From the sequence record OR644643.1: 64,000 nucleotides of DNA, one strand, 5' to 3'. The position numbers and the translations under genes are program-made. Below, one piece after another: positions 1 to 64,000 of this stretch; within the stretch, counting starts at the first letter, position 1; the number at the start of each line of letters is the position of its first letter. This stretch comes from Klebsiella phage NU-KP11. The notes under the pieces were generated by a model. The model was given only the letters and a program-made list of their open reading frames with translations. It did no database searches and had not been told where the DNA came from.

Positions 1-487
1 CAATATTTTTAATTTCTATCGAATTTTTAGCGAATTCGATCATACGTTGATTATCTGAACCGCGAAACGGCTTTTTAGTTGGTAAATCTTTTTCATACTT
101 ACCATCAATCAGAACATCAATGTAAGGAAGTAGCTTAGAACGTTCTGGGTCGGCCTGTAAAGCCTCCAGGGTATATCCTGTCCATAACCATACGTTTTTC
201 TTTGGAAGTTCCTTAGAAACGCGCTCAAGCAGTTTTAGGATAGTAGGATAGTTGTCACGGTAAAGCGGATCGCCGCCAGTTAATGTAAGTCCATCAACAT
301 GCGGATTACTCAACAGAGAAATCAGATGATTTTCTGTCTCTTCCGTGTACGGTGTTCCGTTGCAAGGGTTCCACGTCGATTTGTTATAGCAACCTTCGCA
401 TTTATGATTGCATCCAGTCACAAACAAAACAACACGGATCCCTTTTCCGTTGACCACATCCATATTATAGATGCGGTCGTAATTCAT
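1..487 (-). CDS. nrdG: Anaerobic ribonucleotide reductase activating protein NrdG (radical SAM); C-terminal part runs off the window edge
   Basis: Reverse-strand translation from the ATG at 485-487 gives MNYDRIYNMDVVNGKGIRVVLFVTGCNHKCEGCYNK...LTLTGGDPLY. This carries the CxxxCxxC radical-SAM motif and is colinear with T4 NrdG. Its start overlaps the stop of the upstream ORF in an ATGA arrangement. Confidence 0.85.
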   Translation of the reverse strand, partial: MNYDRIYNMDVVNGKGIRVVLFVTGCNHKCEGCYNKSTWNPCNGTPYTEETENHLISLLSNPHVDGLTLTGGDPLYRDNYPTILKLLERVSKELPKKNVWLWTGYTLEALQADPERSKLLPYIDVLIDGKYEKDLPTKKPFRGSDNQRMIEFAKNSIEIKNI

Positions 488-1011
488 GCTTTTTCACCAA
501 ACAGACGTTCTCTGATCGCTTCGTCAATAATGTCTGGGAACTGAGTGTTAACCCGTTGCATTACTGCTTTGCGTACAGTAACTTCCAGGTTATTCGAGAC
601 GCGAGCGATAAACGCGGCTTCGTCTGCAATAATGTTTTCTGTTGCATGAGCAATCGCCTCTTTCTCGATATCTTTAAGAATGGTTTGGCATTGCTGTTTT
701 ACCGATTCTTTGATTTTACCAGACAGTTCGCGAATATTGCCATAGTTGACATCGAAAACATTCGAATAACCATAACGTTTTTCGACGTAATCCGAGAATT
801 CAGATTTGATGATCTGTGTAATTTCGGATGAGTTCGGCATTAGAACAGCTAACTGTTCCTGGATCCGTTTGTTGATTTCTTCGCTAACACGCTTACCAAC
901 TACGCTATTCACCACGTTTTTGATGATAGCAGATTGGAGATCTACGCGGGCGGTTGAACCTTCCGGAAACAGGCTTAACACCGCATTTGTGTCTAATTTC
1001 AGTTGAATCAT
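484..1011 (-). CDS. Hypothetical protein (175 aa), translationally coupled to nrdG
   Basis: Long minus-strand ORF with an ATG start. It overlaps the nrdG start (ATGA) and the next ORF by 4 nt. No recognisable motif. Confidence 0.5.
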   Translation of the reverse strand: MIQLKLDTNAVLSLFPEGSTARVDLQSAIIKNVVNSVVGKRVSEEINKRIQEQLAVLMPNSSEITQIIKSEFSDYVEKRYGYSNVFDVNYGNIRELSGKIKESVKQQCQTILKDIEKEAIAHATENIIADEAAFIARVSNNLEVTVRKAVMQRVNTQFPDIIDEAIRERLFGEKA

Positions 1012-1223
1012 TTCATGTTACCTTTCTTCACGAGGATCAGTTCTTTGATCCGTTCAACAATAACGATGTATTCCCATTTAGCTAACTTTTGGGTATCACA
1101 CCACTTTTGAAACTCTTTCATAGCCTCTAAGTGACCTTTACTCCAGTACATTTCTGCAATTTCGTTGCAAAGAGTTTCAGTAGCAGTGTTTTTGATTTTC
1201 ATAACATCCTCCTTAGTTGACAA
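1008..1223 (-). CDS. Hypothetical small protein (71 aa)
   Basis: ORF in a chain of 4-nt overlapping minus-strand early genes. Confidence 0.4.
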   Translation of the reverse strand: MSTKEDVMKIKNTATETLCNEIAEMYWSKGHLEAMKEFQKWCDTQKLAKWEYIVIVERIKELILVKKGNMK

Positions 1224-1262
1224 GAAGGATGTTACTACATTCAGATATACAGGTCAATACTT

Positions 1263-1514
1263 TTATGGATAATATTGAATGAAAAATGAAGGATGTCCTT
1301 CATAGTTCACATCAACAGCACCAATTTTAACGATTGCATCGCGGCGGGTAGCCTCTTCGACAATCTGATCGGTTAGGCTTACAATCTCACCGGATACCCA
1401 ATGCAATTTGTGTTCCGGATCTGTAGCCCCACAGAAAAACAGTTCGATTTCGTTAGCTTCCAGTTCACAGCGTAGATAGTTCAAATTACGTGAATTTGTT
1501 TTGTTGAAAATCAT
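1263..1514 (-). CDS. Hypothetical protein (83 aa)
   Basis: ORF in the same chain of minus-strand early genes. Confidence 0.4.
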   Translation of the reverse strand: MIFNKTNSRNLNYLRCELEANEIELFFCGATDPEHKLHWVSGEIVSLTDQIVEEATRRDAIVKIGAVDVNYEGHPSFFIQYYP

Positions 1515-1523
1515 AATTTATAC

Positions 1524-2036
1524 CTATTTCAATAGTTTACCGCGTAGATAATCAGGAGCTTTTAAAATTTTCCCGTCGTCTACATACCCAACTTCAATTA
1601 AATCATCAATTAGATTGATAGATTCCCCAGATGCTGCATAGAATTGCAACCTTCTTTTCTTTACGATAGCCATATAAACATGATTATACGTAGGAGTCAT
1701 TCTCTTAACAACACCAATCATACAGAGTCTGTTAAGGCATCCAGTATAAGATCGGCCCGTTGCTTTTGAGTAATCTTCCAGGCTTCCGCGTGGTATAGCA
1801 GAAACAAGATCCTTGTAGTCTTTTCGTTTCCACGTCCGACCAACCGCACATTTTGTTACACCGTCAGCCATTTTAGAATTTGGGTGCTTCTCATCTTCAC
1901 GCATCTTTTTATCTTCAAGAAATTTCTGAAATCGAATTTCTTCGAGATAGTCAATAGCGTTCTGAAAACGATTTTGTCTCTTCTCGCGTTCAACAATACG
2001 GGAAGGAAATAACTTATCAAGGATCTTGCTAATCAT
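1524..2036 (-). CDS. Hypothetical basic protein (170 aa)
   Basis: ORF overlapping the next gene by 4 nt. Basic and helical, possibly DNA-binding. Confidence 0.45.
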   Translation of the reverse strand: MISKILDKLFPSRIVEREKRQNRFQNAIDYLEEIRFQKFLEDKKMREDEKHPNSKMADGVTKCAVGRTWKRKDYKDLVSAIPRGSLEDYSKATGRSYTGCLNRLCMIGVVKRMTPTYNHVYMAIVKKRRLQFYAASGESINLIDDLIEVGYVDDGKILKAPDYLRGKLLK

Positions 2037-2242
2037 TTTATATCATCCCGAATCGAATCAAGAACAATGTAATCTATCCCATTCACTCGTTTACCACTGG
2101 GTTTACGATAGCGAATGTTACGGCCTTTCATATCAGTTGCTTTTGAAATGTAGAATGACTTTGTTTCACGTAGCCATTCACTCCATTCCTGATATGAATT
2201 CCCGACATTTCGACGCACTTTAGCGTATAACGGAAACATCAC
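2033..2242 (-). CDS. Hypothetical basic small protein (69 aa)
   Basis: ORF with 4-nt overlaps on both sides. Confidence 0.4.
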   Translation of the reverse strand: MMFPLYAKVRRNVGNSYQEWSEWLRETKSFYISKATDMKGRNIRYRKPSGKRVNGIDYIVLDSIRDDIK

Positions 2243-2736
2243 AAAGCCTTTAATTTAGCAAGGGTTGATTTATGAAAATCAACTTGTTTTTCTGAATTTT
2301 TCAGATTGCGTTCAGCTTCCCGGATCAGGTAATTCCGGCGAGAGCGCAACAAGTTGAGAACATCTTTCGCTTTACGGGCGCGTTTACCGAACAGATGACA
2401 AGTACCGAGATTGTCAAGCATGTTCAGGAGATCATAGATTTCCTTTGCTTCGTCCTCTTTTGGTAATAACGGTTTCTCTTTAACAACAACGTGTTTTTTG
2501 AATAATTCACGATCGCTATTAGTAAAAATGTAAGATTCTGATTCAAACTTTGTACCAAAGTAATCAGTAAACCCTTTAACACCGAATACGTCATACTCAG
2601 TAACTTTAATAGGAAATACTACCTTAGACAAATCATTAGCCGAGAACGAACCGCCACGAATAGCTAAGTTTCGGTATGCAGTCCCAAAGCACGTATCATC
2701 ACGAAAAACAAATTTATCTTTTGTCCAATACATCAT
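2239..2736 (-). CDS. Hypothetical protein (165 aa)
   Basis: ORF in the coupled chain. No clear motif. Confidence 0.45.
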   Translation of the reverse strand: MMYWTKDKFVFRDDTCFGTAYRNLAIRGGSFSANDLSKVVFPIKVTEYDVFGVKGFTDYFGTKFESESYIFTNSDRELFKKHVVVKEKPLLPKEDEAKEIYDLLNMLDNLGTCHLFGKRARKAKDVLNLLRSRRNYLIREAERNLKNSEKQVDFHKSTLAKLKAL

Positions 2737-3011
2737 AAAGCCCTCAATTTTGCGCCGCTAATGAGAACATCTTTCATTTGTTTTGCGGTGCGGATAGTAG
2801 TTGCCAGTTCTAAAGAGACATCATTACGATATGCTGTGCCGTCTTCACACAGAACCAAACCAGGACGGCCCTTGATAGGGTTGATGACTTCAACGCGAGT
2901 TGGATGATTTTCAACTTTGTAGCCTAATGCAAACGCACATGCTACTACATCGGTCATTTTCTTAGTCAGTTTCATAATCTGTCTCCTTTTTCGATAGGCC
3001 CAATATAACAA
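2733..3011 (-). CDS. Hypothetical protein. The start may instead be the internal ATG (MKLTKK...).
   Basis: ORF immediately upstream of the 165-aa ORF on the minus strand. Confidence 0.4.
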   Translation of the reverse strand: MLYWAYRKRRQIMKLTKKMTDVVACAFALGYKVENHPTRVEVINPIKGRPGLVLCEDGTAYRNDVSLELATTIRTAKQMKDVLISGAKLRAL

Positions 3012-3042
3012 AAGCCCTCAACCGAAGTCAAGGGCTTTTTGA

Positions 3043-5166
3043 TTAATTTTGATGCTTAATGCGATGCATCATTTCTTTGTTCTTACCTTCGTTGAACCCA
3101 CGGACAGCAGGAGCACCCAAATAGCCGCATGTACGGCGCGTGACGCTCATTTTTTCCGGATCATGGTTCCCACAATGGGTACAATGAAAACCGTCTTCTG
3201 TTGGCTTAAATTCATCATCAGAGCCACACTCAAAGCATTTATCAACCGGAAGGTTAGTTCCGAAGTAGTCCAGTTTATCCATTGCATAATCCCAGACTTT
3301 TTCAAGGGCTTCCAGGTTGTTTTTCATATCAGGGAATTCTACATAGCTGATATGACCAGCAGTAGCGATGTAATGATAATCGGCTTCATAGTCGATTTTC
3401 TCGAACGGTGTTACCTTGCGGTCAACGTCCAGATGAAAACTGTTAGTGTACCAGCCTTTATCTGTGATCCCTTTGATACTTCCGAATTTCTCATAGTCCA
3501 GTTTGCAGAAACGATGACATAGAGATTCAGCAGGGGTTGAATACAGACTAAACCCAAATCCGGTTTTCTTTTTCCATGCTTCGGTCGCAGCGCGTAGATA
3601 TTCCAGAATCAGTCTACCCATGTTCTGAGAACCGATCCTGTCGAATGGGTGTTGTCCAGATCCGAAAAGCATCAGAGTTTCATGCAATCCGATGTATCCC
3701 AGACTGATAGAACTACGTCCATTTTTGAACAGTTCCAGAATTTCATCATCAGGTTTCAACCGTACACCAAACGCACCTTCTGTATAAAGGATCGGGGCTA
3801 CACTGGCTTTAACACCTCTGAGACTATCAATACGAGTCATCAGGGCTTCAAAACACAGTTCCAGACGTTCATCAAGGATACGCCAAAATGCATCATGCGC
3901 GTCTTCATCTTCCTGTGCTTCGGCTTCAATCGCAATACGAGGAAGGTTGATCGTCACAACGCCCAGGTTATTACGTCCATCAAGAATTTCATTACCGTGC
4001 TCATCATGCCACACACTAAGGAAACTACGACAACCCATAGGAGATACAGGAATGCTAGAGCCAGTAATACGACGGTTATTAGCCGCGCTAATAATATCCG
4101 GATACATACGTTTTGAAGCACATTCCAGGGCCAATTTCTTAATATCATAGTTTCTGTCTTCCGGATTAAGGTTAACCCCTTTTTCCATAAACATAACCAG
4201 TTTTGGGAATACAGGGGTAATGCCCTTTTTACCCAGTCCACGAATACGGTTTTTCAGAATCGCTTTCTGGATCATGCGTTCGCGCCAACCAGTACCCATA
4301 CCGAAAGTGATCGTGACAAAAGGCGTCTGTCCATTTGCAGTATGTAAGGTGTTTACTTCATATTCGTATGACTGGAACGCATCGAATACATCCTTTTCCG
4401 TTTTTTCCATCGCATACTGTTTTGATTTAGGAACCCCGTACCAAACAGCATCTTTAAAGTGTTTGTTGTACGTCATTTCAACGTAAGGGGCCAGCACCTG
4501 ATCGACATTTGCAAAGGTTGTCCCGCCGTACTGGTGAGAAGCAATCTGTGCGGTGATCTGAGCCATAAGAGCAGTAGCAACACCGATTGATTTAGGCGGT
4601 TCGATATCAGCGTTACCCATCCGGAACCCGTTTTCTAACATGCCTTTCAGGTCAACAAGACAGCAGTTAGTGTATGGGGTGAACGGGCTGTAATCCAGAT
4701 CGTGATAATGAATATCACCGGAATCATGCGCCGCAACAATATGTTTCGGTAGAATATGGTTACGCGCCATATGTTTAGAAACGATACCAGCCAGAAGATC
4801 GCGTTTAGTCGGGAATACGCGAGAATCTTTGTTTGCGTTTTCGTTGGTTAATTCTTTGTTACTAAGAGTCATCAAACCCTTGATATCACGGAATAATTTT
4901 CCGTTTTGTTCACGGGCGATATCACGATCATGACGATATTCGATATATGCACGGGCAACAGTCGGATTTGTCTTCATTAAAGATTCTTCAACAAGTTCTT
5001 GAATTTGTGAAATCTTCATTGCTTTACCGTTGCGGATCTGACTACGCAACACAAGCATAATCGCACTGTCTTCATCCGTCATCGTACCGCCAGCTTTATA
5101 CACAGCATTACGAATTTTTTCTTTATCGAAATCGACGATTGTTCCGTCGCGTTTTTCTACTTTCAT
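3043..5166 (-). CDS. nrdD: Anaerobic ribonucleoside-triphosphate reductase NrdD (707 aa) with an N-terminal ATP-cone
   Basis: Colinear with T4 NrdD (NENANKDSRVFPT, NCCLVDLKGMLENGF, the C-terminal glycyl-radical RRTCGYLG motif, and the CFECGS...CTHCG zinc ribbon). There is an extra N-terminal roughly 100 aa reading VEKRDG..DFDKEKI, which is an ATP-cone. The ORF is uninterrupted, so no intron is present. Confidence 0.95.
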   Translation of the reverse strand: MKVEKRDGTIVDFDKEKIRNAVYKAGGTMTDEDSAIMLVLRSQIRNGKAMKISQIQELVEESLMKTNPTVARAYIEYRHDRDIAREQNGKLFRDIKGLMTLSNKELTNENANKDSRVFPTKRDLLAGIVSKHMARNHILPKHIVAAHDSGDIHYHDLDYSPFTPYTNCCLVDLKGMLENGFRMGNADIEPPKSIGVATALMAQITAQIASHQYGGTTFANVDQVLAPYVEMTYNKHFKDAVWYGVPKSKQYAMEKTEKDVFDAFQSYEYEVNTLHTANGQTPFVTITFGMGTGWRERMIQKAILKNRIRGLGKKGITPVFPKLVMFMEKGVNLNPEDRNYDIKKLALECASKRMYPDIISAANNRRITGSSIPVSPMGCRSFLSVWHDEHGNEILDGRNNLGVVTINLPRIAIEAEAQEDEDAHDAFWRILDERLELCFEALMTRIDSLRGVKASVAPILYTEGAFGVRLKPDDEILELFKNGRSSISLGYIGLHETLMLFGSGQHPFDRIGSQNMGRLILEYLRAATEAWKKKTGFGFSLYSTPAESLCHRFCKLDYEKFGSIKGITDKGWYTNSFHLDVDRKVTPFEKIDYEADYHYIATAGHISYVEFPDMKNNLEALEKVWDYAMDKLDYFGTNLPVDKCFECGSDDEFKPTEDGFHCTHCGNHDPEKMSVTRRTCGYLGAPAVRGFNEGKNKEMMHRIKHQN

Positions 5167-5645
5167 TTGGTTGCCTTCATTAATTGTCTTCTATAGCTCT
5201 TTGCTAAAGCCTTGCGATCCTCAGTTTCTGAGTACTCAAAGCCCATAGAAATCATTTCGGCTATCATATCCGATTTAGTAAGGCGTGTAAACCATTTAAC
5301 CTTATCGGGTATAAATTTGTCGTGCATACGGTTTTGTGAATAGTCGCGTTTGAGGTATGCTACCAGGCTTTCTAGCCATTCGATGTAATCAACATCACGG
5401 GAAACCAGTCCAGAACGATTAAATTTGTGCTTTACAATACCTTCTGTACCGTTGCATAGGTTACATAGGAGGCCGCGCACACGTCCGGCATTAGAGCCAG
5501 ATAGAGCATGATCATGGTCAAGGTGATGTTTTTCAAGGTCACCCTCTAAAGGGCGACCACATAACGCGCACAAGCCGTTTTGCTGTTCAAAAAGAGCTTG
5601 TTTAATGGATGGATAATCTTTCTTAGTAATACGTTTAGTGAGCAT
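5163..5645 (-). CDS. 49: Endonuclease VII (Holliday junction resolvase, gp49)
   Basis: CALCGRPL...HLDHDH...GRVRGLLCNLCNGTEG...KHKFNRSGL matches the T4 endo VII zinc-binding and catalytic core. The ORF-track start at 5660 is a TTG codon. The ATG at 5645 gives about 160 aa, close to T4's 157 aa. Confidence 0.9.
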   Translation of the reverse strand: MLTKRITKKDYPSIKQALFEQQNGLCALCGRPLEGDLEKHHLDHDHALSGSNAGRVRGLLCNLCNGTEGIVKHKFNRSGLVSRDVDYIEWLESLVAYLKRDYSQNRMHDKFIPDKVKWFTRLTKSDMIAEMISMGFEYSETEDRKALAKSYRRQLMKATK

Positions 5646-5676
5646 AATAACACCAATCAAATAAAGGTGTTAATAT

Positions 5677-5952
5677 TTATCCCAACGTGCGAACGTACTC
5701 ACGCAGTTGGTCAAAGCCGCCGATGTGCTTACCATCGTGGAAAATTTGAGGCATGGTCAGTCTACGAGTACCCAACAGGCTTTCGAGTTCAGAAATGACC
5801 GTTTCATTCAGGATCGGTTTGCCGTCTGCGTCTTTTTCATCGGCTACAGAAACAAACTCATATTCTTTTCGTTTTGCGTCCAGGAGACGTTTAGAATTCA
5901 GGCATGGAGCGCAATTGTAAACAGAAGGGATATAACCAAAAATCTTAAACAT
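5677..5952 (-). CDS. nrdC: Glutaredoxin-like NrdC (T4 thioredoxin)
   Basis: MFKIFGY...CAPC...LTMPQIFHDGKHIGGFDQLREY parallels T4 NrdC (MFKVYGY...CVYC...LTMPQVF..GSHIGGFDQLREY). Confidence 0.85.
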   Translation of the reverse strand: MFKIFGYIPSVYNCAPCLNSKRLLDAKRKEYEFVSVADEKDADGKPILNETVISELESLLGTRRLTMPQIFHDGKHIGGFDQLREYVRTLG

Positions 5953-5960
5953 ATGTTACC

Positions 5961-6812
5961 TTACATTAAGTCATCCAGTGTTTCAGGGTATGTATTTACG
6001 TCGCGTTTCTGATAGTTGCACACGTAGACTTCTTGCGTTTTATTTTGTTCGTAAGAATCAGTATGCTGGCCTAACAGATACTTTTTATCGAGGTTATGCA
6101 CATTATATTTTTGCATCCACTCGATCAGGATATCATTTTGCTTTCCTGCATGATGTGTAACGTTTGATAAACCAAACTTGATACCATCAGAGTTTAAATT
6201 ATCGAGAAAATCATATAATTCATGCTCTCGTTCTTCGTTCCAGAATTTGTTATAAACTGCATCAGTGATCAGGTACGGCGGATCGCAGTACACAAAATCA
6301 TTCAAACAGATATCAAGATCCTTAAACGATGCGCTAGAGAATTCAATTCCCCGAACATTATTTTTGAAGTGTTCAAACCGTTTAACGGTAGAATCATTCA
6401 ATGTTCTACAACCAAAATTGGCGTTAAAATCGCCTTTATCGTTGGTTCGATTAACATTACTAAACGAATGCAGGATTAGAACATAGAGCCATAGCGGATC
6501 CTTGTTCTTATTATATGCATCACGAAATGTGAGATACGCTTCTTTCTCGTTCTTACCCAGACCATACTGTTTAATCAATTCTCGCACCGGAGAGAGGTCA
6601 GGAAGCATTTGAAGGCGCTTATACATATCAATCAACGTCCGATCGTAATCGTTGCTTAGAACGGGTTTAGGGACGTTTAGTGACACACTCAACCCACCAC
6701 AAAAACAGTCGATGAATCGCATATAGCTGTTTCTGTCTGGAAATAATTTGAACAGTTCAGGAAGTAGCTTTTGCTTGTTTCCTGTGTATGGGATCACACC
6801 ATAATAACTCAT
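5961..6812 (-). CDS. dam: DNA adenine (N6) methyltransferase Dam
   Basis: YTGNKQKLLPEL...DCFCGGLSV (the SAM-binding motif) and VYCDPPY (the DPPY catalytic motif) are colinear with T4 Dam. Confidence 0.9.
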   Translation of the reverse strand: MSYYGVIPYTGNKQKLLPELFKLFPDRNSYMRFIDCFCGGLSVSLNVPKPVLSNDYDRTLIDMYKRLQMLPDLSPVRELIKQYGLGKNEKEAYLTFRDAYNKNKDPLWLYVLILHSFSNVNRTNDKGDFNANFGCRTLNDSTVKRFEHFKNNVRGIEFSSASFKDLDICLNDFVYCDPPYLITDAVYNKFWNEEREHELYDFLDNLNSDGIKFGLSNVTHHAGKQNDILIEWMQKYNVHNLDKKYLLGQHTDSYEQNKTQEVYVCNYQKRDVNTYPETLDDLM

Positions 6813-7111
6813 AATTCACAAAGCCCTTTTTCAAATTTTGCAATGGTATCGTACTTGTAACCACGATTCACTATGAAGCATTGAGTTTCACCCAATTTAT
6901 TGATCATGTCAATAGCTCTTTGTTCGTCTTTCTTACCTCTTAATTGTAAGGCAATTCTTACGATCTCTTTTAGTGTTTCGTCGTTGACTTCTTCCAGTTT
7001 AAAGGAATACCCAGCGATTTTAGCAAAAAGCCCCTTGCGAGCTACAAGGGGCATGTTGTCATAGAAAATCACGGTTCCTTTGTCGTTTTTGCGGATACTA
7101 AATCCCGGCAC
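6809..7111 (-). CDS. Hypothetical protein. The annotated start is GTG. An internal ATG is an alternative start.
   Basis: ORF between dam and nadV. The start codon is uncertain. Confidence 0.4.
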   Translation of the reverse strand: MPGFSIRKNDKGTVIFYDNMPLVARKGLFAKIAGYSFKLEEVNDETLKEIVRIALQLRGKKDEQRAIDMINKLGETQCFIVNRGYKYDTIAKFEKGLCEL

Positions 7112-8531
7112 GGTTCCTAATTTCCTCTAAAGTGTCACGGGCAGTAATCTTTCCGTTGACATAGTATGTGATCATAGCATCTTTCCAGCCTTCCGGCACT
7201 TTCTGTTCCAGAGTATCAATGGTTTTAAAGTTAACACCATCAGTGATAGTCATCAACAACCCTTTTTTACTCTTTTTCCATTCAGCGCCTTTTGGACATT
7301 TATACACACCAGTCCACACACCGTTAATTTTGATTGCGCACATTTTCATCGCATATTTTTGAGTGTCGCGGGTAACTTCTTGAAGCAATCCGCCGCCCAT
7401 ACCAAACGCGATGTTTTCAGACGCCCAACGGTTAGACTCCATCCAGTTCAACACCCGATTGATTGTTTCAGGGCCATGAATTTCATCGCCTTGAATGATC
7501 CTTACTGCTGGGTGTAGTACTTTATACCCTTTTGAGTTCACTGTATAGCCAAAGATACGGCCCAGTTCTTCAAGAGCGTACATGATATTGTCTACCATAT
7601 CACCAGAATCCGGACGAACTACCAGAGTACCGCCCTTAGAAAGAATCGAATCTTTATATTCTGCGATACGGCGAACCGCCGCTTTAAAATCCCAGGAATC
7701 ATACACACATGCATACATCCCTTCACCGAAGATCTCAATACTGTTTTTGTACGCAAGGTCTTCGTTTTCTTTGCCGTAAGAAACGGTAGTGGAATGTTCG
7801 CGAGCAGGAATTGAAATACCAGCCGCCATTTCACCATCATCAAACGCTTTCTGACAATCTTCAAACAGAGAGATAGCCATAATCAGCGCTTCTACGGTAT
7901 CAGTACCGAGGAAGTTATACAGGTGCGCGAGGCCACCAATACCAGCGGATTCAGCAGAAGAGGTTCCACGTGCGCCGAAGTCATGCAAACGGGTACGTAA
8001 CACCATATCAAATGCTTCACCTTCGAGATCGGAGGTTTTCTTGAGATATTTCTTCAACACTTTTTTACATTCACGGGATAGAGTTGCTACGGTTGAAGGG
8101 AACCATACTCCCCTGATCGCCAGGGTTTCTACGTGTCCTGCTAACCACAGCGCATTTTTCCCAGCGTGGAAAGTTGCAACCGGATTTTTAACCGCTACTG
8201 GGGTTCCTTCCGGAATCGCTCTGAATTCAAGAGGGATGTAACCCAGTTCTGCAATTTCTTTCCAACCTTTGTAGTTGAAGATTTCGCGCCCAAAGTGCAT
8301 TTTGTACAACCGATTAGCAAAATCCACGTTTTCCATAGTCACCGGACGTGATAGGATTTGCGCAAGGCGGTTACAGCCAGCCGTAACTACTTGATCAAAT
8401 TTACCACCACGAGATTCAATATAAAACAGCGCCTCTTCGGAGCCAGTTGGATATTGCGACCAGTGAGAAACCTTATAGGAATCTACGGAAGTGATGATGC
8501 TGTTCAGTTCTTCGAAAGTTTTGTTGTTCAT
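7098..8531 (-). CDS. nadV: Nicotinamide phosphoribosyltransferase (NAMPT / NadV)
   Basis: At 477 aa, the N-terminal ...DSYKVSHWSQYP... and the overall length are characteristic of type II NAMPT as found in some T4-like phages (the KVP40-type NadV). Confidence 0.8.
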   Translation of the reverse strand: MNNKTFEELNSIITSVDSYKVSHWSQYPTGSEEALFYIESRGGKFDQVVTAGCNRLAQILSRPVTMENVDFANRLYKMHFGREIFNYKGWKEIAELGYIPLEFRAIPEGTPVAVKNPVATFHAGKNALWLAGHVETLAIRGVWFPSTVATLSRECKKVLKKYLKKTSDLEGEAFDMVLRTRLHDFGARGTSSAESAGIGGLAHLYNFLGTDTVEALIMAISLFEDCQKAFDDGEMAAGISIPAREHSTTVSYGKENEDLAYKNSIEIFGEGMYACVYDSWDFKAAVRRIAEYKDSILSKGGTLVVRPDSGDMVDNIMYALEELGRIFGYTVNSKGYKVLHPAVRIIQGDEIHGPETINRVLNWMESNRWASENIAFGMGGGLLQEVTRDTQKYAMKMCAIKINGVWTGVYKCPKGAEWKKSKKGLLMTITDGVNFKTIDTLEQKVPEGWKDAMITYYVNGKITARDTLEEIRNRAGI

Positions 8532-8558
8532 AAACGTACTCCACGTTTTAGGTTTATT

Positions 8559-9008
8559 TTAAAATACCCGATCCAGTCGTTCGGGATGGATTGTATTGTG
8601 ATATTTAGACTTACAATCCTTACTGGTTTTTCTGCCATTCGAACAGAAAACTTTGTGATACGTTGTCTTTGTGTGTTTTTCTTTGCACACAGGGCAAACA
8701 ATCACAGAACCTATTTTAGCAGCCTTAGCCACTTCATACAAGTTCTTTACATCAATTTGTCTTTCTTTTGTGATAACCCGACCACGGAATTCAGCAACAA
8801 CAGTTTCATCACGTACAGAACCATCACTATACTGAACTTTTTGTTTACTACTTTTTCGTTTGGATCCTGATATTTGAGAGGAACCCGATAAAAGTTTACG
8901 GAGTTCTAAACGGTCTTTATAAGCACCACGATTAACGCAGAAATATTCACCGTCTTCTTCGTCATCAAAATCAGCCCAATCTTCTAAAGCCTCAGCTTCA
9001 TCGCTCAT
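8559..9008 (-). CDS. Hypothetical protein with an acidic N-terminus and a C-terminal Cys/His zinc-finger-like region
   Basis: CPVCKEKHTKTTYHKVFC...CKSKYH cluster. The ATG start was verified. Confidence 0.5.
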   Translation of the reverse strand: MSDEAEALEDWADFDDEEDGEYFCVNRGAYKDRLELRKLLSGSSQISGSKRKSSKQKVQYSDGSVRDETVVAEFRGRVITKERQIDVKNLYEVAKAAKIGSVIVCPVCKEKHTKTTYHKVFCSNGRKTSKDCKSKYHNTIHPERLDRVF

Positions 9009-9017
9009 AGTGGTTCC

Positions 9018-9278
9018 TTAGAAATAATCTTTGTTGCTCAACAGGTAAACCCGGTTATCGTTGTAGTCAATGTAAGCATCCCACCAACCAGCACAATCAA
9101 CACCATCAACTTCCAACGCCTGGATAAGAACGCTACCCGCTACGTTGTCGTATTCGTATATTGCATGTAATTCATCCAGCATTGCTTCAACATTGGCCCG
9201 TAAGCCTTTGCCGTTGTTAGCAACACCTTTTGCTTCCAGGCAGTATCCAGCATAAGTTGCTTTCATTACGATTTCCAT
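9018..9278 (-). CDS. Hypothetical protein (86 aa)
   Basis: ORF with a verified ATG start. Confidence 0.45.
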   Translation of the reverse strand: MEIVMKATYAGYCLEAKGVANNGKGLRANVEAMLDELHAIYEYDNVAGSVLIQALEVDGVDCAGWWDAYIDYNDNRVYLLSNKDYF

Positions 9279-9355
9279 GATGTTTATCCTTCTGAGTTAG
9301 TGTCTTGTCTACGGGAGTTAGAATACTACTATAACCAACCCCCGTCAACACCTTT

Positions 9356-9862
9356 TTACCAACTAATGTAAAAAGTGAATTCACTTACACGGCGATCCGT
9401 TTTCCTTTCAGAAAACACTTCACGTTCTTCATGGTTTCGATACGTTTGATTGTACTTACTAGCCAGAGAATTTGTAATCTTAGCGGCGTTGCGTTTTTCT
9501 TCTGTATCGAATTTTAGCCCTTCTTCTTCCAACCATTCAGAAACTCGTTGGAATGCATAGCGAGTACATTCAATACCCAGACAAGAGCCGATATCATGCT
9601 TCATATCATAGATAAGGTTTTGTTTTGTCGCGTGTTTCAAAACACCTTTTGTGATTGTATCCCGCGCATGTTCGATCATCTTAGCATTCTGATCGTTGAT
9701 AATTTCTCTTGCTCGTTCTGCGAGAGTGGGAGATCGGCCTTCTACCGGAGTTTCTCCGTCAGTACCGATACTACGTACATGAATCATATTTTCACCTATT
9801 GCGTTATTAACAGCCCATCTTTCGTATGTTTCACGAAGTAAGGGCGCATGTTCAATTACCAT
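9356..9862 (-). CDS. Hypothetical protein (168 aa)
   Basis: ORF with a verified ATG. It overlaps the start region of the next gene. Confidence 0.5.
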   Translation of the reverse strand: MVIEHAPLLRETYERWAVNNAIGENMIHVRSIGTDGETPVEGRSPTLAERAREIINDQNAKMIEHARDTITKGVLKHATKQNLIYDMKHDIGSCLGIECTRYAFQRVSEWLEEEGLKFDTEEKRNAAKITNSLASKYNQTYRNHEEREVFSERKTDRRVSEFTFYISW

Positions 9863-10509
9863 AAAAAATCCAACGTTGGGGGTTTGATATTGATCCCTAA
9901 CGTATCACACACATCGTTCAATACACTTTCTTTGAAGAGATTGAAACATGGAACCCTGTACAACCTAGCCAATCTTACAGCGATCGCGGTTCCACCTTTA
10001 ACACATCCTTCACGTTCTTCCGCCCAAAATAAAACAAAATCAGTTGGATTATCAAGATTTTCACGAAGAACTTGAATCGTGTTTCGCGCATACCTTCTTT
10101 GAACGTATTCATTCTGTGTATCGAAGTTACCTGCTACCTTTCTGGCTTCGTCAGCGGCTTTCTGTGTGTTTAAATCTTGAAAGTCGATGATATCCTTTCC
10201 GTTTGAGAAAAGGCCGTTAAAACCGTTCTCAGGAAGGATTATACACCTGTTATCCGGACTATAGTCAAACAGAAAGTGACTATCCATACCAGGAGCGCCG
10301 CCAGAATAAGCCCTGATCCCGCGTTCGTTCAAAGCACGTCCGATTTTAACAGCAATGTTTGCGATACGTTCAGGAGGTTTACGACTGCCAATTAATGTTA
10401 CTGTCTTGGCAGTTTTAATTACTGTACTAAAATCATTCGACATAAAAATTACCGAACAATTCTTTTGCTTTTTCGTTGTAAACTTCATAAGCCTTTTCAG
10501 GGTTATCAT
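9856..10509 (-). CDS. DprA/Smf-like Rossmann (SLOG family) protein. The start is ambiguous among ATGs at 10509, 10488 and 10443.
   Basis: VTLIGSRKPPERIANIAVKIGRALNERGIRAYSGGAPGMDSHFL resembles the DprA/LOG pattern (V)GSR...G...A..L...G..VvSGgA.GiD. The longest form overlaps the upstream HNH gene by about 77 nt. Confidence 0.5.
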   Translation of the reverse strand: MITLKRLMKFTTKKQKNCSVIFMSNDFSTVIKTAKTVTLIGSRKPPERIANIAVKIGRALNERGIRAYSGGAPGMDSHFLFDYSPDNRCIILPENGFNGLFSNGKDIIDFQDLNTQKAADEARKVAGNFDTQNEYVQRRYARNTIQVLRENLDNPTDFVLFWAEEREGCVKGGTAIAVRLARLYRVPCFNLFKESVLNDVCDTLGINIKPPTLDFLW

Positions 10510-10951
10510 ATGAACCTAGAAAAATCTGCTTACCATCAACAACTATTCGCGCTTGATAGTTATTTCTTCTTTTATCAAAAATAACCCCTCTTTTTCCAGA
10601 AGCATTGCTTCGTTTCTTTATCTGCTTTCTTATGTTCTCTTGTTGCGTTGCCTCTTGCAAATTATCTATACCATCACCAAATTCAACACCATTCTTATGG
10701 TCAACAAGAGCGGGAAGATACCCATTAGCAACATAAAAGATGATCCGATGTCTGCGATAATGTTTCTTTTGAAACTTTATAACACAATATCCATCTTTCA
10801 TAGTACCAGCGGAATCACCAACCCTCCTACCTTGACGCGGAGAAGACCATACTATATTTCCGGAAGTAACATCAACTGAAACGTGTTGAAGAAGTTCTCT
10901 TATTCCGGCTATTTCATCAGAAATAGTTCTATAGTTTCCGTGACTGTTCAT
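10433..10951 (-). CDS. HNH (HNH_3) plus AP2-domain homing endonuclease
   Basis: The N-terminal YCVIKF..HYRRHRIIFYVANGYLP..VDHKNGV..DGIDNLQEAT..EN is an HNH_3 motif. The C-terminal RSNASGKRGVIFDKRRNNYQARI..DGKQIFLGSYDNPEKAYEVYNEKAKELFG is an AP2 domain. Confidence 0.7.
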   Translation of the reverse strand: MNSHGNYRTISDEIAGIRELLQHVSVDVTSGNIVWSSPRQGRRVGDSAGTMKDGYCVIKFQKKHYRRHRIIFYVANGYLPALVDHKNGVEFGDGIDNLQEATQQENIRKQIKKRSNASGKRGVIFDKRRNNYQARIVVDGKQIFLGSYDNPEKAYEVYNEKAKELFGNFYVE

Positions 10952-10954
10952 AGT

Positions 10955-11974
10955 TTAAAATTCATGGTTCAGGATTTTGCCCCATACAGGGCGAATCATG
11001 TTTTGGGCTTCGGTTACAAACAGCTTTTTAGCCATTGCTGGGTCTTCGAACTGTTCGAGGAAAGGCCCGTGATTACGGCTGATTTCTTCGATAGCATCCT
11101 GAACAGTTAAGCCCATAATGCGACCGAAATCTTTAGCAGTGATCGAAGCCAGATCCAGTTTCGAAAGAACGTTTTTCACACGGTTCTCTGTAAGGTAACA
11201 AACAAACTCATCGAGTTGGTTTTTGTCTTTTTCTGACAGTGAAACCGGAGCATTAAAGCGGGTTGCTTTCTTCGCTTTCTTCTCAGTGAATTTGGTTGTT
11301 TTGCATTTGATTGCAACGCGTTCACCGTTTGGCATAAAAGCAGGTGAAACAGGTTTCATTACAAAACCTTCTGCAATGTTGCCCTCTTCAACGTCCATGA
11401 TAGGATATACGAATTCACCATATACTGTGTTATCGCTACCAATGCCGCTATTTGCTTTATTCACAACAGATTCAAACGTGATCGGCAGTTCTTTGATCTC
11501 TTCAAAAGTACCGTATCCCAACAGCGGGGCCATTTTCAGGCCATGAGATCGAGAGATAAGCGAGCACAGGTTATCCGGAAGGAATTCACCATTTACACGG
11601 ATATCGAATACGTAGAAATCTTTTTCGCCGTAATCAACATCTTTCTGTACACCGCGCCCCGCAAATTCACCGTAGACTTGAATAACCAAATCATCATAAG
11701 TTCCGGTCTTTTTGAGGGTTTCCCACATCTTACGGATCCCTGGTGAATACTTTGCAACTACTGCTGAACAGCCATAAAAATCTTCGGCTGGCTTCACAAC
11801 ATCAGTACGCTTTGCGGGGGTAACGGTAACGCCGTCATCGGTGATAAAACTAAAGTTAGCACCGTGGATCTTTTCACGCGCAACCCACACACCGCCAGTA
11901 AGCCCGTTCATAATTACACCATTGATGAACTTACCTTCATAATGGTTAGTCAGAGAAGAATATTTCTTAAACAT
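10955..11974 (-). CDS. rnlB: RNA ligase 2 (RnlB)
   Basis: MFKKYSSL.NHY...LTGGVWVAREKIHGANFS (with the KxHG adenylation lysine), then ...FYVFDI... and ...RVAIKCK..KF.EKK. These are colinear with T4 Rnl2 (gp24.1). Confidence 0.9.
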   Translation of the reverse strand: MFKKYSSLTNHYEGKFINGVIMNGLTGGVWVAREKIHGANFSFITDDGVTVTPAKRTDVVKPAEDFYGCSAVVAKYSPGIRKMWETLKKTGTYDDLVIQVYGEFAGRGVQKDVDYGEKDFYVFDIRVNGEFLPDNLCSLISRSHGLKMAPLLGYGTFEEIKELPITFESVVNKANSGIGSDNTVYGEFVYPIMDVEEGNIAEGFVMKPVSPAFMPNGERVAIKCKTTKFTEKKAKKATRFNAPVSLSEKDKNQLDEFVCYLTENRVKNVLSKLDLASITAKDFGRIMGLTVQDAIEEISRNHGPFLEQFEDPAMAKKLFVTEAQNMIRPVWGKILNHEF

Positions 11975-11977
11975 AAT

Positions 11978-12502
11978 TTAACCTTTCATTTTCACACGTT
12001 TTTCGACTTGATAAAGTGCTTTACGCAGCAACTTCACTTTTACTTCATCCAGAATGACATCACCCTTAACGAATGCATCAAGCTGTGATTTTTCTGCATT
12101 AGCGGCATTGATAACCGCTATTGTATTTTCTTGTGTATATCCCAGACGTGGATTAATACGTTCCATTGTACGGGCATACGGGCTACCTGGTTTATTGCTA
12201 AACATCTTACCGGAATACTGACAACGTTCAGTTGTCATCAATACTTTCCAATCTTCCAGAGTAAGGTCAAAAGAATGGTTGTTCTTTGCGGCGTGTTCAT
12301 GCTTGAGATTATATGAACGCGCAATACGCAGATCCAATTCAATAGCAGACGCACGGCGGCGATGCTCAATGAGTTCGGGGCTAAGGGCCACAATCTCAGG
12401 TTCTTTTGCTTTACGAACCGCTTCTACATCAGGTGCGGCTTGGTTTGGTTTTACGTTTGAAGTAGCAATACTAGCCCAACGATCCATCGCAGATTTACGC
12501 AT
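11978..12502 (-). CDS. Putative degenerate NUMOD4/HNH_3-like endonuclease-domain protein
   Basis: EDWKVL..ERCQYSGKMFSNKPGSPYARTMERINPRLGYTQENTIAVINAANAEK loosely follows HNH_3 spacing. The assignment is weak. Confidence 0.35.
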   Translation of the reverse strand: MRKSAMDRWASIATSNVKPNQAAPDVEAVRKAKEPEIVALSPELIEHRRRASAIELDLRIARSYNLKHEHAAKNNHSFDLTLEDWKVLMTTERCQYSGKMFSNKPGSPYARTMERINPRLGYTQENTIAVINAANAEKSQLDAFVKGDVILDEVKVKLLRKALYQVEKRVKMKG

Positions 12503-12858
12503 TAGATAATCCCCGCATCTTGAAACGCCAGCGCCATAGAGGTGTTAAGATGTTCGCGTTTAAACGGGCGAGGTTTCTTTTCTTTCTTCATCGGACGTTT
12601 AGCACGTTCTAAATTGTACACACGCTTACGATGGATTTCGATCGCTTCGCGGCGCATTGCATTTTTAACAGGGAGATTTGCAGAACGGAACGCGCGGATA
12701 CGTTCAATTTCCTGTACTACCTGGTAAATATCGCCGTTATCTAACCCATGTTCACGGGCAATTTCGGCATAACCTTTACGCAAATCATTGAATTTGAAAT
12801 GAATTTGCACTTTTTCGGCTTGAGACAGTTCGGAAATGCTACGGTGTACAATTTTCAT
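12502..12858 (-). CDS. Hypothetical basic protein. The track start at 12891 is TTG. The ATG at 12858 has an AGGA RBS.
   Basis: ORF with an RBS TACCAAAGGAAAATAATATG upstream of the internal ATG. Confidence 0.45.
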   Translation of the reverse strand: MKIVHRSISELSQAEKVQIHFKFNDLRKGYAEIAREHGLDNGDIYQVVQEIERIRAFRSANLPVKNAMRREAIEIHRKRVYNLERAKRPMKKEKKPRPFKREHLNTSMALAFQDAGII

Positions 12859-12859
12859 A

Positions 12860-13186
12860 TTATTTTCCTTTGGTAGAATCGATTTTTGCAACTACATTCA
12901 ACACGCTATCGTTTCGGCTGTCAACATTTTTTAGAACAAAAGTTACTACCGTATACACTCCAGCGCTCATGTTGAAATTATCAACAAACGGGATCTGCTG
13001 ATCATCAAGAGTGTTGACCATTTCTTCCATGTCATTTGGGTGGTCAACGTTGATGAAAATACTTTCCGATACATGATTTTTGTATCGGGTTCCAATTCGT
13101 TCATCGAGTTTTTTACACATTACATCAACTAACATTTGTTTGTCAATGCCTAAAACACCAGAGTAGACCACATGATATAGTTTCAT
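12860..13186 (-). CDS. Hypothetical protein (108 aa)
   Basis: ATG verified. Its start overlaps the stop of the upstream small ORF (ATGA). Confidence 0.45.
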   Translation of the reverse strand: MKLYHVVYSGVLGIDKQMLVDVMCKKLDERIGTRYKNHVSESIFINVDHPNDMEEMVNTLDDQQIPFVDNFNMSAGVYTVVTFVLKNVDSRNDSVLNVVAKIDSTKGK

Positions 13187-13359
13187 ACAATATCCTCTTC
13201 CGATTCATTAACAATTGCAAAGGAAAGGAATGTAAAAGCAACCCCTAACCCAACCATCCAGATAGCCGTTAAATCACCATACATTGATGAATACGCGCCC
13301 ATCACTTCTAAGCGATATCCCAGCAAGAAAACGAGATACGCCAACACTTTATCATTCAT
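13183..13359 (-). CDS. Small hydrophobic (membrane) protein of about 58 aa. It is not in the ORF track because it is shorter than 60 aa.
   Basis: Reverse translation gives MNDKVLAYLVFLLGYRLEVMGAYSSMYGDLTAIWMVGLGVAFTFLSFAIVNESEEDIV. ATGA overlaps at both ends couple it to its neighbours. Confidence 0.4.
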   Translation of the reverse strand: MNDKVLAYLVFLLGYRLEVMGAYSSMYGDLTAIWMVGLGVAFTFLSFAIVNESEEDIV

Positions 13360-13673
13360 AATTCCTCACAAAACGCCCATGCTGCATGGTAAACGCTCGC
13401 GCCTTTGTCTTCGTTCATGCATACAACATCAACCGGACACACAACCCTGTACAGAACAGGATCCCCACCTATAGAACGCGCGGCCCTTCCAGCATATATA
13501 CGAGCTAACCCGATATCAGCGGTAAAGAAAACACGGTCTAAATTTTTCTTTCTGCCCTTTTCAGACAGAGTATCAGAATCACAGGGAGGCAATAACATGC
13601 TTTCAATACCAGCAGCAGTACACGAACCGTGATAATAAACAACGTTTTCATTTCTGCAATGTATCGTTTTCAT
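13356..13673 (-). CDS. Tpt1/KptA-like ART-fold (NAD+-binding lobe) mini-protein, 105 aa
   Basis: VVYYHGSCTAAGIESML aligns to the Tpt1 LYHGT..A.LEEGL segment. RVFFTADIGLARIYAGRAARSIGGDPVLYRV aligns to the Tpt1 HVHLSADLETA..VGKRHGKPVVL.V segment. There is a strong RBS (AAGGGAGGA). The protein lacks the N-terminal catalytic lobe. Confidence 0.45.
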   Translation of the reverse strand: MKTIHCRNENVVYYHGSCTAAGIESMLLPPCDSDTLSEKGRKKNLDRVFFTADIGLARIYAGRAARSIGGDPVLYRVVCPVDVVCMNEDKGASVYHAAWAFCEEL

Positions 13674-13705
13674 GTATCCTCCCTTAAAAAGATGCTTACA
13701 TTATA

Positions 13706-14581
13706 TCAAATGGATAAATCCATGCAAGAAATTTCTCGATCTACATCTTCTTTTGTCTTGTTGACATACGCCAGGTATTCATCGGTATACATTTTCCGCT
13801 TTCTGGCTATTCTTTCAGCAGTCGCACACATTTGAGCTTCTGACGGTTTATAAGGCAACCTTTCTCCAAATCCTTCAACAGTTAGACGAACGAAAGGAAC
13901 CGCAGAAGTTATAATGTCATTACCATACGCATAACCATTTTTAGTAAATACGGCTTTGTTGAATCGTTCATGGTGTACGCCTTCAACCTCAACCTGATCA
14001 CCATAGTAAGCAATAGTATCAATGCGATGGTTAAGAATGATAGCACCAGATTCAATGATTTTCAGTGCAGCGGCCTTTCCTTGTTCGCGAGCATAAGCCA
14101 CGATTTCATAAGAACCGATATCTATAGCGGAACCATGATTACCAACGATGTAAAACATGGAGTTAATTAGGTGCTTAGAGATATATGCATACGTTTTATA
14201 CATCTGATACTGTTCATTACGCAGACACATACCCGCTTTGTATTCACGTCGTAACTGCATAAGGTTTTGAATCACTTCATCAATACGCCATCCGTTAGGG
14301 AATTCTGCCTTTTTCTCACGTGCGATATGGATCAACGCGTTTCCATACATCGCGTTAAACGTCATGATCCGGATCCCTTCAACGTAACCATCGATAGGGG
14401 CTTGCCATGTAATAGGGCTATACTTCGGATCGTGGTCAGGACGCATTTTAGGGGTATGGTGGCGACGGAATCCAACATGAGCCGCAAAACGATCTTCAAT
14501 TTCACGGGAGTAATAGTTGTAAGAGTCCATGTCGCGGTCGCGGGAAAATTCTACAATGAAGCGATGTAAATTGATTTTCAT
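13706..14581 (-). CDS. Hypothetical protein (291 aa)
   Basis: Long ORF with a verified ATG. I could not assign any motif confidently. Confidence 0.55.
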   Translation of the reverse strand: MKINLHRFIVEFSRDRDMDSYNYYSREIEDRFAAHVGFRRHHTPKMRPDHDPKYSPITWQAPIDGYVEGIRIMTFNAMYGNALIHIAREKKAEFPNGWRIDEVIQNLMQLRREYKAGMCLRNEQYQMYKTYAYISKHLINSMFYIVGNHGSAIDIGSYEIVAYAREQGKAAALKIIESGAIILNHRIDTIAYYGDQVEVEGVHHERFNKAVFTKNGYAYGNDIITSAVPFVRLTVEGFGERLPYKPSEAQMCATAERIARKRKMYTDEYLAYVNKTKEDVDREISCMDLSI

Positions 14582-14695
14582 ATCGTATACCTTATGGTTT
14601 AAAGTTCTTCCGGCCTATCCGTCGAACACCATAACCATACACCACTGTCAGAAAGCATGTCAATAAATAATAGAAAATAAACTGGAGAATTTTAC

Positions 14696-15535
14696 ATGAA
14701 GTCATTTAAACAATTCACAGAAAGCACCTTAACCGAAGCGCTGATCACCTTCGGAGGCCGTGCTTATCCTAAGTTCGGTCAGGTTGTTATTCTGGCTGGC
14801 GGTGCTGGTTCCGGTAAAGGGTTCACACTGGAAAAACTGCTAGGCATCGAAGGTATTACCCTGGACGTTGACGCCCTGAAAAAACTTGTAATGGGTAGCG
14901 ATAAACTCGCAGCAGAGATCAAGAAACAAACTGGTCATGATGTCAAAACAATGAACCTCAAAAACCCAGAAAACGTATCTACCCTCCATCATGTGATCGC
15001 CGACGTTTTCAACATTTCCAACAAAAACCAAAACCGTGTTTATTCCGGTATTATGGCAGCACCAGAAGATCGTAAACCTAACCTCATCTTTGACGTAACG
15101 TTAAAAGGCATGAGCAAGCTGGCAAGCATCGCGCGTGATGTCGAAAAGCTGGGATACAAGAAAGAAAACGTACATATCGTATGGGTTATGAACGATGTGC
15201 ATATTGCTATGCAGCAGAACCAGAAACGTGATCGTGTAGTTCCTAAAGAAATTCTCATGGATACCCACGAAGGCGCGGCCCTTACTATGGCGAAGATCCT
15301 GAACATGGGTGATTCTCTTAAACAGTATATGGACGGCGACATTTGGATCAGCTTTAACAAAGTTGGTGTTGATAGCGAGATCAAGAAATCAAGTAACAAA
15401 GGGATGTTTGTTGTTAAGTCAAACTACATCAAAGTTAAAGCCCGTGGTAAACCTCAGAAATCGGTAGCTGAACTGGATAAGGAAATTGTGGCTAAAGTTG
15501 CAGCATACGCACCGAAAACTGATACTTGGGGTTGA
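14696..15535 (+). CDS. P-loop NTPase / putative nucleotide or polynucleotide kinase
   Basis: Walker A ILAGGAGSGKGFT resembles the adenylate-kinase type G.PGSGKGT. RBS CTGGAGAA precedes the ATG. Confidence 0.55.
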   Translation: MKSFKQFTESTLTEALITFGGRAYPKFGQVVILAGGAGSGKGFTLEKLLGIEGITLDVDALKKLVMGSDKLAAEIKKQTGHDVKTMNLKNPENVSTLHHVIADVFNISNKNQNRVYSGIMAAPEDRKPNLIFDVTLKGMSKLASIARDVEKLGYKKENVHIVWVMNDVHIAMQQNQKRDRVVPKEILMDTHEGAALTMAKILNMGDSLKQYMDGDIWISFNKVGVDSEIKKSSNKGMFVVKSNYIKVKARGKPQKSVAELDKEIVAKVAAYAPKTDTWG

Positions 15536-15584
15536 CATTAATGATTAAACATTATAGTATGCATACACAAACTGAGGAATTGAT

Positions 15585-16049
15585 ATGAATAAGTTTTTCT
15601 TTGATATGGATGGTGTATTGTTCGACTGGGAAGGTTCATTTGTGCCAATGTATGGCGAACCCTCGATGATGACAGAAGATGAGTTGAAAAAGTGCAAAGC
15701 AAAAATTGCCAAAACTGATTTCTACGAAAATCTGGAACCAATCAAAGAAGGATTTGAATTATTCCATCATTTAAGAACACTTGGTGATGTAGCAATACTA
15801 ACCAGTGTCGGTAAATTCAATTCTGACGGTGTTGCCGAACAGAAACGTAAAGCATTACAAAAAGTATTGGGTTACGTTCCAGAATTCCACTACGTTAAAA
15901 GTAGCCATGAAAAAGCAGCATTCGCTGGTAAAGGAATCCTGTTTGACGATCGGGCAAAAGCGGTGTTGCCTTTCAGAAAAGCAGGAGGTAAAGCAATCCT
16001 CTTTGTTGGTGATAAGAAAACAGCGCTTGATGAATTAAAAAGATTGTAA
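15585..16049 (+). CDS. HAD-superfamily 5'(3')-deoxyribonucleotidase-like phosphatase (NT5C-like)
   Basis: FFDMDGVLFDW is HAD motif I (DxDG). TDFYENLEPIKEG is conserved with the paralog at 16082-16600. A sigma70-like promoter TTGACA..TATAGT sits at about 15532-15560, and RBS GAGGAA is present. Confidence 0.6.
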   Translation: MNKFFFDMDGVLFDWEGSFVPMYGEPSMMTEDELKKCKAKIAKTDFYENLEPIKEGFELFHHLRTLGDVAILTSVGKFNSDGVAEQKRKALQKVLGYVPEFHYVKSSHEKAAFAGKGILFDDRAKAVLPFRKAGGKAILFVGDKKTALDELKRL

Positions 16050-16055
16050 AAGAAA

Positions 16056-16080
16056 GGGAACCATTGCGGTTCCCTTTTTT
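16056..16080. terminator. Bidirectional rho-independent terminator between the convergent HAD genes
   Basis: The hairpin GGGAACCATTGCGGTTCCC is flanked by an A-run on one side and a T-run on the other. Confidence 0.7.
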
Positions 16081-16081
16081 G

Positions 16082-16600
16082 TTATTGATTAGCCTTTGCA
16101 AGCGCTTCTGTGACTAGCTGAATATTTTCTTCCAGGGTTTCCGCAAGGAAAATACCAGGAACTTTATTAGCTAGATGAGAATTGTTCCAGATTTCAAGAT
16201 GTTTCTGGTTGCGGGAAATCAGAACACCACGATAGGCATGTTCTGCGAACTGTTCCGGATAGTCAATGCGACTAAAATCGAGACGAGAGACCCCCAGTTC
16301 AGCGCAAATCTTATCTGTATAGTTCAGTTTTTCTTTCATAACCCAAAGAGGGCTGACCGCTTCCGCGCGAAGCAGCAAAGTAGCAGGATCACCGATTCGG
16401 CGTTGGAAACTCCATTGAAGGAGGTCAATCCCAGCCTGAATACGGGGAAGGTTTTTATAAAAATCAGTACGCACCAAAGAAGCCGCCATTTCGTCATATC
16501 GTTCTTTTGGCGTTCCTTCCGGACGTACACCGAACTTATCATAAAAAGCCTGAGAAAATTCTGCTAAAGTGTCGTCGAAATCAAAAAGAAGTGTATTCAT
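16082..16600 (-). CDS. HAD-superfamily NT5C-like phosphatase, a convergent paralog of 15585-16049
   Basis: LLFDFDDTLAEF is HAD motif I. TDFYKNLPRIQAGIDLL is shared with the + strand paralog. Confidence 0.6.
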   Translation of the reverse strand: MNTLLFDFDDTLAEFSQAFYDKFGVRPEGTPKERYDEMAASLVRTDFYKNLPRIQAGIDLLQWSFQRRIGDPATLLLRAEAVSPLWVMKEKLNYTDKICAELGVSRLDFSRIDYPEQFAEHAYRGVLISRNQKHLEIWNNSHLANKVPGIFLAETLEENIQLVTEALAKANQ

Positions 16601-16613
16601 TGTTTGCCTTATT

Positions 16614-16889
16614 TTATTGGTCAGGATCTGGTTCAGGAGCAGGAGTCAATGACAACAGACTAACCAGTTTACCATTACGAGATTCGATTACATGAATATC
16701 ACCATAATCTTCAAACGCCTCTTTCAGAGTATCAAACTCTAATTTATATTTTTCTTCCGCATAATCGCGCCAGTCGTCGCCTTTCTCAAAAGCATCAACG
16801 ATAATATCGTATAGCCAGTATGGAAGATATGTAAAACTGGTATTTCTCCACGGAATAGGATGAACCGTAGTCCATTTTTCAGTTGCCAT
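16614..16889 (-). CDS. Free-standing paralog of the Hoc C-terminal (capsid-binding) domain, 91 aa
   Basis: WTTVHPIPWRNTSFTYLPYWLYD...GDDWRDYAEEKYK...LKEAFEDYGD...ESRNGK closely parallels the last roughly 80 aa of the adjacent Hoc (WTVHPIPWRDTSFTPIGYWVLD...GKDWKTDYADYKY...LKAFMENGE...DSRNGY). Confidence 0.6.
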   Translation of the reverse strand: MATEKWTTVHPIPWRNTSFTYLPYWLYDIIVDAFEKGDDWRDYAEEKYKLEFDTLKEAFEDYGDIHVIESRNGKLVSLLSLTPAPEPDPDQ

Positions 16890-16899
16890 TTAAAGCCTC

Positions 16900-17961
16900 T
16901 TAGATTTCACTCATTTTATGAATATAGCCGTTTCGTGAATCCTGGATCTCACATTCACCGTTTTCCATGAACGCTTTCAGGATCGTTTGTACTTCCTCAC
17001 TATACTTATAATCAGCATAATCAGTTTTCCAATCTTTACCCTGTGCTTTCTGATACAGAATTTCATCAAGTACCCAATAACCGATCGGGGTAAAGCTGGT
17101 ATCACGCCACGGAATCGGGTGAACCGTCCATTTGGAAACGAGATCATCAGAATTTTGATTAACAGTTACGACACATACAGTTGATGTGATGGTATCGGAA
17201 TTCGCATCAGTGACTACAACTTTATACGAACCCGCATCATCCAGAGCCGCACTTGCCACTGTAAGAGTATCCGCATCGTCTCCAACCGGAGAATCATCCT
17301 TAGTCCATGCATAAGAATAAGGAGAAGTACCACCCAATACAGTTACACTAAGGATCAATGCAGAATCCTGTGTTACGGAAGCGGTCGGGCTTAGATTTTT
17401 ATCAAACGCAAGAGCAGGCGTAACGCTAACAGCACAAGCACTAGAAGTTTTTCTGTTACCCAGTGAATCCGTCACTTCTACCGTATATGAACCTGCATCA
17501 CCACTTGCAGCCGCGCTAATTGTTAAGGTTGCAGAATCACCACTAACAACAGTAGAACCACGTTTCCATACATAGGTATACGGGGATTTACCGCCAGTTA
17601 CCGCAACAGTCAGGGTAAGTTCTTTACCAGTAACAACAGATTTTGTTGCAGGTAAATCAGTACCAAATGCGATTACCGGATAAGTGATCACGGTGATTGT
17701 ATCAGACGTGGTTTCTGTTGCTGATTCTTCATCAGCACCGTGTTTTAAGATCAGGGTATAATCACCAGCAGTTGTACCGTCAACCGTAGTTGTGTAAGTA
17801 TCGGCGGTTGCGTCTGGAATATCTACACCATCTTTTTGCCAACGATAGGCCAGAAACACATCACCAGGATCTAGTTCAGTAGTTTCAACCTCTAAGGTCA
17901 AAGTTTCGCCAATCAAAAGTTCGTTTTTGTTGGCGCTAATTGTTACAGAAGGAATTGCCAT
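16900..17961 (-). CDS. hoc: Hoc-like outer capsid decoration protein with three Ig-like (BIG2/I-set) domains
   Basis: Three repeats of the pattern ...L.LTVAVTGG.SPY.Y.W.K.....G.....LTI....A.D.GSYTV.VTD, followed by a C-terminal domain. A TATAAATA late promoter on the minus strand sits at about 17987-17994. Confidence 0.75.
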   Translation of the reverse strand: MAIPSVTISANKNELLIGETLTLEVETTELDPGDVFLAYRWQKDGVDIPDATADTYTTTVDGTTAGDYTLILKHGADEESATETTSDTITVITYPVIAFGTDLPATKSVVTGKELTLTVAVTGGKSPYTYVWKRGSTVVSGDSATLTISAAASGDAGSYTVEVTDSLGNRKTSSACAVSVTPALAFDKNLSPTASVTQDSALILSVTVLGGTSPYSYAWTKDDSPVGDDADTLTVASAALDDAGSYKVVVTDANSDTITSTVCVVTVNQNSDDLVSKWTVHPIPWRDTSFTPIGYWVLDEILYQKAQGKDWKTDYADYKYSEEVQTILKAFMENGECEIQDSRNGYIHKMSEI

Positions 17962-17986
17962 AAATTTAACCTCTTATGTTTATTGG

Positions 17987-17994
17987 TATTTATA
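17987..17994 (-). promoter_or_regulatory. T4-type late promoter TATAAATA (hoc)
   Basis: The motif reads TATAAATA on the minus strand, about 26 nt upstream of the hoc ATG. Confidence 0.6.
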
Positions 17995-18559
17995 GCCGGA
18001 GTATTTTACCGTTACACGTTCCGCATTTGTCGTAGTCGTTAACACGTCCATACCCATTACATTCAGGACAAAACGGAGTAGTAACCCCGAAAACGTTACG
18101 GATCGCATAAGTGGATTGTTCTTCGGTCAACCCAACAAACCCATCAGTTTTAATAAAATGTTCTTTTTGTGAAGAAAGCATATCGGTGTCATCATCAAGA
18201 ATGAGATAGTTTTTACATCCGAAAGTATCGATCCATGCCTTGATTTCATCACCACGCATTCCAGTACTATGAGGGAAGTTAGTGCAAGTTTTACCAATGA
18301 TCCGATACAATCCCCACGGATAAAATATTTCACGTAGATTATGGGTACTGTTGCCGATTCTCCACGTAGAGGAAATGACGATATCACAATTAGCGTGATT
18401 CACTATCCGGCGTAAGTGTCGTGCGCATTCGATGTCCATATGTTCACCAAATTTCATGCACCGCATATTATTTAGAACGCCATCGATATCAAGAAAAATA
18501 ACGTTACCAATCTCGTTACCATCGCTCAAATCTTTTAAACATTCGTGATTTAAGTTCAT
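17990..18559 (-). CDS. HAD-like phosphatase with a C-terminal CxxCxGxG zinc ribbon
   Basis: VIFLDIDGVLNN is HAD motif I. The C-terminal CPECNGYG...CGTCNGK is a zinc-ribbon motif. Confidence 0.55.
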   Translation of the reverse strand: MNLNHECLKDLSDGNEIGNVIFLDIDGVLNNMRCMKFGEHMDIECARHLRRIVNHANCDIVISSTWRIGNSTHNLREIFYPWGLYRIIGKTCTNFPHSTGMRGDEIKAWIDTFGCKNYLILDDDTDMLSSQKEHFIKTDGFVGLTEEQSTYAIRNVFGVTTPFCPECNGYGRVNDYDKCGTCNGKILRL

Positions 18560-18576
18560 ATTTCACCTAAAAGAAA

Positions 18577-18598
18577 AGGGGCCGTAGCCCCTTGTTAA
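18577..18598 (-). terminator. Terminator hairpin GGGGCCGTAGCCCC
   Basis: The hairpin is followed by a T-run on the minus strand. It shares the flank CCCCTTGTTAATC with the hairpin at 36929. Confidence 0.55.
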
Positions 18599-18910
18599 TC
18601 AATAGAATCCGCGAGCTTCATTATCCAGTCTACGATCTGCAATCATATGAGCTTCCATTTGACGAGATACGTAATCAGGATCACACTCCATTCTTTCTTC
18701 TTCGTAGTTGTCCCAGGTATCAGCAACCCATTTAGAACCGTTCCAACGAGCATAACCAGGTTCAGCATGAACAGGATAATTTGCTTCCGCAGCGTGGCGA
18801 AGTGCTTCACCTACAGTGTAATAAGGAGCTTTAGAATTGACGATTTTCTTAACTTCACCATTAGTCCAAACAAACAGAACTGGGTAGTAAGCATTTTTCA
18901 TCATGTTCAT
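18599..18910 (-). CDS. Hypothetical protein (103 aa)
   Basis: ATG verified. A sigma70-like promoter (TTGACC, 17 nt, TATATT) lies on the minus strand at about 18930-18990. A terminator hairpin lies downstream at about 18577-18590. Confidence 0.5.
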   Translation of the reverse strand: MNMMKNAYYPVLFVWTNGEVKKIVNSKAPYYTVGEALRHAAEANYPVHAEPGYARWNGSKWVADTWDNYEEERMECDPDYVSRQMEAHMIADRRLDNEARGFY

Positions 18911-19002
18911 TTTGTATTTCCTTCTTCACTGCGAGAGCCATTCCCCCGCCTTCGAATACAAATATACTCGAACATCAGGGTAAGGTCAACTACTTTTTAA
19001 AA

Positions 19003-19581
19003 TTATTTTTTGAACGTGTCGAACTGGCTATTTCTGGTTTCGCGTACAGTAACCATCCCATCACGGTGCATGTACCATGCCAGCGACTTGAGGGTTTGAC
19101 GCGCTGAATAATGAGGGCAACCATCAGGATGCTTGTACCAATCCGGATTTTGTTTCATCCAATCATAGATCCAATACGGACACGTATAAAAGCCAGTATT
19201 CGAAACAGAGCGGCCCATCATGATGATAGACGGGGTAAACCCTTCCATCCATGCCAGTTCATCAGAAACCGTCTCAGAATCGCTTACAGGAGCTTGTAGA
19301 GCGTCGGGAACAATTTCAATCTGGTCGGCAATTTCCGGAGCAACATCAGGAACGGATGGTTCACCTTCGTATGTAACAATTTCCGGATCAGGGGAGTCGA
19401 TCAACAGTTCTGGTTTTTCTGCTGGTACGGCAGCTTCCAGATCAGCAAGCATATTTTCGAATGACTTCTGACGGTTCAGTTTGACATCAAACGTTTCTTG
19501 CGCGTAGGTAGCAAGCTGTAATTTGGCTTCTTTTTGTTCTAAGGCTTTGAAACCTTCAACCTTTTCGTAATCAATACTCAT
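19003..19581 (-). CDS. Hypothetical acidic protein (about 192 aa from the MSIDYEK ATG, which has a GGAG RBS)
   Basis: The track ORF extends to 19680. The ATG at 19581 has RBS GGAGAACTACAATG. Confidence 0.5.
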   Translation of the reverse strand: MSIDYEKVEGFKALEQKEAKLQLATYAQETFDVKLNRQKSFENMLADLEAAVPAEKPELLIDSPDPEIVTYEGEPSVPDVAPEIADQIEIVPDALQAPVSDSETVSDELAWMEGFTPSIIMMGRSVSNTGFYTCPYWIYDWMKQNPDWYKHPDGCPHYSARQTLKSLAWYMHRDGMVTVRETRNSQFDTFKK

Positions 19582-19613
19582 TGTAGTTCTCCAATGTTTA
19601 TCATTATTTAGCC

Positions 19614-19621
19614 TATAAATA
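19614..19621 (+). promoter_or_regulatory. T4-type late promoter TATAAATA (uvsW)
   Basis: The motif lies about 30 nt upstream of the uvsW GTG start. Confidence 0.6.
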
Positions 19622-19651
19622 TTCATATAAACCGTATATAGGATACACATA

Positions 19652-21151
19652 GTGGATATCGAAGTCAAATTCCTTAACACTAGTCATGTGCAGATTCAGG
19701 CAGAGGCTAACATAGTCTATGAATTGCGCGACTATTTCAGCTTCCAGCCGCCAGGTTATCAGTACCAGGCAAAATACAAATATGGTGGATGGAACGGCTA
19801 CATATACTTGATGGACTATAACGGGAAACTGCCCTACGGTTTAGCCTATCTTGTAACAAAATTCGCGGAGTCTCGCGGGTATTCTATCTGGATGGATCCT
19901 AAGATCCACGAAACAGAAGAAATTACCCAGCCAGATTTTGACAAGTGGTTAGAAGAACACCCAGTATACGACGGAAACAAGCAGATTGATCCGTATTGGT
20001 ATCAAAAACAATCGGTGTTCCATGCGATTAAAAACCGCCGTGCTGTGCTTAACCTCCCAACGTCAGCGGGTAAATCTCTTATTCAGGGGTTGATATCTCG
20101 TTGGTGTCTGGAAAATTACACAGGCAAAGTACTAATCATTGTCCCAACAACCGCCCTTGTTGATCAGATGATCGGTGATATTGTCAACTATCGCCTTTTA
20201 CCTCGCGAGGCAATGCTTGGAATACGTTCAGGAACTGCTAAAAACAGTAATGCATTGATCTACGTGTCTACGTGGCAATCGGCTGTTAAAATGCCTCCTG
20301 AGTGGTTTCAGCAGTTCATGTGTTTGATGGTGGATGAATGCCACAAATCAACCGGACAAAGCATACAGAAGATCATCAACACAATGGATCAGTGTATTTT
20401 CAAGTTTGGCCTTTCTGGTTCTCTGAAAGAAGGCAAAGCAAACATGATGCAATACATTGGCGCTTTTGGTCAAATCTTCAAGCCAGTTGATACAAATCGG
20501 TTGATGCAGGAAGGTCAAGTTACCAACCTTCGAATTAATACCATCTTCATGAGATATAAAGAGGATGAGATTAAGAAAATGAAGGGGGCAGATTACCAAA
20601 GCGAAATCAAGTATATAACATCGCATACCAGGCGTAACGCATGGATCTGTAAGCTGGCGTTGAAACTGGCAAGGGAAAAAGATGAAAACGTGTTTGTGAT
20701 GTTCAATCAGATCAAACATGGTAAATGGCTGTATGAGCAACTCAAAAAGGTATATGACAACGTTGTATACATTTCTGGGGAAACGGGGATTGATGAGCGA
20801 AACGAAATGAAACGGATCGCAGAATCAACGAAGGGGCTGATCGTAATCGGTTCTATTGGTGTACTGAGTACAGGTATTTCTGTTAAGAACCTGCATCACA
20901 TCATCTTCGGACATCCTTGCAAATCTGCTGTTATAGTCAAACAGTCAATTGGGCGCGTACTGCGTAAACATGATTCTAAATCTCTTGCTACTGTTTGGGA
21001 TTTGGTTGATAACTTAGCAACGCTGGCAAAGTCCAAAAATGCTAAAAATAAATATTCATACAAAAACTATGGTATGAAACACGCAATCGAACGAGTACGC
21101 ATTTACAATGAAGAAAAGTTTGACTACGTGATCAAACAAATCGAAATTTAG
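19652..21151 (+). CDS. uvsW: UvsW DNA/RNA helicase (SF2)
   Basis: MDIEVKF.. aligns with T4 UvsW MDIKVHF... Motifs LNLPTSAGKS (Walker A), MVDECHK (DExH), and SIGRVLRKH are present. The start codon is GTG, with AGGA 9 nt upstream. A + strand late promoter TATAAATA lies at about 19614-19621. Confidence 0.9.
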   Translation: MDIEVKFLNTSHVQIQAEANIVYELRDYFSFQPPGYQYQAKYKYGGWNGYIYLMDYNGKLPYGLAYLVTKFAESRGYSIWMDPKIHETEEITQPDFDKWLEEHPVYDGNKQIDPYWYQKQSVFHAIKNRRAVLNLPTSAGKSLIQGLISRWCLENYTGKVLIIVPTTALVDQMIGDIVNYRLLPREAMLGIRSGTAKNSNALIYVSTWQSAVKMPPEWFQQFMCLMVDECHKSTGQSIQKIINTMDQCIFKFGLSGSLKEGKANMMQYIGAFGQIFKPVDTNRLMQEGQVTNLRINTIFMRYKEDEIKKMKGADYQSEIKYITSHTRRNAWICKLALKLAREKDENVFVMFNQIKHGKWLYEQLKKVYDNVVYISGETGIDERNEMKRIAESTKGLIVIGSIGVLSTGISVKNLHHIIFGHPCKSAVIVKQSIGRVLRKHDSKSLATVWDLVDNLATLAKSKNAKNKYSYKNYGMKHAIERVRIYNEEKFDYVIKQIEI

Positions 21152-21160
21152 AGGTTAAAA

Positions 21161-21394
21161 ATGAAGAGTTTCAACGATTTTCGACTTTATGAGGCGGCTA
21201 TTGATGATTTCATGAGCAAGGTCGCCTCTTGCCGTACTATGGACGGCCTTAAAGAGCTTGAAAAATATTACAAAAATCGTGTAAAAGAAGTTGATGTTGC
21301 ACCGTCAGACGATATTTCTATGCGCGATGCGCTGAAAGGTCGAGCCGAAGAATTAAAGGCCGAACTCGAAAGCGGAGAAGAAGAAAAGTTCTAA
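21161..21394 (+). CDS. UvsW.1-like small acidic protein (77 aa)
   Basis: Size and position match T4 uvsW.1 (76 aa), which sits immediately downstream of uvsW. RBS GAGGTTAAAAATG is present. Confidence 0.55.
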   Translation: MKSFNDFRLYEAAIDDFMSKVASCRTMDGLKELEKYYKNRVKEVDVAPSDDISMRDALKGRAEELKAELESGEEEKF

Positions 21395-21399
21395 AAAGA

Positions 21400-21426
21400 A
21401 GCCCCAACCGAAAGGAAGGGGCTTTT
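21400..21426. terminator. Bidirectional terminator AGCCCCAACCGAAAGGAAGGGGCTT (copy 1)
   Basis: A-run upstream and T-run downstream. An identical 25-nt core occurs at about 55369. Confidence 0.6.
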
Positions 21427-21828
21427 GTACATTTGCTTAACGCCAGTGCTGTACTATTCTGGCTATTCTATTCACATGCCCTTGATCGAAGGTATATTAT
21501 CAATCACCCCGCCGAAGGTAAACTCCATCGGACGGCGCAAAAGAGTACGCCTATCATCCAGCATTCTTTTATCAAGCCCCTTTCGGGTACACATGTATTT
21601 AGGACGCGATTTTGTTGCCTCCATCGCCCGTTTTGCCTCCGTAATGGGGAACTATGGGATCCAGGCAAAGAACCCCGTACAAGCCTCATTCATTACGCAT
21701 AATCGGTTTGTCATGCCTATGGCATAGTTTTACCTATCCTAAAAATCAGGATGTTCGTCAGATTCTAACAGATCCGGACGTTCATCACGGTCTGTAATTC
21801 CTTCACCATATCCAATCATAAGATTCTC

Positions 21829-22005
21829 CTACAGCAACATTTGAACTTCATTCAGATCATCGGATTCGTTGATCTCGCCGCTTTTTGTTTTTTCTGCGAT
21901 GTAGTCAGCACAGATAGTGCTACACACGCGCCCGGATTCAGTCACATAACCAGTAGAAGGAACCGGACACTTGCACACTACACATTTTTCATTTTCAGTA
22001 GACAT
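21829..22005 (-). CDS. Small Cys-rich (zinc-ribbon-like) protein of about 58 aa. It corresponds positionally to T4 uvsY.-1. It is not in the ORF track.
   Basis: Reverse translation gives MSTENEKCVVCKCPVPSTGYVTESGRVCSTICADYIAEKTKSGEINESDDLNEVQMLL. Its ATG overlaps the uvsY stop (TAATG). Confidence 0.4.
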   Translation of the reverse strand: MSTENEKCVVCKCPVPSTGYVTESGRVCSTICADYIAEKTKSGEINESDDLNEVQMLL

Positions 22006-22424
22006 TATGCACCACTTTCTAATTTACGGATCTCCAACATGTTTTTGATAGAGTATCCTTTGTTTTTGACGATATCCAGTGCTTTACTGGTGAAATCTAC
22101 CACCATGTCATAATACTGGATCAGTTTGTTGGTTTCTACAATCTTCGGATCCCCAGCGATCGCGATTTTGATTTCAGTAGTCCCAGTATACACCACTTCG
22201 CACATTTCTTTGTCATGTCTTCCGGTGTAGTACAACATACGATCCTTCACATCAGCTTCTTTTTTAGCATGAAGTTGGATCAGTTTTTTCTTCGCGTTTG
22301 AATGGTAACGAAGCCATTTAGCCCAAATCTTAGGGATATCCGCTGATTCTGATTGCAACTTGAGGGGATCTATCAGCATATCCTTTTCAAGTTCATTTTG
22401 CAGATCTTCTAATTTCAAACTCAT
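22005..22424 (-). CDS. uvsY: UvsY recombination mediator protein
   Basis: MSLKLEDLQNELEKD... is colinear with T4 UvsY (MRLEDLQEELKKD...). At 139 aa it is close to T4's 137 aa. Confidence 0.9.
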   Translation of the reverse strand: MSLKLEDLQNELEKDMLIDPLKLQSESADIPKIWAKWLRYHSNAKKKLIQLHAKKEADVKDRMLYYTGRHDKEMCEVVYTGTTEIKIAIAGDPKIVETNKLIQYYDMVVDFTSKALDIVKNKGYSIKNMLEIRKLESGA

Positions 22425-22725
22425 AACATACTCACCAATTTACCCAGTTGATCTATAATATACTATATTAATTTGTAGTCAAATTTAAATTGATCTAATA
22501 TAATATATTATTAAAAGAATAATTATACATGATCTAATTTATAAAATCAAATTTATTTTTACTTGATTTCAAAAATTATTTGATCTATAATAATTATAAT
22601 TAATAAATTTTATCATAAATCATTTATAAATTCAAGATCTAATTTAATATTAATTATAATTATTAAAAGATGGAGTAAGTTTCCCTACTCCACCTATTGA
22701 ATATTATCCCCGTTGGGTTATACTA
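22425..22725. promoter_or_regulatory. AT-rich (about 85% AT) intergenic island with 5 clustered GATC sites and sigma70-like promoters on both strands. It is a candidate oriF-like origin/regulatory region upstream of uvsY.
   Basis: GATC at about 22450, 22492, 22531, 22582 and 22636. Plus strand: TTGATT, 17 nt, TATAAT at about 22563-22591. Minus strand: TTGACT, 16 nt, TATTAT at about 22455-22482, directed at uvsY. Confidence 0.5.
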
Positions 22726-24015
22726 TCAACCCAGTTTAGGAAGTTTGATACCCACAATCTGACTCATCTTAGATTTACCTGAGAGGTTTACCCAGTCATC
22801 ACCTTTCACAAGTCTTTCGTTTGCAGCAGTGGTATATGGGTTAACCGATAAACCGTAGCGCATCAGAATAGCAACTTTAGGCTGTAAGGATTGAGGATCA
22901 ACAGAAATCTTGATCGAACCTGCCTGATCAGCTTCTGTGTATGGCGTATAGAACAGAGAGCCAACATGATCCATTTCACCCAGATCATACTTGCAACCAG
23001 TCAGCAGGTAATCAAACGGTGTATTGGTGTCAGTATAGACATAATAACCGTTTTTAAGTCGCCCTGTCGCTAACGGGTGGGTTTCATCGGTTTCATGCAT
23101 CCAACCAGACGCAGCCAGAACGCCTACAACGCGAGAAGATGCCAGGACATAGGTAGCTTCAAATGAAGTCGTTCTATTCATTTCCTGCCCCATTTCACAC
23201 ACTAATTGATACAGGAAACGACCTAAAGCCGGAGCATCCTTTGCAGTGTATGCGGTTGTAGCATCGAAAATGCCGTTTGTGATTACACCATCAACGTTGT
23301 AACGATTTGATACGTTGATCAGAGTCTGAATGATATCTTTGTTTACTTCTTCACTGGCAACAGTACCCAAAACATCTTCAATCACATTTTCTGCGTTGAA
23401 TTGGTTTGCTTCCAGATCCTGCATAAGTTCCACGGTCATTTCAGTTTTGAATTTGCGGGAACGAACGTTGATATTCCAACGATCCATTTCGAAAGAAGTT
23501 GTACTAATATCTTCGCTGGTTTCATACTGACTTGTTGGCGCGGCTTCGCTTGCCATGCGTAATTTATTGCTGAATAATGCGACCATAATCGCTTCATCAA
23601 TATCAGCACCTGCGAGAGTTACGCTATCAGTTACTTCGTATACAACATCACTTGTCGGGTGTTTGAAAACTTGGCCTTTGGTGTAGGCAGTACCAACCGT
23701 ACCATTTGAAATATTATCGCGGCTTGCATACTTACCGGAATAGGTAGCAGCGCTGGAAAACGTCATATCGCCTTTAGGGTTACGATAACGCACACCGAAC
23801 AGAGTTGCGGTAGGTAAATTAGTTTCCTGAATCGCTACAAGTTCACCGTAGATCAGGTTGTTTACCGCACGGGTAAGAGATACCAGATCCGGACGGGTAT
23901 TAGCTACGTTAATTGTTTCTGTTCCGGTTGCCTCATCAAGAACCTTTTTAGACAGGCCAGGCGGTAGCTGTGACTGACGCACCAGCTTGTTAATTGTGTA
24001 AAATTTTTCACTCAT
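22726..24015 (-). CDS. 24: Capsid vertex protein gp24
   Basis: RPDLVSLTRAVNNLIYGELVAIQETNLP... and the C-terminal VDPQSLQPKVAILMRYGLSVNPYT are colinear with T4 gp24. The track start at 24039 is TTG. The ATG at 24015 (MSEKFYT...) has an AGGAA RBS and gives about 429 aa. Confidence 0.9.
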   Translation of the reverse strand: MSEKFYTINKLVRQSQLPPGLSKKVLDEATGTETINVANTRPDLVSLTRAVNNLIYGELVAIQETNLPTATLFGVRYRNPKGDMTFSSAATYSGKYASRDNISNGTVGTAYTKGQVFKHPTSDVVYEVTDSVTLAGADIDEAIMVALFSNKLRMASEAAPTSQYETSEDISTTSFEMDRWNINVRSRKFKTEMTVELMQDLEANQFNAENVIEDVLGTVASEEVNKDIIQTLINVSNRYNVDGVITNGIFDATTAYTAKDAPALGRFLYQLVCEMGQEMNRTTSFEATYVLASSRVVGVLAASGWMHETDETHPLATGRLKNGYYVYTDTNTPFDYLLTGCKYDLGEMDHVGSLFYTPYTEADQAGSIKISVDPQSLQPKVAILMRYGLSVNPYTTAANERLVKGDDWVNLSGKSKMSQIVGIKLPKLG

Positions 24016-24048
24016 TTTATGTTCCTGCGTTATTGACAAACTTTTCTT

Positions 24049-24056
24049 TATTTATG
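24049..24056 (-). promoter_or_regulatory. Late-promoter variant CATAAATA (gp24)
   Basis: The variant lies about 34 nt upstream of the gp24 ATG at 24015. Confidence 0.35.
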
Positions 24057-24066
24057 TAATAAAAAA

Positions 24067-24090
24067 GGGAACCTTGCGGTTCCCTCTTGG
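24067..24090 (-). terminator. Terminator after the major capsid gene (GGGAACCTTGCGGTTCCC)
   Basis: The hairpin is followed by TTTTTT on the minus strand. It is the same hairpin family as the one at 16056. Confidence 0.7.
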
Positions 24091-24102
24091 AAAAGTTGGC
24101 TA

Positions 24103-25671
24103 TTACAGCCCTTTAACGTATACTTTACGGAAGTATGCGTTTTTACCGAACATTTCTTTGGTAATCATACCAGAAGTGATACGGTCGGACGGAGCCTGAG
24201 AGCGAGAGTTCGCAAACGGGTTGATACCTACACCGTAACGAGTTTTGAAGCCCATTACTGGCTGGAAGTTCTTCGGATCAGAACCACGCAGCGGGGTCAG
24301 CGCAACATACGGAGCGTAGTAGATACCAGCATCCATTTCGTTATCGCCTTTGTAACCCACGGTGAAGTAATCACCACGTGCATACTGGTCGATGTATACT
24401 TTATACACGCCACCCAGAACACCAGCGAATACTGCTTTAGTGGTGTCAACGTTCAGAGTCTTCTGGAGACCTTGACCTGCCGGAGTGATACCGCTATCGA
24501 TACGAGCCAGAGCGGAAACCACGTTACGGGAAGCGATGATGAAGTTACCAGCACCACGACCAGTTTGACGTGCGATTTCGTTTGCTTCTTTGTCGATCTG
24601 AATCAGCAGAGCTTTGTAGCTTTCACCAGCCCAACGAGCGCCACGAACATCAATCGGATCCTGGAAGTCAAACGCACCAGCTTTAGAGCCAACGGTCTGA
24701 GTGAAACCAGTTTTACCAACCTGTGCGGTATAGTTGATCATGTCAACGATTTCGCGGTTGATTTCCAGCATGATTTCGGTTGCCAGAATAGCAGACAGTT
24801 CGGCGTCAGCGTCCATACCGTGAACAGCGCGGAGATCCTGAGCCAGTTCTACAGAGTACTGTGCTTTCAGTTGGCGGCTACGTGCTTCGATAACCTGCTT
24901 ATCGATACGGAAGCCCATTTCGTTCCACGGGTTGCCAGTAGAACCGTTGAACTGTTCTTGCAGTTCTGCTACACTGGTAGCCATACCGTAAGAAATTTCA
25001 GCCAGAGTACCTTTTTCCTGTTCGGCGATAACAGCAGCATCCAGAGCATCGTCGGTAGAACCAGTTACAGTAACCGGAGCGCCAGAAACGTTCTGGAGGA
25101 ACACACGACCAGTTTCAACGAAATCGTGGAACACAATAGCGCCGTCAGCAATAGCCTGAGCAGAAGTCAGTTTGGTAAAGCCGTTGCTCGGAGCCGCGCC
25201 CTGACCGGAGTACATGCTATCCGGGGAGAACATCGGATGGAATGCTTCTTTAGCACCGGAAGCCAGCGGATCTTTACCGTACACTGCGCGGAGAGCGAAC
25301 ACCTGACCAGTAGGGCCAGTCATCGGCTGAACACCGCAGATATCGAATGCGATCAGGTTAGGAATCGCACGGCGAACCATACCGATTACAGCAGGGCCGA
25401 TGTTGGTGATAGCACCGCTTGAGTTACCAGAAGCGATTTTGGTTGCGTCGTAACCGTGGTCACCAGCAATTTCAGCTTCCGCCAGGAAACCACCGAAGGA
25501 TTCAACGATTTTCTCGTCGCGGTAAACCGGATCAACTTCTGCGTCTTTTTCCTGTGCTTCCATAATGGCAGCAATCAGTTGTTTTTTGGATTTGGTAGCG
25601 ATATCCGGTAAGCCTTCCTGAGACTCCAGAAGATCGTTCCATTTTTCCATCAATTCGTTTTTCTTAGACAT
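24103..25671 (-). CDS. 23: Major capsid protein gp23
   Basis: The protein is 522 aa with extensive identity to T4 gp23 (GPAVIGMVRRAIPNLIAFDICGVQPM, YYAPYVALTPLRGSDPKNFQPVMGFKTRYG). A terminator hairpin lies downstream at about 24067-24084. Confidence 0.97.
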   Translation of the reverse strand: MSKKNELMEKWNDLLESQEGLPDIATKSKKQLIAAIMEAQEKDAEVDPVYRDEKIVESFGGFLAEAEIAGDHGYDATKIASGNSSGAITNIGPAVIGMVRRAIPNLIAFDICGVQPMTGPTGQVFALRAVYGKDPLASGAKEAFHPMFSPDSMYSGQGAAPSNGFTKLTSAQAIADGAIVFHDFVETGRVFLQNVSGAPVTVTGSTDDALDAAVIAEQEKGTLAEISYGMATSVAELQEQFNGSTGNPWNEMGFRIDKQVIEARSRQLKAQYSVELAQDLRAVHGMDADAELSAILATEIMLEINREIVDMINYTAQVGKTGFTQTVGSKAGAFDFQDPIDVRGARWAGESYKALLIQIDKEANEIARQTGRGAGNFIIASRNVVSALARIDSGITPAGQGLQKTLNVDTTKAVFAGVLGGVYKVYIDQYARGDYFTVGYKGDNEMDAGIYYAPYVALTPLRGSDPKNFQPVMGFKTRYGVGINPFANSRSQAPSDRITSGMITKEMFGKNAYFRKVYVKGL

Positions 25672-25690
25672 TGTTTCTTACCTTTTGAAA

Positions 25691-26479
25691 TTAAGAAAGG
25701 GCTTTTGCCGCTTGTACATATTTATTGATCTTGGATTTCTCTGCCGGAACACTTTCAACTACCGGAACAAAGTCATCTTTCGTTTGCGGAGTATTTACAG
25801 ACTCGTCAACGGGTTTTTCAGCTTTGGTTGCTACCATTTCAACAATTGCGCTGAGTTTATTTTCGAAGGTTGCGGAATATTCCAGCCCTTCAATCAGAGA
25901 TTCTACTTTTTCGACCTGAGATTCGGTCAAACCTTTAGTTTTCTCTGAAACTAATGCATTGCGTTTCATTTCTGAAATTTCTTTGGTCAGTTCCTGATTC
26001 GCTTCAAACAGGGTTTTAACTTCCTGCTGATTCTCAGTCAGTTCGTCTTCCAGTTCGGCGACTACATCAACCTGTTCTTCCGGAATGACAACGTTATGTT
26101 CAACCAGAACTTCTTTGAGGCCCATGATCAGGGATTCAAACAGGTCGGCTTTGATGTCACGGGAAACGGCTTCTTTGTTTTCTTTCAGCCATTCTTCGGA
26201 AATGTGCGCAAAATATTTATCAGCATCTTCGTACAGCTTAGTTTCGATTTCAGCGGCACGTTCAGTTACCTGAGCTTCGACCAGTTCGTCGGAACGTTCC
26301 GCGATCTGGGTAATGTGGGATTCAGCGAGTTTTGCAGCGCCAGCTTTTACAGCTTGTTCGAATACAGTGGTGAATGTCGCTTTCACGTCATCAGAAAGTT
26401 CAACTGATTCGAAAATGCTGTCTAACTCGACCGGAGTATCCAGGTTCTGGGCTTCCGCCAGCAGTTGTTCTTTAAGCAT
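25691..26479 (-). CDS. 22: Prohead core scaffolding protein gp22
   Basis: Acidic, helical 262-aa protein positioned between gp21 and gp23. A late promoter lies at about 26508-26515. Confidence 0.85.
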   Translation of the reverse strand: MLKEQLLAEAQNLDTPVELDSIFESVELSDDVKATFTTVFEQAVKAGAAKLAESHITQIAERSDELVEAQVTERAAEIETKLYEDADKYFAHISEEWLKENKEAVSRDIKADLFESLIMGLKEVLVEHNVVIPEEQVDVVAELEDELTENQQEVKTLFEANQELTKEISEMKRNALVSEKTKGLTESQVEKVESLIEGLEYSATFENKLSAIVEMVATKAEKPVDESVNTPQTKDDFVPVVESVPAEKSKINKYVQAAKALS

Positions 26480-26507
26480 TTTTGATTTTCCTGTTGTTTT
26501 GTTTAAT

Positions 26508-26515
26508 GTATTTAT
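26508..26515 (-). promoter_or_regulatory. Late promoter TATAAATA (gp22)
   Basis: The motif lies about 29 nt upstream of the gp22 ATG. Confidence 0.6.
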
Positions 26516-27159
26516 AGACCTTTCAAACGCTCGGACAATGCCAGAAAAGCGTCATCAGCACTATTATTCTCAACAAGCGGTTTGCTTTGCTGATTTTCCA
26601 CTATAGGCTTAACATATGCATCAGGTGCGCTTGGCCCCCAGACGACATCAACGCCTACAGCTAATTTAAAGCCCTTTTGTACAACGCCGTAGCCTTTGCC
26701 GGAATCGGAGAGCTTACCTAATCCACGGGAAGAAACACCAGGAACCCAACCAGCACGAATCAACGCCGCCAGTTTGTCACCATCACCACCGTCGCCTTCA
26801 ACAACAACAGCGCGGCCCCAAACATCGTTACCCTTCCACCACAATTTTTCAATCAGGATGCAAGCATTTCGCGGATCCACATTCGGGCGCGGAGGGTGAT
26901 TCATTTCACCTAATGCTTGACGGGTGTTAACTTGAGTTCTAATATAATCGTTAACTGCTTCTTCAAGTACGTTTTTAGGATACAAACGACGGTTACGGTT
27001 AACCTTTTCGGCTTGAAGGAAAATACCTTCGATCCGCAATTTACCGTCTTTTGATTCCCCAACAGATTCTAAAATAGATTCTGAAACGTCACCGCAAGGT
27101 AAACCCCATTCTTCGATTAAAAGCATATCGCCGTTTTCGTTGATTTGGGATTCATTCAT
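26512..27159 (-). CDS. 21: Prohead core protease gp21
   Basis: 215 aa in size and in the position of T4 gp21. It carries a serine-protease-like core. Confidence 0.85.
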   Translation of the reverse strand: MNESQINENGDMLLIEEWGLPCGDVSESILESVGESKDGKLRIEGIFLQAEKVNRNRRLYPKNVLEEAVNDYIRTQVNTRQALGEMNHPPRPNVDPRNACILIEKLWWKGNDVWGRAVVVEGDGGDGDKLAALIRAGWVPGVSSRGLGKLSDSGKGYGVVQKGFKLAVGVDVVWGPSAPDAYVKPIVENQQSKPLVENNSADDAFLALSERLKGL

Positions 27160-27161
27160 AT

Positions 27162-27566
27162 TTATAGCCCCAGTGCAGCACGTTTACGCAATGCTTTCTT
27201 GCGCTTACGTTGTGCGCGAGTAGCAATTGACGGGTTAGCACGTTTTGTTTTGAGAGCACGACGCGCGATCTGGCGACGTTGGGATTTGGTTAATCCGGTA
27301 GTCTGATACGCATTACGCTCACGGGTTTTCCTGTCTTTGAGGCGTTCTACGTTGCCACGGGAATCAACATGCTTGACAATTACCTCATCAAGTGTTAAAC
27401 CTTCAACAACCGCCATCATAGCAAGGGCTAAATTTGGTTCGGTGACCGCCAAATTTTCGATGATTTTAACCGTGCCTTCATCGATACCCAGAATATCTAT
27501 ACGGGCTTTCGCTTCGTCTAAATGTTCCTGGAGATCTTCGGCGGTGATTTCGATGTCAAGTTGCAT
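27162..27566 (-). CDS. 68: Prohead core protein gp68
   Basis: Position matches T4 gp68. The basic C-terminus resembles T4 gp68. The track start is GTG. The ATG at 27566 has a GAGGTG RBS. Confidence 0.65.
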   Translation of the reverse strand: MQLDIEITAEDLQEHLDEAKARIDILGIDEGTVKIIENLAVTEPNLALAMMAVVEGLTLDEVIVKHVDSRGNVERLKDRKTRERNAYQTTGLTKSQRRQIARRALKTKRANPSIATRAQRKRKKALRKRAALGL

Positions 27567-27574
27567 TACACACC

Positions 27575-27820
27575 TCACTCATCATCTTTATCGGATTTAT
27601 CATCCTCGGCTGGCTTTTTATCGCCATTTTCGTCATCTTTATCAGCGCCTTCGTCGTCTTTTTCTTTGTCTTCTTCGCCTTCGATGCGTACAGCTTCGGC
27701 AAGTTCAACGCGCAATTCGTGACGAAGCGCTTCTTTGCGGTCTTCCATGATGGAGTAAAAAGTTTTTTTAGCTTCCACCAGATTACCGCTTTTGATTGCT
27801 TCGATAAATTCTTTCATCAA
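27575..27820 (-). CDS. 67: Prohead core protein gp67
   Basis: 81 aa with a highly acidic C-terminus (DKEKDDEGADKDDENGDKK). Size and position match T4 gp67 (80 aa). Confidence 0.7.
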   Translation of the reverse strand: MMKEFIEAIKSGNLVEAKKTFYSIMEDRKEALRHELRVELAEAVRIEGEEDKEKDDEGADKDDENGDKKPAEDDKSDKDDE

Positions 27821-29391
27821 AAGTTTTCCTCTTCCGCTTCTGGATTTTTAAAACGTTCTTCTTTTGATTCTTCTTCTATCTGTTTGGCTTCGCTTTGAAT
27901 TTCCTCATCAGACATCCGGAGAACTTCTTTCATTACGTATTTATGGGAGATATATTTGCCGACCACTCCTTCAAGTTGGCCCATCAGGTTTAAACGGCGT
28001 TCCAAAATCTCAATATCTTTGATTTCGGAATAGTAAGAATCTTGCTGATATACAAAAGCAATCTTACTTACGTTTTCATCCCATTCATCTTCTGTAATGA
28101 TTTTCTTCGCGATCAAGTTAGTTTTTAACGGATCCGCAAGAACAGGGTTGAATTGAATTTGCAATTCGCGAATAAATTTGCTAAAGTTCAATTCGTCGCG
28201 GGTAATACCGCCATCGTTACCCAACTGGATACCGCCATCATCGCGAGGCATACGGCTTAACGGAATACGCAATGCTTCGTACAGCTTACGGTTAAACCAT
28301 TTAACATCGTCGATATCAGAGAAGGCAGTGCCACCAGGAAGCGTTGAAACTTCGGTAACTGCTTTACCATCACGACGCATCAGCCAATAGTCCTCTGTCA
28401 TTGACAGGTTATTTTGCTGATTCTTAACTTTACCAGTGCTCGCGTCATATACAACACGGTTTTTTAAGCCCTGTGCAATGTTATTTACGTACTGTGTAGC
28501 TTTAGGGCCACCCATCTGACCTACGTCGATATAGAACACACGACGTTCAGGCGCACGGGTAATACGGTAAATCACCATAGCATCTTCCAGCAAACGCAAC
28601 TGGTTAGCTGGCTTGACCGCGCGGTGCAGGTAGCCTATAATGTTGTTGTCGCAATCTTCAAGGCCGCTATGAGCGTAAACAATCGCAGAGCGAGGAATTT
28701 TTACCTTGTCATTGTGACTATAAATCTGTCCGTTGTAGCTATAACCGTTTTTCGGTGCGGTGTATACGAAGTATTCACGATAGCCACGGAAAATTTTAAC
28801 CCCACCGGGTAGGGTTTCTGTAACCGATTCTCGGATCAGTTCCATGCAGCGGGGATCTAACTGGCGCAATTCTTTGATGCCGTCAGCTTCATTTTTGTGC
28901 ATGATTTTATGGAAATAGATACGCGAATCAACATACCAATCACGGAATAAACGAGATCCTCGGTTATCGAAATCGTGAATATTCATTACGGTATCGAGTT
29001 CTTCCATGATCTTATCTTGGATATTTTTACTAAAATTCGTTTTAGTGAGATCCATCGTAACAATATCTTTTCCTTGTTCATTAACAATCGCTTCGTTAAT
29101 GATTTCAGAAACAGCGTTTTCCACTTCCGGATATGTCATGATACCACGGTATGTATTTATTAGCTGTGTTTTGTTCTGAATTCGCGGATCCTGTCCGGAA
29201 TAGAACTGTTGGAACACAGAAGAATAACGCTGGTTTGATAAGTCCGTTTCGATTTCGTGCGCCCCATCGTTATTTTTCGGAGGCGCAATCGAACCTGTAT
29301 CATCTTTTAATTGGGCTTCAAATTCCATTTCATCCTGTTTGGCGAAATTTTTGAAAAACCCTAACACATTGTCTAATCCAAAAAAGTTCAT
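27817..29391 (-). CDS. 20: Portal vertex protein gp20
   Basis: 524 aa. Long identical stretches to T4 gp20 (AVVYAHSGL.DC..NIIGYLHRAVKPANQL.LLEDA.VIYRITRAP.RRV, QNNLSMTEDYW..RRDGKAVTEV.TLPG). Confidence 0.97.
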   Translation of the reverse strand: MNFFGLDNVLGFFKNFAKQDEMEFEAQLKDDTGSIAPPKNNDGAHEIETDLSNQRYSSVFQQFYSGQDPRIQNKTQLINTYRGIMTYPEVENAVSEIINEAIVNEQGKDIVTMDLTKTNFSKNIQDKIMEELDTVMNIHDFDNRGSRLFRDWYVDSRIYFHKIMHKNEADGIKELRQLDPRCMELIRESVTETLPGGVKIFRGYREYFVYTAPKNGYSYNGQIYSHNDKVKIPRSAIVYAHSGLEDCDNNIIGYLHRAVKPANQLRLLEDAMVIYRITRAPERRVFYIDVGQMGGPKATQYVNNIAQGLKNRVVYDASTGKVKNQQNNLSMTEDYWLMRRDGKAVTEVSTLPGGTAFSDIDDVKWFNRKLYEALRIPLSRMPRDDGGIQLGNDGGITRDELNFSKFIRELQIQFNPVLADPLKTNLIAKKIITEDEWDENVSKIAFVYQQDSYYSEIKDIEILERRLNLMGQLEGVVGKYISHKYVMKEVLRMSDEEIQSEAKQIEEESKEERFKNPEAEEENF

Positions 29392-29434
29392 TTACAACTC
29401 CGAAAAATAATGATAAGGGGTATTGCTACCCCTG

Positions 29435-29442
29435 TATTTATA
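29435..29442 (-). promoter_or_regulatory. Late promoter TATAAATA (gp20)
   Basis: The motif lies about 44 nt upstream of the gp20 ATG. A hairpin sits within the leader. Confidence 0.55.
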
Positions 29443-29446
29443 GCGT

Positions 29447-29932
29447 TTAAACCCACCAGTCTAGCGCGAAAGTACACTCAAAAGTGCTCACTTCGTTGTT
29501 GCTATCCCAGTCTAAAGTAACCTCACCAACGTTGGTCGGGAACAGGCCATAAATGGTATGTTCGGCGGTTACTTCGTCGTTACGGTTTTTCTGTTTAACC
29601 GTAGCGGTTTTTTTGTAGTTTGCAGGGATATCCCCTGTAATGTCTTCACCCATACCATGCAGCATGTTTGACCATGCTACGATTGCATCACGGGTTGTGT
29701 GTGCATCGTCGTTATATACCGTGATTGTCCAGTCATCATAGGTACGGTCACCAGCAACGTTAATTTTGCGGTTCATGTAACCTACCGGAACTTTTTCAAC
29801 GGTAGACGCTGGCATAGTAGCGGCTTTACATTTTAATTTAAAGTTTTTGCCCAGGTACGGGATCTCTACTTCGAACAGGTTCGGACGTGCGAAATCACCG
29901 GATTCAAAGGCGCGTACAATATCAGTAAGCAT
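29447..29932 (-). CDS. 19: Tail tube protein gp19
   Basis: 161 aa, in the position of T4 gp19. A late promoter at about 29950-29957 immediately follows the gp18 terminator hairpin. Confidence 0.9.
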   Translation of the reverse strand: MLTDIVRAFESGDFARPNLFEVEIPYLGKNFKLKCKAATMPASTVEKVPVGYMNRKINVAGDRTYDDWTITVYNDDAHTTRDAIVAWSNMLHGMGEDITGDIPANYKKTATVKQKNRNDEVTAEHTIYGLFPTNVGEVTLDWDSNNEVSTFECTFALDWWV

Positions 29933-29949
29933 TTTCTAACCTCTATGTG

Positions 29950-29957
29950 TATTTATA
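29950..29957 (-). promoter_or_regulatory. Late promoter TATAAATA (gp19), fused to the gp18 terminator
   Basis: On the minus strand the sequence reads GGGGCTGAAAAGCCCC then TATAAATA, followed about 18 nt later by the gp19 ATG. Confidence 0.6.
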
Positions 29958-29975
29958 GGGGCTTTTCAGCCCCTT
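29958..29975 (-). terminator. gp18 terminator hairpin GGGGCTTTTCAGCCCC
   Basis: A stem-loop immediately 3' of the gp18 stop. It abuts the gp19 late promoter. Confidence 0.5.
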
Positions 29976-29980
29976 ACATG

Positions 29981-31972
29981 TTATACTGACGTTGATCCAA
30001 TCAACTCATCGAAATCCGCACCAGTTGAGGTTGCTACGAAGTTCAGTGTGATGTAGTTGATAGAACGTGCTGGTTTGACGTAGATTGATGCAATAAACTC
30101 ATTGCGGTCAATAACATCCGGCGTGTTGTTCGTAGTGTCACAAACCACACGGTAATCGTATACACCGCCCAGAGCGCGAACGTTAGACATATACTGTCCT
30201 GCATCCATACGGAAGGAAGAACGAGTGAAATCATCGTTATTCTCAAACAGTTTATATTTTGCGTTATCGCCAATGTCTTTCTTGATCATGTTGAACAAGC
30301 GACGAACGTTGATACGGTCAAACGGGCTTGGAACAGTCGTTGCGGTTTTATCACCGTACAGAATGTATCCAGCACCACCAGAGAAACCAGTAACCGCGTT
30401 AATCTGTACCTGGTACATAGAATCGCGATGCGCGTTAGTCGGTTCGATAGCCAGTTTGATGCAGTTACGCAGTTGACCACGGTTGTAGCCAGCCGGAGAC
30501 ATCCACGGTTGCGATACCTGATCGGTATAAACACAGAGGCCAGCCATATCACCCGCGAGCGGGATCCAACGGTTAACATCGTTGTATTTATCATACTGGA
30601 ACTTATAGTTACCGTCGATGAACGCATAACTTGAACTTACGTTCATGTTGTTATCAACTGGGGTAGTATTACCGATTTTGTAGCCTGTACGCCATTCTAC
30701 GAGGTTATCAACGGCCTGAGCCAGTGGGATATTAACCAGAGCAGAACGCGGCGGAGAAACGAATACAACGCAATCTGAACGGGTTTCACCGATAGACACA
30801 GCGTGTTTCTGTACAGTAGACGAAATTTCGGCAGTTTCGCCAGCACAAGCACCCGCAATCAGCAGAGGAACATGCAGAGATTCACGATCTGCGAACATAT
30901 CCCAACCAGCCATGAGTTCATCAGCGCCTACAGTGGAGTTTGCAGAAGTACCGCCGCCCAGTTCCAGAACGCCGGAGAATCCGACAGGCCAGTTTAGGGA
31001 CGTACCATACAGATACTGCGAACCACCGTTTGCAAAGAAATCATCCATGTAGATCGTTGAACCGTAGATATCTTTATCACCCTTAGCGGTTGACACGATA
31101 AACGTTTCTTGGATAATACCACCACGGCGAACGATAAACGCGTATTGGTTATCATTCTGAGGGCCAAAGTTCATCGAACTGCGACCGCTGTTTTTACCAG
31201 ACTTACCAGAAGGATAAGACTTAATGACAGCCGAAGAATCGTATGCAGCTTTAGACAGAATTTCAACCGTTACGGTGCTACCCATTTCGCCAGGATAAAT
31301 TGCAATAACAGACGGTAGCTGGTATTTGGTGCAAAGTTCCTGGAAAGCAGTTGCCTGAATAGTTTCTTTTGCGGTGTCAAGGTTGAGCAGAGTAATACCC
31401 GGATCAACTTCTACGCCGTCGATTGTAATCGTAGCAGAAACACCAGAAGAACTGGAAACGATTTCTGTAGTCCAGCCACTAGATAGATCCGGATATACAC
31501 CAACCTGTTTAGCATGTGCGATGATCTTAGTGCTCGGAATGAACACAGACAGGATTTTACCCTGATCATCAACGCTGGTAACAACACCATCTTCTTCAAT
31601 AACAACGTTATTGTGTTTAACTTTGATCTGATCGTCTACTGCATAGTTAGAACCAGCAGCGGTGATCGTGGTTTTGATCTGATTATAGATCGCGGTTGCG
31701 TTTTTTGCGGCTTCTTTATCGACGACACGAACAACACGCAGATCCTGACCGAACTGTAAAAAGTTTACAGCGTTCATGAAATAATCAGCGGTGTCATTGT
31801 CTGGGGAGCCAAAATAGTTTACCAGTTCGACTTCGTTAGAAATCTGACGGATCTGGTAAGCTGGCCCCCATGAAAATTTACCAACAATAGCAGCACGACC
31901 AGTTGAATTTCGAACAACGGTAGATTGTACCGATGTTTCTTTAGTTTCAATGCCTGGAGAGATTAAAGCCAT
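29981..31972 (-). CDS. 18: Tail sheath protein gp18
   Basis: The true start is MALISPGIETKETSVQSTVV (T4 gp18 starts MTLLSPGIELKETTVQSTVV). The 23-codon upstream extension in the track overlaps gp17 and I rejected it. A terminator hairpin lies downstream at about 29958-29975. Confidence 0.95.
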   Translation of the reverse strand: MALISPGIETKETSVQSTVVRNSTGRAAIVGKFSWGPAYQIRQISNEVELVNYFGSPDNDTADYFMNAVNFLQFGQDLRVVRVVDKEAAKNATAIYNQIKTTITAAGSNYAVDDQIKVKHNNVVIEEDGVVTSVDDQGKILSVFIPSTKIIAHAKQVGVYPDLSSGWTTEIVSSSSGVSATITIDGVEVDPGITLLNLDTAKETIQATAFQELCTKYQLPSVIAIYPGEMGSTVTVEILSKAAYDSSAVIKSYPSGKSGKNSGRSSMNFGPQNDNQYAFIVRRGGIIQETFIVSTAKGDKDIYGSTIYMDDFFANGGSQYLYGTSLNWPVGFSGVLELGGGTSANSTVGADELMAGWDMFADRESLHVPLLIAGACAGETAEISSTVQKHAVSIGETRSDCVVFVSPPRSALVNIPLAQAVDNLVEWRTGYKIGNTTPVDNNMNVSSSYAFIDGNYKFQYDKYNDVNRWIPLAGDMAGLCVYTDQVSQPWMSPAGYNRGQLRNCIKLAIEPTNAHRDSMYQVQINAVTGFSGGAGYILYGDKTATTVPSPFDRINVRRLFNMIKKDIGDNAKYKLFENNDDFTRSSFRMDAGQYMSNVRALGGVYDYRVVCDTTNNTPDVIDRNEFIASIYVKPARSINYITLNFVATSTGADFDELIGSTSV

Positions 31973-31988
31973 TATTAAGTTTCCTCTA

Positions 31989-34328
<2,340 letters not shown>

Positions 34329-34329
<1 letters not shown>

Positions 34330-35153
34330 TATTGGCCCCTCGGTTTAGGAGGTTGATCGCCGCTAGGAATTGGGATATCATTAGCATACGTTTTAATGTA
34401 TTCTTCTCCCGTGTAATCCTGTATAGGCATATCAACCGGATCCACCTGAGCATCAACGGATTCAAAATTGTCTTTGTCCAACGGGTTCATATTGGAAAAG
34501 AAATCCGTGTATACTGTTCTGATCTCGCCTTTAATCTCGTTAACAGGCGGATACAGGTAGCCCTGTAATTCAAACATTAAAGACCATTCAATGTGTCGCC
34601 GTGTCGTTGCATCGCCTTCAAACGATGTATCAGGGGAAACAGATTGCAGAGATATTTTAATATCTCGGTCTATTTTAATGTCGTTTTTATGTAATTCTGT
34701 AATACGACAGTTGAAATGCGGCTGGAAGTATGGCAGTATTTGTTCGATAATCTGAAACACATCATCTTCGTAACGGGTATACACTCCCAGTTCGAACATG
34801 AGACGATACGGAGCAGGGTTAAACTGCGTTACTGTTTTTCCAGGTGCGCGTAACTGCGTCATTTTTTGGTTTACCGCGATCCCCGTTTTACGAATTGCGT
34901 TATACTGCAAATCAACGAGGGATAGATTCATACGTGGTAAAATTGTTTCCGTTTTAGCAACATTTTCCTGACTGTATGCATAGTTCAGCTTGTTCATGGA
35001 TGCCAGGAATTTTTCTTTTGATGCGTAGGTAATCGGAACCTTGATAAATTTTTCTTGTTCGCCGCGAACGCGTTTAACTTGCACGTGATTGAAAAGACAA
35101 CCCATCAAGACAATATAATTTCGCAGCGAACTATTATACCAGTAGCCAAACAT
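34329..35153 (-). CDS. 15: Tail sheath stabiliser / tail completion protein gp15
   Basis: MFGYWYNSSLRNY..LMG.LF..VQ.KR and QIIEQILPYFQPHFN match T4 gp15. Confidence 0.9.
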
Positions 35154-35232
35154 TTTCTTTTTCCTGTATGGGTTAAAGCGGGTATAAGATTTCTCCTATA
35201 CCCTACATGTATAGGGTTTCCCCTGGTTATAT

Positions 35233-35979
35233 TTATGGGAACTGTGCGAACGGTGATCCGCGCCCGTTAACAACATCAAACGATTCAATGAATTCATCAC
35301 CTTCATCTTCAAAGGCTTGATCTTCTTCGTATTGTTCAATATTGGTATCCGCCAACCCATCAAGATTTCGAATAGGTTCGAGATCCAAATCAGCATCGGG
35401 AGCAAGGTTAATCCCTTCATTTCGTTGCAGTTTAGGATCCAATTCTTCGCCAGTATAGATAAATTTAACGAGGTTGATTTTACGTTGAGGACGATCGCCG
35501 AACTGGAAGAACGGGTCAAACTCAATCCATGTAATTTCAAACAGGCTGTTATCCATAGGGAAATAAATCAAATCTCCCAGAACAGGGATCCCGCCATCAG
35601 TTTGATGTGCAAATAAACGAGGATTGATCACAAGTGTCATTTCATCGTTTGACATCATACCGAATTTGCTGTAAAAGTCTCTCTGTCCTTCGTAGTTTGC
35701 ATACGAATCGATGTATGCTGCAATTTTCCACGATTTTGTAAACTTTGATTCACGGTCTTCACCCAAAATTTTATCAATATTAACAAATTCTCGACGGACG
35801 TAATACATATCCGGAGATTTCATTTGAATTGCTTCGGCTGTTAGTGAATCATGTAACTGTTGAGTAGGGTTATACTTGTACCAGTTAACATACGGGTTTG
35901 TTACTTCTTGTCTTAGGTTCCGATCGACGCCGGAACCATCTTCTAACTGTGCAAACAGACTTTCATCCCAATTTTGCAT
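35233..35979 (-). CDS. 14: Neck protein gp14
   Basis: 248 aa, in the position of T4 gp14. Confidence 0.8.
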   Translation of the reverse strand: MQNWDESLFAQLEDGSGVDRNLRQEVTNPYVNWYKYNPTQQLHDSLTAEAIQMKSPDMYYVRREFVNIDKILGEDRESKFTKSWKIAAYIDSYANYEGQRDFYSKFGMMSNDEMTLVINPRLFAHQTDGGIPVLGDLIYFPMDNSLFEITWIEFDPFFQFGDRPQRKINLVKFIYTGEELDPKLQRNEGINLAPDADLDLEPIRNLDGLADTNIEQYEEDQAFEDEGDEFIESFDVVNGRGSPFAQFP

Positions 35980-35988
35980 TTTTCCTCC

Positions 35989-36915
35989 TTACATCATCAA
36001 CACTGGAAGTGCATCAGACAGTAATAGAAGTTCTTGACGGAGGTTTTCTTTTTCTTGCATAGCTTCCTGTATCAGTCGGGTTCCATCCGGAGCAACACCG
36101 CCAGGCAATTGCATACCCTGAAACTTAGCCAGCACCTGACCGTTTACCTCTTTAACAAGAGCAGTTGCGTAATCTTTCACCCAACGGTTGTTATACGCAG
36201 AGGATGAACCCTGAACGCTTGTACCTTGACCAGCCTTCACACCGCCTGAGACGGCTTTGTAGGGGTTATTGTATATATCTGCTATAGTTGGCTTATCTTC
36301 ACCATCAGAACCCGCTGTAGCGTATCCAGCGACGTTACCGACCATACTGGGTACATCAACAAAGGATCTGATCATTGCTTCGATAACAACAATATCACCA
36401 TCTTTAACAGTTCCGTATACTGCAAACTGTCCTGTGTCGTCGTTATACCAGTAATCCGGAAGCGGAGACAGGAGATCTTGCATTGACCGCTGATAGCTCA
36501 TCATCTGGGTAAAATAGCCCATATCCGCGCCGTATGCGTTCATTCCGTAGGTACGTGATGCACAACCACCACCGCCCAGAGAACCACCAGTAAGGCCCAT
36601 CAGGAAATCAGTAAACCACGGATAAACCGCAGTACCATCCATCGATACAAGGGAACCCATGTTAGTACGCAACACTTTAGTAATTGCGAAAATGTGTTCT
36701 TTACTCAGATCGAAAATATTTTTCGGGTTATCCGGCCCCAGGGTAAGAATGATATACCCTTTGTTAGATCCATTGTAATGATATTCTGCATATAGGTCTA
36801 ATGCTCGTTGAATGCAGTCATAAACCTGATCTGTTGTCACTTCGATTTTGACGATCGGAGCACCTAAGCGGCGCAGAATTTCATCTTTTAATTGTGCTGG
36901 GTTGTTCGTAATCAT
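35989..36915 (-). CDS. 13: Neck protein gp13
   Basis: [27 protein letters not shown] aligns with T4 gp13 ...[38 protein letters not shown] is conserved. The track start at 36927 is TTG. The ATG at 36915 has a GAGGATC RBS. Confidence 0.9.
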   Translation of the reverse strand: [308 protein letters not shown]

Positions 36916-36928
36916 AAAGATCCTCAAA

Positions 36929-36953
36929 AGGGGCCGAAGCCCCTTGTTAATCG
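36929..36953 (-). terminator. Hairpin GGGGCCGAAGCCCC between wac and gp13
   Basis: On the minus strand it is followed by TTTTGAGGATC, which contains the gp13 RBS. Confidence 0.5.
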
Positions 36954-38705
36954 TTAAGCGACAGTGATCGCCAGTTCATCAGAAACGATGACTTTATGGC
37001 TTGCATCAGTTACCGTTACTTTGTAGGTTCCGGAATCAGAAGGCTGTAGCGAATCAATGGTAAATGTGTTAGCATTAGTACCAACATTTACGCCGTTCTT
37101 CGTCCACTGATAAGACAGCGGAGAAACACCACCAGTCATAGTTACGCTTAGAGACAATGGATCGCCAGTAGTGTATTCAGTATCACCAGTTAGGTTAGTA
37201 CCGAATGACAGAGGCGGGTTTTTGCTCTCATAACGGAGATCAGCGTCAGCTTCTTTGATGTACAGAGCCAGTTTAGCATTCAGATCTTCGATAGTTACTC
37301 GATCTGCAAGTGCTTGTGCAATGTTCAACGCTTCTAAATCCTCAACACGTTTATTAAGGTCGGCAATCAGTGCATAAATGCCCGTTTCGTTACCTTCTGC
37401 GTTATCCCCTACCTGAGTGAACAGGTTGCGGGTTGTCGTTTTCAACCCAGCGCGAGTAACAGGATCGGCACTAACACCATCACCATAGATTTCTTTGTTA
37501 ATCTGCTGGCTAGTTGCAACGAGGCCACTAGAAGAGTTACCTACAACGCCTTGCAGTTCCCAGAGTGCGCTAGTGTTGGTGCGTAATTCACCCTCAACAA
37601 CACTCAAACGGCCTTTGATGCTGGTAGGATCTGAATCTTCGCCAATGTCACCAGTTAAGATCGCAACTTGTCCCTGCAATCCTTCATCACCGGATTCGCC
37701 TAGAATCATTTCCATATCCATCAATCTGCGTTTGTTTTCCGCAATATCATAACGGATACTACCCTGAACAGAAACCGTACCAATTTGACCGTTAATGGTT
37801 GCAATTTGTGCAGTGATACCAGTTACCGGATCGTTGATTTGTGTAGCCAGAGAACTAACGGAGTTTTCCAGACTGTTCACACGATCGTTAATGGAACTGG
37901 TTGAACCTGACGTGCGACCTATATAACTATTAATCGCATCAAGTTCATTTTGCATTACAATAGAACCATCCTCAAGGATCTTGATTCGCGCATAGATTGA
38001 TCGGGTTGTGGCAAGACCAGAATCACCCATTTCAGCACGAAGTTCTTTTACCTCTTCTGTCAGTTGTCCTACTTCGGAAAGCGCCCAATCATCTTCCAGT
38101 TTGGTTATGCGAGTTTCCTGCATAGAAATAGCACGTTGGTTACTCAGTACGCGGTATTTAAGGCCAGTACCAGTAGAAGAGGGGTCAACATCACCATCAA
38201 CGTTAAATCCAGGATATGAACCAACTTCTTTCTTAATGTAAATGATATCATTACGAATTGTGCGGTGTTTAGGATCCTTTTCTGGATCGTATTCACCAAT
38301 TTCATCGTTTTGAGCATTTACAGAAAGGGTTAACTGTGCTACCTTGTTCTGTGTTTGGGTGTTAGATAAAGTTAATGCCTGAACATCCTGATCCAACTGG
38401 TTAACTTTTTTGATTACGCTTTCATCACCAATAGCATCAATGTTTTCAGTAATCAAGTTAACCTGATCGATTACTTCGTTGATTTTATCATTATGGGTGA
38501 TGGTATTTTGTTCTAACTGAACCGCGTTCTGCTGGATGCTTACACCAGTTCGGTTAAGACTGCCAGTGTTTGACATTTTATCTGGCGAACCGTCCAGAGT
38601 TTCACCGTTTTTGATCCAAATAATCTTCGTTTGAGTCGTGGCGTCATCTGGGACGCCATCAACAAACGGGATCTTCGGCAACGGGTTTAATTTGTCGATG
38701 ATCAT
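36954..38705 (-). CDS. wac: Fibritin (whisker antigen control, wac) with a C-terminal Ig-like domain
   Basis: The N-terminus PFVDGVPDD....KIIWIKNGETL matches T4 fibritin LPFVDGPPAEGQSRISWIKNGEEIL. A long coiled-coil follows. The C-terminal roughly 90 aa (LSVTMTGGVSPLSYQWTKNGVNVG...DSGTYKVTVTD) is a Hoc-type Ig domain in place of a recognisable foldon. Confidence 0.85.
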   Translation of the reverse strand: MIIDKLNPLPKIPFVDGVPDDATTQTKIIWIKNGETLDGSPDKMSNTGSLNRTGVSIQQNAVQLEQNTITHNDKINEVIDQVNLITENIDAIGDESVIKKVNQLDQDVQALTLSNTQTQNKVAQLTLSVNAQNDEIGEYDPEKDPKHRTIRNDIIYIKKEVGSYPGFNVDGDVDPSSTGTGLKYRVLSNQRAISMQETRITKLEDDWALSEVGQLTEEVKELRAEMGDSGLATTRSIYARIKILEDGSIVMQNELDAINSYIGRTSGSTSSINDRVNSLENSVSSLATQINDPVTGITAQIATINGQIGTVSVQGSIRYDIAENKRRLMDMEMILGESGDEGLQGQVAILTGDIGEDSDPTSIKGRLSVVEGELRTNTSALWELQGVVGNSSSGLVATSQQINKEIYGDGVSADPVTRAGLKTTTRNLFTQVGDNAEGNETGIYALIADLNKRVEDLEALNIAQALADRVTIEDLNAKLALYIKEADADLRYESKNPPLSFGTNLTGDTEYTTGDPLSLSVTMTGGVSPLSYQWTKNGVNVGTNANTFTIDSLQPSDSGTYKVTVTDASHKVIVSDELAITVA

Positions 38706-38718
38706 TTAATAACCTCTG

Positions 38719-40104
38719 TTATAATACGCGAATTACGTAGTTTAATGCGATGTTTTTCATGCGGGTTTCTTCTCCGCCCACACCAGTAGCTTTAGTTATG
38801 GAAGAATCAAACACGCGAGCACTCTGATCGTTTTTCTCGGCGCTTTTAAGTTCATAAACTGCTTGCCATTTCGGAATATTACCGCCGTTCTGGTAGATAA
38901 GCTGTAATGGGTGTTCGTGCCAGCCCAACATATCGCCTTCATATGTACCATACCCACGATTAGGGTTTAATCCGCGTCCACGGTCATGACCACGTACTGC
39001 AACGCCTCGACAATCTGGAAGGTTAAACCAATCACCGCCACCACCAAATGTATAACCTATACGCTCAAAAAGTAACGGATAGTTATTTTTATTCAGTGAG
39101 CGACCATCACAAATATACAAACTACCGTGGTCAGTCTGAAACCCAGTCATGACAATAGCACCTACTGGGAAATGCCAATCAAGATCTGTCCACGTCTGAT
39201 ATTTGTTGTTATATATTGCGCTATTCTCATAAAGAGAACCGTTAATTACCGCATTTCGATCACTAGGTAATACCGCAGCGTTTGAAGAAAGTGCAGTGTT
39301 TGCCACATAACCAACAGTTGTTGCTAATTTGACAACACCGAACTGAGATCCAGTTGCACGGGTATTGATTAATTTTTTCGCAGTAATCGCTTTGGTGTCA
39401 TCAGTACCCGCGTTTGCTTCTGCCTGTGATGCGATACGAATAACGCCCAGGTTGCTTTCAGTTGCAGTTAAACGAATAAACGTATAAGGTGAAATTGCAT
39501 ACCCTTCACGGATCGTACCAGCCTGAACCTGTGCAACTGTTGCCAGTTGTACCAAACCTTGCGAGCTTTCGGTCGCACTTGACTGAACAGGAACCAGAGA
39601 CGCGATCGCTTGCTTGACTTTAAGCGGAGTCATAGTTACAGTGTTATCTGTACCAGCAACCGCCTGTGCAGTGGTAGCAATTTTAGAAGAACCCCAAACC
39701 GATTCTGTACCTTTACGGTTATTGAACACATAGTTCAGAGATCGCGGAGTAATAGACGATGCATCGTTAGTTACGGTTGTAGATTCCGCATCAGTCGAAT
39801 ACTTCGTATAACCCCATACGGTTTGTGATGCTTTAGGGTTCTGCATACGATATGCTAACAGTTTCGGAGTAACAATCTTAGTGTTATCCGTGCCAGCGTC
39901 AATATCAGCTTCGGTTGCGATCTGAGCAATACCACGAACAGAAGTTGTTGCGATAGGAAGCCCAGTATCAGTACGCGCCCAACTACCTATTTTTTCCAAC
40001 GCATCTTGTACGTTGGTTATGGTATCAGGCCAATCAGTACCTGTTGGGTCAAATGTCACGTAAATGGATTTATCACTTACGTGGTTGATTGTATTGTTAC
40101 TCAT
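38719..40104 (-). CDS. 12: Short tail fibre protein gp12
   Basis: MSNNTINHVSDKSIYV.FDPT... versus T4 gp12 MSNNTYQHVSNESRYVKFDPT. The repeated ATE..KG.I.LAT motifs are present. Confidence 0.9.
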   Translation of the reverse strand: MSNNTINHVSDKSIYVTFDPTGTDWPDTITNVQDALEKIGSWARTDTGLPIATTSVRGIAQIATEADIDAGTDNTKIVTPKLLAYRMQNPKASQTVWGYTKYSTDAESTTVTNDASSITPRSLNYVFNNRKGTESVWGSSKIATTAQAVAGTDNTVTMTPLKVKQAIASLVPVQSSATESSQGLVQLATVAQVQAGTIREGYAISPYTFIRLTATESNLGVIRIASQAEANAGTDDTKAITAKKLINTRATGSQFGVVKLATTVGYVANTALSSNAAVLPSDRNAVINGSLYENSAIYNNKYQTWTDLDWHFPVGAIVMTGFQTDHGSLYICDGRSLNKNNYPLLFERIGYTFGGGGDWFNLPDCRGVAVRGHDRGRGLNPNRGYGTYEGDMLGWHEHPLQLIYQNGGNIPKWQAVYELKSAEKNDQSARVFDSSITKATGVGGEETRMKNIALNYVIRVL

Positions 40105-40113
40105 GTGTTATCC

Positions 40114-40782
40114 TTATGCAATTCGTTTGAAGTAATACACGGTTACTTGCGGAGTAACATCAGGTAAGAAACCAGAACCCAACTTAACCCATGAACCATA
40201 GCCACTTTTTGCGGCTACGTCGATAGTTCCGATTTGACGAATACCATTTTCTGAGATATTTGTTGCCGGGTGCGGAACACTATCAATAAATCGACATTCA
40301 AGGATCGTACCATCAACACCTTTGCGGTTAACTTCTGCGAAATATTTTTCCGCTGCAACGAATTCAGTAAATTTGTTGTATGCCGTTTCACAAACTGTTG
40401 CGGCGTTAGTCCCATTATCAAAGATGAAAGGAAAGCCGTACACGTGAACTACAGCCTGTTCTTGGTCTGAATCGATGTTCTGTACAATACCATCAAAAGA
40501 AACGCTCTCAACCTGCTGTACAGCGATTGGAGGGGCATCCTCAGTCATGGTAACAACGCCGTTAATCGGGATTTGCTCGATAAGCGTATACAGGTCATCA
40601 ATTGCGGATTGTACGTTTCCATACAGAACACCGCGTTTTGTTTGGTCAATGTTTGGTTCGCCGATCGAACGTTTACCGCCGATCAGAGGCAACTTACCAT
40701 AAGTATCATACTGTAAGTAATCTGCTTCTTTAGAGAGGACGCGAGCGCCCTCCCTTGTTTTTGAAATATTGTTGTAAGCCAT
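40114..40782 (-). CDS. 11: Baseplate wedge protein gp11
   Basis: 222 aa versus T4 gp11 at 219 aa, in a conserved position next to gp12 and gp10. Its start overlaps the gp10 stop (TAATG). Confidence 0.8.
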   Translation of the reverse strand: MAYNNISKTREGARVLSKEADYLQYDTYGKLPLIGGKRSIGEPNIDQTKRGVLYGNVQSAIDDLYTLIEQIPINGVVTMTEDAPPIAVQQVESVSFDGIVQNIDSDQEQAVVHVYGFPFIFDNGTNAATVCETAYNKFTEFVAAEKYFAEVNRKGVDGTILECRFIDSVPHPATNISENGIRQIGTIDVAAKSGYGSWVKLGSGFLPDVTPQVTVYYFKRIA

Positions 40783-42599
40783 TATGCAACCCTTATCCAG
40801 CGATGTGCAGTCATATACGGTGGAATAGTTTTGATTTTATCAGGTAATGTGTTACCCTGATTCACTTTCAATGTATCCTCACGGTATTTAGTGTATCCAG
40901 GGCCAGAAGCATCAGGATCTAACTGACAACCACCAATGATCACAGCACCATTTTCATCAGCAATCAGAACTTTATCTTTTGATACAAGTTCAGGAACGTT
41001 GATGATTTTAATTTCTGTACCACGATCGCCACCAGTACCACCTGCCGTATGACTCGGTTGACCACCACTATCTAAATCATTATTGTTTAATGCGAAATCA
41101 GGATCCGCTGCATTTGATGTCCAGCCAGCCAGGAAATAACCTTCTGCGTAACGTTTCCAACCACCAAATCCCATATAATCAGCAGGGTTTGCTGGGTTGT
41201 GTGCGTTTTCATAGATGGTTCCGATCGGGTGGATAATATCAAACATAGCCTGAATATCCAGAATACGTCCCTGATATGTTTCCCCCGTATTACGCATTGT
41301 TTTCTGAGAAGGGTTATTATAATCGGTATATTCGATACGGTTCGTCAATATAACTTCTTCTTCGTTATTGAGATAAACCTTATCAGCTTTTTCTTTAATA
41401 CCGCCAGTTCCTTCCCAATCCATCAGAGTACCAATATCATTGTTAAACCAACGGATCGTTACAACGTCGCCGGATTCCAGTTCCTGAGCAAACTTGATTG
41501 AAGTCACTACAGAATCAGTGAATACTAAACTATAATCCTGTCCTGACGGAACCCATACACCAGAGTTACCAACACACGTACTTTCATCAACACCTTCCGC
41601 ACCTTCACAGGAAAACGCCGGATAGTCAGCGTCACCGCCTTTAACCAGTTGTTTACCGTTGAGAAGAAGTTCAAACGAGTTAGGGTTAATCAACACGCGA
41701 GGGTTAACACCAAATTCAGCAGGTGTAAACTCTTTTTTGGTTGTCAGATCACCTACCCACTGTTCACCAGGAACGGTTTCCAGAGAAGTATCGCCAGTCT
41801 GATACATGCGCATCACATACGCTTCATAGCTCGATCGCCATGTTGCTAACCCATCCAGATAGGTAACAAATTGAAGCGTGTCACCAGCGTTACACGGGTT
41901 TTTAAGACGTACTGAATTACCATCAAGTGCAACCAGTTCACCAGGAGCAGAACCAATCGATCCATAGTCTGAGTTATCAGCATTGAATCCGTCTTTCTCA
42001 TCGATGAACAGCAAGTTACCGCGATAGTAAACTTCGAACGATTGCAGGTTGTATTCATTACCAACACCGAATACGTTAGGGAAGTCAGTTTGTCCCTGAG
42101 TAGCAATATACGTTTCTTTTGCTACTGTTGCCAGATCCGAAGTTGTGATTTTGTCAATCTGTTTGTTTTCGACGTATTCCCAACGGCCCGGAGAACAATA
42201 CACCAGTTCCACATCCATAAAATCTTTAAACAGATCTTTAGGAGTGGGGGAACCTTTGATAGTATCACCAGTTGCTGGGATCAGTCTAACGTTGTTGGTA
42301 GCCCAACGCGACCACACATCACGCAGACGAATAACTTTGTTATAATCGCCTACGCCGCCTTTCGGGAGGTTTACAGTGATTTTGTTTGCACTGGTATTCA
42401 ACGCCCATGATTCACCAAATTTTGGTGATAGCGTCGTACCCGCAAAAGTTTTCCAGGCACCTGCTGGATGGGGGATCTCACCATCCCCCAGCATGTTATA
42501 CAATTCTGTAAAGTTGCTGTTAGTCTTTTGACCACCTCGACGCAGGTAATCGCCTGTACCATCGTCTACAACCTGACCTATTAAAATTTCTTGTTTCAT
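40782..42599 (-). CDS. 10: Baseplate wedge protein gp10
   Basis: 605 aa versus T4 gp10 at 602 aa, in conserved synteny. Confidence 0.85.
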   Translation of the reverse strand: MKQEILIGQVVDDGTGDYLRRGGQKTNSNFTELYNMLGDGEIPHPAGAWKTFAGTTLSPKFGESWALNTSANKITVNLPKGGVGDYNKVIRLRDVWSRWATNNVRLIPATGDTIKGSPTPKDLFKDFMDVELVYCSPGRWEYVENKQIDKITTSDLATVAKETYIATQGQTDFPNVFGVGNEYNLQSFEVYYRGNLLFIDEKDGFNADNSDYGSIGSAPGELVALDGNSVRLKNPCNAGDTLQFVTYLDGLATWRSSYEAYVMRMYQTGDTSLETVPGEQWVGDLTTKKEFTPAEFGVNPRVLINPNSFELLLNGKQLVKGGDADYPAFSCEGAEGVDESTCVGNSGVWVPSGQDYSLVFTDSVVTSIKFAQELESGDVVTIRWFNNDIGTLMDWEGTGGIKEKADKVYLNNEEEVILTNRIEYTDYNNPSQKTMRNTGETYQGRILDIQAMFDIIHPIGTIYENAHNPANPADYMGFGGWKRYAEGYFLAGWTSNAADPDFALNNNDLDSGGQPSHTAGGTGGDRGTEIKIINVPELVSKDKVLIADENGAVIIGGCQLDPDASGPGYTKYREDTLKVNQGNTLPDKIKTIPPYMTAHRWIRVA

Positions 42600-43459
42600 G
42601 ACGCGATCCCTGATTTAATCGTATCGATTGCTTTAATCGTGAATTTAATTCGATCTTCTTTGATCGCTTGCACGTTAGCGTATACGACATCACCAGCACC
42701 GACAGTAAAGTTTAATGTAAACATTTCATCTTCACTGTTTTTCAAAATAGCGTATTCCGTTGAATAAATCGCTTTGTTTACACGATCTACGGTCATTAAA
42801 ACTTCCGCCATTTTGGTAACTGTACCAGCTACGTTTTCTGCGTATACGAGCACCTTAGCCCCGCTAAATTCGCTATATCCGAACATAGGAATAGCAGTCG
42901 GGTTTGCTTTCAGTACAAGCGCCGTAGTGTCAACAGGCATCGTTTTAGAACCGAACATAGATTCTACAGAATAATCCCATGTTGTTACCGCACCTTCTTT
43001 TTTGGTACACCAGATTTTCACAAAGGTGTAAGGTGACGTGATATACAACTGGTCTGCAACCCCCGCGATAGTATCGCCAACTTGAGGACGAAACGCGATA
43101 GGACGATCAACAGAGACACTACCCGTACTATTTATGAAGTAGCAACCTTCGCCAACCTTACCAGAAGGAAGAACAACGGTAATCGAACCTGTTGAAGTAT
43201 CCATGTCATGCAAGGAACCCAGTTCGATCGGTGTGCTTGAATAGTAAGTGCGTGGTAGTTTCTGATAGTATCCGGTAGCATGGATCACCATGTTACCGAC
43301 ACCTTCGTTTGCAGACAGCATACGCACATCACCAAACGCATTATAAACGTTGGTGATCATTTCGTTCAGTTTAACACCACCATCATAAAGCGGGTCGCCT
43401 GTTGATGGGTTGCCGATTTCACCGACATCAATTAGTTTTTTTGCTGTTTGGTAAGCCAT
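42596..43459 (-). CDS. 9: Baseplate wedge / long-tail-fibre socket protein gp9
   Basis: 287 aa versus T4 gp9 at 288 aa, in conserved synteny. Confidence 0.8.
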   Translation of the reverse strand: MAYQTAKKLIDVGEIGNPSTGDPLYDGGVKLNEMITNVYNAFGDVRMLSANEGVGNMVIHATGYYQKLPRTYYSSTPIELGSLHDMDTSTGSITVVLPSGKVGEGCYFINSTGSVSVDRPIAFRPQVGDTIAGVADQLYITSPYTFVKIWCTKKEGAVTTWDYSVESMFGSKTMPVDTTALVLKANPTAIPMFGYSEFSGAKVLVYAENVAGTVTKMAEVLMTVDRVNKAIYSTEYAILKNSEDEMFTLNFTVGAGDVVYANVQAIKEDRIKFTIKAIDTIKSGIAS

Positions 43460-43468
43460 TGTTTTTCC

Positions 43469-44461
43469 TTAGAATTCGAATACAATACTCACTTCCTCAG
43501 TCTGATCAAGGGAGCGAATAATAGGTTGTCTGTTTTCCATGTAAATCATACGTCCGGAATCAGGTTCAAGCGCGTTAGCATTATAGTAATCACCAGTTGC
43601 TTTCTTTTCAGGTTCGGTCGGGCTTGCCTTTTTAATCAACGGGTTTACAATAATACTTATCTGACGGAACCCTTTGTTACCAGGAAGCGTAGATTGCGGG
43701 AAGAAAAGAGAATCCATGTATGCACGAAAACGCATTGAATTCACCTTCAACCGATACACTAGATCGTATTGCCCTGGATACCATTGAATCACGTTATCAT
43801 AACCCCAACGTACCGGATCCTCTTCCAGTTCGCCAGGGAAAGGAACTACGATATGTTCGTTTGTACAGCGGTTGATCACGACATCTGGCGGGATTGTGTA
43901 GAGGTATTCCCATTTATAACCGTCGCCCATATCGATCCCGTTAGCTTCTCCGCGTGGAGGTTCACTAGATTCATGAGACGGACTCCAGATACCGCCGATC
44001 CTGATACATTCAAGTTTTCCGGTAATGCTCGAAATGGAGCAAGAACCGATATCAGGAACATCAACTACACGATAAACCATCCAACCTTTACCCGGATCAG
44101 TACGGTTATATGGTGCGGTGTTTACAACGACAATATCGTTAAAGTAAAAGATTTTCGGGTTTGGATAACGAGTATCACCCCAGTCTTTACGTGGTAAAAT
44201 TGCATCTATCATATCACCAGGAACTTTAGTAGCCCCGATCATATGCGTCCACATATCACTAACACCATCGGTGCTATCATTTGGATATGGCGGGGCGAAG
44301 TTAGGGTCGGATTCGTTATCCGCCCATGATTCAGTTCGCCCAATAGACATATAAATCGTGTTTAGATCGGCGGCATCGCCGATCATATCTTTGAAGTTCA
44401 TCAAGTTTTCGGTTCGGAATTTTGCAGTAATTACCGACCGATACAAGTTTTGTTGTGCCAT
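43469..44461 (-). CDS. 8: Baseplate wedge protein gp8
   Basis: 330 aa versus T4 gp8 at 334 aa, in conserved synteny. Confidence 0.8.
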   Translation of the reverse strand: MAQQNLYRSVITAKFRTENLMNFKDMIGDAADLNTIYMSIGRTESWADNESDPNFAPPYPNDSTDGVSDMWTHMIGATKVPGDMIDAILPRKDWGDTRYPNPKIFYFNDIVVVNTAPYNRTDPGKGWMVYRVVDVPDIGSCSISSITGKLECIRIGGIWSPSHESSEPPRGEANGIDMGDGYKWEYLYTIPPDVVINRCTNEHIVVPFPGELEEDPVRWGYDNVIQWYPGQYDLVYRLKVNSMRFRAYMDSLFFPQSTLPGNKGFRQISIIVNPLIKKASPTEPEKKATGDYYNANALEPDSGRMIYMENRQPIIRSLDQTEEVSIVFEF

Positions 44462-47400
44462 TTAATTTCCTACCTTAATCTGTGATGGAGGATTTGGATC
44501 ACGTGGGTTTCCTGCATCATCTTTCAGTCGTTTATCCACCAAATTACGGAACTGTGAATATTTAACGCCTGAGCAATCGAACAACGGACTTTGATCGAAC
44601 CGTCGCGCAGAAGGAAGAACACCGTTAAGTGGTTTTTCTTCAATGTCATATTCCGGAGGTACATCAAAAGGTTCCCCCGCTCGCGGGTGTGCGGTGTACA
44701 GAGGTTCACCAGTAACCAGGTCGAATTGTTGGTTTCCGTTACCGTCCATACTCGCAATGCGATCAGGCCAGAACTTAGGATAACCACTATCGAAACGGTA
44801 GTTTCTCAGAATATCAATGATTGTCTCGTTATGAGTCATTGACAAACCAGAGTTGATGAATACTGTTAACATCGTGATACCCATAAAGCCGAATCCTACC
44901 GGATGAACAAACCTCAATACGTCATCCTTATAACGGGAAGTCGGTAGATTTGAACGAATTTTCATCACATAGTAAGATCGTCCACGGTTGATATAGTCGA
45001 TCGAGTTGTTAGCCATTTGTTTACCGCGAACACCACGAATTACCATTCCGGTGAAATTGGTTTTTTCTGACTTGACAACCTGCCCTTCGATAAAGTTACC
45101 TTGAGCATTATGCAGAGTCATTGACCAACGCAATTGACCATTTTCATAGTCACGTTCGATGTATGTAACGTTAGCGCGTCCAGTTGGTGTATAGATCGTC
45201 CGGCCTACGATATCCTGACTGATATTTGTTGAACTAACCAAAATATCATATTCGAGACTGTTGGAGCTTTCGATCTCAACGGAAACATCTTCGTTATACA
45301 GCAATTTAAACAGGAACGTATAACTTGCTTCGATCCCTTTTGTTGAATAGAAATCGCTTGCACGTGATTCAAAAAATCTAACCACTGCCTCACGTTTGGT
45401 TTTATCCAGGTAAATGTTACGGCGGTTAATTTCAGACCACAAATATTCAACGTTGTTTTTCTCTCTCGGATACTTGTTCCGGATGAGGTTCAGCAATTTG
45501 TTATAGTAACTGTTGCTTCCCAACGAAATATATTGCAGATAGTATTCACCAAATTTTTCAAACTGTTGGTTGTCCAGATAGCTTTGCGGAGCAAAACGAG
45601 TGATCATGTGACTCAGATCAGGGTCGATTAGTCCAGGTTCAATATCCGGCGTGTATGGGTTTTCACGTTCCTGATTAACCAGACTTGCCACCATTAAAGT
45701 GTTATCTGGTTTCCAGAAAATAGTGAGTTCATCCCTTGCGCGGTATGACAGTTCATAGAATCCAATTATCCTACCACCTGAGCGATACAACAGAACACCG
45801 TTTGTGTACTTCGTAAAACCAGTAAACTTGATATTATTCAAGTAGATAGTAACTGTTCCTTTGTCCCAAACTTCATGGTTTACACGAATCGTTGACGCAG
45901 GAGACGCGCTATCAGTAACCAGAGTATATAGGGTTTCCGGATAAACCACCAGAGGACGGTTATCATTGGTGATCCATGTGCTAACCTTATCGCGGAAATG
46001 CCAGCTAAAGTTTGCTTCATTGTAGTACTCTTGCGGCCCAAAGTTCCATACTGTAGGATCGTTCTGATTTGCACGAACTGTAGCAAAGTTAATCGAAATG
46101 CTTGCAGTATAACCAGGAACAAGATCGTATTTCACTGCTGAATGCACATCTTCCGGATACTTTTCAACCAGATCTGGATCTGGCAAAGTGTCTGGATATT
46201 TGTAGTTACCAACAGAAATGTAAACTTCATCGCCATTGGTTGACATATTGGTATATTCATGAGTGATATAAAAACGTTCATCTTCGGTTTTACCATAAAC
46301 ACGGGTAAACGTCTTTGCATTCTCATCCCACAGATAAACGCCAGCATCGTTTGATGGGATCACGTTAGCCTTGACAGTCGGATCCATCATCGCCGTTTTA
46401 ACTTCACCAGTTACCAGAACGTATAGACGGTCATTCAGCACGTCCATTTTTTTAACAACAATTTTATCATTTCCTGGTACGATGGTATATGAAACTTCAT
46501 CAAAAATACGTTCACCAAAGGTCGGCGAACCAGGATCAGTATCAATTGGTGTGTTACGTAACGCAATACGGCGCATAACGTTCTTAGCAGCCACGTAGAG
46601 CCAATCACTAGAACAAGCCATAGCTTCGGCATACTTCGACACTCCGCCCGGTAGACGCGCATACGTGTTGTATGAATCAACATCAAAATCTAACCCTGAC
46701 TGGTTCCCCAGCTTCGCAAACGTTACATCATCAGCAGAAAAACGAACTTCATCAGAAGACCAACGAATATCTGTTGACGTGCGCCCGTAAAATATGCGAT
46801 CGTATCCTAACACATACGTAGTGTTAGCGCTCTGATAAGCAACGGTACGGGAAACCGGATTGCCTACACGATCGTTTAATGCTTTGTAGTAATACCACGT
46901 TTGGCCTTTGTCATTTGACACTTTAGCCATATTCTGAAAACGTTCAAACAGGTAAAGCAATCCGTTTGAGTATACCAGGAACGTGCGATCTATATCATTA
47001 CAAACGTGTTCGATATGATCTTGAATTTCGTGGTAGCTTTCTTGTTTCAGGATCTTATCGCTGATCTGGCTTACATCAGAATACAGGGGAGAGTATACAA
47101 AATCCTCAACCATCAGAGAAGCCATAATAACATCATCGTTAAAATCGACGTAATCACGATTGTTTTTGGCGAATTTTTCATTGATAAACGAATCAGCAGG
47201 GGTGAATTCACGCATGGTTGTATATGCGTAGGCGTTCTCATCAAACGTCCATAATTCATCGCTGATCACCCAATCAGAAGGGTCAAACCCTTCATGAGTT
47301 GTTTGAATACGGAATTTATAACGTGTATTTGGGGCAACCTGATCGCTAAACCATTCGTTTTCGTAGCTATAGCCCAACTGACTCCAGATTAAGTCTTCAT

Positions 47401-47548
47401 CTGGAATAATAGTTCCGTCCATATCACGGCTACGGGCCAATTCAACCACATAATAGAAATCCATGCCAACATCATCCCATTTAAGGTAAACGAAGTTAGC
47501 AGCCAGCTTATCAACGCGCAAACTCGTAATCGAAGGCGCTTTAATCAT
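44462..47548 (-). CDS. 7: Baseplate wedge protein gp7
   Basis: 1028 aa versus T4 gp7 at 1032 aa. A late promoter TATAAATA lies at about 47583-47590. Confidence 0.85.
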   Translation of the reverse strand: MIKAPSITSLRVDKLAANFVYLKWDDVGMDFYYVVELARSRDMDGTIIPDEDLIWSQLGYSYENEWFSDQVAPNTRYKFRIQTTHEGFDPSDWVISDELWTFDENAYAYTTMREFTPADSFINEKFAKNNRDYVDFNDDVIMASLMVEDFVYSPLYSDVSQISDKILKQESYHEIQDHIEHVCNDIDRTFLVYSNGLLYLFERFQNMAKVSNDKGQTWYYYKALNDRVGNPVSRTVAYQSANTTYVLGYDRIFYGRTSTDIRWSSDEVRFSADDVTFAKLGNQSGLDFDVDSYNTYARLPGGVSKYAEAMACSSDWLYVAAKNVMRRIALRNTPIDTDPGSPTFGERIFDEVSYTIVPGNDKIVVKKMDVLNDRLYVLVTGEVKTAMMDPTVKANVIPSNDAGVYLWDENAKTFTRVYGKTEDERFYITHEYTNMSTNGDEVYISVGNYKYPDTLPDPDLVEKYPEDVHSAVKYDLVPGYTASISINFATVRANQNDPTVWNFGPQEYYNEANFSWHFRDKVSTWITNDNRPLVVYPETLYTLVTDSASPASTIRVNHEVWDKGTVTIYLNNIKFTGFTKYTNGVLLYRSGGRIIGFYELSYRARDELTIFWKPDNTLMVASLVNQERENPYTPDIEPGLIDPDLSHMITRFAPQSYLDNQQFEKFGEYYLQYISLGSNSYYNKLLNLIRNKYPREKNNVEYLWSEINRRNIYLDKTKREAVVRFFESRASDFYSTKGIEASYTFLFKLLYNEDVSVEIESSNSLEYDILVSSTNISQDIVGRTIYTPTGRANVTYIERDYENGQLRWSMTLHNAQGNFIEGQVVKSEKTNFTGMVIRGVRGKQMANNSIDYINRGRSYYVMKIRSNLPTSRYKDDVLRFVHPVGFGFMGITMLTVFINSGLSMTHNETIIDILRNYRFDSGYPKFWPDRIASMDGNGNQQFDLVTGEPLYTAHPRAGEPFDVPPEYDIEEKPLNGVLPSARRFDQSPLFDCSGVKYSQFRNLVDKRLKDDAGNPRDPNPPSQIKVGN

Positions 47549-47582
47549 TATATTTCTCCAAATTTGCGGTTATGTATATCAC

Positions 47583-47590
47583 GTATTTAT
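47583..47590 (-). promoter_or_regulatory. Late promoter TATAAATA (gp7), immediately downstream of the gp6 terminator
   Basis: On the minus strand, a terminator hairpin is followed by TTTTTCTTTTTATAAATACG. The gp7 ATG lies about 35 nt downstream. Confidence 0.6.
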
Positions 47591-47600
47591 AAAAAGAAAA

Positions 47601-47625
47601 ACCCCTATCCGAAGACAGGGGTTAA
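47601..47625 (-). terminator. gp6 terminator hairpin
   Basis: The minus strand reads CCCCTGTCTTCGGATAGGGG followed by TTTTTCTTTTT. Confidence 0.6.
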
Positions 47626-47628
47626 CGA

Positions 47629-49554
47629 TTATTGACTGATAGGATTCATAGTCAATGTGGTATATTGAGGACGCAGGTCATTTTCAAACACGATCAACGA
47701 ACCATCGCGAGTAAAAATGGTTTCTTCGAGAGGTTTTGCGGTTAGCTCGATATAAGCAGCACTGAAACTATCGGCAGATACGTTCAGAACGCCCAGGTCA
47801 AAGCTAATGAAATCGGTGTAATGAGAAACCGATCCAACTTCGTAATATTTATTACGGGTTCCTGCATCTGTTAATTTTTCAAAGTCATCGCCTGTATAAG
47901 CAGCGATCGAAATGTCCCCATCCTTGAACGGGCCTATTACAATTTTTGCGTTACCATCCTGATCCATTTCCGTAGAAGCATAACGAACATCATAACTTTC
48001 GTCGTCTTCATTAGTGAATTTGAACGTACTGGAAATGATTGATTTCGATTCCACCTGGTTCAAGAAATGGATCCCAGACATAGGAGCACTGTAATAGTTG
48101 TCAATTTCACGGAGCAATTTAATATCTGCTTCCGAACCGATAATAGAAGTATCAGACTGATCGACATAAGTCAACATCTTAGATACACTGAACGATTTGT
48201 TGAAAATTTCAACGTTGTCAGTATAGTAAGAGTCGATCGACGAAATAACCTGACCGCGTAACCATTCCTCTGATTCCGTCAACTTACTGATATCATACGT
48301 TACTTTGACAGATTGCACGATATACAGATAGTTAGGATCCATAATCGACGGGGTGATCGTCGCGAGGTTATATTTCGAAAGATACGTTTGCATATCTTCT
48401 TTCTGTACCGATGTTAGGCGCAAACCTGACTTTGGTTTAACAGAAATGAAAGCATAACCAGGTTTTTCGTTATCAGTAAAGCACTGTACCGCCTGGATGA
48501 TAGAACCAAATCTGTGAGACAGGAATGATTCATAATCCGATGCAGTTACACAACGGCGTTGTGTTTCACGCATAACAGGGGCCAGTTCTCGAATACGCTC
48601 GATATCTTCCGGATCGCCACCACCATCAGCACCAACATAATCAGGGGATTTAGTCGGGTTTTCTTCGATGTTAGTGATGCTAATATTGGTTAATGTATCG
48701 ACATAGATAAAATCTTTTGCACCGTTAGCCGCTTCCCCATCGGTTGACAGGTACTCAATAACGATAGTCGAACCATTAGCAGGTTTCAAGCCCCCGATAT
48801 ATTCAGCGGTTAGTGCGCCACCAGCCACTTGTTGACTTGCTTCACCTTCACCGAAATAAACTTCGGTATGTCCATCAACAGTTTCACGCATGTAGTAAAT
48901 CGTGCTTGCGCCTGTTGCGTTTACAATGCTTTCGTTTGTCCAGTCTTCCCATTGTGCGCCGTTTACAGTTAAACGTACCTGACTACGGTCAATGTTTGGA
49001 TCTCGGATCAGGATACTCGAACCGTCATAAATTAGTTCAGTACGAACTAAACGGCCTTGCACCAGGTTCAGCATTGATGTATAGTTGTTATTACTATCAC
49101 GAACGATAACAACGTCATCTGATACAACAAAAGAATAACTGTCTGTATTCTTTACAGTACCGATGAATTTTGTACCGCGCGGGATACGGATCGATGTTGG
49201 GGTCAGTGGGTTAGCAGCCGTAATCATAACTGCTGTGCTTGCAGCCGTGCGCGAATCTGGCATATATCCCAGTTCTTGAGCAGACTGTACAACAGAACTA
49301 CGCAACGCAGCCGTGCGAATAAACGATTCAAATAGAGCCGTGTTACCCATCTGCTGAATATAAAGAGTAGCATACGACAGAAGGTCGATCAGTACGTTCA
49401 TTCGTGAGCCGGAAAAATCGTAATCCTTAAACTCTTCTTGTCCACCCAGCCAATCAATCAGATCCGATTTAATTTCTTCGAAAGTACCCCCGATAAAGAT
49501 ATCGGGGATTTGGTTAATCTGTTTTTTGACAGTCTTAGTCTTAGCAGTAGCCAT
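47629..49554 (-). CDS. 6: Baseplate wedge protein gp6
   Basis: 641 aa versus T4 gp6 at 660 aa. It is followed by a terminator hairpin and then the gp7 late promoter. Confidence 0.85.
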   Translation of the reverse strand: MATAKTKTVKKQINQIPDIFIGGTFEEIKSDLIDWLGGQEEFKDYDFSGSRMNVLIDLLSYATLYIQQMGNTALFESFIRTAALRSSVVQSAQELGYMPDSRTAASTAVMITAANPLTPTSIRIPRGTKFIGTVKNTDSYSFVVSDDVVIVRDSNNNYTSMLNLVQGRLVRTELIYDGSSILIRDPNIDRSQVRLTVNGAQWEDWTNESIVNATGASTIYYMRETVDGHTEVYFGEGEASQQVAGGALTAEYIGGLKPANGSTIVIEYLSTDGEAANGAKDFIYVDTLTNISITNIEENPTKSPDYVGADGGGDPEDIERIRELAPVMRETQRRCVTASDYESFLSHRFGSIIQAVQCFTDNEKPGYAFISVKPKSGLRLTSVQKEDMQTYLSKYNLATITPSIMDPNYLYIVQSVKVTYDISKLTESEEWLRGQVISSIDSYYTDNVEIFNKSFSVSKMLTYVDQSDTSIIGSEADIKLLREIDNYYSAPMSGIHFLNQVESKSIISSTFKFTNEDDESYDVRYASTEMDQDGNAKIVIGPFKDGDISIAAYTGDDFEKLTDAGTRNKYYEVGSVSHYTDFISFDLGVLNVSADSFSAAYIELTAKPLEETIFTRDGSLIVFENDLRPQYTTLTMNPISQ

Positions 49555-49585
49555 TATTATAAATTCCTCTTGATCATTCGACTAT

Positions 49586-51652
49586 TTAGTATTTCAGTAC
49601 TGGAACACATACACTAATCGAACCAAAGTTGATTGCTAATCCTATGAGAGACAGCAATTTATTCACATATTGTGTGACTTTACTCAACGCCAACGTACAA
49701 ATTTGGTTATAGATTACTTTGCAGTGATCTTTAAACGATCGCGAACTATCAATGAAATTTTTGTACAGAGACTGAGCACCAGTAATCGCATTTTCATATG
49801 ACTTGAGAAGATCGTCAAATGCGACACCACAGAAGCCTAAAAACTCGTTTATTGTACTCATCAAAGGCAATTTCTTTAATTCTTCCATCGCCATGCTGTA
49901 TGTATCTTTCATTGCATCTTGTAGAGATCCAATCTGTTCCTGTATAGCGTCATACGCGGCCTGTGTTGCAGCTACAGCAGCGTTTGCCGCATCCAATGCA
50001 GATTGATAAGCCGCTGTTGCTTCGTCTGTTACAGCGCCCCACATCCAGTTTAAGTACTGGTTGAATTTTCTCTGAATTGCATCACGTTCGAAAATCTGAT
50101 TTTTTAACGTTTTGTAAAGTTCCTGCCCCTGTTCATAAAGCCCTCGGATCTGTTCGTATGACTCATCAACAAAAGCCTTGACTTTTTCCTGTGCTTGTTG
50201 ATACAAATCCATTGCAGTGAATCCAGGGAAGTTACCGCCCAGAATTATATCAAGTGGTTTGATTTGCATCATGATGTTACGGATAGCCAGCACCGCAGAC
50301 CATAACGGGTTTGGGACTTCCGGAGGGATAGCCCATGTTTGCATGATCCGACCGTATAAGTCGATTAATGCAACGCAACCGTTTTGGAACATCGTTAAAC
50401 ACCAATCAAATAACGCGCTACACGCATCCACAAGGTCGCGAGCGCCAGCTTTGACATATTCCACAGAGTAATTGTATGCGCTCCCTATGGCCCCGTATAT
50501 TGCGTTTATGACGGTTTCATATGTTTGTTGTCCGGATTTGATGATTGCATTAAATGCATCTTTCAAAGTCTGAACAGAATTATCACCAAACACCAGATCG
50601 TAAATGTTGATCGCAACACCTAAGATGGTTACTTGAGGCAAGAACTGATTAATCAATCCCCATGCACCACCGATAATGTTAAATGCAGCGCTAATCACTT
50701 GTCTGAAAACTTTCATAGCAGTTTGCCATGCTTGCTGTGACAATGCGAGCGCCCCCGCCATTACTTCTTCCATCGATACGGATAAACCATCAAACATCGT
50801 CGCGATCCCGAATCCATTCTGTACAGCACCCGTTAACATGTTAAACTGTAGCTTGAACGTATGACGGGTTTCATTCCATGCCTGTAACATAGCATCACTG
50901 ATATTTGTATATGCGAAACCAACAGTTGCCGGAATGCACGAAATATCAGCACGGCTTAATTCACTCGGTAATGCCCCATAAGTGGAAGGCATTGCAGGAG
51001 GAACAGGAGGAATGCTTGTATCTGCGTTGGTGTTAACCTGCATACCCGTATATTTGCACTGGTGCGCCCCTGTTTCATCATGCTTCATATAGGCTATACG
51101 ATTACCATTCCAATAATAATCAATATTGGTGAATGCGCCAGTGTCCTGATTATACGTCTGACGTATGCGAGCATCACATACAGGGGTTGTTCCGGAAAGA
51201 TACCCACCACTGTTTTCAACCTTATACATAGCCAGTTCGCCAGGGTTTTTGTATAGGTTTAATTTTGACAGATCCGCGCCATACCAATCATTACCACCAT
51301 TGATTTTAGTTGCACCAATAGATGTAATGTAAGCATCAATTTCTGCTTGAGTGTTGAAATAATAACCAATCTTTGGAACAAGGATCCCTGTTGGTTGTCC
51401 GGTATTTGGATCTGTTCCTGGTGAATTGACAACAGGTAGATCCGTGCTTCTATGTCCGAATGGTTCTTGAGTATAAAGATGAGTACCGATTTTGATTATC
51501 TCGGTATCCCACTCAACCCCAACAGCCGGATAATTTTCTGTATGCCCTTGCCAGATAACCCGCCGATAATAACCAGCGGGGATCTCAGCATCACAAGGAT
51601 GTTGATAATTTTGCATAATTCCATCAATTATTGATTCATAATCCATAATCAT
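49586..51652 (-). CDS. Large uncharacterised protein (688 aa) occupying the gp5.1-5.4 (PAAR) slot between gp5 and gp6
   Basis: ATG verified. It begins 4 nt after the gp5 stop, so it is translationally coupled. It has a Gly/Ala-rich central region, predicted long helices (AAYQSALDAANAAVAATQAAYDAIQEQIGSLQDAM), and a hydrophobic C-terminal tail. No PAAR motif and no other ORF of 60 aa or more are present in this interval. Confidence 0.6.
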   Translation of the reverse strand: MIMDYESIIDGIMQNYQHPCDAEIPAGYYRRVIWQGHTENYPAVGVEWDTEIIKIGTHLYTQEPFGHRSTDLPVVNSPGTDPNTGQPTGILVPKIGYYFNTQAEIDAYITSIGATKINGGNDWYGADLSKLNLYKNPGELAMYKVENSGGYLSGTTPVCDARIRQTYNQDTGAFTNIDYYWNGNRIAYMKHDETGAHQCKYTGMQVNTNADTSIPPVPPAMPSTYGALPSELSRADISCIPATVGFAYTNISDAMLQAWNETRHTFKLQFNMLTGAVQNGFGIATMFDGLSVSMEEVMAGALALSQQAWQTAMKVFRQVISAAFNIIGGAWGLINQFLPQVTILGVAINIYDLVFGDNSVQTLKDAFNAIIKSGQQTYETVINAIYGAIGSAYNYSVEYVKAGARDLVDACSALFDWCLTMFQNGCVALIDLYGRIMQTWAIPPEVPNPLWSAVLAIRNIMMQIKPLDIILGGNFPGFTAMDLYQQAQEKVKAFVDESYEQIRGLYEQGQELYKTLKNQIFERDAIQRKFNQYLNWMWGAVTDEATAAYQSALDAANAAVAATQAAYDAIQEQIGSLQDAMKDTYSMAMEELKKLPLMSTINEFLGFCGVAFDDLLKSYENAITGAQSLYKNFIDSSRSFKDHCKVIYNQICTLALSKVTQYVNKLLSLIGLAINFGSISVCVPVLKY

Positions 51653-51656
51653 TTAA

Positions 51657-53426
51657 TTACCCCACTTGGACGGTGCCGCCAGTGATTTTTGTTAATGCGC
51701 CAGAATCAATAAACGTGTTATTCGTTGCTTTGATATTGATATCTTTAGCACCGATATCCATCGTTTCTTCAATCTCAATTTTCGCATTTTTTGCAGTGAC
51801 CGTTGCGTCTTCTGTTACAGCCACGGTTGCATTCTGTTTCACATTTGCGGTAAGATTCTGATCAACGTTAACTGTTGCATCTTTGTTTACAGTTAGTTCA
51901 GCATTGCCTTTAATCAGGCCAACGTACTCACCTTCAACCGTTTGTTGAACGTTTCCACGAACAAATTCAGTTACGTTACCATCAACCGTTTGTTGAACGT
52001 TACCCATGTTGTAAATGAACGCATCACCTTCAATAACTACCTGCAAGTTGCCTTTAACGTTGAGTTTCCGGCCCTGCATCACAATCTGATAATCATCCCC
52101 TACGATTTTAACAACGCGGGTTCCATCCGGGCGAATTTCTTCGTAACTCCCTGCTGGGTGAACACGGTTATATCGTTCGTATCCTGGGGTATCATCGAAT
52201 TCCTGAATGTGTCCGGATCTCGATTCAAACACCATGTTATACGGATATTCCGCATTATAAGATGATGCTGGTTCTTCAAACATCACACGGGTATCACCAG
52301 GAGTAAACGGATCTTCCGGACTAGCAGCCAACAATGTAGCACCGTTATACGCAGCGTAAGCAGCACTCAGAGAGCGCCCTTCCGGATCTGGTACTTGCAC
52401 CCCATATGATTCAAGGTTGCCCGTGAGGACGATTTTAGACACGCGAGAAGAACGGCCTGGAGTTTGACTAGCCCACAGTGAATTTCGAAGACCATTATAA
52501 GCCGCTTGCCAATCTTCATTTTTCATCGCTTTTAGGGTATTGGTGAATTTAGCAACACCACCGACACCCATTTGAAACGACATGTTTTCGATCGCCATTT
52601 GACGAGGACGGTTGAGGTTCACATACACTTCACGGACGTTAGCGGTTCTCTGAATATCAGATCTTACTTTGGCTAAATCTTGAGCAAATAAGGTTGATAC
52701 CTCTTCTGCCGTGATTGTTCCGTTTGTTACTTCTCGACCTACCGCTTTACTGATCGCAGCGTTAATTTTTGCAGTGTCGCGAGTCTTTTCGCGGATAAGC
52801 AAATGCCCGATCCCGATTGTCGGATATCCTTCACTGTCTGTATACCATCGTGTGCGGATCCCCTCATCCTGCTTGAGCATCTTTTCGATCGTAAATCCAC
52901 CCGTATCAGGGCGGTTATCTTCTGGTATCTCATCCAGTGGGCGATCGTCTGGGTTTACTGCTATGCTTGTGTTTGAATCACGAATGATGACACTTGATGA
53001 TCCTTTGCCTTTCAAACCACCTAATGCAAGGGAGTTAACATCGTTACCAACATAGCGAGGGTATTCACCCATAGGATCGCAAAAACCTTTCTGTGTGTCT
53101 GGTTGTTCGACATATTCACCAGCGACAGTACCGATTATCATACCATCTTGGTGCCATTTGTCACGCCAATAACCAACAACAAAGGATCCGCGAGTGATAC
53201 CAGTTGGAGAGAAGCCCACACCAGAGATCGCAGCGCTTCTAATATCCTGAATAGGCATCATCCAGGGTAAATCTTCAACAGGAACACCGATCGCATCGGA
53301 TTTTTGTTTTTGGGCTGGGTGTTGTCCAAATACACGGACTTGAACACGGCCCAACCCGCGCGGATCATCAACGTTTTCAACCACCCCATCAAAGAAAGGT
53401 GAGTGTAAATTTCCGCCTAATTTCAT
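51657..53426 (-). CDS. 5: Baseplate hub / cell-puncturing device with tail lysozyme gp5
   Basis: The N-terminal FDGVVENVDDPRGLGRVQVRVFGQHP matches T4 gp5. The lysozyme domain reads DEGIRTRWYTDSEGYPTIGIGHLL...NRPRQMAIENMSFQMGVGGVAKF. The C-terminal beta-helix has VxGNxx repeats. Confidence 0.95.
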   Translation of the reverse strand: MKLGGNLHSPFFDGVVENVDDPRGLGRVQVRVFGQHPAQKQKSDAIGVPVEDLPWMMPIQDIRSAAISGVGFSPTGITRGSFVVGYWRDKWHQDGMIIGTVAGEYVEQPDTQKGFCDPMGEYPRYVGNDVNSLALGGLKGKGSSSVIIRDSNTSIAVNPDDRPLDEIPEDNRPDTGGFTIEKMLKQDEGIRTRWYTDSEGYPTIGIGHLLIREKTRDTAKINAAISKAVGREVTNGTITAEEVSTLFAQDLAKVRSDIQRTANVREVYVNLNRPRQMAIENMSFQMGVGGVAKFTNTLKAMKNEDWQAAYNGLRNSLWASQTPGRSSRVSKIVLTGNLESYGVQVPDPEGRSLSAAYAAYNGATLLAASPEDPFTPGDTRVMFEEPASSYNAEYPYNMVFESRSGHIQEFDDTPGYERYNRVHPAGSYEEIRPDGTRVVKIVGDDYQIVMQGRKLNVKGNLQVVIEGDAFIYNMGNVQQTVDGNVTEFVRGNVQQTVEGEYVGLIKGNAELTVNKDATVNVDQNLTANVKQNATVAVTEDATVTAKNAKIEIEETMDIGAKDINIKATNNTFIDSGALTKITGGTVQVG

Positions 53427-53977
53427 GAGTTAGCCTTTTCCATTTCTTTAATAAAATCATTCAGAAACGCCTGGATGTCAGACGGACTAATGATTTTTAT
53501 TGTTCGTTTTGCTTCATTCTGCAACACTGCATCTTCATAAATATCTACAGGAGCTAATACACCTTGATACTGTAAATACAGCATTGGTTTGTCACCTTTG
53601 TCATACCAATGACCAGGGTTATTGGGGTCTTCGACAAGGTTATAATACTTGTTGTTGTTTTCATCTACATGATACAGAACCTGTTCACCGCCAACCTCAG
53701 AATAACGCTGTATAGCGCACTGATACGCGGCTTCCTGATCGCTGATCCAACCATAGAAAGGGTCATAAACAGAGTTAAGCATCAACAGGATCCAGTAGTA
53801 TTGCTGGTTTCCATATAATGATTCTGCAAGTTGTTCAGGTCGTAGTGTGCCTGTTATCTGGTAACTACGGGTTTTATATTTTCCAATCACACGATTAAAA
53901 TAAAATCGATAGTCTCGGAAAATATCAGTTGTCTGGGTGCCTTTGTAATCAACAGGCGGGAAGTATGAAAATAGCAC
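53423..53977 (-). CDS. 53: Baseplate wedge protein gp53
   Basis: MLFSYFPPVDYKG...IFRDYRFYFNR...YQITGTLRPEQLAESLYGNQQYYWILLMLN..YDPFYGWISDQEAAYQ closely parallels T4 gp53. The start is GTG, preceded by an AGGGGAA RBS. Confidence 0.85.
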   Translation of the reverse strand: MLFSYFPPVDYKGTQTTDIFRDYRFYFNRVIGKYKTRSYQITGTLRPEQLAESLYGNQQYYWILLMLNSVYDPFYGWISDQEAAYQCAIQRYSEVGGEQVLYHVDENNNKYYNLVEDPNNPGHWYDKGDKPMLYLQYQGVLAPVDIYEDAVLQNEAKRTIKIISPSDIQAFLNDFIKEMEKANS

Positions 53978-54027
53978 GATAAGTTCCCCTATCTAAACGT
54001 TATATTATTCTATTTAGGATTTACGCA

Positions 54028-54495
54028 ATGGCTGGAAGACAGACGTATAAAGGGTCGTTTGTACCCGAAAACATACAGAAGTATAAAGGCGATCCGCGAA
54101 AGATTACGTATAGGTCATCGTGGGAGCGCTACGTTATGAAGTGGCTGGATAAAAACCCACACGTAAAACGTTGGAATTCTGAATGTATAGTGATCCCGTA
54201 TTTCTGCAACGCAGACGGTAAGAGAAGGCGCTATTACATGGATTTCTATGTGGAAATGGAAAATGGTACTACATATCTTTGGGAGGTTAAGCCCCTTAAA
54301 GAAACCATGCCCCCACCGAAGCCAGTAAACAACAACGTACACAATAAAAAGAAATTTATTGATGCTCTTTACACCTATACAGTTAATATTGATAAGTGGA
54401 AAGCCGCAAATGAGCTATGCCGTCAAAAAGGCTGGCAGTTCAAAATAGTAACAGAAGAATCACTCAAAAAAGTTTTTGGGTGGCGAGGTCAGTAA
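54028..54495 (+). CDS. 4: Head completion protein gp4
   Basis: 155 aa. Position (between 53 and 2) and size match T4 gp4 (150 aa). KGSFVPENIQKY...YRSSWERYVMKWLD.NP.VKRW.SE.IVIPY is the conserved gp4-like N-terminal block. Confidence 0.65.
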   Translation: MAGRQTYKGSFVPENIQKYKGDPRKITYRSSWERYVMKWLDKNPHVKRWNSECIVIPYFCNADGKRRRYYMDFYVEMENGTTYLWEVKPLKETMPPPKPVNNNVHNKKKFIDALYTYTVNIDKWKAANELCRQKGWQFKIVTEESLKKVFGWRGQ

Positions 54496-54510
54496 TCCCT
54501 GGAGGGAAAC

Positions 54511-55365
54511 ATGAGTTTTATTTTTGAGTTTGAGATCATCGCGGAAGAGGATAAACCCAAAGCACCACCCAAACGCAAATTGAGTGATTGGGTTGAACTT
54601 GGGATCAAATTCCGTAAGGCAAAAACGAAAGGTGTTTCTGCTAAACGTTTTGCCGATTCTGAGGGATTAAACTACGCAACGTTCACAAAGTCAATGCATC
54701 GTTACAAAAAACAGATTGATGATGAGATTGAACGACGTACAGCAGAAACAGAAGCCCGTAAAAAACGTAATGACTACCGTAAAAAACACGGGATCGAGAT
54801 CATCAACGATTTCCGTAATAGTCTGAAAAAGATCACTGTTGGTGTATCAGCGGCAAAGCGACAGAAAGATTCAACAGAATGGTTTGGTAATTTCATCAAA
54901 ACCAGTATCAAAACACACCGTGTGGCAAAACCAGCAACTGGTCGCCTATACACGTTTGCATATGATGCGAAATATAAAGACACCCTGCCGTACTGGGATA
55001 GATTTCCACTGATCATTTTCTTAGGATCCGGAAGATCGAAAGCTGGTAACTTGGTGTTCTATGGTTTGAACTTGCACTATGCGCCACCCAGAGCACGACA
55101 GGAGTTTTTAGAAGAGTTATTGAAGCGAGGGTACGGATCCACTAAACGCCTCTCTAACAAGACCGTGCTTAAAATTAACTGGGGTAACGTGAAAGGTATG
55201 CGAGGCGCAACAGAAATGATCAAAGCATATCTACCATCACACCTCAAATCACCATTAGCAGAGATTGCCCCTAAAGATTGGGCGAAAGCTGTTTGGCTAC
55301 CGACTCAGCAATTTATGTCCAAAGGGAAACCTTACGGCGCGAAAAAAGTCTGGAGCAAATACTAA
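54511..55365 (+). CDS. 2: DNA end-protector protein gp2
   Basis: 284 aa versus T4 gp2 at 274 aa, in conserved synteny. RBS GGAGGGAAACATG is present. A bidirectional terminator lies at about 55369-55395. Confidence 0.6.
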   Translation: MSFIFEFEIIAEEDKPKAPPKRKLSDWVELGIKFRKAKTKGVSAKRFADSEGLNYATFTKSMHRYKKQIDDEIERRTAETEARKKRNDYRKKHGIEIINDFRNSLKKITVGVSAAKRQKDSTEWFGNFIKTSIKTHRVAKPATGRLYTFAYDAKYKDTLPYWDRFPLIIFLGSGRSKAGNLVFYGLNLHYAPPRARQEFLEELLKRGYGSTKRLSNKTVLKINWGNVKGMRGATEMIKAYLPSHLKSPLAEIAPKDWAKAVWLPTQQFMSKGKPYGAKKVWSKY

Positions 55366-55368
55366 TCA

Positions 55369-55395
55369 AAAAGCCCCAACCGAAAGGAAGGGGCT
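55369..55395. terminator. Bidirectional terminator AGCCCCAACCGAAAGGAAGGGGCTT (copy 2), between gp2 and the moron
   Basis: The sequence is identical to copy 1 at about 21400, with A/T runs on both sides. Confidence 0.65.
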
Positions 55396-55401
55396 TTATT
55401 T

Positions 55402-56346
55402 TTACTTAGGATCGTAATGTCCGGTTTTAATTCCGGAAACAATATGTGCTACATCAAACGCTTTACCATGATCAGAACCCGCTTTACTGTAGATATGACC
55501 AAATGTAAATTTCTGGTCGTCTGATGTACGGAATACGCCGATCGGTTCTGAATCTTCGCCTTTTTCGTAGTATTCAACACTAACGACGGTTTCATATTCG
55601 AATGATTCAGTCTTTTCGTTGTAAAATTTCTTTTTTTCTACTTCCACGTAAACATCAAACTTTTTCTTTAGTGCAGCAACCAATTTTTTAACATTAGGTG
55701 AGGACTTCCCCACAACAGCTTCATTGATTTCCTCCGATTCAGCCAGAACCAGTTTAGAAACCATATCGCCTTTATATTCCTGGGTGAATTTTTTACCAGA
55801 TACCAGGCGAGGTTTGCCGGAAGCATCGACTACGGTAAACACTGCATATTCACCGCTTGCTTTAGTTTTAGAACGCCCAGTGTACAGAAGACGCATATCG
55901 TTGCTTGGGAGTTTGTAAACTTTACCTTTCACCAGAGCTTCATCCATAGGGATCTCGATTTCGAAATCTTCTGCTAACTGGTTATATAGATCCAGATTTT
56001 CTTCCGCCTCTTCATACAGAGTAGCAGCTTTGAATTTTTCTGGTTTGTCGAAATCCATATCATTATCCGGATTACCACTGTAGAAAGAAACAGTACCTTT
56101 AGCCCAATCGACATAAGCCGCTTGAACTTTACCAGTAGTCATACCTTTCAAACGTACAATGTTTTTACCGAAGTATGCCAGATCGTGAGAATCCGGTGCT
56201 AAAACTTCGAAATCAGAACCATGTTTGAAGTGAAGAAAACCGATTGAATGTTTATCGGAAGTTTTAGCGCGTTGACCACGTGCTACGGTACGAGCGAGGG
56301 TTTTACCTTCGGTCAGAAATTCTTTGAATTTTTTCAAGTGAGTCAT
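55402..56346 (-). CDS. Hypothetical protein (314-325 aa) on the opposite strand. It is a moron-like insertion between gp2 and gp3.
   Basis: Long ORF. The ATG at 56346 has an AGGAAAA RBS, and the track's upstream ATG is at 56379. It is flanked by an AT-rich promoter island and a bidirectional terminator. Confidence 0.5.
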   Translation of the reverse strand: MTHLKKFKEFLTEGKTLARTVARGQRAKTSDKHSIGFLHFKHGSDFEVLAPDSHDLAYFGKNIVRLKGMTTGKVQAAYVDWAKGTVSFYSGNPDNDMDFDKPEKFKAATLYEEAEENLDLYNQLAEDFEIEIPMDEALVKGKVYKLPSNDMRLLYTGRSKTKASGEYAVFTVVDASGKPRLVSGKKFTQEYKGDMVSKLVLAESEEINEAVVGKSSPNVKKLVAALKKKFDVYVEVEKKKFYNEKTESFEYETVVSVEYYEKGEDSEPIGVFRTSDDQKFTFGHIYSKAGSDHGKAFDVAHIVSGIKTGHYDPK

Positions 56347-56379
56347 TTTGTTTTTTCCTGATTTCCAATATGGGAACAT

Positions 56380-56716
56380 AGTACCAGTATTTAGTGACGG
56401 GGTAAAGGAAAAGTTTTCAGAAAAAGCATAAAATTTATTAGATCTAAGTATTGATCTTCATAAAAATTTATGATAAAATAAAATATTAATATATTATAGA
56501 TCATAAAATTTATGAATTCAAGATCAGATCTAAAAATTTTTGATAAATTATTTATTAAATTTTACTTGATCTTGTTAGATCTTTTTGATAAAATTTTAAT
56601 TAATAATTATTATAGATCAAAGATTTTAAAAGGTCAAGCATTTTCTTCAAATTTTTATATTACCCCGTCAGGCCGCTTTGATCCCGTTCCCCGCTAAATA
56701 GAGGAAAGGAGATCCT
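56380..56716. promoter_or_regulatory. AT-rich intergenic island between divergent genes. It has 8 GATC sites, three copies of a near-palindromic 14-mer (cATAAAATTTATgA), and sigma70-like promoters toward gp3.
   Basis: GATC at about 56441, 56453, 56509, 56522, 56527, 56568, 56578 and 56615. The 14-mer occurs at about 56427, 56459 and 56502. Two TTGATC, 17 nt, TAAAAT arrangements are present. Confidence 0.5.
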
Positions 56717-57247
56717 ATGTCTACAGAAATGATTTTAAACCAAATCTCACCTACAAACTTTCGGGTTGATATTCCTGATAACAGTTACATGAAAGGTTTG
56801 ACTTTACAAGTTCAAGGGGTTACACTACCATCAATGAACCTCCCAGCAGTTGATATTCCTGCAAATATGATGGTTCGAGGTAAAGTACCTGGTTCGGCTT
56901 TTGAGTTTGATCCTTTGATGATCCGCTTTGTAGTCGATGAGGAAATGAGATCGTATCTTGGGATTTACATATGGATGTTGAGCACAAACGATTATAACGA
57001 GTTTAACTCTGTTGCGTGGGATGATCCTAAGCAATCATTCGCTGTGCATATCCTGGATAACTCCCAGATGAAAACGATCGCCACATTTAGATTTTATGGT
57101 GCCTTCCCAACAAACTTGGGTGAGGTTGAATTGGGTTATACTAACGATAGTGATGAAGCGGTTACGTGTATGGCAACTTTTGGCTTCCTTCATATGGAAG
57201 TTGAAATTGACGGAAAAGTAGTCACTTCTCAAAAGAGAATGAGCTAA
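56717..57247 (+). CDS. 3: Tail completion / sheath stabiliser protein gp3
   Basis: 176 aa, equal to the T4 gp3 size, positioned immediately upstream of gene 1. RBS AGGAAAGGAGATCCTATG is present. Confidence 0.6.
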   Translation: MSTEMILNQISPTNFRVDIPDNSYMKGLTLQVQGVTLPSMNLPAVDIPANMMVRGKVPGSAFEFDPLMIRFVVDEEMRSYLGIYIWMLSTNDYNEFNSVAWDDPKQSFAVHILDNSQMKTIATFRFYGAFPTNLGEVELGYTNDSDEAVTCMATFGFLHMEVEIDGKVVTSQKRMS

Positions 57248-57942
57248 TGATTTATGTGATTAGTGGAAAAAAGCGAACTGGTAAAGATACGGTTGCTAAA
57301 TTTATTCAAGAGGCGTACAATGATGTTCAGTGTGAAGCACTGGCATTTGGTATCAAAAGAACGCTAAGAGTAGCAATGCAGCGGTATGGTTACGATAAAC
57401 CATACATTCGCAATCTGGTTGAAGGAAAATATTCTGATCCGGATGCTATTTTTTATGAAGGCGATCGAGAGAAACCTCTTGTGATTTCTAATGAAGATGT
57501 CCTAAATATTTTCAGAATCGGGCTTGAAATCCTCAAAGAACGCGGATACAATATTGTTTACAGTCCGGATGATATTCATAACCTGATTATGCGTAACGAT
57601 ACCCCCTGGAGTATCAGACGCTTGATGCAAGTGTTTGGAACTGATATCGTATGCAAGTATGATAACACGGTTTGGGTTCGTTACACGTTGGAAAGATTCG
57701 TCAATAAATATACTGGTGACGAATACAACCATCTTCTGGTCACTGACTGTCGCCAGGAACACGAATATAAATACCTGAAACGCTTGGGTGCTAAGTTTGT
57801 GTTTATTGTAAAGGATACCGGAATTGTTGATGAACATTCCACGGAAAAAGGTTTGACACCTCAACCGGGAGATAGTATCATCACTAACGAAGGTACTTTG
57901 AAACAACTAAAGAGCAAAGTGCTCGATACTTTTAAATTTTAA
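57247..57942 (+). CDS. 1: Deoxynucleoside monophosphate kinase gp1
   Basis: ISGKKRTGKDTVAKFI (P-loop), WSIRRLMQVFGTDIV, VTDCRQEHE and IITNEGTLKQLKSKV are colinear with T4 gp1. Confidence 0.9.
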   Translation: MIYVISGKKRTGKDTVAKFIQEAYNDVQCEALAFGIKRTLRVAMQRYGYDKPYIRNLVEGKYSDPDAIFYEGDREKPLVISNEDVLNIFRIGLEILKERGYNIVYSPDDIHNLIMRNDTPWSIRRLMQVFGTDIVCKYDNTVWVRYTLERFVNKYTGDEYNHLLVTDCRQEHEYKYLKRLGAKFVFIVKDTGIVDEHSTEKGLTPQPGDSIITNEGTLKQLKSKVLDTFKF

Positions 57943-57944
57943 CA

Positions 57945-58217
57945 ATGGGTAATAAAATGTCTGATATTCAAAAACTGCAAAATGAAGTACTGGTACTGAA
58001 AGGCCGCGCATTCGATCTGAACGAAGTGATCGCGCAAAAAGAAAGTGAACTCTCTGTTCATCGTCAACTTCTGTCCGACCTGTGTTCGGTACTGGGTATT
58101 GACGCAAGCCAGCCAGTAACCCCAGAAGCAGTGATTGGCGCGGTATCCGCTCTGATCCCTTCCGTTGAAGTCGAAAAAGTCGCGGAAGATGAAGCCGCCT
58201 TTGGCGAAGAAGCGTAA
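57945..58217 (+). CDS. 57A: Tail fibre assembly chaperone gp57A. The start is more likely the ATG at about 57957.
   Basis: A small coiled-coil protein with an acidic C-terminus (KVAEDEAAFGEEA) like T4 gp57A. It sits downstream of gene 1. A terminator lies at about 58236-58255. Confidence 0.7.
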   Translation: MGNKMSDIQKLQNEVLVLKGRAFDLNEVIAQKESELSVHRQLLSDLCSVLGIDASQPVTPEAVIGAVSALIPSVEVEKVAEDEAAFGEEA

Positions 58218-58235
58218 AAACAAATTTATCACAAA

Positions 58236-58257
58236 GGGGCTTCGGCCCCTTTTTTAT
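58236..58257 (+). terminator. Terminator GGGGCTTCGGCCCC followed by TTTTTTATT, after gp57A
   Basis: A UUCG-tetraloop hairpin followed by a T-run. Confidence 0.7.
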
Positions 58258-58268
58258 TGGGGTGTTTT

Positions 58269-58892
58269 ATGAAATCATTTCTTGAAATCACAAAACCTGT
58301 TGTAGATCCTGGTATCTACATGTGTGCTAAATTCGATCAGGCTTCATGTGAGGCTTTGAAAAATGTTCAAAAGACATTAGGTATCACAAAGAATGCTGTT
58401 TCAGCCGAAAAGATGCATACAACGATCGTATACAGCCGGAAAACGGTTGATTTGTTCCCGCAACAGGACATCACAGAACCTGCTAAACTGGTTGATGTTG
58501 AAAAGTGGGACACAAAATACGGTAGCACTATCGTAGGGATCCTGGAATCTGAATACCTACATAGCCGTTTCAAAGATTCAATTGATGCTGGCGCAACATA
58601 CGATTACCCGGATTACAAGCCGCACGTAACCCTTGCATACGATTCGATGCTTGATGATATCACCGGAGTGAAAAGGTTATTGACACTGCCAGTGGATTTG
58701 ACTATTATCGGTGAAGAGGCTGAATCACTGGATCTGGATAAGTCGTTAAAAGATATTACAGAACACATTGAACAGCGTGGCGATAAGTGGGTTGTTTTGA
58801 ATCACGATCGCACAAAAGAACTTGGTGAATACGATTCGAAAGCCGCCGCTGAAAAGCGTTTGCGTCAGATCGAATACTTCAAAAATCAGTGA
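58269..58892 (+). CDS. 2H phosphoesterase (LigT-like), a 57B-like protein
   Basis: Two H-x-T/S-x motifs (MHTTIVYS and PHVTLAYD). The track start at 58257 is TTG. The ATG at 58269 has a GGGGTG RBS. Confidence 0.6.
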   Translation: MKSFLEITKPVVDPGIYMCAKFDQASCEALKNVQKTLGITKNAVSAEKMHTTIVYSRKTVDLFPQQDITEPAKLVDVEKWDTKYGSTIVGILESEYLHSRFKDSIDAGATYDYPDYKPHVTLAYDSMLDDITGVKRLLTLPVDLTIIGEEAESLDLDKSLKDITEHIEQRGDKWVVLNHDRTKELGEYDSKAAAEKRLRQIEYFKNQ

Positions 58893-58898
58893 GGATTA

Positions 58899-59439
58899 TA
58901 TGAACAGAACACGTTTAATGTATCTTGTTAACAGTGTACGAAAAGAAGTTAGCGAGGCGTTTACTAGCGCGTTAGGTGACTGGTATACAATCAAGGTAGC
59001 GGCTACTGCTGACCACATTGCAGATCGCTTTAAAGACCGTTCAGTATCGATTAAAAAAGATATTGAAACTTATCGCGATATCATGATGAGTCTAGCAAAT
59101 CATTATTCGTGTTATGTTCTAACCTACGCTGTGAAGGCCAAAACAGAAGGGACACAGGAAGTTATTGTTTATCGTCGGGTAAATGGTAAAATCTTTGCCT
59201 GTCCTATCACTGTTCAAATGTTCTTTAACGAAGGTGAAGAGAAGCCAGTGATCGCTATACGGTTGCGAACGGTGATCCCTGAGTATGTTTCTTTAGCTAA
59301 CAGAAAAACAATCCAGGTTAACTACGTTCCACCAAAAATCAATTTTGAATACGACGGTTATCGTCGGGTTATGTCCCGCCTGGATCGTCTAATCGCTTCT
59401 AAAGATTGTCCTCCGCAACTTTGGATGTTGAAAAACTGA
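58899..59439 (+). CDS. Hypothetical protein (about 180 aa)
   Basis: ATG with RBS TGAGGA, immediately after the stop of the preceding gene. The track's upstream extension overlaps the previous gene. Confidence 0.5.
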
Positions 59440-59445
59440 AAAAAA

Positions 59446-59480
59446 GCCCTTGCATTCGTGCAGGGGCTTTGTTATATTGG
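59446..59480 (+). terminator. Terminator cassette GCCCTTGCATTCGTGCAGGGGC followed by TTTGTTATATT (copy 1)
   Basis: A 9-bp stem with a UUCG loop. A nearly identical copy lies at about 63856. Confidence 0.55.
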
Positions 59481-59886
59481 CCTTGTCGAAACAAAGGAGG
59501 CTATCATGAAACTTTACTGGTTAATTTTCTCAAACGGGTTTGTTATGAAAGGAACTGTTCACTGTGCAAAAACGTATTGTGAGTGGAACAATTGCACTTT
59601 CAAGATCCTGAGTGTTGCGGCGTCTCAACCTGTAGGGGATTACTAATGACTGGTGATAAGTGGGTTGATAAAACTTTGTTGTTGACTTTGGTTTATATTA
59701 TGGTAAGATACTTAATATAGAAAAAGGAGGATATCATGAGAAACTTAATGAACATCGCAGAACTCATCGCATACGGCAGCTCACTCTATGTTTTGGCGCA
59801 CGGTGACGGAAAAGGTTACTTAATTTTCTTTGGTATCGGCCTTGCTATCTCTTTCATCAAAAAATTCTTTAAGTGAGAAATATATT

Positions 59887-60222
59887 ATGGCTAAACCATC
59901 CGGCAAAAAATATAACGTCATTGATGTTTATAGAATGACTTTAAAAGACTTTGAAAACATGTGTCGGGCTTATGGTAGTTCTACCACCCTTCGCGAACTG
60001 GCAGAGTCTGCTAAAAAAGAACGTCCTCATGTTTGCCCGAAATGCAACGGAAAAGGTTATGAAACCATTCGTTATAACGCATATCCGTCTGGGTTGCCAG
60101 ATTCTGGATGGGTCGAAGATATGAAAGATTTCAACAAAGAATGTGACCTGTGTAATGGTCATGGGCGCACCAAAGATAAATTTGTTGCAAAACCTGTTAA
60201 AGTGGAATATGTAAAATCATGA
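59887..60222 (+). CDS. Small protein with two DnaJ-type CxxCxGxG zinc-finger motifs
   Basis: CPKCNGKGYE and CDLCNGHGRT. Confidence 0.45.
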   Translation: MAKPSGKKYNVIDVYRMTLKDFENMCRAYGSSTTLRELAESAKKERPHVCPKCNGKGYETIRYNAYPSGLPDSGWVEDMKDFNKECDLCNGHGRTKDKFVAKPVKVEYVKS

Positions 60223-60512
60223 AAATCGTCGATTTGATTAAAATGGCTAATGGCCTTGTAACAAGCGATCATTATGCCGACTATTGCGAACAGTATGAGG
60301 TGCCACTGCAACGCGCGATCAATCAATCCGGGTATGATGGTGTTAGCGAAATCACCACCGAAAACCTGAAAACATTCATCGTGTTTGCTAACACCTTCTG
60401 GATGTATCTACCGGATAATCCTGGTATTCGTCAACCTGCATTCTTTACGCTTTGCACCTTCTGTGAAACGTATTTGCCTGATTGTGAGGATTTCGAAGAA
60501 ATCTATGGCTAA
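60219..60512 (+). CDS. Hypothetical protein (97 aa)
   Basis: ORF with a 4-nt overlap, in the e.x-like early cluster. Confidence 0.45.
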   Translation: MKIVDLIKMANGLVTSDHYADYCEQYEVPLQRAINQSGYDGVSEITTENLKTFIVFANTFWMYLPDNPGIRQPAFFTLCTFCETYLPDCEDFEEIYG

Positions 60513-60756
60513 AGTAGAGTTGATGTATCTTGATAAACCAACTGGATCTGTTTTCCCTTGTGGGTTTGCTGATAGTGCGGAACAAATGATGTCTATCGCG
60601 TTTTCTCCCAGCATGAAGCCGATCCCTGGTTTAGATGAAAATGTAATGAATGAGTGTAACCAGAACGGAAAAGTATGGTATACTCGACACGAAGGGAATG
60701 TTGTTTATCACTCCACCCTCGAAAACCTTAAATCTGAAATAGGCTATACAAAATGA
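60510..60756 (+). CDS. Hypothetical protein (about 82 aa, MAKVELMYLD...)
   Basis: An ATG inside the track's longer ORF, overlapping its upstream neighbour by 3 nt. Confidence 0.4.
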
Positions 60757-60998
60757 ATATTGAACATGTATTTGCACAGGCATTAGAACAGAAATTAAAC
60801 GCAGAACTCGATCTGTACCGTTATGACATGGAAGAACAGATTCGCGGCGATCACAAAAACAGTCTGGAACATGAATCCAGTCGCCGCGAAGTGTGGAAAC
60901 ATACCTTCTTTGAAAATCTCCAGGCTGGTGTGGCAAAAGCCAGTGCTCGCGCTAACAACGCACTTGAAGCATTTGATAACGCTTTTGCAGGTGAATAA
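60753..60998 (+). CDS. Hypothetical protein (81 aa)
   Basis: ORF with a 4-nt overlap. Confidence 0.45.
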   Translation: MNIEHVFAQALEQKLNAELDLYRYDMEEQIRGDHKNSLEHESSRREVWKHTFFENLQAGVAKASARANNALEAFDNAFAGE

Positions 60999-61406
60999 AT
61001 GGAACTATCAGCGGGTATTATCTTTGTTAAAGATGGTGCCGTGTTGATGGGCCATGCCACTGAAACGCCCCATTGGGATATTCCGAAGGGGCATGTTGAA
61101 AAGGGCGAAACTCATATTGACGCGGCGATCCGCGAATGCTTCGAAGAAACAGGATTTGAAGTGTTCGCGGAGGAATTGGTTAGTCTGGGTGTTCTCGATT
61201 ACACGAAAACAAAAAACCTTGCTTTATTCCTCTATGTAGGGCAAGATTACCCAGTAGCGGAAGAATGCTATTGTGCATCAACTTTCGTTAAGAACGGACG
61301 GACTATACGTGAAATGGATGATTTTAAATATGTCCCGATCTCACAGATTCCGTCACATGCACGTAAAACGATGGGGCAACTACTGCCTAAAATTTTAGCA
61401 AGATGA
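60999..61406 (+). CDS. nudE: Nudix hydrolase (NudE-like, T4 e.1 family)
   Basis: The Nudix box reads GHVEKGETHIDAAIRECFEETGFEV, matching Gx5Ex7REUxEExGU. Confidence 0.8.
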   Translation: MELSAGIIFVKDGAVLMGHATETPHWDIPKGHVEKGETHIDAAIRECFEETGFEVFAEELVSLGVLDYTKTKNLALFLYVGQDYPVAEECYCASTFVKNGRTIREMDDFKYVPISQIPSHARKTMGQLLPKILAR

Positions 61407-61416
61407 GAAATATATC

Positions 61417-61800
61417 ATGGAAAATCAACTGACTTTAATCGATATCTGCAAATCAATTCGTGATGCTGTTTTAACCAAAGCATCCGAAGTCACTGTTTAC
61501 TCTTCATGGAGTGCTGAATTCGGCTATGAAGAAATTGTAAACTTCCCCGACCGCCTCAAAAATACCAAATGGTTCCGTTATATCGATCCTAATGATCTTT
61601 CCCTTAATGAACTGGAAGAACTCAATTTCAGTCGCTGGGATGAACATAGCGGCCTACGCCTGATCCCTTTGTGGTTGTTACCATACATCGATCCGGAAGC
61701 AAAGGTTATCTGCATTGATGGTAACGAAGTTCTGTTTAAAGATGCAGATAATGATCATCGTTTCGGTATGTTGGCCTACGGTGTGAAACCAAAGGCATAA
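61417..61800 (+). CDS. Hypothetical protein (127 aa)
   Basis: ORF with an upstream RBS. Confidence 0.45.
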   Translation: MENQLTLIDICKSIRDAVLTKASEVTVYSSWSAEFGYEEIVNFPDRLKNTKWFRYIDPNDLSLNELEELNFSRWDEHSGLRLIPLWLLPYIDPEAKVICIDGNEVLFKDADNDHRFGMLAYGVKPKA

Positions 61801-61801
61801 T

Positions 61802-62059
61802 ATGAGATACGTCGATTTTAATACTCTATCTGAAATGGGCCTTGTTTGGCGCATTAACCGCGAAATCTTACACCCTCTGGGGCTTGCGCTTTCCCGTGAT
61901 GTAGAAACAGGTTCATCACCTGGCGCGTTAATAGCTGATGATGGTGTATGGCATTTCGACGAACTCACAAACGAAAGAAACGCAGAGAAGTTTTCTAAAG
62001 TTTTAGATTTACATCAAAGCGGAAATCTGTTAGATTATCTACAGAAGAACGCGAAATAG
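61802..62059 (+). CDS. Hypothetical protein (85 aa)
   Basis: ORF followed by a GGGGCTTCGGCCCC hairpin. Confidence 0.4.
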   Translation: MRYVDFNTLSEMGLVWRINREILHPLGLALSRDVETGSSPGALIADDGVWHFDELTNERNAEKFSKVLDLHQSGNLLDYLQKNAK

Positions 62060-62082
62060 GGGCTTCGGCCCCTTTGAGGATC
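62059..62082 (+). terminator. Hairpin GGGGCTTCGGCCCC followed by TTTGAGGATC. It combines a terminator with an RBS.
   Basis: It is a near-identical inverted copy of the 36920-36942 element. GAGGATC serves as the RBS of the downstream ORF. Confidence 0.5.
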
Positions 62083-62087
62083 ATATT

Positions 62088-62420
62088 ATGAATGGTAAAC
62101 GGGTTATTGTTGTTGGCGAATCAAAGCATAACGAAAAGGGCGATCATCTGATCATTAACAACGATCGGGGTGGATGGTACGGGGCGACACAAATAAAAAG
62201 CGGTTACGCAACGCTGGTTGAAAAAGATGCGGTTAGATTGGCAACGGCTAACGATCCTGGGTATTATGGTACTCGCGAAGAGTTTGAAAGCGAAAAGGAT
62301 CAAGAGATCGCAGAATTGAAAACACAGGTTCATAATGCGCGTGTGTACGCTGCAATGTGTTTCACTGTAGCGGTTATGATTACGATTATATACTGGATGG
62401 TGATACATAATGTCGGATGA
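62088..62420 (+). CDS. Hypothetical protein with a C-terminal transmembrane anchor
   Basis: The C-terminal AAMCFTVAVMITIIYWMVI is a hydrophobic helix. RBS GAGGATCATATTATG is present. Confidence 0.45.
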   Translation: MNGKRVIVVGESKHNEKGDHLIINNDRGGWYGATQIKSGYATLVEKDAVRLATANDPGYYGTREEFESEKDQEIAELKTQVHNARVYAAMCFTVAVMITIIYWMVIHNVG

Positions 62421-62937
62421 AATTGTAAGAAACCGTATTCGTGAGTTAAAAACTTTCCAAAGTCGCGATCATGCGATCATGGTTGGTAGTTACATTCACT
62501 GGTTCAAGAACAACGATCTGGATCTGAATCCGTCCTATCAGCGGCCCTACGTGTGGAAGCAGAAAGAGCAAGATGCTTTCATGAAAACTTTGATTACTGG
62601 GTTTCCTTGCGGTATCATTGCGATCGCGGTTGATAGCGAATTCAACGAATCTCGATGGGTAGAAGTCATCGATGGAAAACAACGCTTGACAACTATCATG
62701 AAATTCTGGAACAATGAAATTGGAATACCGATGCCTGACGGTTCCCGTTTGTTTTGGGGTGAAATGGAAAGACATGAACAACGTGCTTTCGAAAACATTT
62801 CATTGCCAGCGCTTGGACTCGATGAGTGCAACATAAAAGATCGGTTGAATTTCTTTTTGAAAGTGAACTTTGCAGGGGTTCCACAATCACCGGAACATAT
62901 GCAAGCAATTTTAACTATGTATGAGAATGCAAAATGA
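62410..62937 (+). CDS. Standalone DUF262 (ParB-like / GmrSD N-terminal domain) protein
   Basis: NPSYQRPYVWKQKEQ and IDGKQRLTTI are the two DUF262 signature motifs. Confidence 0.7.
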   Translation: MSDEIVRNRIRELKTFQSRDHAIMVGSYIHWFKNNDLDLNPSYQRPYVWKQKEQDAFMKTLITGFPCGIIAIAVDSEFNESRWVEVIDGKQRLTTIMKFWNNEIGIPMPDGSRLFWGEMERHEQRAFENISLPALGLDECNIKDRLNFFLKVNFAGVPQSPEHMQAILTMYENAK

Positions 62938-63848
62938 ATTTTACAACAGCGCCTTTTGAAACTGGTAAATGGTACTTCAAAAAACGTCAGAGTCGTATTC
63001 ATAGCTATACTTGCAAGAAAGACCATCTTTACTATCCGCAAGTAATGCAAGCTATGTGTGATACCGAAGGAAACATTCACTCTGTTATTGTTCCTTCTAA
63101 TAATTGTAAACTGAGTCTGGTTCAGCGCAAAATTCCTAAAGAATTCTATGTTCTTTATGAAGAGTTTACCCCTACTCACCTGGAAGAATCGTTATTTTTC
63201 AAACAGGGTAAGCGTTACAAGGTTTCTAACCGTGGGATCATTGATTGCCTGGCTGAAATCGATTTAGGGAAGTATGGTCATAACACATCGTTACGCCGCT
63301 TCCTTTCTTATGGTAGCAACCGACAGGAACAGCAGAACGTTATCTATATCAATAAAGTTGATATGCATGGTAACGCGATCCACATTCTGGGAAATTCATG
63401 CACCAGTGAAGTACAAAGTTCTTTCCGGACTAAAATTCCTGGATGGATGTTGATGTTTTTGGAAGAAGTAGGTGAAAATAAACCAGTCGTGGCAAAGGAT
63501 CCGGTCGAAACGATGATCCAGAATCATGAAACACTGGAAGAAACAACCCGCCGTGAACTCATCCAGGATGAAGTTGTGGATCTTCCAAAGGCAGAAGGAA
63601 TCATGGTAAGTCATGAAGATTTAGCCCTGCTTGATGCGGTCAAGTTTCTCATTGAACAAAGTTCTGTTGATTATGGTTCCCGTGCTCGTATTCAACTGAG
63701 TGCAGAAGGTTACACGTATGGTGTAGATTCTCCTGAATTCCTGATCAAGTGGGCCGAAAAACGCCGTAGTGAGTTGATGAAATATAGCGATGAACTCTTT
63801 AATAAAATCAATGAGTTGAAAGCAACAATCGAAAAATTACCAAAATAA
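62934..63848 (+). CDS. Hypothetical protein (304 aa), translationally coupled to the DUF262 gene
   Basis: ATGA overlap with the upstream gene. A terminator hairpin lies downstream. Confidence 0.5.
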   Translation: MNFTTAPFETGKWYFKKRQSRIHSYTCKKDHLYYPQVMQAMCDTEGNIHSVIVPSNNCKLSLVQRKIPKEFYVLYEEFTPTHLEESLFFKQGKRYKVSNRGIIDCLAEIDLGKYGHNTSLRRFLSYGSNRQEQQNVIYINKVDMHGNAIHILGNSCTSEVQSSFRTKIPGWMLMFLEEVGENKPVVAKDPVETMIQNHETLEETTRRELIQDEVVDLPKAEGIMVSHEDLALLDAVKFLIEQSSVDYGSRARIQLSAEGYTYGVDSPEFLIKWAEKRRSELMKYSDELFNKINELKATIEKLPK

Positions 63849-63855
63849 TCAAAAA

Positions 63856-63890
63856 GCCCTTGCATTAGTGCAGGGGCTTTGTTATATTAC
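63856..63890 (+). terminator. Terminator cassette GCCCTTGCATTAGTGCAGGGGC followed by TTTGTTATATT (copy 2)
   Basis: It differs from the copy at about 59446 by one loop nucleotide. Confidence 0.55.
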
Positions 63891-64000
63891 ACACATCGAA
63901 ACGAAACAGAGAAAGGAAAACACCATGAACATGAACAAAAATATTGCCGCTGTAGTTGGTTGTGAAGTTTCTAACGCAGAACGCTATGATAACGGTTTCT

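Follow-up and report, generated by a model that had tools for sequence, protein, structure and literature searches.

T4 phage display and vaccine design make standard use of Hoc as a handle, and the protein is thought to mediate mucus adherence of the phage and to affect virion dispersion. [quoted passage not shown] The pb10 protein is monomeric and is located at the capsid hexamer centres (PMC5292684). In T4, one Hoc chain is bound per hexamer centre, where its anchor touches all six gp23* subunits; the residues His295, Arg300, Trp310, Asp313 and Glu355-Gly359 are conserved and contact the capsid, and the Hoc-contact region of gp23 has been defined (PMC10385173). The same study noted, once and for phage PG7, an N-terminal Hoc-type anchor in a protein of the GDSL type (PMC10385173).

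We report that the window, i.e. the whole stretch of 64,000 nucleotides that was analysed, which comes from a Klebsiella Slopekvirus (KP15 group, Straboviridae), encodes a real and conserved Hoc-type capsid-binding domain that is free-standing. The complete CDS is located on the minus strand at 16614-16889 (based on the ORF listing, BLASTP to Hoc and PHROGs) and runs from an ATG start to a TAA stop; the computed values for the 91-aa product are 10.8 kDa, pI 4.4 and a net charge of about -10. The neighbouring hoc gene (16900-17961, minus strand) encodes a classical Hoc of 353 aa, in which Ig-like domains are followed by a C-terminal anchor, as judged from three Pfam Ig_3 matches, phrog_1149 and the GenBank annotations of near-identical phages. 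The anchor of this Hoc, residues 276-353, is encoded at 16903-17136 (minus strand; BLASTP and alignment). In BLASTP, residues 4-73 of the 91-aa protein align with Hoc residues 276-345 (35/71 identical, 49%; 68% positives; E 2e-20). The PHROGs profiles phrog_14282 (E 2.5e-62), phrog_11091 (E 1.2e-40) and phrog_1149 (E 8.9e-23), all "Hoc-like head decoration", and phrog_9703 ("head decoration", E 6.6e-18) also match, and phmmer aligned residues 8-79 with residues 293-365 of the T4 Hoc chains in the PDB (E 4.9e-10). Taken together these matches place the similarity to Hoc far above chance. The PHROGs profiles are 167, 246 and 502 positions long and the 91-aa protein covers only their first 71-90 positions, which was the first hint that its relatives are longer and have the anchor at the N-terminus.

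An earlier note on this DNA, made from the sequence alone, had described the ORF as a free-standing copy of the C-terminal domain of Hoc next to hoc, lacking Ig domains and ending in a Pro/Asp-rich tail, and this description holds: besides the BLASTP match, the motif string that it quoted is found in the protein, the Pfam search of the protein returned no Ig domain (Hoc by contrast has its three Ig_3 matches), and the C-terminal end is TPAPEPDPDQ. None of the Pfam models searched matches the anchor itself. We assign residues 1-82 to the anchor domain (16644-16889, minus strand; AF2, Foldseek and family-invariant positions) and the remainder, PAPEPDPDQ plus the stop codon, to an acidic Pro-rich tail (16614-16643, minus strand; pLDDT and DNA alignments). 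The anchor starts at residue about 5, with no Ig-like string N-terminal of it, and the stop codon comes nine residues past the anchor, so that there is no C-terminal cargo either.

The AF2 model of the 91-aa protein, computed with a 40-sequence alignment, has a mean pLDDT of 86, with the 10-residue blocks that span residues 11-80 at 90-93, while the last nine residues (pLDDT 45-69) are predicted to be disordered. With strands at 10-12, 17-22, 65-69 and 75-77 and helices at 24-35 and 49-62, the anchor is predicted to be a four-stranded sheet plus helices, equivalent to the C-terminal domain of T4 Hoc. The only significant Foldseek match in the PDB was 8t1x_X (TM 0.68, rmsd 2.2 Å, E 1e-6), the C-domain of T4 Hoc as seen on the gp23* capsomer (PDB 8T1X/5VF3; PMC10385173); the sequence identity to the T4 domain is 36%. 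No pb10 match was obtained in the Foldseek search of the model, and no sequence or fold relationship with pb10 was detected.

The capsid-contacting residues of T4 Hoc are retained. In the alignment, T4 His295, Arg300, Trp310, Asp313 and Glu355-Gly359 correspond to H10, R15, W25, D28 and E69-S70-R71-N72-G73, which are invariant or nearly so in the 40-sequence alignments. The equivalents of T4 Y304, W309 and H299 are F, Y and W, identical to those in the window's Hoc, and in total the two proteins of the window have identical or similar residues at 10 of the 13 interface positions listed for T4 Hoc. The exceptions are the equivalents of W306, Q354 and Y360, which are Y, I and K in the 91-aa protein vs P, Q and Y in the neighbouring Hoc; affinity, and even site preference, could therefore differ from those of Hoc. 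The predicted docking site on the capsid protein is likewise conserved: GSKAGAFDFQDPIDVRGAR (24634-24690, minus strand; phmmer alignment to T4 gp23) in the window's gp23 (CDS 24103-25671) corresponds to T4 gp23 326-344, GSKAGVFDFQDPIDIRGAR, with 17/19 residues identical and with the equivalents of D336, P337 and R344 retained. The 91-aa protein resembles T4 Hoc in fold, contact residues (His, Arg, Trp, Asp and ESRNG), acidity, the gp23 loop and in being encoded in the hoc locus, where it is a putative late gene. It differs from T4 Hoc in having a short acidic Pro-rich stub instead of Ig-like domains, in the three interface positions, and in that the anchor of its lineage is N-terminal whereas that of T4 Hoc is C-terminal.

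To define this lineage an exhaustive HMMER search of 1.84 billion representatives was performed, giving 75 relatives; exhaustive and profile searches were needed, as a word-indexed single-sequence protein search gave just 3 matches. A scan of IMG/VR gave 10 loci and no new alleles. The best six full-length HMMER matches are proteins of 165-246 aa with the matching part at residues 1-89, the seventh (P0010) is a 121-aa protein without cargo, and all later matches are classical Hoc proteins with the matching part at the C-terminus. The cargo of the N-anchor proteins consists of one or two Big_2-like domains, a Hoc-type Ig_3 (P0004) or a GDSL hydrolase, the latter in 510-511-aa proteins of Karamvirus and Kanagawavirus. 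Across genera the N-anchors have 55-88% identity to the 91-aa protein (Metamorpho 62%, P0087 88%), and the PG7-type anchors 52-55%. In comparison, N-terminal anchors and Hoc C-terminal anchors of the same genome are 44-45% identical in alignments (44-49% including BLASTP), and the C-anchors are 80-90% identical to each other across genera.

In a neighbour-joining tree of 45 anchor domains (200 bootstraps) the N-anchor proteins form one clade with 91% bootstrap support, within which the 91-aa protein groups with three cargo-bearing proteins of 164 aa (100%). It carries the N-anchor signature KWTTVHPIPWR ... LP(Y/W)W(I/L)xDII ... (I/M)ES(R/K)NG, and the clade as a whole has a loop after the DW motif that is one residue shorter as well as its own residues at three T4 interface positions. 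The duplication that separated the N- and C-anchor lineages is therefore older than the split between Slopekvirus, Pseudotevenvirus and several genera of the Tevenvirinae. On these sequence comparisons we place the 91-aa protein in an old N-terminal-anchor branch of the Hoc family.

The closest described relatives are the 167-aa "Hoc" of RB43 and other Pseudotevenviruses and the 162-166-aa proteins of Metamorpho, EcS1, JC221 and Lemur_ER36 (phrog_11091/14282). These belong to the same clade, have 62-88% anchor identity, share the TP-rich exit from the domain and are encoded downstream of hoc, or replace it, upstream of the 5'-nucleotidase gene; unlike the 91-aa protein they have, beyond the anchor, an Ig-like domain of the Big_2 type (about 80 aa). 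The 511-aa protein of Enterobacter phage PG7 and its like also have an N-terminal Hoc domain of this clade followed by a Pro-rich linker, but their large C-terminal region contains a GDSL/SGNH hydrolase domain (Pfam E 3.6e-18), and their genes lie elsewhere in the genome, close to those for topoisomerase and dexA. The domain order of the N-anchor lineage is the same as that of pb10, which unlike the 91-aa protein has kept its Ig-like domain.

The gene order around hoc is informative with respect to the origin of the truncated form. The minus strand of the window carries inh, a 103-aa ORF, a gene for a HAD/zinc-ribbon protein, hoc, the 91-aa ORF and a 5'-nucleotidase gene (16082-16600, minus strand, downstream of the 91-aa ORF); inh is listed at 19003-19680 (minus strand), its true start probably being the ATG at 19581, and the divergent gene uvsW lies at 19652. 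Over the 2.6 kb around the 91-aa ORF the window shares 99.5% identity with phage pR7_1, and 111 GenBank phages reach 95% or more. The ORF occupies a hoc-locus position that is syntenic with RB43, vB_EkoM5VN, Lemur_ER36, Metamorpho, EcS1 and the metagenomic contig L031. In RB43-type phages the HAD gene and the nucleotidase gene flank the coding sequence of a 167-aa protein with anchor and Big_2-like domain, which is the only Hoc-family match of the genome. In Metamorpho (Jiaodavirus) and EcS1 (Kagamiyamavirus) an N-anchor gene of 162-165 codons lies directly 3' of hoc, and in the Slopekvirus Lemur_ER36 a 164-aa protein with anchor and Big_2-like domain occupies the very slot of the 91-aa ORF. 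The order in L031 is Inh, a 105-aa ORF, the HAD protein, Hoc, a 164-aa gene and a 166-aa gene, the last where the window has the nucleotidase gene. The model of a 164-aa relative places a beta-sandwich, predicted with confidence, after the anchor; this sandwich matches surface domains of the Big_2 type from phages.

The DNA alignments with Lemur_ER36, L031, RB43 and EcS1 show a gap of about 250 nt in the window: about 36 nt of it fall in the linker and about 210 nt in the cargo. Between the window and Lemur_ER36 the identity is 91.5% and 98.1% in the regions flanking the anchors but only 82% across the two anchors, and the 98% homology block begins at window position 16612, at the stop codon of the 91-aa ORF (16614-16616). 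As read from these alignments the tail is best described as what is left of the linker between the two domains, and GAACCAGATCCTGAC, which has been retained, may be the counterpart of the conserved GDPDL motif at which the lost Big_2-like cargo began. Because the same-slot relatives have Big_2-like cargo that is absent here, the direction of change is cargo loss, and the window allele reads as a cargo-loss derivative, not as a nascent gene. We rejected the possibility that the ORF is part of a frameshifted or split longer gene: the gap to the next ATG is 13 nt, no cargo-like sequence is present in any frame, and the homology to Lemur_ER36 resumes at the stop codon (window 16612). The beta-4 strand KLVSLLSL was also discarded as a sign of frameshifting, the same strand being present in the cargo-bearing sisters.

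Signals for expression were predicted as follows. The hoc stop codon is separated by 10 nt from the start of the 91-aa ORF, and the stop codon of the latter by 13 nt from the ATG of the next gene. A Shine-Dalgarno sequence AAGAGG (16896-16901, minus strand), identified from the sequence 6 nt 5' of the ATG, overlaps the hoc stop codon, and the same AAGAGG core precedes hoc. A pattern search placed the T4-type late-promoter consensus TATAAATA at 17987-17994 (minus strand), some 26 nt 5' of the ATG of hoc. Promoter and Shine-Dalgarno are consensus matches only; TATAAATA occurs 8 times in the window vs 4.2 expected by chance. The terminator scan gave no terminator-like site from this TATAAATA to the 3' end of the 91-aa ORF. 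Downstream of hoc, the first candidate is a GC-rich hairpin with T-runs at 16050-16080, past the nucleotidase gene and between the two convergent 5'-nucleotidase genes; it is annotated as a terminator on both strands in KLB25 and is likely to mark the end of a late transcript begun upstream of hoc. Given a common putative promoter, the same Shine-Dalgarno core and no terminator in between, it is plausible that Hoc and the 91-aa protein are made in similar molar amounts.

Anchors without cargo are also present in other T4-like phages. A 121-aa anchor with a 40-residue acidic PE-rich tail, encoded directly after inh, is 96% identical to a gene of Morganella phage vB_Mm5, in which the 121-aa anchor with its acidic tail is the sole Hoc-family gene. 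P0101 and P0103 are anchors of 121-133 aa followed by PEPEPDPD repeats, contig L026 encodes a 95-aa anchor after inh together with a classical 268-aa Hoc on the other strand, and contig L029 a 106-aa anchor after inh. We note that such blank anchors often end in an acidic Pro-rich stub or in PEPD repeats. The vB_Mm5 protein, P0101/P0103, P0102 and P0099 resemble the 91-aa protein in that the Hoc anchor stands alone, is encoded beside inh or hoc and in several cases has an acidic PE/PD-rich tail, but they belong to other branches of the anchor tree, and a full Hoc, as retained by the window phage, is missing from vB_Mm5, where no further gene of the Hoc family is present. Lying on separate branches, they arose independently, and this recurrence is the main reason for thinking that an anchor alone has selective value. 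Tentatively, cargo-less anchors could be a recurrent and selected "blank" decoration, formed when T4-like phages repeatedly remove the display domain and retain the anchor. It would serve to keep the hexamer centres capped and negative and, in phages that also have a full Hoc, to titrate the density of the adhesive and immunogenic Ig fibres; taken with the Big_2 and GDSL-esterase forms, the N-anchor would be a natural plug-and-play module for C-terminal display. This wider view is possible, but we hold it with considerable doubt.

For the 91-aa protein itself we favour, with moderate confidence, a role as a minimal decoration protein, i.e. a Slopekvirus anchor-first Hoc paralogue without its Big_2-like cargo that acts as a blank cap competing with Hoc. 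The ancestor would have had a hoc2-type layout, with an N-terminal capsid-binding domain, a Pro-rich linker and a C-terminal cargo. As read from the sequence, the gene would be transcribed late together with hoc from TATAAATA and translated from its own AAGAGG Shine-Dalgarno, and the product would adopt the computed Hoc anchor fold. By homology to T4 Hoc, the base of the beta-sheet and the ESRNG loop would dock on the centre of the expanded gp23* hexamer. Near-identical binding surfaces and the same conserved gp23 loop suggest that Hoc and the 91-aa protein are mutually exclusive at each centre, and with one anchor per hexamer each site would take either a Hoc Ig fibre or a blank cap, in a ratio set by abundance and affinity. 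Such a cap would be an acidic domain (net charge about -10) from which an acidic Pro-rich stub of 9-11 residues is exposed, so that the capped centres would be negative and the density of adhesive, immunogenic Ig fibres would be lowered. Ig fibres and blank caps would together form a mosaic on the head (in T4 there are 155 hexamer-centre sites). It has been proposed that the acidity of Hoc keeps virions dispersed (Fokine et al., PMC10385173); a blank cap would keep this dispersing acidity and drop the adhesive and immunogenic domains. T4 does not need Hoc under laboratory conditions, so whatever advantage a blank cap might give is conjectural. Competition with Hoc for capsid sites had been raised in the earlier note, and we find it to be the most plausible consequence, given the matching fold, the kept binding residues, the conserved gp23 loop and the predicted co-expression with hoc. 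A literature search gave no virion proteomics, transcriptomics or capsid cryo-EM structure for any Slopekvirus, and no paper discussing the 91-aa protein. Hoc was detected in a virion mass-spectrometry paper on a Jiaodavirus, and the part of its virion peptide tables that was available contains no N-anchor peptides.

How the truncated allele is maintained bears on the most serious alternative, namely that it is a neutral remnant of a recent accidental cargo deletion, with a useless or barely made product, which has hitch-hiked through Slopekvirus. About 110 phage records, from several continents, encode the intact protein at ≥95% amino-acid identity, and a 321-nt segment across both junctions is found in 110 records at ≥95% nucleotide identity. 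Among the 12 alleles and two metagenomic clusters compared, two amino-acid variants (P23S and D38E) and two synonymous changes were seen in the 82-codon anchor, against three events in the 9-codon tail (a PA insertion, D88E and D88V+P89T); the changes hence concentrate in the tail and not in the anchor (Fisher p 0.006). The dN/dS ratio relative to the Lemur allele is 0.19 with dS 0.82, on a path that includes the time before truncation, and in relative-rate counts the cargo-less branch shows no excess compared to cargo-bearing sisters (1-4 unique changes vs 1-6). The variation data favour constraint on the anchor against a background of low Slopekvirus diversity; the genomes are so similar (flanks 98-99% identical, leaving little time for decay) that the invariance of the 82-codon domain taken alone is weak evidence. 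Neutrality would also fit with the frameshifted 49-aa version (P0009) in one Logan contig, with cargo-bearing alleles up to 88% identical that still circulate, and with T4 Hoc being non-essential in the laboratory (PMC10385173). However, the widely distributed intact ORF, the tail-biased changes, the strong Shine-Dalgarno that has been retained, the lack of rate acceleration and the independent cargo-less anchors elsewhere, once as the only Hoc-family gene, make us consider a neutral remnant rather unlikely.

Alternatively, the 91-aa protein might bind a different capsid site or a subset of sites, e.g. vertex-proximal hexamers, and coexist with Hoc without competition. The lineage-specific residues at three T4 interface positions and the shorter loop after the DW motif would be compatible with this, as would the finding that T4 Hoc differs at vertex-proximal hexamers (PMC10385173). 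Against it, most interface residues and the ESRNG loop are the same as in Hoc, the gp23 loop is conserved, and in Pseudotevenviruses (RB43) the hoc locus holds the N-anchor form and no other is present, which suggests that this form fills the ordinary Hoc site. We therefore regard a separate site as improbable.

Lower still we rank a non-structural role, in which the protein would act inside the cell and would not stay in the virion, for instance by masking hexamer centres transiently or by contacting Inh or Hoc during assembly or as a timing factor; an assembly factor was one of the roles named in the earlier note. The C-terminal domain of Inh, an internal head protein, has the Hoc anchor fold (hhalign 95.6%, E 1.3e-8), showing that the fold is not limited to external decoration, but the closest relatives of the 91-aa protein are two-domain proteins with surface-type Big_2 or esterase cargo, a layout that is sensible only for stable external display.

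That the ORF is a recent tandem duplicate of the hoc 3' end on its way to new display domains, as the earlier note had also suggested, is refuted: it adjoins hoc and has the same orientation, and a direct repeat of 38 nt (16831-16868/17090-17127, 84% identity) is common to the coding segments of the two anchors, but its identity to the neighbouring anchor is only 44-49% with saturated synonymous sites, N-anchor proteins of other genera are 70-88% identical to it, the N-anchor clade has 91% support, the tandem of hoc and an N-anchor gene is common to Jiaodavirus (Metamorpho), Kagamiyamavirus (EcS1) and Slopekvirus relatives, and the relatives carry cargo that has been lost here.

Returning to the blank cap competing with Hoc, this function of the 91-aa protein is plausible on the sequence data. 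What is new is the anchor-only architecture; family, fold and N-terminal arrangement had been recorded before, and the finding is in this respect incremental. It also corrects the annotation. Some GenBank records name the 91-aa protein Hoc-like, and in the phiEap-3 paper orf230 is "Hoc" and orf229 a "whisker protein"; as the 91-aa ORF is FDI05_gp230 and the 353-aa gene FDI05_gp229 in the phiEap-3 RefSeq record, the name Hoc in that paper is most likely attached to the 91-aa protein. The 91-aa protein goes under the name "Hoc" in several genomes and most likely in that one paper, and the real Hoc is listed there as a whisker, tail or VCBS protein. The natural 82-residue anchor would define a minimal capsid-binding unit, with cargo attachable at its C-terminus. 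Finally, our data suggest that therapeutic Klebsiella phages of the KP15 group may have mosaic heads, on which the density of Ig fibres would be set by two co-expressed genes, and this would bear on their immunogenicity and pharmacokinetics.

Profile-profile comparison (hhalign) of 40 Hoc capsid-binding domains (anchors) with eight Inh proteins gave a match over 58 columns with a probability of 95.6% and an E-value of 1.3e-8, and the motifs WW(I/V)xD.I, DW, TL and G.V.V.E(S/T)RN(G/S) are common to the Inh C-terminus and the Hoc anchor. In agreement with this result, P0094, a related protein with an N-terminal anchor, is matched by PF26098 (Phage_Inh_C) in the precomputed Pfam assignments. These comparisons show homology between the C-terminal approximately 65 residues of Inh (19015-19206, minus strand) and the Hoc capsid-binding domain; the window thus contains the anchor fold three times within 3 kb. 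No statement of this relationship was found in the literature searched. Inh itself is a minor head protein annotated as an inhibitor of prohead protease. As listed, its ORF (19003-19680, minus strand) has a GTG start and overlaps uvsW; since all eight aligned homologues begin at the Met that matches residue 34 (ATG at 19581 in the window), the true length of Inh is probably 192 residues. The annotated length of inh in GenBank relatives is 579 or 648 nt.

Between inh and hoc lies a minus-strand gene (17990-18559) for a 189-aa protein with a HAD_SAK_2 domain ("Swiss Army Knife" RNA-repair HAD, E-value 2.7e-29) and a C-terminal DnaJ-type CxxCxGxG zinc ribbon; one pipeline mis-annotated it as "collagen like minor tail". 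Elsewhere in the neighbourhood, a bidirectional hairpin terminator of 31 nt (16050-16080) lies between two convergent 5'(3')-deoxyribonucleotidase-like genes (15585-16049, plus strand, and 16082-16600, minus strand).

The hoc gene (16900-17961, minus strand, in the window; loci L007, L020, L023 and L031) is hypervariable in a Slopekvirus backbone that is otherwise 91-99% identical. Hoc has 353 residues in the window, 177 in KLB10 and Prick1_ER44 and 469 in Lemur_ER36, and no nucleotide similarity was detected between the window and Lemur_ER36 in the Ig-coding part of the gene. The syntenic metagenomic contig L031, which is more divergent (flanks approximately 74-75% identical), encodes a Hoc of 376 residues. 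A 38-nt direct repeat with 84% identity (16831-16868 and 17090-17127, 259 nt apart) codes for TVHPIPWR(N/D)TSFT in both anchor copies, i.e., in hoc and in the downstream ORF for the 91-aa anchor protein, and the equivalent cross-match in other phages is 85-89% identical. Recombination or gene conversion between the two genes could use this repeat as a substrate. Their annotation in the KP15-group GenBank/RefSeq records is inconsistent: the 91-aa protein appears as Hoc, head decoration, tail fibers protein or capsid and scaffold protein, and the true Hoc as whisker protein, tail protein, VCBS precursor or large outer capsid protein.

Three metagenomic proteins, P0101, P0103 and P0010 (the last from loci L027/L028), likewise consist of an anchor only, followed by long acidic Pro-rich tails that are either PEPEPDPDPEPEPDPDPQPEP repeats or a PE/PD-rich stretch of 40 residues. 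The trypanosome procyclin (PARP) repeat model matches the tail of P0101 (E-value 9e-6), and the tails suggest convergence towards an extended polyanionic stub.

Anchors also occur joined to an enzyme domain. Proteins of 509-511 residues from a Karamvirus (L005, 4001-5536) and a Kanagawavirus (L006, 4001-5530) carry a Hoc anchor at the N-terminus and a GDSL/SGNH hydrolase (Pfam Lipase_GDSL_2, E-value 3.6e-18) at the C-terminus, joined by a Pro-rich linker, and their genes are located near the topoisomerase and dexA genes, away from hoc. A protein of this type is mentioned, for phage PG7, in a single sentence in PMC10385173. The 509-511-aa proteins would be capsid-displayed esterases.

Follow-up and report, generated by a model that had tools for sequence, protein, structure and literature searches.

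We analyzed a 64,000-nucleotide stretch (the window) of the genome of a Slopekvirus, a KP15-like T4-type Klebsiella phage, in which an AT-rich, GATC-dense gap separates uvsY from gene 24. Among phages of this type, replication origins have to our knowledge been mapped in T4 alone, and the T4 sequence record places one of these, oriF (a rep_origin feature at 115321), inside the start and promoter region of uvsY. The question is what this gap does: it could serve as an origin, as a promoter region, as a site read through its adenine methylation, or as nothing more than a spacer. A literature search for slopekvirus promoters, origins, methylomes, transcriptomes and R-loops found nothing relevant.

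Composition and GATC content of the gap upstream of uvsY

The original prediction described an AT-rich stretch directly upstream of uvsY, in the place of T4 oriF, with five GATC sites set in a repeated motif and far exceeding chance; each of these points was borne out. The gap, which we term island C (Table 1), is 81.7% AT, and a 231-bp core (22440-22670) that contains all five sites is 87.9% AT. The mononucleotide composition of the island would give 0.39 sites, an order-1 Markov model 0.57, and an order-2 model trained on the island itself 1.05, and the fraction of simulations reaching five was at most 0.004. Raw density is also above that of the genome as a whole (16.6 per kb versus 6.6-7.0 per kb). 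However, because this raw excess is only about 2.4-fold, and because 6% of 300-bp segments across the 64 kb scanned contain at least five GATC, the count is exceptional only once AT-richness is allowed for. When GATC counts were adjusted in this way, the segment 22349-22648, which overlaps island C and takes in two GATC sites internal to uvsY, ranked third among 6860 genome segments. Since GATC exceeds both its local expectation and its genome-wide rate, the prediction stands with respect to density, and we conclude that the AT-rich, GATC-dense gap upstream of uvsY is real and far from chance.

The five sites, spaced 39-54 bp apart, share their surroundings. Three lie in an exact WGATCTAATW and two in TGATCTATAAT, and the looser WGATCTAWW fits all five. 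Of 113 deposited genomes with a match to island C, 110 have it at 95-100% identity, and variation at single sites was followed in nine isolates. GATC 2 is missing in CPRSA, GATC 3 in RCIP0020 and Snake_ER16, GATC 4 in RCIP0020, and GATC 5 in K14-2 and CPRSA; one or two sites are gone in four of the nine isolates, and 5 of approximately 15 point substitutions fall in a GATC, in a genus that at 95-100% identity is too uniform for statistical power. For some of the sites that seem lost, with GGTC or AATC in place of GATC, the cause could be a miscalled base at a methylated site.

Table 1. Coordinates of the genes, islands and sequence elements discussed in the text
Feature	Position	Strand	Description
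Phage Dam	5961..6812	-	D12-class N6-adenine methyltransferase, close T4 Dam homologue; PF02086 E=8e-35, T4 Dam structure 1YFJ E=3e-85
UvsW helicase	19652..21151	+	
uvsY	22005..22424	-	recombination mediator; phrog_231, E=1e-45
Island C	22425-22725		AT-rich, GATC-dense gap between uvsY and gene 24
GATC 1	22450..22453		between -10 hexamer and predicted start of P1; invariant in 9 isolates
P1	22455..22482	-	uvsY-proximal, sigma70-like toward uvsY, TTGACT-16-TATTAT, 10/12 matches; ~24 nt upstream of uvsY AUG
Second + strand unit	22476..22504	+	weaker, promoter-like, TAGTCA-17-TATAAT
GATC 2	22492..22495		9 nt upstream of P1 -35 hexamer; 3 nt upstream of + strand TATAAT
P2	22522..22550	-	sigma70-like toward uvsY, TTGATT-17-TATAAT, TG before -10 hexamer, 10/12
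GATC 3	22531..22534		3 nt upstream of P2 -10 hexamer (GATCATGTATAAT on - strand)
Opposite-strand promoter	22563..22591	+	sigma70-like, TTGATT-17-TATAAT, 10/12
GATC 4	22582..22585		abuts -10 hexamer of opposite-strand promoter (GATCTATAAT)
Inverted repeat	22588..22665		perfect, 18 nt, A/T only; arms 22588-22605 and 22648-22665, 42 nt apart
P3	22607..22635	-	sigma70-like toward uvsY, TTGAAT-17-TAAAAT, extended -10 TG, 9/12
GATC 5	22636..22639		abuts P3 -35 hexamer (GATCTTGAAT on - strand)
Stem-loop	22672..22691	-	GGAGTA-N8-TACTCC then CTTTT; invariant in 9 isolates
Gene 24	22726..24039	-	capsid vertex protein; late gene, 3' end at island C
Island A			rnh/55 gap
Island B	56380..56716		between 325-aa hypothetical gene (-) and gp3 (+)

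Three related islands and their promoters

Island C had been taken as unique, which did not hold: the 174-kb genome has exactly three AT-rich islands of this kind, all approximately 300 bp long and related to one another. Likeness among islands A, B and C is significant (local alignment z 6-18), and by AT-adjusted GATC content A and B rank first and second of the 6860 segments, directly ahead of the segment that overlaps C. The GATC excess reaches p <= 0.004 in each island, although, because the islands are related copies, the three excesses are not fully independent. Together the islands contain GATC 24 times, 10 of these in island B, whereas the next most frequent of the 24 tetramers that use every base once occurs 5 times. 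Positions of GATC are mostly non-homologous between islands, yet density is high in all three, a pattern that favours density as the target of selection. Alignment of the 24 sites, with orientation taken into account, yielded W-GATC-T/A plus the sub-motifs GATCTATAAT, GATCTAAT and GATCTGATC, and contained no long shared binding motif. Individual GATC sites turn over between island copies and between isolates; in island B, none was lost in five isolates, a comparison whose power is low given the 95-100% identity of the genus.

Sigma70-like promoters had been predicted on both strands of island C, and a search recovered 11 matches there, against 4.1 +/- 1.5 in shuffled sequence. P1, P2 and P3 are predicted to serve uvsY. 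Transcription from the opposite-strand promoter would proceed in the direction opposite to uvsY and enter late gene 24 head-on from its 3' end, as antisense, and no ORF lies downstream on the + strand. This promoter belongs to a TTGAyy-N13-GATC-TATAAT family with members in islands A and B as well, where TTGATC also serves as a -35 hexamer. The weaker + strand unit and the unit at 22554-22594 form a direct repeat (71%). All three islands have sigma70-type promoters interleaved on the two strands, and early-type genes lie downstream of every island on at least one side. Genome-wide, 9 of 13 GATC-bearing promoter-like matches fall inside the islands, which make up 0.5% of genome length; the ordinary early promoters elsewhere form a different, GATC-free family. 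The 325-aa hypothetical protein encoded beside island B corresponds to phrog_7322 and has no Pfam match.

The islands also melt more easily than any other part of the genome. By nearest-neighbour stability they are its least stable 100- and 200-bp duplex stretches, with z of 6.2-7.7 over 200 bp against 3.7 for the next best stretch, with island C ranking lowest in stability (z 6.3 over 100 bp, 7.7 over 200 bp). The leader sequences that follow P2, P3 and the + strand promoter are approximately 90% AT. Cumulative GC-skew minima at approximately 44 and 117 kb coincide with islands A and B, and island C shows no skew turn; in T4, skew minima likewise occur at oriE, oriF and oriG (PMC3016281). Minima of this kind also arise where transcription diverges.

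The stem-loop next to gene 24 carries a terminator annotation in relatives and is likely, on the basis of its sequence, the gene 24 terminator. The A/T-only inverted repeat lies just downstream of the + strand promoter and is only mildly unlikely in two-letter DNA. Promoter-like hexamers arise easily in AT-rich DNA. Tandem Repeats Finder detected no iteron-like array in islands C and B, and neither the T4 late promoter TATAAATA nor the IHF consensus occurs in island C. When the full window was compared with Rfam (gathering thresholds), there were zero matches, and an RNA gene as the explanation for island C or its surroundings is unsupported; folding of the ORF-free gap at 21395-21828 gave no significant structure.

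Comparison with T4 origins and with modules of a sister genus

The proposal that the island is oriF-like stood in part. As with T4 oriF, island C lies directly upstream of uvsY and overlaps its promoter, and, as at oriF and oriG, a promoter is followed by an A+T-rich, easily unwound stretch (PMC3016281). Primers of T4 oriE and oriG are antisense to late genes 5 and 34, respectively, and the + strand promoter of island C may produce an antisense transcript as well. The islands adjoin gp3, uvsY and rnh; in T4, oriE is close to gp3-gp5, oriF to uvsY and oriG to rnh, although for oriE and oriG the match is at the level of the neighbourhood only, as these origins are located 2-3.5 kb inside genes 5 and 34. 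The islands constitute an easily recognised three-copy module beside neighbour genes of oriE, oriF and oriG. Replication genes rnh, uvsW, 41, 59, 61, 43, 45, 44/62, 32 and dda are present (uvsW in the window; annotation of the 99.7%-identical LR746310.1), and in T4 UvsW unwinds origin R-loops (PMC3016281).

The part that did not stand concerns MotA and the build of the element. The promoter of T4 oriF and oriG is of the MotA-dependent middle type, whereas those of island C are of sigma70 type. The island has no MotA box (no TGCTTNA, not even GCTT), and T4 MotA and AsiA found no homologue by tblastn (best E 1.5) in a composite genome that stops 2.8 kb short of the end of the reference record; RB43, too, is without MotA and AsiA (PMC1524935). 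Because box and homologues are missing, island C falls outside the oriF family in the strict sense. T4 oriF, moreover, occupies a 76-bp gap with a single GATC inside uvsY and is neither GATC-rich nor an AT island, whereas island C, at 300 bp, approximately 82-88% AT and five GATC, is both. The islands are three related copies, in contrast to the T4 origins, which have no common sequence motif and whose workings, besides those of oriF and oriG, are still open (PMC3016281).

RB43-like phages (Pseudotevenvirus, the sister genus) have a three-copy module of their own, unannotated in every record listed. As with the islands, there are exactly three copies per genome, in the same three gaps (rnh/55, gp3/hypothetical and 24/uvsY), with outward-facing sigma70-like promoters on the flanks, several of which have a GATC in the spacer, and an AT-rich centre. 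They differ in having inverted arms of approximately 35 bp rich in GAGCGAAGCGA, 31-33% GC and about two GATC, and sequence similarity to the slopekvirus islands is undetectable (z <= 2.7). Number and place of the module have been kept across the two genera despite full replacement of its sequence. Because each sister-genus module has only about two GATC, high GATC density is not needed for the function of this class of module. A leftward promoter occurs at the matching place in RB43-type and other lineages; in all, four lineages retain a promoter-like unit antisense into gene 24, with nothing there to express. One uvsY promoter, that of a fourth lineage, has no GATC. Scans of metagenomes and IMG/VR based on UvsY added few lineages, all with RB43-type modules.

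Candidate functions of the islands

The reading we prefer, which we hold to be about as probable as its opposite, is that island C is a bidirectional early-promoter module and probably also a transcription-primed origin. It would be one copy of a three-copy, approximately 300-bp intergenic control module of slopekviruses, in which, as the sequence shows, DNA that melts more readily than any other in the genome holds a dense bidirectional array of apparent host-sigma70 (early-type) promoters. Of these, three in tandem would drive uvsY, and at least one strong promoter would fire in the opposite direction, antisense into late gene 24. Where a promoter is followed by an A+T-rich unwinding element, the transcript could stay paired to its template as an RNA-DNA hybrid from which leading-strand synthesis starts, and such an origin would work in the manner of T4 oriF, with the uvsY transcript as primer, and of oriE and oriG, with a primer antisense to a late gene. 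Plain sigma70 promoters would be used here because the lineage is without MotA. We infer origin function from the anatomy and position of the islands, which become concrete origin candidates for T4-type phages that lack MotA.

It is possible, though we are doubtful, that the islands are strong bidirectional early-promoter regions with no role in replication. The early genes concerned (uvsY; gp55 and the rnh-32 cluster; gp3, gp1 and 57A) sit within late-gene territory; AT-richness would arise from the needs of UP elements and promoters, GATC would be part of the promoter family or tune it, and the antisense promoter would yield anti-late RNA or be a by-product. The density of promoters, the GATC-TATAAT family and the early-type genes downstream of every island are as this explanation would have them, yet the ordinary early promoters of the phage, which belong to another family, need neither 300 bp of approximately 80-90% AT nor GATC, and four lineages retain a leftward promoter-like unit that has no gene to serve. 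Similarity among the copies could stem from duplication of a promoter module, and the skew minima could be points of divergent transcription; however, strictly three modules in the same three gaps of two genera, with the sequence wholly replaced, go beyond the needs of promoters, and in T4 promoter and origin are one element at uvsY.

Control by methylation could be added to the preferred reading of a promoter module and transcription-primed origin. The Dam methylase named in the original prediction was confirmed at its place in the window (Table 1). We infer its GATC specificity from homology to PF02086 and T4 Dam, and it is the presumed writer of GATC marks. It is plausible that island C is under methylation control, although loss of single sites in some isolates and the mostly unmatched site positions between copies weigh against a response to Dam. 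The unwinding region of E. coli oriC and P1 oriR are origins with GATC clusters controlled by Dam and SeqA. Island C resembles them in that the cluster far exceeds expectation within an AT-rich unwinding region and a cognate Dam is available, and the oriC 13-mers begin as many island sites do, with GATCT and then A/T. The analogy to oriC that had been drawn for the island nevertheless failed in its specifics: neither DnaA boxes (TTWTNCACA) nor the 13-mer consensus GATCTNTTNTTTT occurs in island C. T4-type phages start replication without DnaA or a Rep protein. P1 oriR, further, has iterons, which islands C and B do not. Dam-sensitive promoters such as IS10 pIN and dnaA P2 are a further parallel, in which, as in the islands, GATC lies in or against the -35 or -10 hexamer (GATCTATAAT, GATCATGTATAAT, GATCTTGAAT, TTGATC). 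The islands differ from these in having many sites per region and interleaved promoters on both strands, and their methylation sensitivity is putative.

More speculatively, selection may uphold the density of GATC sites in or against the -35 and -10 hexamers, and these sites, which phage Dam would methylate at N6 of adenine, may be read as fully methylated or hemimethylated, possibly via host SeqA; firing of promoter and origin may then differ between DNA before and after its replication. In its strongest form, which we consider unlikely, the three islands would be the slopekvirus replication origins, and adenine methylation would gate their firing. The early promoters and those for the origin primer would be active on infecting DNA in its fully methylated state, and new hemimethylated copies would be silenced, directly or via host SeqA, until phage Dam re-methylates them. 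If true, this lineage, which has no MotA, would have methylation gating in place of the MotA/UvsW-based shut-off of origins in T4; a T-even-type phage Dam would gain its first physiological role beyond protection from restriction; and RB43-like phages would possess, in their unrelated three-copy module, an origin of this kind with a different reading factor. The extreme and specific GATC enrichment, combined with a phage-encoded Dam, puts the old question of the purpose of a T-even-type Dam, besides protection from restriction, within reach of a direct test.

We think it decidedly unlikely that the islands are methylation-gated sites for protein binding or DNA processing at which promoters are secondary. 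The reader would be host SeqA acting on hemimethylated DNA, Dam itself or an unknown phage factor; a variant would have Dam-regulated cleavage start packaging, as at P1 pac, which with P1 oriR is a precedent for a Dam-controlled GATC cluster in a phage. The phage does encode a Dam, and GATC density is kept while positions shift, as if number mattered over place; however, alignment of the islands gave no long shared motif and no iteron was found, and the spacing of sites in island C is wider than the up to approximately 31 bp that SeqA prefers. Hexamers of the P1 pac type (TGATCR) occur only in island A and in neither B nor C. The terminase genes are T4-type, and terminases of this type package by headful with no required pac site. 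Among the matches listed, the record or match ends in or at the edge of island C in at least 8 slopekvirus assemblies and inside island B in at least 2, as processing at these places might produce, yet the break points are scattered over approximately 90 bp, and poor coverage of approximately 90% AT DNA, combined with repeats shared between islands, would explain the breaks more simply.

That the gap has no specific function, being an AT-drifted spacer with the gene 24 terminator and uvsY promoter in which GATC is a by-product of duplicated low-complexity sequence, is very improbable: the relatedness of the copies and the dispensability of some GATCs in natural isolates would suit it, whereas mostly non-homologous sites in what are nonetheless the three top outliers of the genome, 24 occurrences against at most 5 for composition-matched tetramers, the near-identity of island C across deposited genomes, the conservation of every GATC of island B in five isolates, and a module in the same three gaps of the sister genus all speak against it. 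Whatever their function, the islands appear to break many deposited assemblies, and annotators should expect breaks at these places.

A GATC-dense, AT-rich gap upstream of uvsY

The segment that we call island C fills the entire gap between two minus-strand genes, uvsY and gene 24. The surrounding 2.3 kb shares 99.7% identity with Klebsiella phage vB_KpnM_05F (05F; LR746310.1) and 97–99% with ~110 other slopekviruses (KP15-like T4-type myoviruses). We built a composite genome from LR746310.1 (1–107.8 kb) and the reverse complement of the window, and examined the record's last 2.8 kb separately. The original prediction had described an AT-rich island directly upstream of uvsY, with an excess of GATC embedded in repeated motifs, sigma70-like promoters on both strands, and a phage-encoded Dam methylase. 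All of these features were borne out, the last as a predicted T4-type Dam (see table).

Composition leads one to expect 0.39 (mononucleotide), 0.57 (order-1 Markov), or, with an order-2 Markov model trained on island C itself, 1.05 GATC sites in the gap, and the observed five were reached in at most 0.4% of simulations. Because 6% of 300-bp windows across the 64 kb contain five or more GATC, the raw count is unremarkable; what is remarkable is five sites within 82–88% AT DNA. The exact context WGATCTAATW surrounds three of the five sites and TGATCTATAAT two. GATC is not scarce overall: the composite genome has 1129 sites (6.6/kb), 1.77 times the mononucleotide and 0.98 times the trinucleotide-based expectation. 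CTAG is strongly avoided in the composite genome (78 sites; 0.12 of mononucleotide and 0.35 of Markov expectation), and AGCT, too, is underrepresented (0.43 and 0.56).

Features of island C, its neighbors, and related loci (window positions unless stated)
Feature	Position	Strand	Details
uvsY	22005-22424	-	phrog_231, E=1e-45
Island C	22425-22725		81.7% AT
Island C core	22440-22670		231 bp, 87.9% AT, all 5 GATC
GATC 1-5	22450, 22492, 22531, 22582, 22636
P1, predicted, toward uvsY	22482-22455	-	TTGACT-16-TATTAT
P2, predicted, toward uvsY	22550-22522	-	TTGATT-17-TATAAT
P3, predicted, toward uvsY	22635-22607	-	TTGAAT-17-TAAAAT, extended -10
Opposite-strand predicted promoter	22563-22591	+	TTGATT-17-TATAAT, 10/12 match
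Weaker related promoter-like unit	22476-22504	+
Stem-loop then T-run	22672-22691	-	annotated as terminator in relatives
Gene 24, capsid vertex protein	22726-24039	-
Dam ORF	5961-6812	-	PF02086; T4 Dam (1YFJ, E=3e-85), full-length match
Island A	between rnh and gene 55		9 GATC
Island B	56380-56716		between 325-aa hypothetical gene and gp3; 10 GATC
325-aa protein	55402-56379	-	phrog_7322, no Pfam hit
TTGACTtcggtcaggggcttttgcTATATT family copies	05F 11396, 24412, 68824, 79430, 89122, 95926; composite 168768 (~window 3031)		early regions
GATC outlier	31400-31770		9 GATC in 300 bp
uvsW.1/uvsY.-2 gap	21395-21828		~430 bp, ORF-free, GC 0.46-0.50
Record ends, island C	22498-22587
Record ends, island B	56490-56578

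Three islands in one genome

Island C belongs to a three-copy family: the composite genome has three AT-rich islands of ~300 bp (GC 0.19–0.24) and no more, while the remaining 57 segments below 30% GC hold 0–2 GATC each. Ranked by GATC excess over local composition, the islands take the first three places among 6860 windows (Poisson p 6e-10, 4e-9, and 3e-7). Counted over the islands, the 24 tetramers that use each base exactly once give 24 occurrences for GATC, five for the second-ranked, and 0–2 for most. GATC takes up a quarter of the G+C residues of islands A and B and a quarter of the plus-strand C residues of island C, against 3% genome-wide. The fourth-ranked outlier (Poisson p 3e-6 against local composition) is a normal-GC coding stretch inside a structural gene on the minus strand.

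Local alignments of ~200 bp between islands score z = 18.5 (A-B), 13 (A-C), and 6–8 (B-C) relative to composition-matched shuffles, and some stretches of 40–60 bp are near-identical, which marks the islands as related copies. Of island C's five GATC sites, a single one has a GATC counterpart in the alignments with A or with B, and thus a high density is maintained while individual sites turn over; no long motif is common to all 24 sites.

By nearest-neighbor free energy, no other 100- or 200-bp stretches of the genome are as unstable as the three islands (200-bp z of 6.2–7.7; next stretch 3.7), and island C is the easiest site in the genome to melt. Islands A and B sit at the two minima of cumulative GC skew (~44 and ~117 kb), positions that double as the genome's two main points of transcriptional divergence; no skew turn occurs at island C.

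Predicted promoters and the comparison with T4 origins

Island C carries 11 sigma70-like promoter matches, compared with 4.1 ± 1.5 in shuffles. The predicted plus-strand promoter aims into late gene 24 at its 3′ end, without an ORF to serve, and the stem-loop near that gene is likely its terminator. Every GATC lies in or against a predicted promoter element: at the discriminator of P1, 3 nt ahead of the P2 -10, abutting the plus-strand -10, or abutting the P3 -35. The unit TTGAyy-N13-GATC-TATAAT has one copy each in A and C and two in B, and nine of the genome's 13 GATC-bearing promoter-like hits fall inside islands. Ordinary early promoters form a separate, GATC-free family, TTGACTtcggtcaggggcttttgcTATATT, of at least seven copies; the unit, a sigma70 promoter with a terminator-like GC hairpin in its spacer, is similar to the promoter-early-stem-loop cassettes reported in RB49 and phi1. 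Islands C and B lack tandem arrays or iterons, and island C has no DnaA box, IHF site, MotA box, oriC 13-mer, or TATAAATA. The last is the T4 late-promoter octamer; with only 10 exact occurrences over the two strands of the composite genome, late promoters here may use a variant.

In T4, oriF is annotated at the uvsY promoter, with the remark "primer RNA is same as transcript for gene uvsY"; the sequence has a MotA box (ATGCTTCA) and TATAAT in a 76-bp gap, and its single GATC lies inside uvsY. T4 oriG lies 2.1 kb inside gene 34, adjoining rnh, and oriE inside gene 5, ~3.4 kb from gp3, each with a primer antisense to a late gene. Minimal oriF and oriG consist of a promoter of the middle mode together with an A+T-rich unwinding element that heterologous elements can replace, R-loop formation needs no specific sequence, and all three origins lie near transcriptional divergence points and skew shifts (PMC3016281). 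The slopekvirus islands adjoin uvsY, rnh, and gp3, the neighbors of oriF, oriG, and oriE, although only the uvsY case matches a T4 origin exactly in position. No MotA or AsiA homolog was found by tblastn in the composite genome (best E 1.5), in agreement with the reported absence of MotA from RB43 (PMC1524935), and the defining feature of the T4 oriF/oriG family is therefore lacking. The proposed oriF likeness thus stands for position and layout but not for membership in the MotA-dependent family.

We infer that island C serves uvsY as its early control region and probably doubles as a transcription-primed origin of the T4 oriF, oriG, and oriE type; promoter, unwinding element, RNase H, UvsW, and replisome, the working parts of a T4 origin, are all present. 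The chief competing reading is that of a promoter hub and nothing more. For the origin reading, a more speculative extension is that the GATC density may be read through Dam methylation, which would make firing dependent on replication state. A lesser rival, which would draw on the same density and make the promoters secondary, is a platform for a GATC-reading protein or a site of the P1 pac kind. Our literature searches returned no publication on these islands or the RB43-type modules described below, and no origin, transcript-start, or methylome data for the slopekvirus genus.

Relatives, isolates, and deposited records

RB43-like phages (Pseudotevenvirus) share the slopekvirus gene order, and their 24/uvsY gap (240–270 bp, 31% GC, 2 GATC) is unrelated to island C in sequence. 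It holds an unannotated module of ~180 bp: a ~35-bp inverted repeat rich in GAGCGAAGCGA surrounds an AT-rich center with a conserved TATATAGAGAAAA, flanked by outward-facing sigma70 promoters. The GAGCGAAGCGA arms contain GCGAAGC, a very stable DNA mini-hairpin motif. Among 25 genomes listed (65 records matched), 24 carry the module in exactly three places, the exception being the weakest match, Pantoea phage Phynn, with one copy; in RB43 these are rnh/55, gp3/ORF200, and 24/uvsY, identical to the three slopekvirus gaps. Copies are alike within each genus, and islands and modules show no detectable similarity to each other (z ≤ 2.7). Two more lineages, from IMG/VR and metagenomes, have RB43-type modules upstream of uvsY. 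A promoter-like unit runs antisense into gene 24 in all four lineages; in three, both flanking promoters have a GATC in or beside the spacer, and the fourth's uvsY promoter has none. Since number and position are fixed while sequence is free to change, this three-copy class points to a cis-acting function common to the copies and co-evolving with its reader.

The 325-aa protein transcribed from island B is conserved beside the RB43-type module as ORF200w; its gene separates gp3 from gp2, which are adjacent in T4. Between uvsW.1 (plus strand) and uvsY.-2 (minus strand), the ORF-free gap opens with a clear terminator hairpin and gave no Rfam hit, and its folding scores (z -1.4 and -1.1) fall short of significance; in the annotation of one relative, the uvsW region carries a note of undetermined intron boundaries.

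Island C is 95–100% identical in 110 of 113 matching genomes; absence of function is very unlikely. Across nine aligned isolates GATC 1 is invariant, and the other four are each lost in one or two (sites 3 and 4 in RCIP0020, 3 in Snake_ER16, 2 and 5 in CPRSA, 5 in K14-2). Such scattered losses imply that individual sites are dispensable, in line with turnover. Five of ~15 point substitutions in these isolates hit GATC, where ~1 is expected; base-calling errors at methylated sites could be the source of some apparent losses. No GATC of island B is missing from any of five isolates, RCIP0020 and K14-2 among them, and in Klebsiella phage VAC13 a GATC-bounded 28-bp tandem duplication, AGATCATAAAATTTATGAATTCAAGATC, adds two.

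Many slopekvirus assemblies start or stop inside or at the edge of an island, at C in PSKm2DI, P-KP2, phiKp_1, phiKp_9, phiKp_15, phiKp_19, and KLB10 (the phiKp_23 match spans 28 nt only) and at B in phiKp_5 and phiKp_18; island C is covered incompletely in ~10% of matching records. These are likely assembly breaks from low read coverage of ~90% AT DNA or from inter-island repeats, with physical ends as the alternative.

Follow-up and report, generated by a model that had tools for sequence, protein, structure and literature searches.

Contractile injection systems are generally modelled as needles whose point is a small PAAR cone stabilised by metal. The locus described here raises the question of what caps the spike of a T4-like phage in which the place of the PAAR gene is taken by a single large gene. 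The window that we analysed, a 64,000-nucleotide stretch of Klebsiella phage NU-KP11 (sequence record OR644643.1), belongs to a Slopekvirus (KP15-like), and an earlier note made from its sequence had proposed that the 688-aa product of this gene could be a novel spike tip or an ejected cargo protein. The novelty of the first idea did not last, as an alternative spike tip was already proposed in 2025-2026 for the same protein family, namely for RB43 orf205w and Helios gp203 (PMC12407873, PMC13611949). Of the roles considered, a large virion protein that caps the gp5 trimer in place of PAAR gp5.4 is probably the right one, and it is the best-supported part of the earlier proposal given the absence of PAAR, the co-transfer with a gp5 module, the tight translational coupling to gp5 and the published cryo-EM and AF3 work.

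The gene between gp5 and gp6

The gene is an ATG-start ORF at 49586..51652 on the minus strand. Just upstream lies gp5 (51657..53426, minus strand), recognised by the Pfam domains Gp5_OB (1e-58), Phage_lysozyme and Gp5_C and by phrog_430. This is preceded by gp53 (53423..53977, minus strand), a baseplate wedge subunit gene with a GTG start whose product matches Pfam Phage_gp53 over aa 1-177 at 4.5e-64. The downstream neighbour is another baseplate wedge subunit gene, gp6 (47629..49554, minus strand), with five Gp6 Pfam domains. With both flanks identified in this way, the description of the gp5-gp6 interval as one large ORF proved correct; the ORF occupies the entire interval and there is no second candidate gene in it.

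The junction with gp5 (51653..51665, minus strand) reads GTG GGG TAA TTAA ATG. The ORF call and these letters agree with the earlier statement that the gene starts 4 nt after gp5, its ATG lying exactly that far past the stop codon. A G-rich, SD-like GTGGGG, made up of the final gp5 codons, is found 7 nt 5' of the start. Judged from this element within the end of gp5 and from the 4-nt gap, the tip gene is translationally coupled to gp5. Between the ORF and gp6 lie 31 nt, with a ribosome-binding site, AAGAGGAA. No late promoter (TATAAATA) occurs directly upstream of the ORF, and the nearest one precedes gp7 at 47584-47591. The tip gene would be expressed from the same late transcript as gp53, gp5 and gp6, its translation following from that of gp5.

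The ORF can be accepted as a real gene because it has full-length homologs in 211 phage records and a PHROG of its own, phrog_5296, which matches with E=0 over 3-688 (profile of 685 positions) and is annotated as of unknown function. Its product is 99% identical to the KP15 and KP27 proteins and 78.9% identical over its full length to RB43 orf205w; KP15_158, RB43 orf205w and Helios gp203 are its orthologs. The 211 records come from T4-like phages of Klebsiella, Enterobacter, Escherichia, Cronobacter, Citrobacter and Proteus. The family is narrow, as HMMER run exhaustively over 1.84 billion protein representatives gave only eight full-length clusters, and it spans 33-99% identity at a constant length of about 670-760 aa. 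A survey of related phages, which the earlier note had suggested, found the large gene in the same slot in KP15, RB43, SP18 and PM2. The order gp5, tip gene, gp6 is kept in these four, in 12 IMG/VR loci and in two divergent metagenomic members, and throughout them the tip gene starts at -4 to +4 nt from the gp5 stop.

The missing PAAR gene and the end of gp5

In T4, the interval between gp5 and gp6 holds 5.1, segC, 5.3 and the 97-aa gp5.4, which is annotated as a PAAR protein; the earlier note's statement on small genes there agrees with the T4 annotation. The slot just upstream of gp6 is filled by gp5.4 in T4, Aes012, Meroveus and Asswx_1. No match to T4 gp5.1, gp5.3 or gp5.4 was obtained by tblastn against the window, and the best E for gp5.4 was 2.6 when KP15 pieces tiling the whole genome were searched as well. 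An HMM built from seven phage gp5.4 sequences recovered T4 gp5.4 at 3e-45 as a control; against all six-frame segments of a whole Slopekvirus genome, its best match was off-frame at E=0.61. The claim that no PAAR gene lies nearby thus holds for the complete genome of this phage type. PAAR is also absent within 10 kb on either side of the tip gene in 12 other loci, the scope being the whole genome for Slopekvirus and the local surroundings for SP18 and PM2. RB43 was reported to be without gp5.4 (PMC12407873). The earlier note had named a PAAR gene elsewhere and kinship with one of the non-structural T4 5.x proteins as findings that would speak against it, and neither turned up in these tblastn and HMM searches.

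Nor did the searches find PAAR within the large protein itself. PF05488 has no match in it at E<=0.1, the custom gp5.4 HMM does not match the ORF, and the 25 families listed for 55 family members (E<=0.01) do not include PAAR. Moreover, the protein does not have the small, all-beta, conical PAAR fold.

In the window, the last part of gp5 forms a C-terminal tip module (aa ~515-589; 51660..51884, minus strand; ending in DSGALTKITGGTVQVG), which was delimited by region-wise and sliding-window identities. SP18 gp5 is 52-82% identical to that of T4 up to about residue 510 and then drops to 16-26%, whereas past this point its identity to PM2 rises to 38-63%; SP18 gp53 and gp6 remain T4-like (68% and 69% identity). 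The tree of the gp5 tip region agrees with that of the tip protein. SP18 and PM2 are 50.7% identical in the former and 58.7% in the latter, and for the window and RB43 the gp5 tip region stands at 74.7% beside the 78.9% of the tip protein. All carriers examined share a gp5 end of the form [ST]K[IV][TS]G[GA]xVQVG, and the partner gp5 of the window has such a carrier-type module (TKITGGTVQVG). By these comparisons of sequence, the tip gene is inherited together with the final ~75 residues of gp5 as a cassette, which is new in this analysis. Such co-inheritance speaks for a long-standing physical contact between the protein and the extreme C-terminus of gp5. It also suggests swapping from phage to phage, a property that may be useful for engineering.

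Published work on RB43 bears on the same point. Cryo-EM at 17.7 Å revealed a tip larger than that of T4, into which orf205w fits, and the authors kept the assignment tentative, the tip being in their words "possibly encoded by" this gene (Mattenberger, Leiman, Belin et al., bioRxiv 2025, PMC12407873). Co-expression of orf205w with gp5-beta failed (PMC12407873). For Helios, a Slopekvirus, an AF3 model places gp203 on the gp5 trimer through a hydrophobic contact like that between gp5 and gp5.4 (Viruses 2026, PMC13611949). Searches of the literature on the family turned up neither mass spectrometry nor genetics nor a high-resolution structure that would place the protein in a virion. The published LC-MS data that we found concern Jiaodavirus phages, which have gp5.4, and in the updated preprint it is the P2 capsid that was analysed by mass spectrometry.

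Since T4 gp5.4 is dispensable for assembly, the loss of PAAR alone need not demand a replacement. The same dispensability, the lack of reported proteomic detection and the failed recombinant complex of RB43 orf205w with gp5-beta could all be accommodated if the protein were a non-virion factor occupying a permissive slot, for example a chaperone for the gp5 beta-helix or hub or a protein of the infection stage, with the RB43 density coming from something else. This is quite improbable in our view, because such a factor would not readily explain its co-inheritance with the gp5 C-terminal module or the extra density in RB43 exactly at the end of gp5. The gene also lies inside a late structural operon, keeps a constant length across 33-99% identity, and is the only candidate that the interval has to offer.

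Predicted fold and possible mode of action

The AF2 monomer (pLDDT 87.8, pTM 0.78) has an elongated helical architecture. At its N-terminus stands an alpha/beta domain (aa 1 to about 270; 50843..51652, minus strand) that corresponds to no known fold and carries the invariant residues C20 and C199, a W123-x-G-A-D127 motif and E139/E146/N147. The helical region follows (aa 293-669; 49646..50776, minus strand), with core helices H293-327, H403-440 and H636-669 and a hydrophobic beta-hairpin at aa 337-356. Within it, the AF2 secondary structure contains a long helical hairpin at aa 480-580 (H480-534 and H543-580; 49913..50215, minus strand). The two helices of this hairpin are the least conserved part of the protein, whereas its apex, Q532-Y-L-x-[G/W]-M-[W/Y]-E539 (nt 50036-50059), is conserved (Q in 52/55 members, Y in 54/55, M in 51/55). 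A "loop at the tip" was described for the Helios protein (PMC13611949). The model ends in a hydrophobic beta-strand at aa 679-687 (49592..49618, minus strand; C682 in 52/55 and P684 in 53/55), and the hydrophobic tail noted earlier is borne out by a Kyte-Doolittle value of 1.9 over aa 663-688. The Gly/Ala-rich helical centre does exist but is only mildly enriched, since A+G makes up 20.9% of aa 271-480 and 17.6% of the whole protein; Ala reaches 15.8% in aa 481-600. Five cysteines are conserved (C20, C199, C239, C644 and C682). The three core helix segments show no internal pseudo-threefold repeat (z of 2.04 or less).

A search with Foldseek, which had been suggested as a check, gave no significant match. 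Every fold match is to some generic bundle of long helices (4-12% identity), with a designed filament ranking first, and by sequence no relative of solved structure was found (best E 0.017, coiled-coil noise). The family is a source of a new protein fold.

The earlier note had also been reminded of tape measure proteins, and two GenBank records (PP889462 and PQ657798) label the protein as such. PHROG tape-measure families do match at 1.5e-8 to 3e-3 over aa ~250-670, and the family matches real tape measures at 2e-7 to 1e-4. However, comparable matches are obtained to an apolipoprotein-like protein encoded on a chromosome, and the best "partial relative" (P0075) is such a helical protein in a non-phage context, so the tape-measure matches are suspect in composition. 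Furthermore, KP15 has its own T4-type gp29 (KP15_88, 593 aa) in a canonical gp27-28-29-48-54 cluster, and hhalign of the family against gp29 gives a probability of 0.1%, which effectively refutes this identity. The gene lies between spike and wedge genes, outside any tube or tape-measure module, the protein has a globular N-domain and a constant length, and the Pfam matches are scattered coiled-coil families found in at most 9/55 members. A role as the tail length tape measure is hardly credible, and the resemblance is probably one of composition.

Rather unlikely, though less so, is the reading that the protein is a membrane-active device delivered with the spike and not a passive cap. It would ride the spike into the periplasm, refold and insert hydrophobic elements (the beta-hairpin at aa 337-356, the C-terminal aa 663-688 and the apex of the long hairpin) into one of the host membranes, outer or inner, where it could anchor the tube or help form a conduit for DNA, much like ClyA-type alpha-pore-forming toxins or ejected tape-measure and ejection proteins. 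Speaking against it, the model buries the hydrophobic segments in the core at high pLDDT, and the resemblances that might have suggested it are those already described: long-helix bundles of a generic kind, no significant Foldseek match and the doubtful tape-measure similarity. For the cargo or pore-former that the earlier note had envisaged, we found generic helical-bundle similarity and nothing further. This reading extends the main explanation and does not exclude it. In its boldest form, which we hold to be a speculative and doubtful one, the apex, the buried hairpin and the C-terminus would insert or engage a periplasmic or inner-membrane partner, so that the tip takes on some of the channel formation or anchoring commonly attributed to tape-measure and ejection proteins, and the five cysteines might bind metal, much as PAAR and P2 gpV tips do at their Zn or Fe sites. 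If this were true, the gp5 tail and the tip gene would make up an exchangeable "penetration module" that fits T4-like phages to different envelopes.

In the preferred reading, that of a tip replacing PAAR, one copy of the protein would dock on the gp5 beta-helix trimer at its blunt C-terminal platform, where it would form the distal end of the cell-puncturing device, substituting for T4 gp5.4 and possibly for gp5.1 too. The docking surface would comprise the conserved hydrophobic core and the C-terminal part (three ~35-residue helices and the C-terminal strand), with the carrier-specific last ~75 residues of gp5 as its partner. The ~80 Å helical hairpin, with its aromatic and hydrophobic apex (QYLxWMW), would point away from the phage and meet the outer membrane first. 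We infer that the RB43 density is the tip protein, and likewise the 1:3 stoichiometry, the orientation and any interaction with membrane or LPS. It is counter-intuitive that a 76-kDa, largely helical body, an odd shape for a membrane-piercing point, should serve in this way. A subset of T4-like phages has this protein of novel fold, the putative tip, in the PAAR position. Many of its carriers are used in phage therapy. In T4, gp5.4 sets fitness and the infection of hosts with truncated LPS (PMC12407873), and by analogy the large tip may influence host range and resistance.

Comparison with known systems

Tape measure proteins and toxins of the ClyA family (AhlC, YaxB, Hbl-B) show no convincing homology, the matches being probably compositional or generic. 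The gene context differs from theirs, and the phage has its own gp29.

In phage P1, UpfB forms a helical tripod on the PAAR protein UpfC (PDB 9VZK, PMC13611949) and likewise extends a myophage spike by alpha-helices with a loop at the distal end. However, P1 retains its PAAR protein, to which the separate helical protein is added in three copies, whereas here a single polypeptide is proposed to sit directly on gp5 with no PAAR in between.

T4 gp5.4 (PAAR; PDB 4KU0, PF05488) occupies the same gp5-gp6 slot and has the same presumed platform on the gp5 trimer, presumably in one copy. Unlike this 97-aa, all-beta PAAR cone, the protein studied here has 688 aa and combines a novel alpha/beta domain with a helical bundle, and the two have no sequence, profile or fold similarity.

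RB43 orf205w and Helios gp203, the latter from the same genus as the window, agree in family, locus and the absence of gp5.4. Their predicted layout is also the same, with residues 1-220 alpha/beta and the rest helical. The protein of the window is their ortholog, with no difference in kind, and what the present analysis adds to the published work is the cassette evidence, a monomer model of higher confidence, the negative fold and homology searches, and the size and limits of the family.

A single gene between gp5 and gp6

On the minus strand of the window, the baseplate wedge gene gp53 (53423-53977) is followed by the cell-puncturing spike gene gp5 (51657-53426), a 688-aa ORF encoding the putative tip protein (49586-51652, from ORF calling), gp6 (47629-49554) and then, in the ORF listing, gp7 and gp8 on the same strand. 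Pfam and PHROG identify the neighbours of the ORF unambiguously. In T4, the gp5-gp6 interval holds 5.1, segC, 5.3 and the gene of the 97-aa PAAR protein gp5.4. An earlier note on this DNA described the ORF, its flanks and the contrast with T4 accurately, and the sole soft point is the Gly/Ala-rich centre it saw in the protein, an enrichment that is present but mild.

The ORF is tightly coupled to gp5: only TTAA separates the TAA stop of gp5 from the ATG, and 7 nt ahead of the start codon the final gp5 codons, GTG GGG, form an SD-like element. From the ORF stop to the gp6 start there are 31 nt, which include a separate ribosome-binding site for gp6. A late promoter consensus of the T4 type is not found immediately 5' of the ORF, which is therefore expressed within a gp53-gp5-ORF-gp6 unit. 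The gp6-gp7 intergenic region (47549-47628, minus strand) carries such a consensus, TATAAATA, at 47584-47591, and the record of the related phage KP15 has a predicted terminator directly 3' of gp6; the gp53-gp5-tip-gp6 block may thus be transcribed apart from gp7 onward. The RefSeq annotation of KP15 gp53 (KP15_156, NC_014036.1 104577-104936; 360 nt, 119 aa) seems to lack the N-terminal part of the protein. The window gp53 has a GTG start and 184 aa, of which Pfam Phage_gp53 spans residues 1-177, and the full 184-aa protein is encoded in KP15 DNA at 100% identity.

A narrow family, neither PAAR nor tape measure

The window is from a Slopekvirus, a relative of Klebsiella phages KP15 and KP27, and the 688-aa ORF matches KP15_158, a 'hypothetical protein' by annotation, at 99% identity. 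Full-length homologs occur in 211 phage records: in Slopekvirus, in RB43-like Pseudotevenvirus, in Cronobacter, Enterobacter and Citrobacter relatives (~80% identity) and, at 41-54%, in phages of Morganella and Citrobacter as well as in Gaprivervirus (SP18) and Bragavirus (PM2). The 688-aa protein forms a PHROG of its own (5296, function unknown) and belongs to no Pfam family. The family is narrow: HMMER, run exhaustively over 1.84 billion cluster representatives, found only 8 full-length clusters, plus fragments. In every sequence and context feature compared, the window protein agrees with this orf205w / phrog_5296 family. Its most divergent member, P0062 (764 aa, 33-35% identity), is encoded on a metagenomic contig (L016) with a gp25-like gene (2542-2967; PF04965, 141 aa) between the tip gene and gp6, unlike KP15 and T4, where gp25 lies in the distant hub cluster. 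The otherwise universal adjacency of tip gene and gp6 is broken in a 47%-identity relative (L026, IMGVR_UViG_3300045988_066415, 12056-14500), in which several small opposite-strand ORFs and no gp6 follow the tip gene.

The protein has been discussed in two papers. Gene 5.4 is absent in RB43, RB16 and Lw1, and the 5.1-5.4 locus is taken by orf205w, a protein of ~690 aa with alpha/beta structure in residues 1-220 and a helical remainder; co-expression with gp5-beta failed, and in the RB43 baseplate at 17.7 Å the spike tip carries a larger protein that accommodates a low-confidence AlphaFold model of orf205w (Mattenberger et al., bioRxiv 2025, updated 2026; PMC12407873). Slopekvirus Helios gp203 is the same protein; an AF3 model with the gp5 trimer shows a hydrophobic contact at the gp5 tip, a distal-end loop and an intramolecular 'triple coiled coil' (Phe287-Ile327, Glu398-Trp440, Lys631-Ile670), and gp203 was proposed to be the counterpart of gp5.1 and gp5.4 together (2026 paper, PMC13611949). 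Since the family and this interpretation have both appeared in print, for a phage of the same genus among others, the alternative tip suggested in the earlier note is already known, as an unproven hypothesis for exactly this protein. Specialist interest remains in experimental proof, a high-resolution structure of the new fold and the advantage of a bulky helical tip.

That no PAAR gene lies nearby was borne out. T4 gp5.4 had no tblastn match in the window, and a best E of 2.6 against the window plus KP15 segments tiling the whole genome. A profile built from gp5.4 of seven diverse phages (T4, Aeromonas Aes012 and Asswx_1, Acinetobacter Meroveus, a Vibrio Ackermannviridae phage, Campylobacter CPX and Erwinia SNUABM_30) recovers T4 gp5.4 at 3e-45, and against all six-frame segments of one Slopekvirus genome its best hit was off-frame (E=0.61). 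No PAAR was found within +/-10 kb of the tip gene in 12 further IMG/VR loci (best E 1.7). Many T4-like records label gp5.4 as 'phospholipase' or as 'PAAR motif of membran proteins'; both are wrong for a spike tip protein and have been propagated.

A tape-measure identity is effectively refuted. The PHROG and HMMER matches to tape-measure proteins fall on Ala/Gln/Glu-rich helices and are equalled by matches to a chromosomal apolipoprotein-like protein; the likeness is probably compositional. KP15 has gp29 in its canonical hub cluster, and hhalign puts the probability of a match between the family and gp29 at 0.1%. Ortholog labels are inconsistent, being either 'tail length tape measure protein' or 'baseplate hub structural protein' (PP889462.1, PP889464.1, PQ657798.1, MT341500.1); the former conflicts with gp29 being present and with the protein having no homology to gp29.

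Co-inheritance of the gp5 tail and the tip gene

SP18 belongs to the Tevenvirinae, as does T4, and its gp5 shares 65-68% identity with T4, against only 41-54% with the window phage, across the OB, lysozyme and proximal beta-helix regions. In a sliding window the crossover falls at about residues 513-533, and further on identity is 16-26% with T4 and 35-63% with PM2, RB43 and the window phage. The flanks stay T4-like, with gp53 at 68% and gp6, from residue 1, at 69%. Pairwise identities of the gp5 tip region parallel those of the tip protein (50.7% and 58.7% for SP18-PM2; 74.7% and 78.9% for window-RB43), and gp5 ends in G[GA]xV[QS]VG in every carrier of the tip gene examined, including the most divergent (33-38% identity), preceded in most by [ST]K[IV][TS]. 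From these comparisons, the tip gene acts together with the final ~75 residues of gp5 as a single exchangeable cassette, as would be expected for two co-adapted surfaces binding each other. To our knowledge, this cassette is absent from PMC12407873 and PMC13611949. The cassette and the EM density at the RB43 tip both speak against a role of the tip protein outside the virion, which we regard as very improbable.

Homing endonuclease genes also occur in the gp5-gp6 interval and are a plausible candidate driver of cassette exchange. T4 segC (5197-5619 of the T4 locus) encodes a GIY-YIG endonuclease, and an RB43-like genome (L020, IMGVR_UViG_648936715_000001) has a 225-aa HNH-type ORF at about 12070-12780, in the gap between tip gene and gp6.

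Predicted fold and probable role at the spike tip

The AF2 monomer, from a 55-sequence alignment, is confident, with a pLDDT of 87.8, a pTM of 0.78 and no disordered segments. Its parts are an N-terminal alpha/beta domain (up to about aa 270), three core helices of 34-38 residues each (293-327, 403-440, 636-669), a hydrophobic beta-hairpin (341-348), a helical hairpin of about 80 Å (480-534 and 543-580) and a C-terminal strand (679-687). Conservation peaks at aa 121-150, 391-480 and 631-688 and is lowest in the helices of the long hairpin (481-570), whose apex is kept despite this variability (Q532 in 52/55, Y533 in 54/55, M537 in 51/55, W/Y538 in 37/55). Five cysteines are conserved (C20 and C199 in 55/55, C239 and C682 in 52/55, C644 in 47/55), which, in a virion protein assembled in the cytoplasm, hints at a metal site; they may form a putative site like those of the PAAR (Zn) or P2 gpV (Fe) tips. 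The cysteines lie partly in the N-domain and partly at the C-terminal end, and H18 and H191 are listed alongside them.

The best-supported reading, which we consider probable, is a single copy of the tip protein docked on the gp5 trimer. Translated straight after gp5, it would bind through its conserved hydrophobic core and C-terminus to the carrier-specific C-terminal platform of the trimer, and would form an enlarged tip, presumably the RB43 density, with the aromatic apex of its helical hairpin directed at the host envelope. Established are the locus, the coupling to gp5, the lack of PAAR, the cassette, the class of fold and, in the literature, the larger RB43 tip; the identity of that density, the copy number, the orientation and the action at the membrane are inferred. 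That the protein refolds and inserts into the membrane is compatible with its hydrophobic elements and a weak fold resemblance to pore-forming toxins; this basis is generic, and we hold such an activity to be unlikely. The protein differs from PAAR proteins in every defining feature compared, but it occupies the slot of gp5.4 and presumably works like a PAAR tip.
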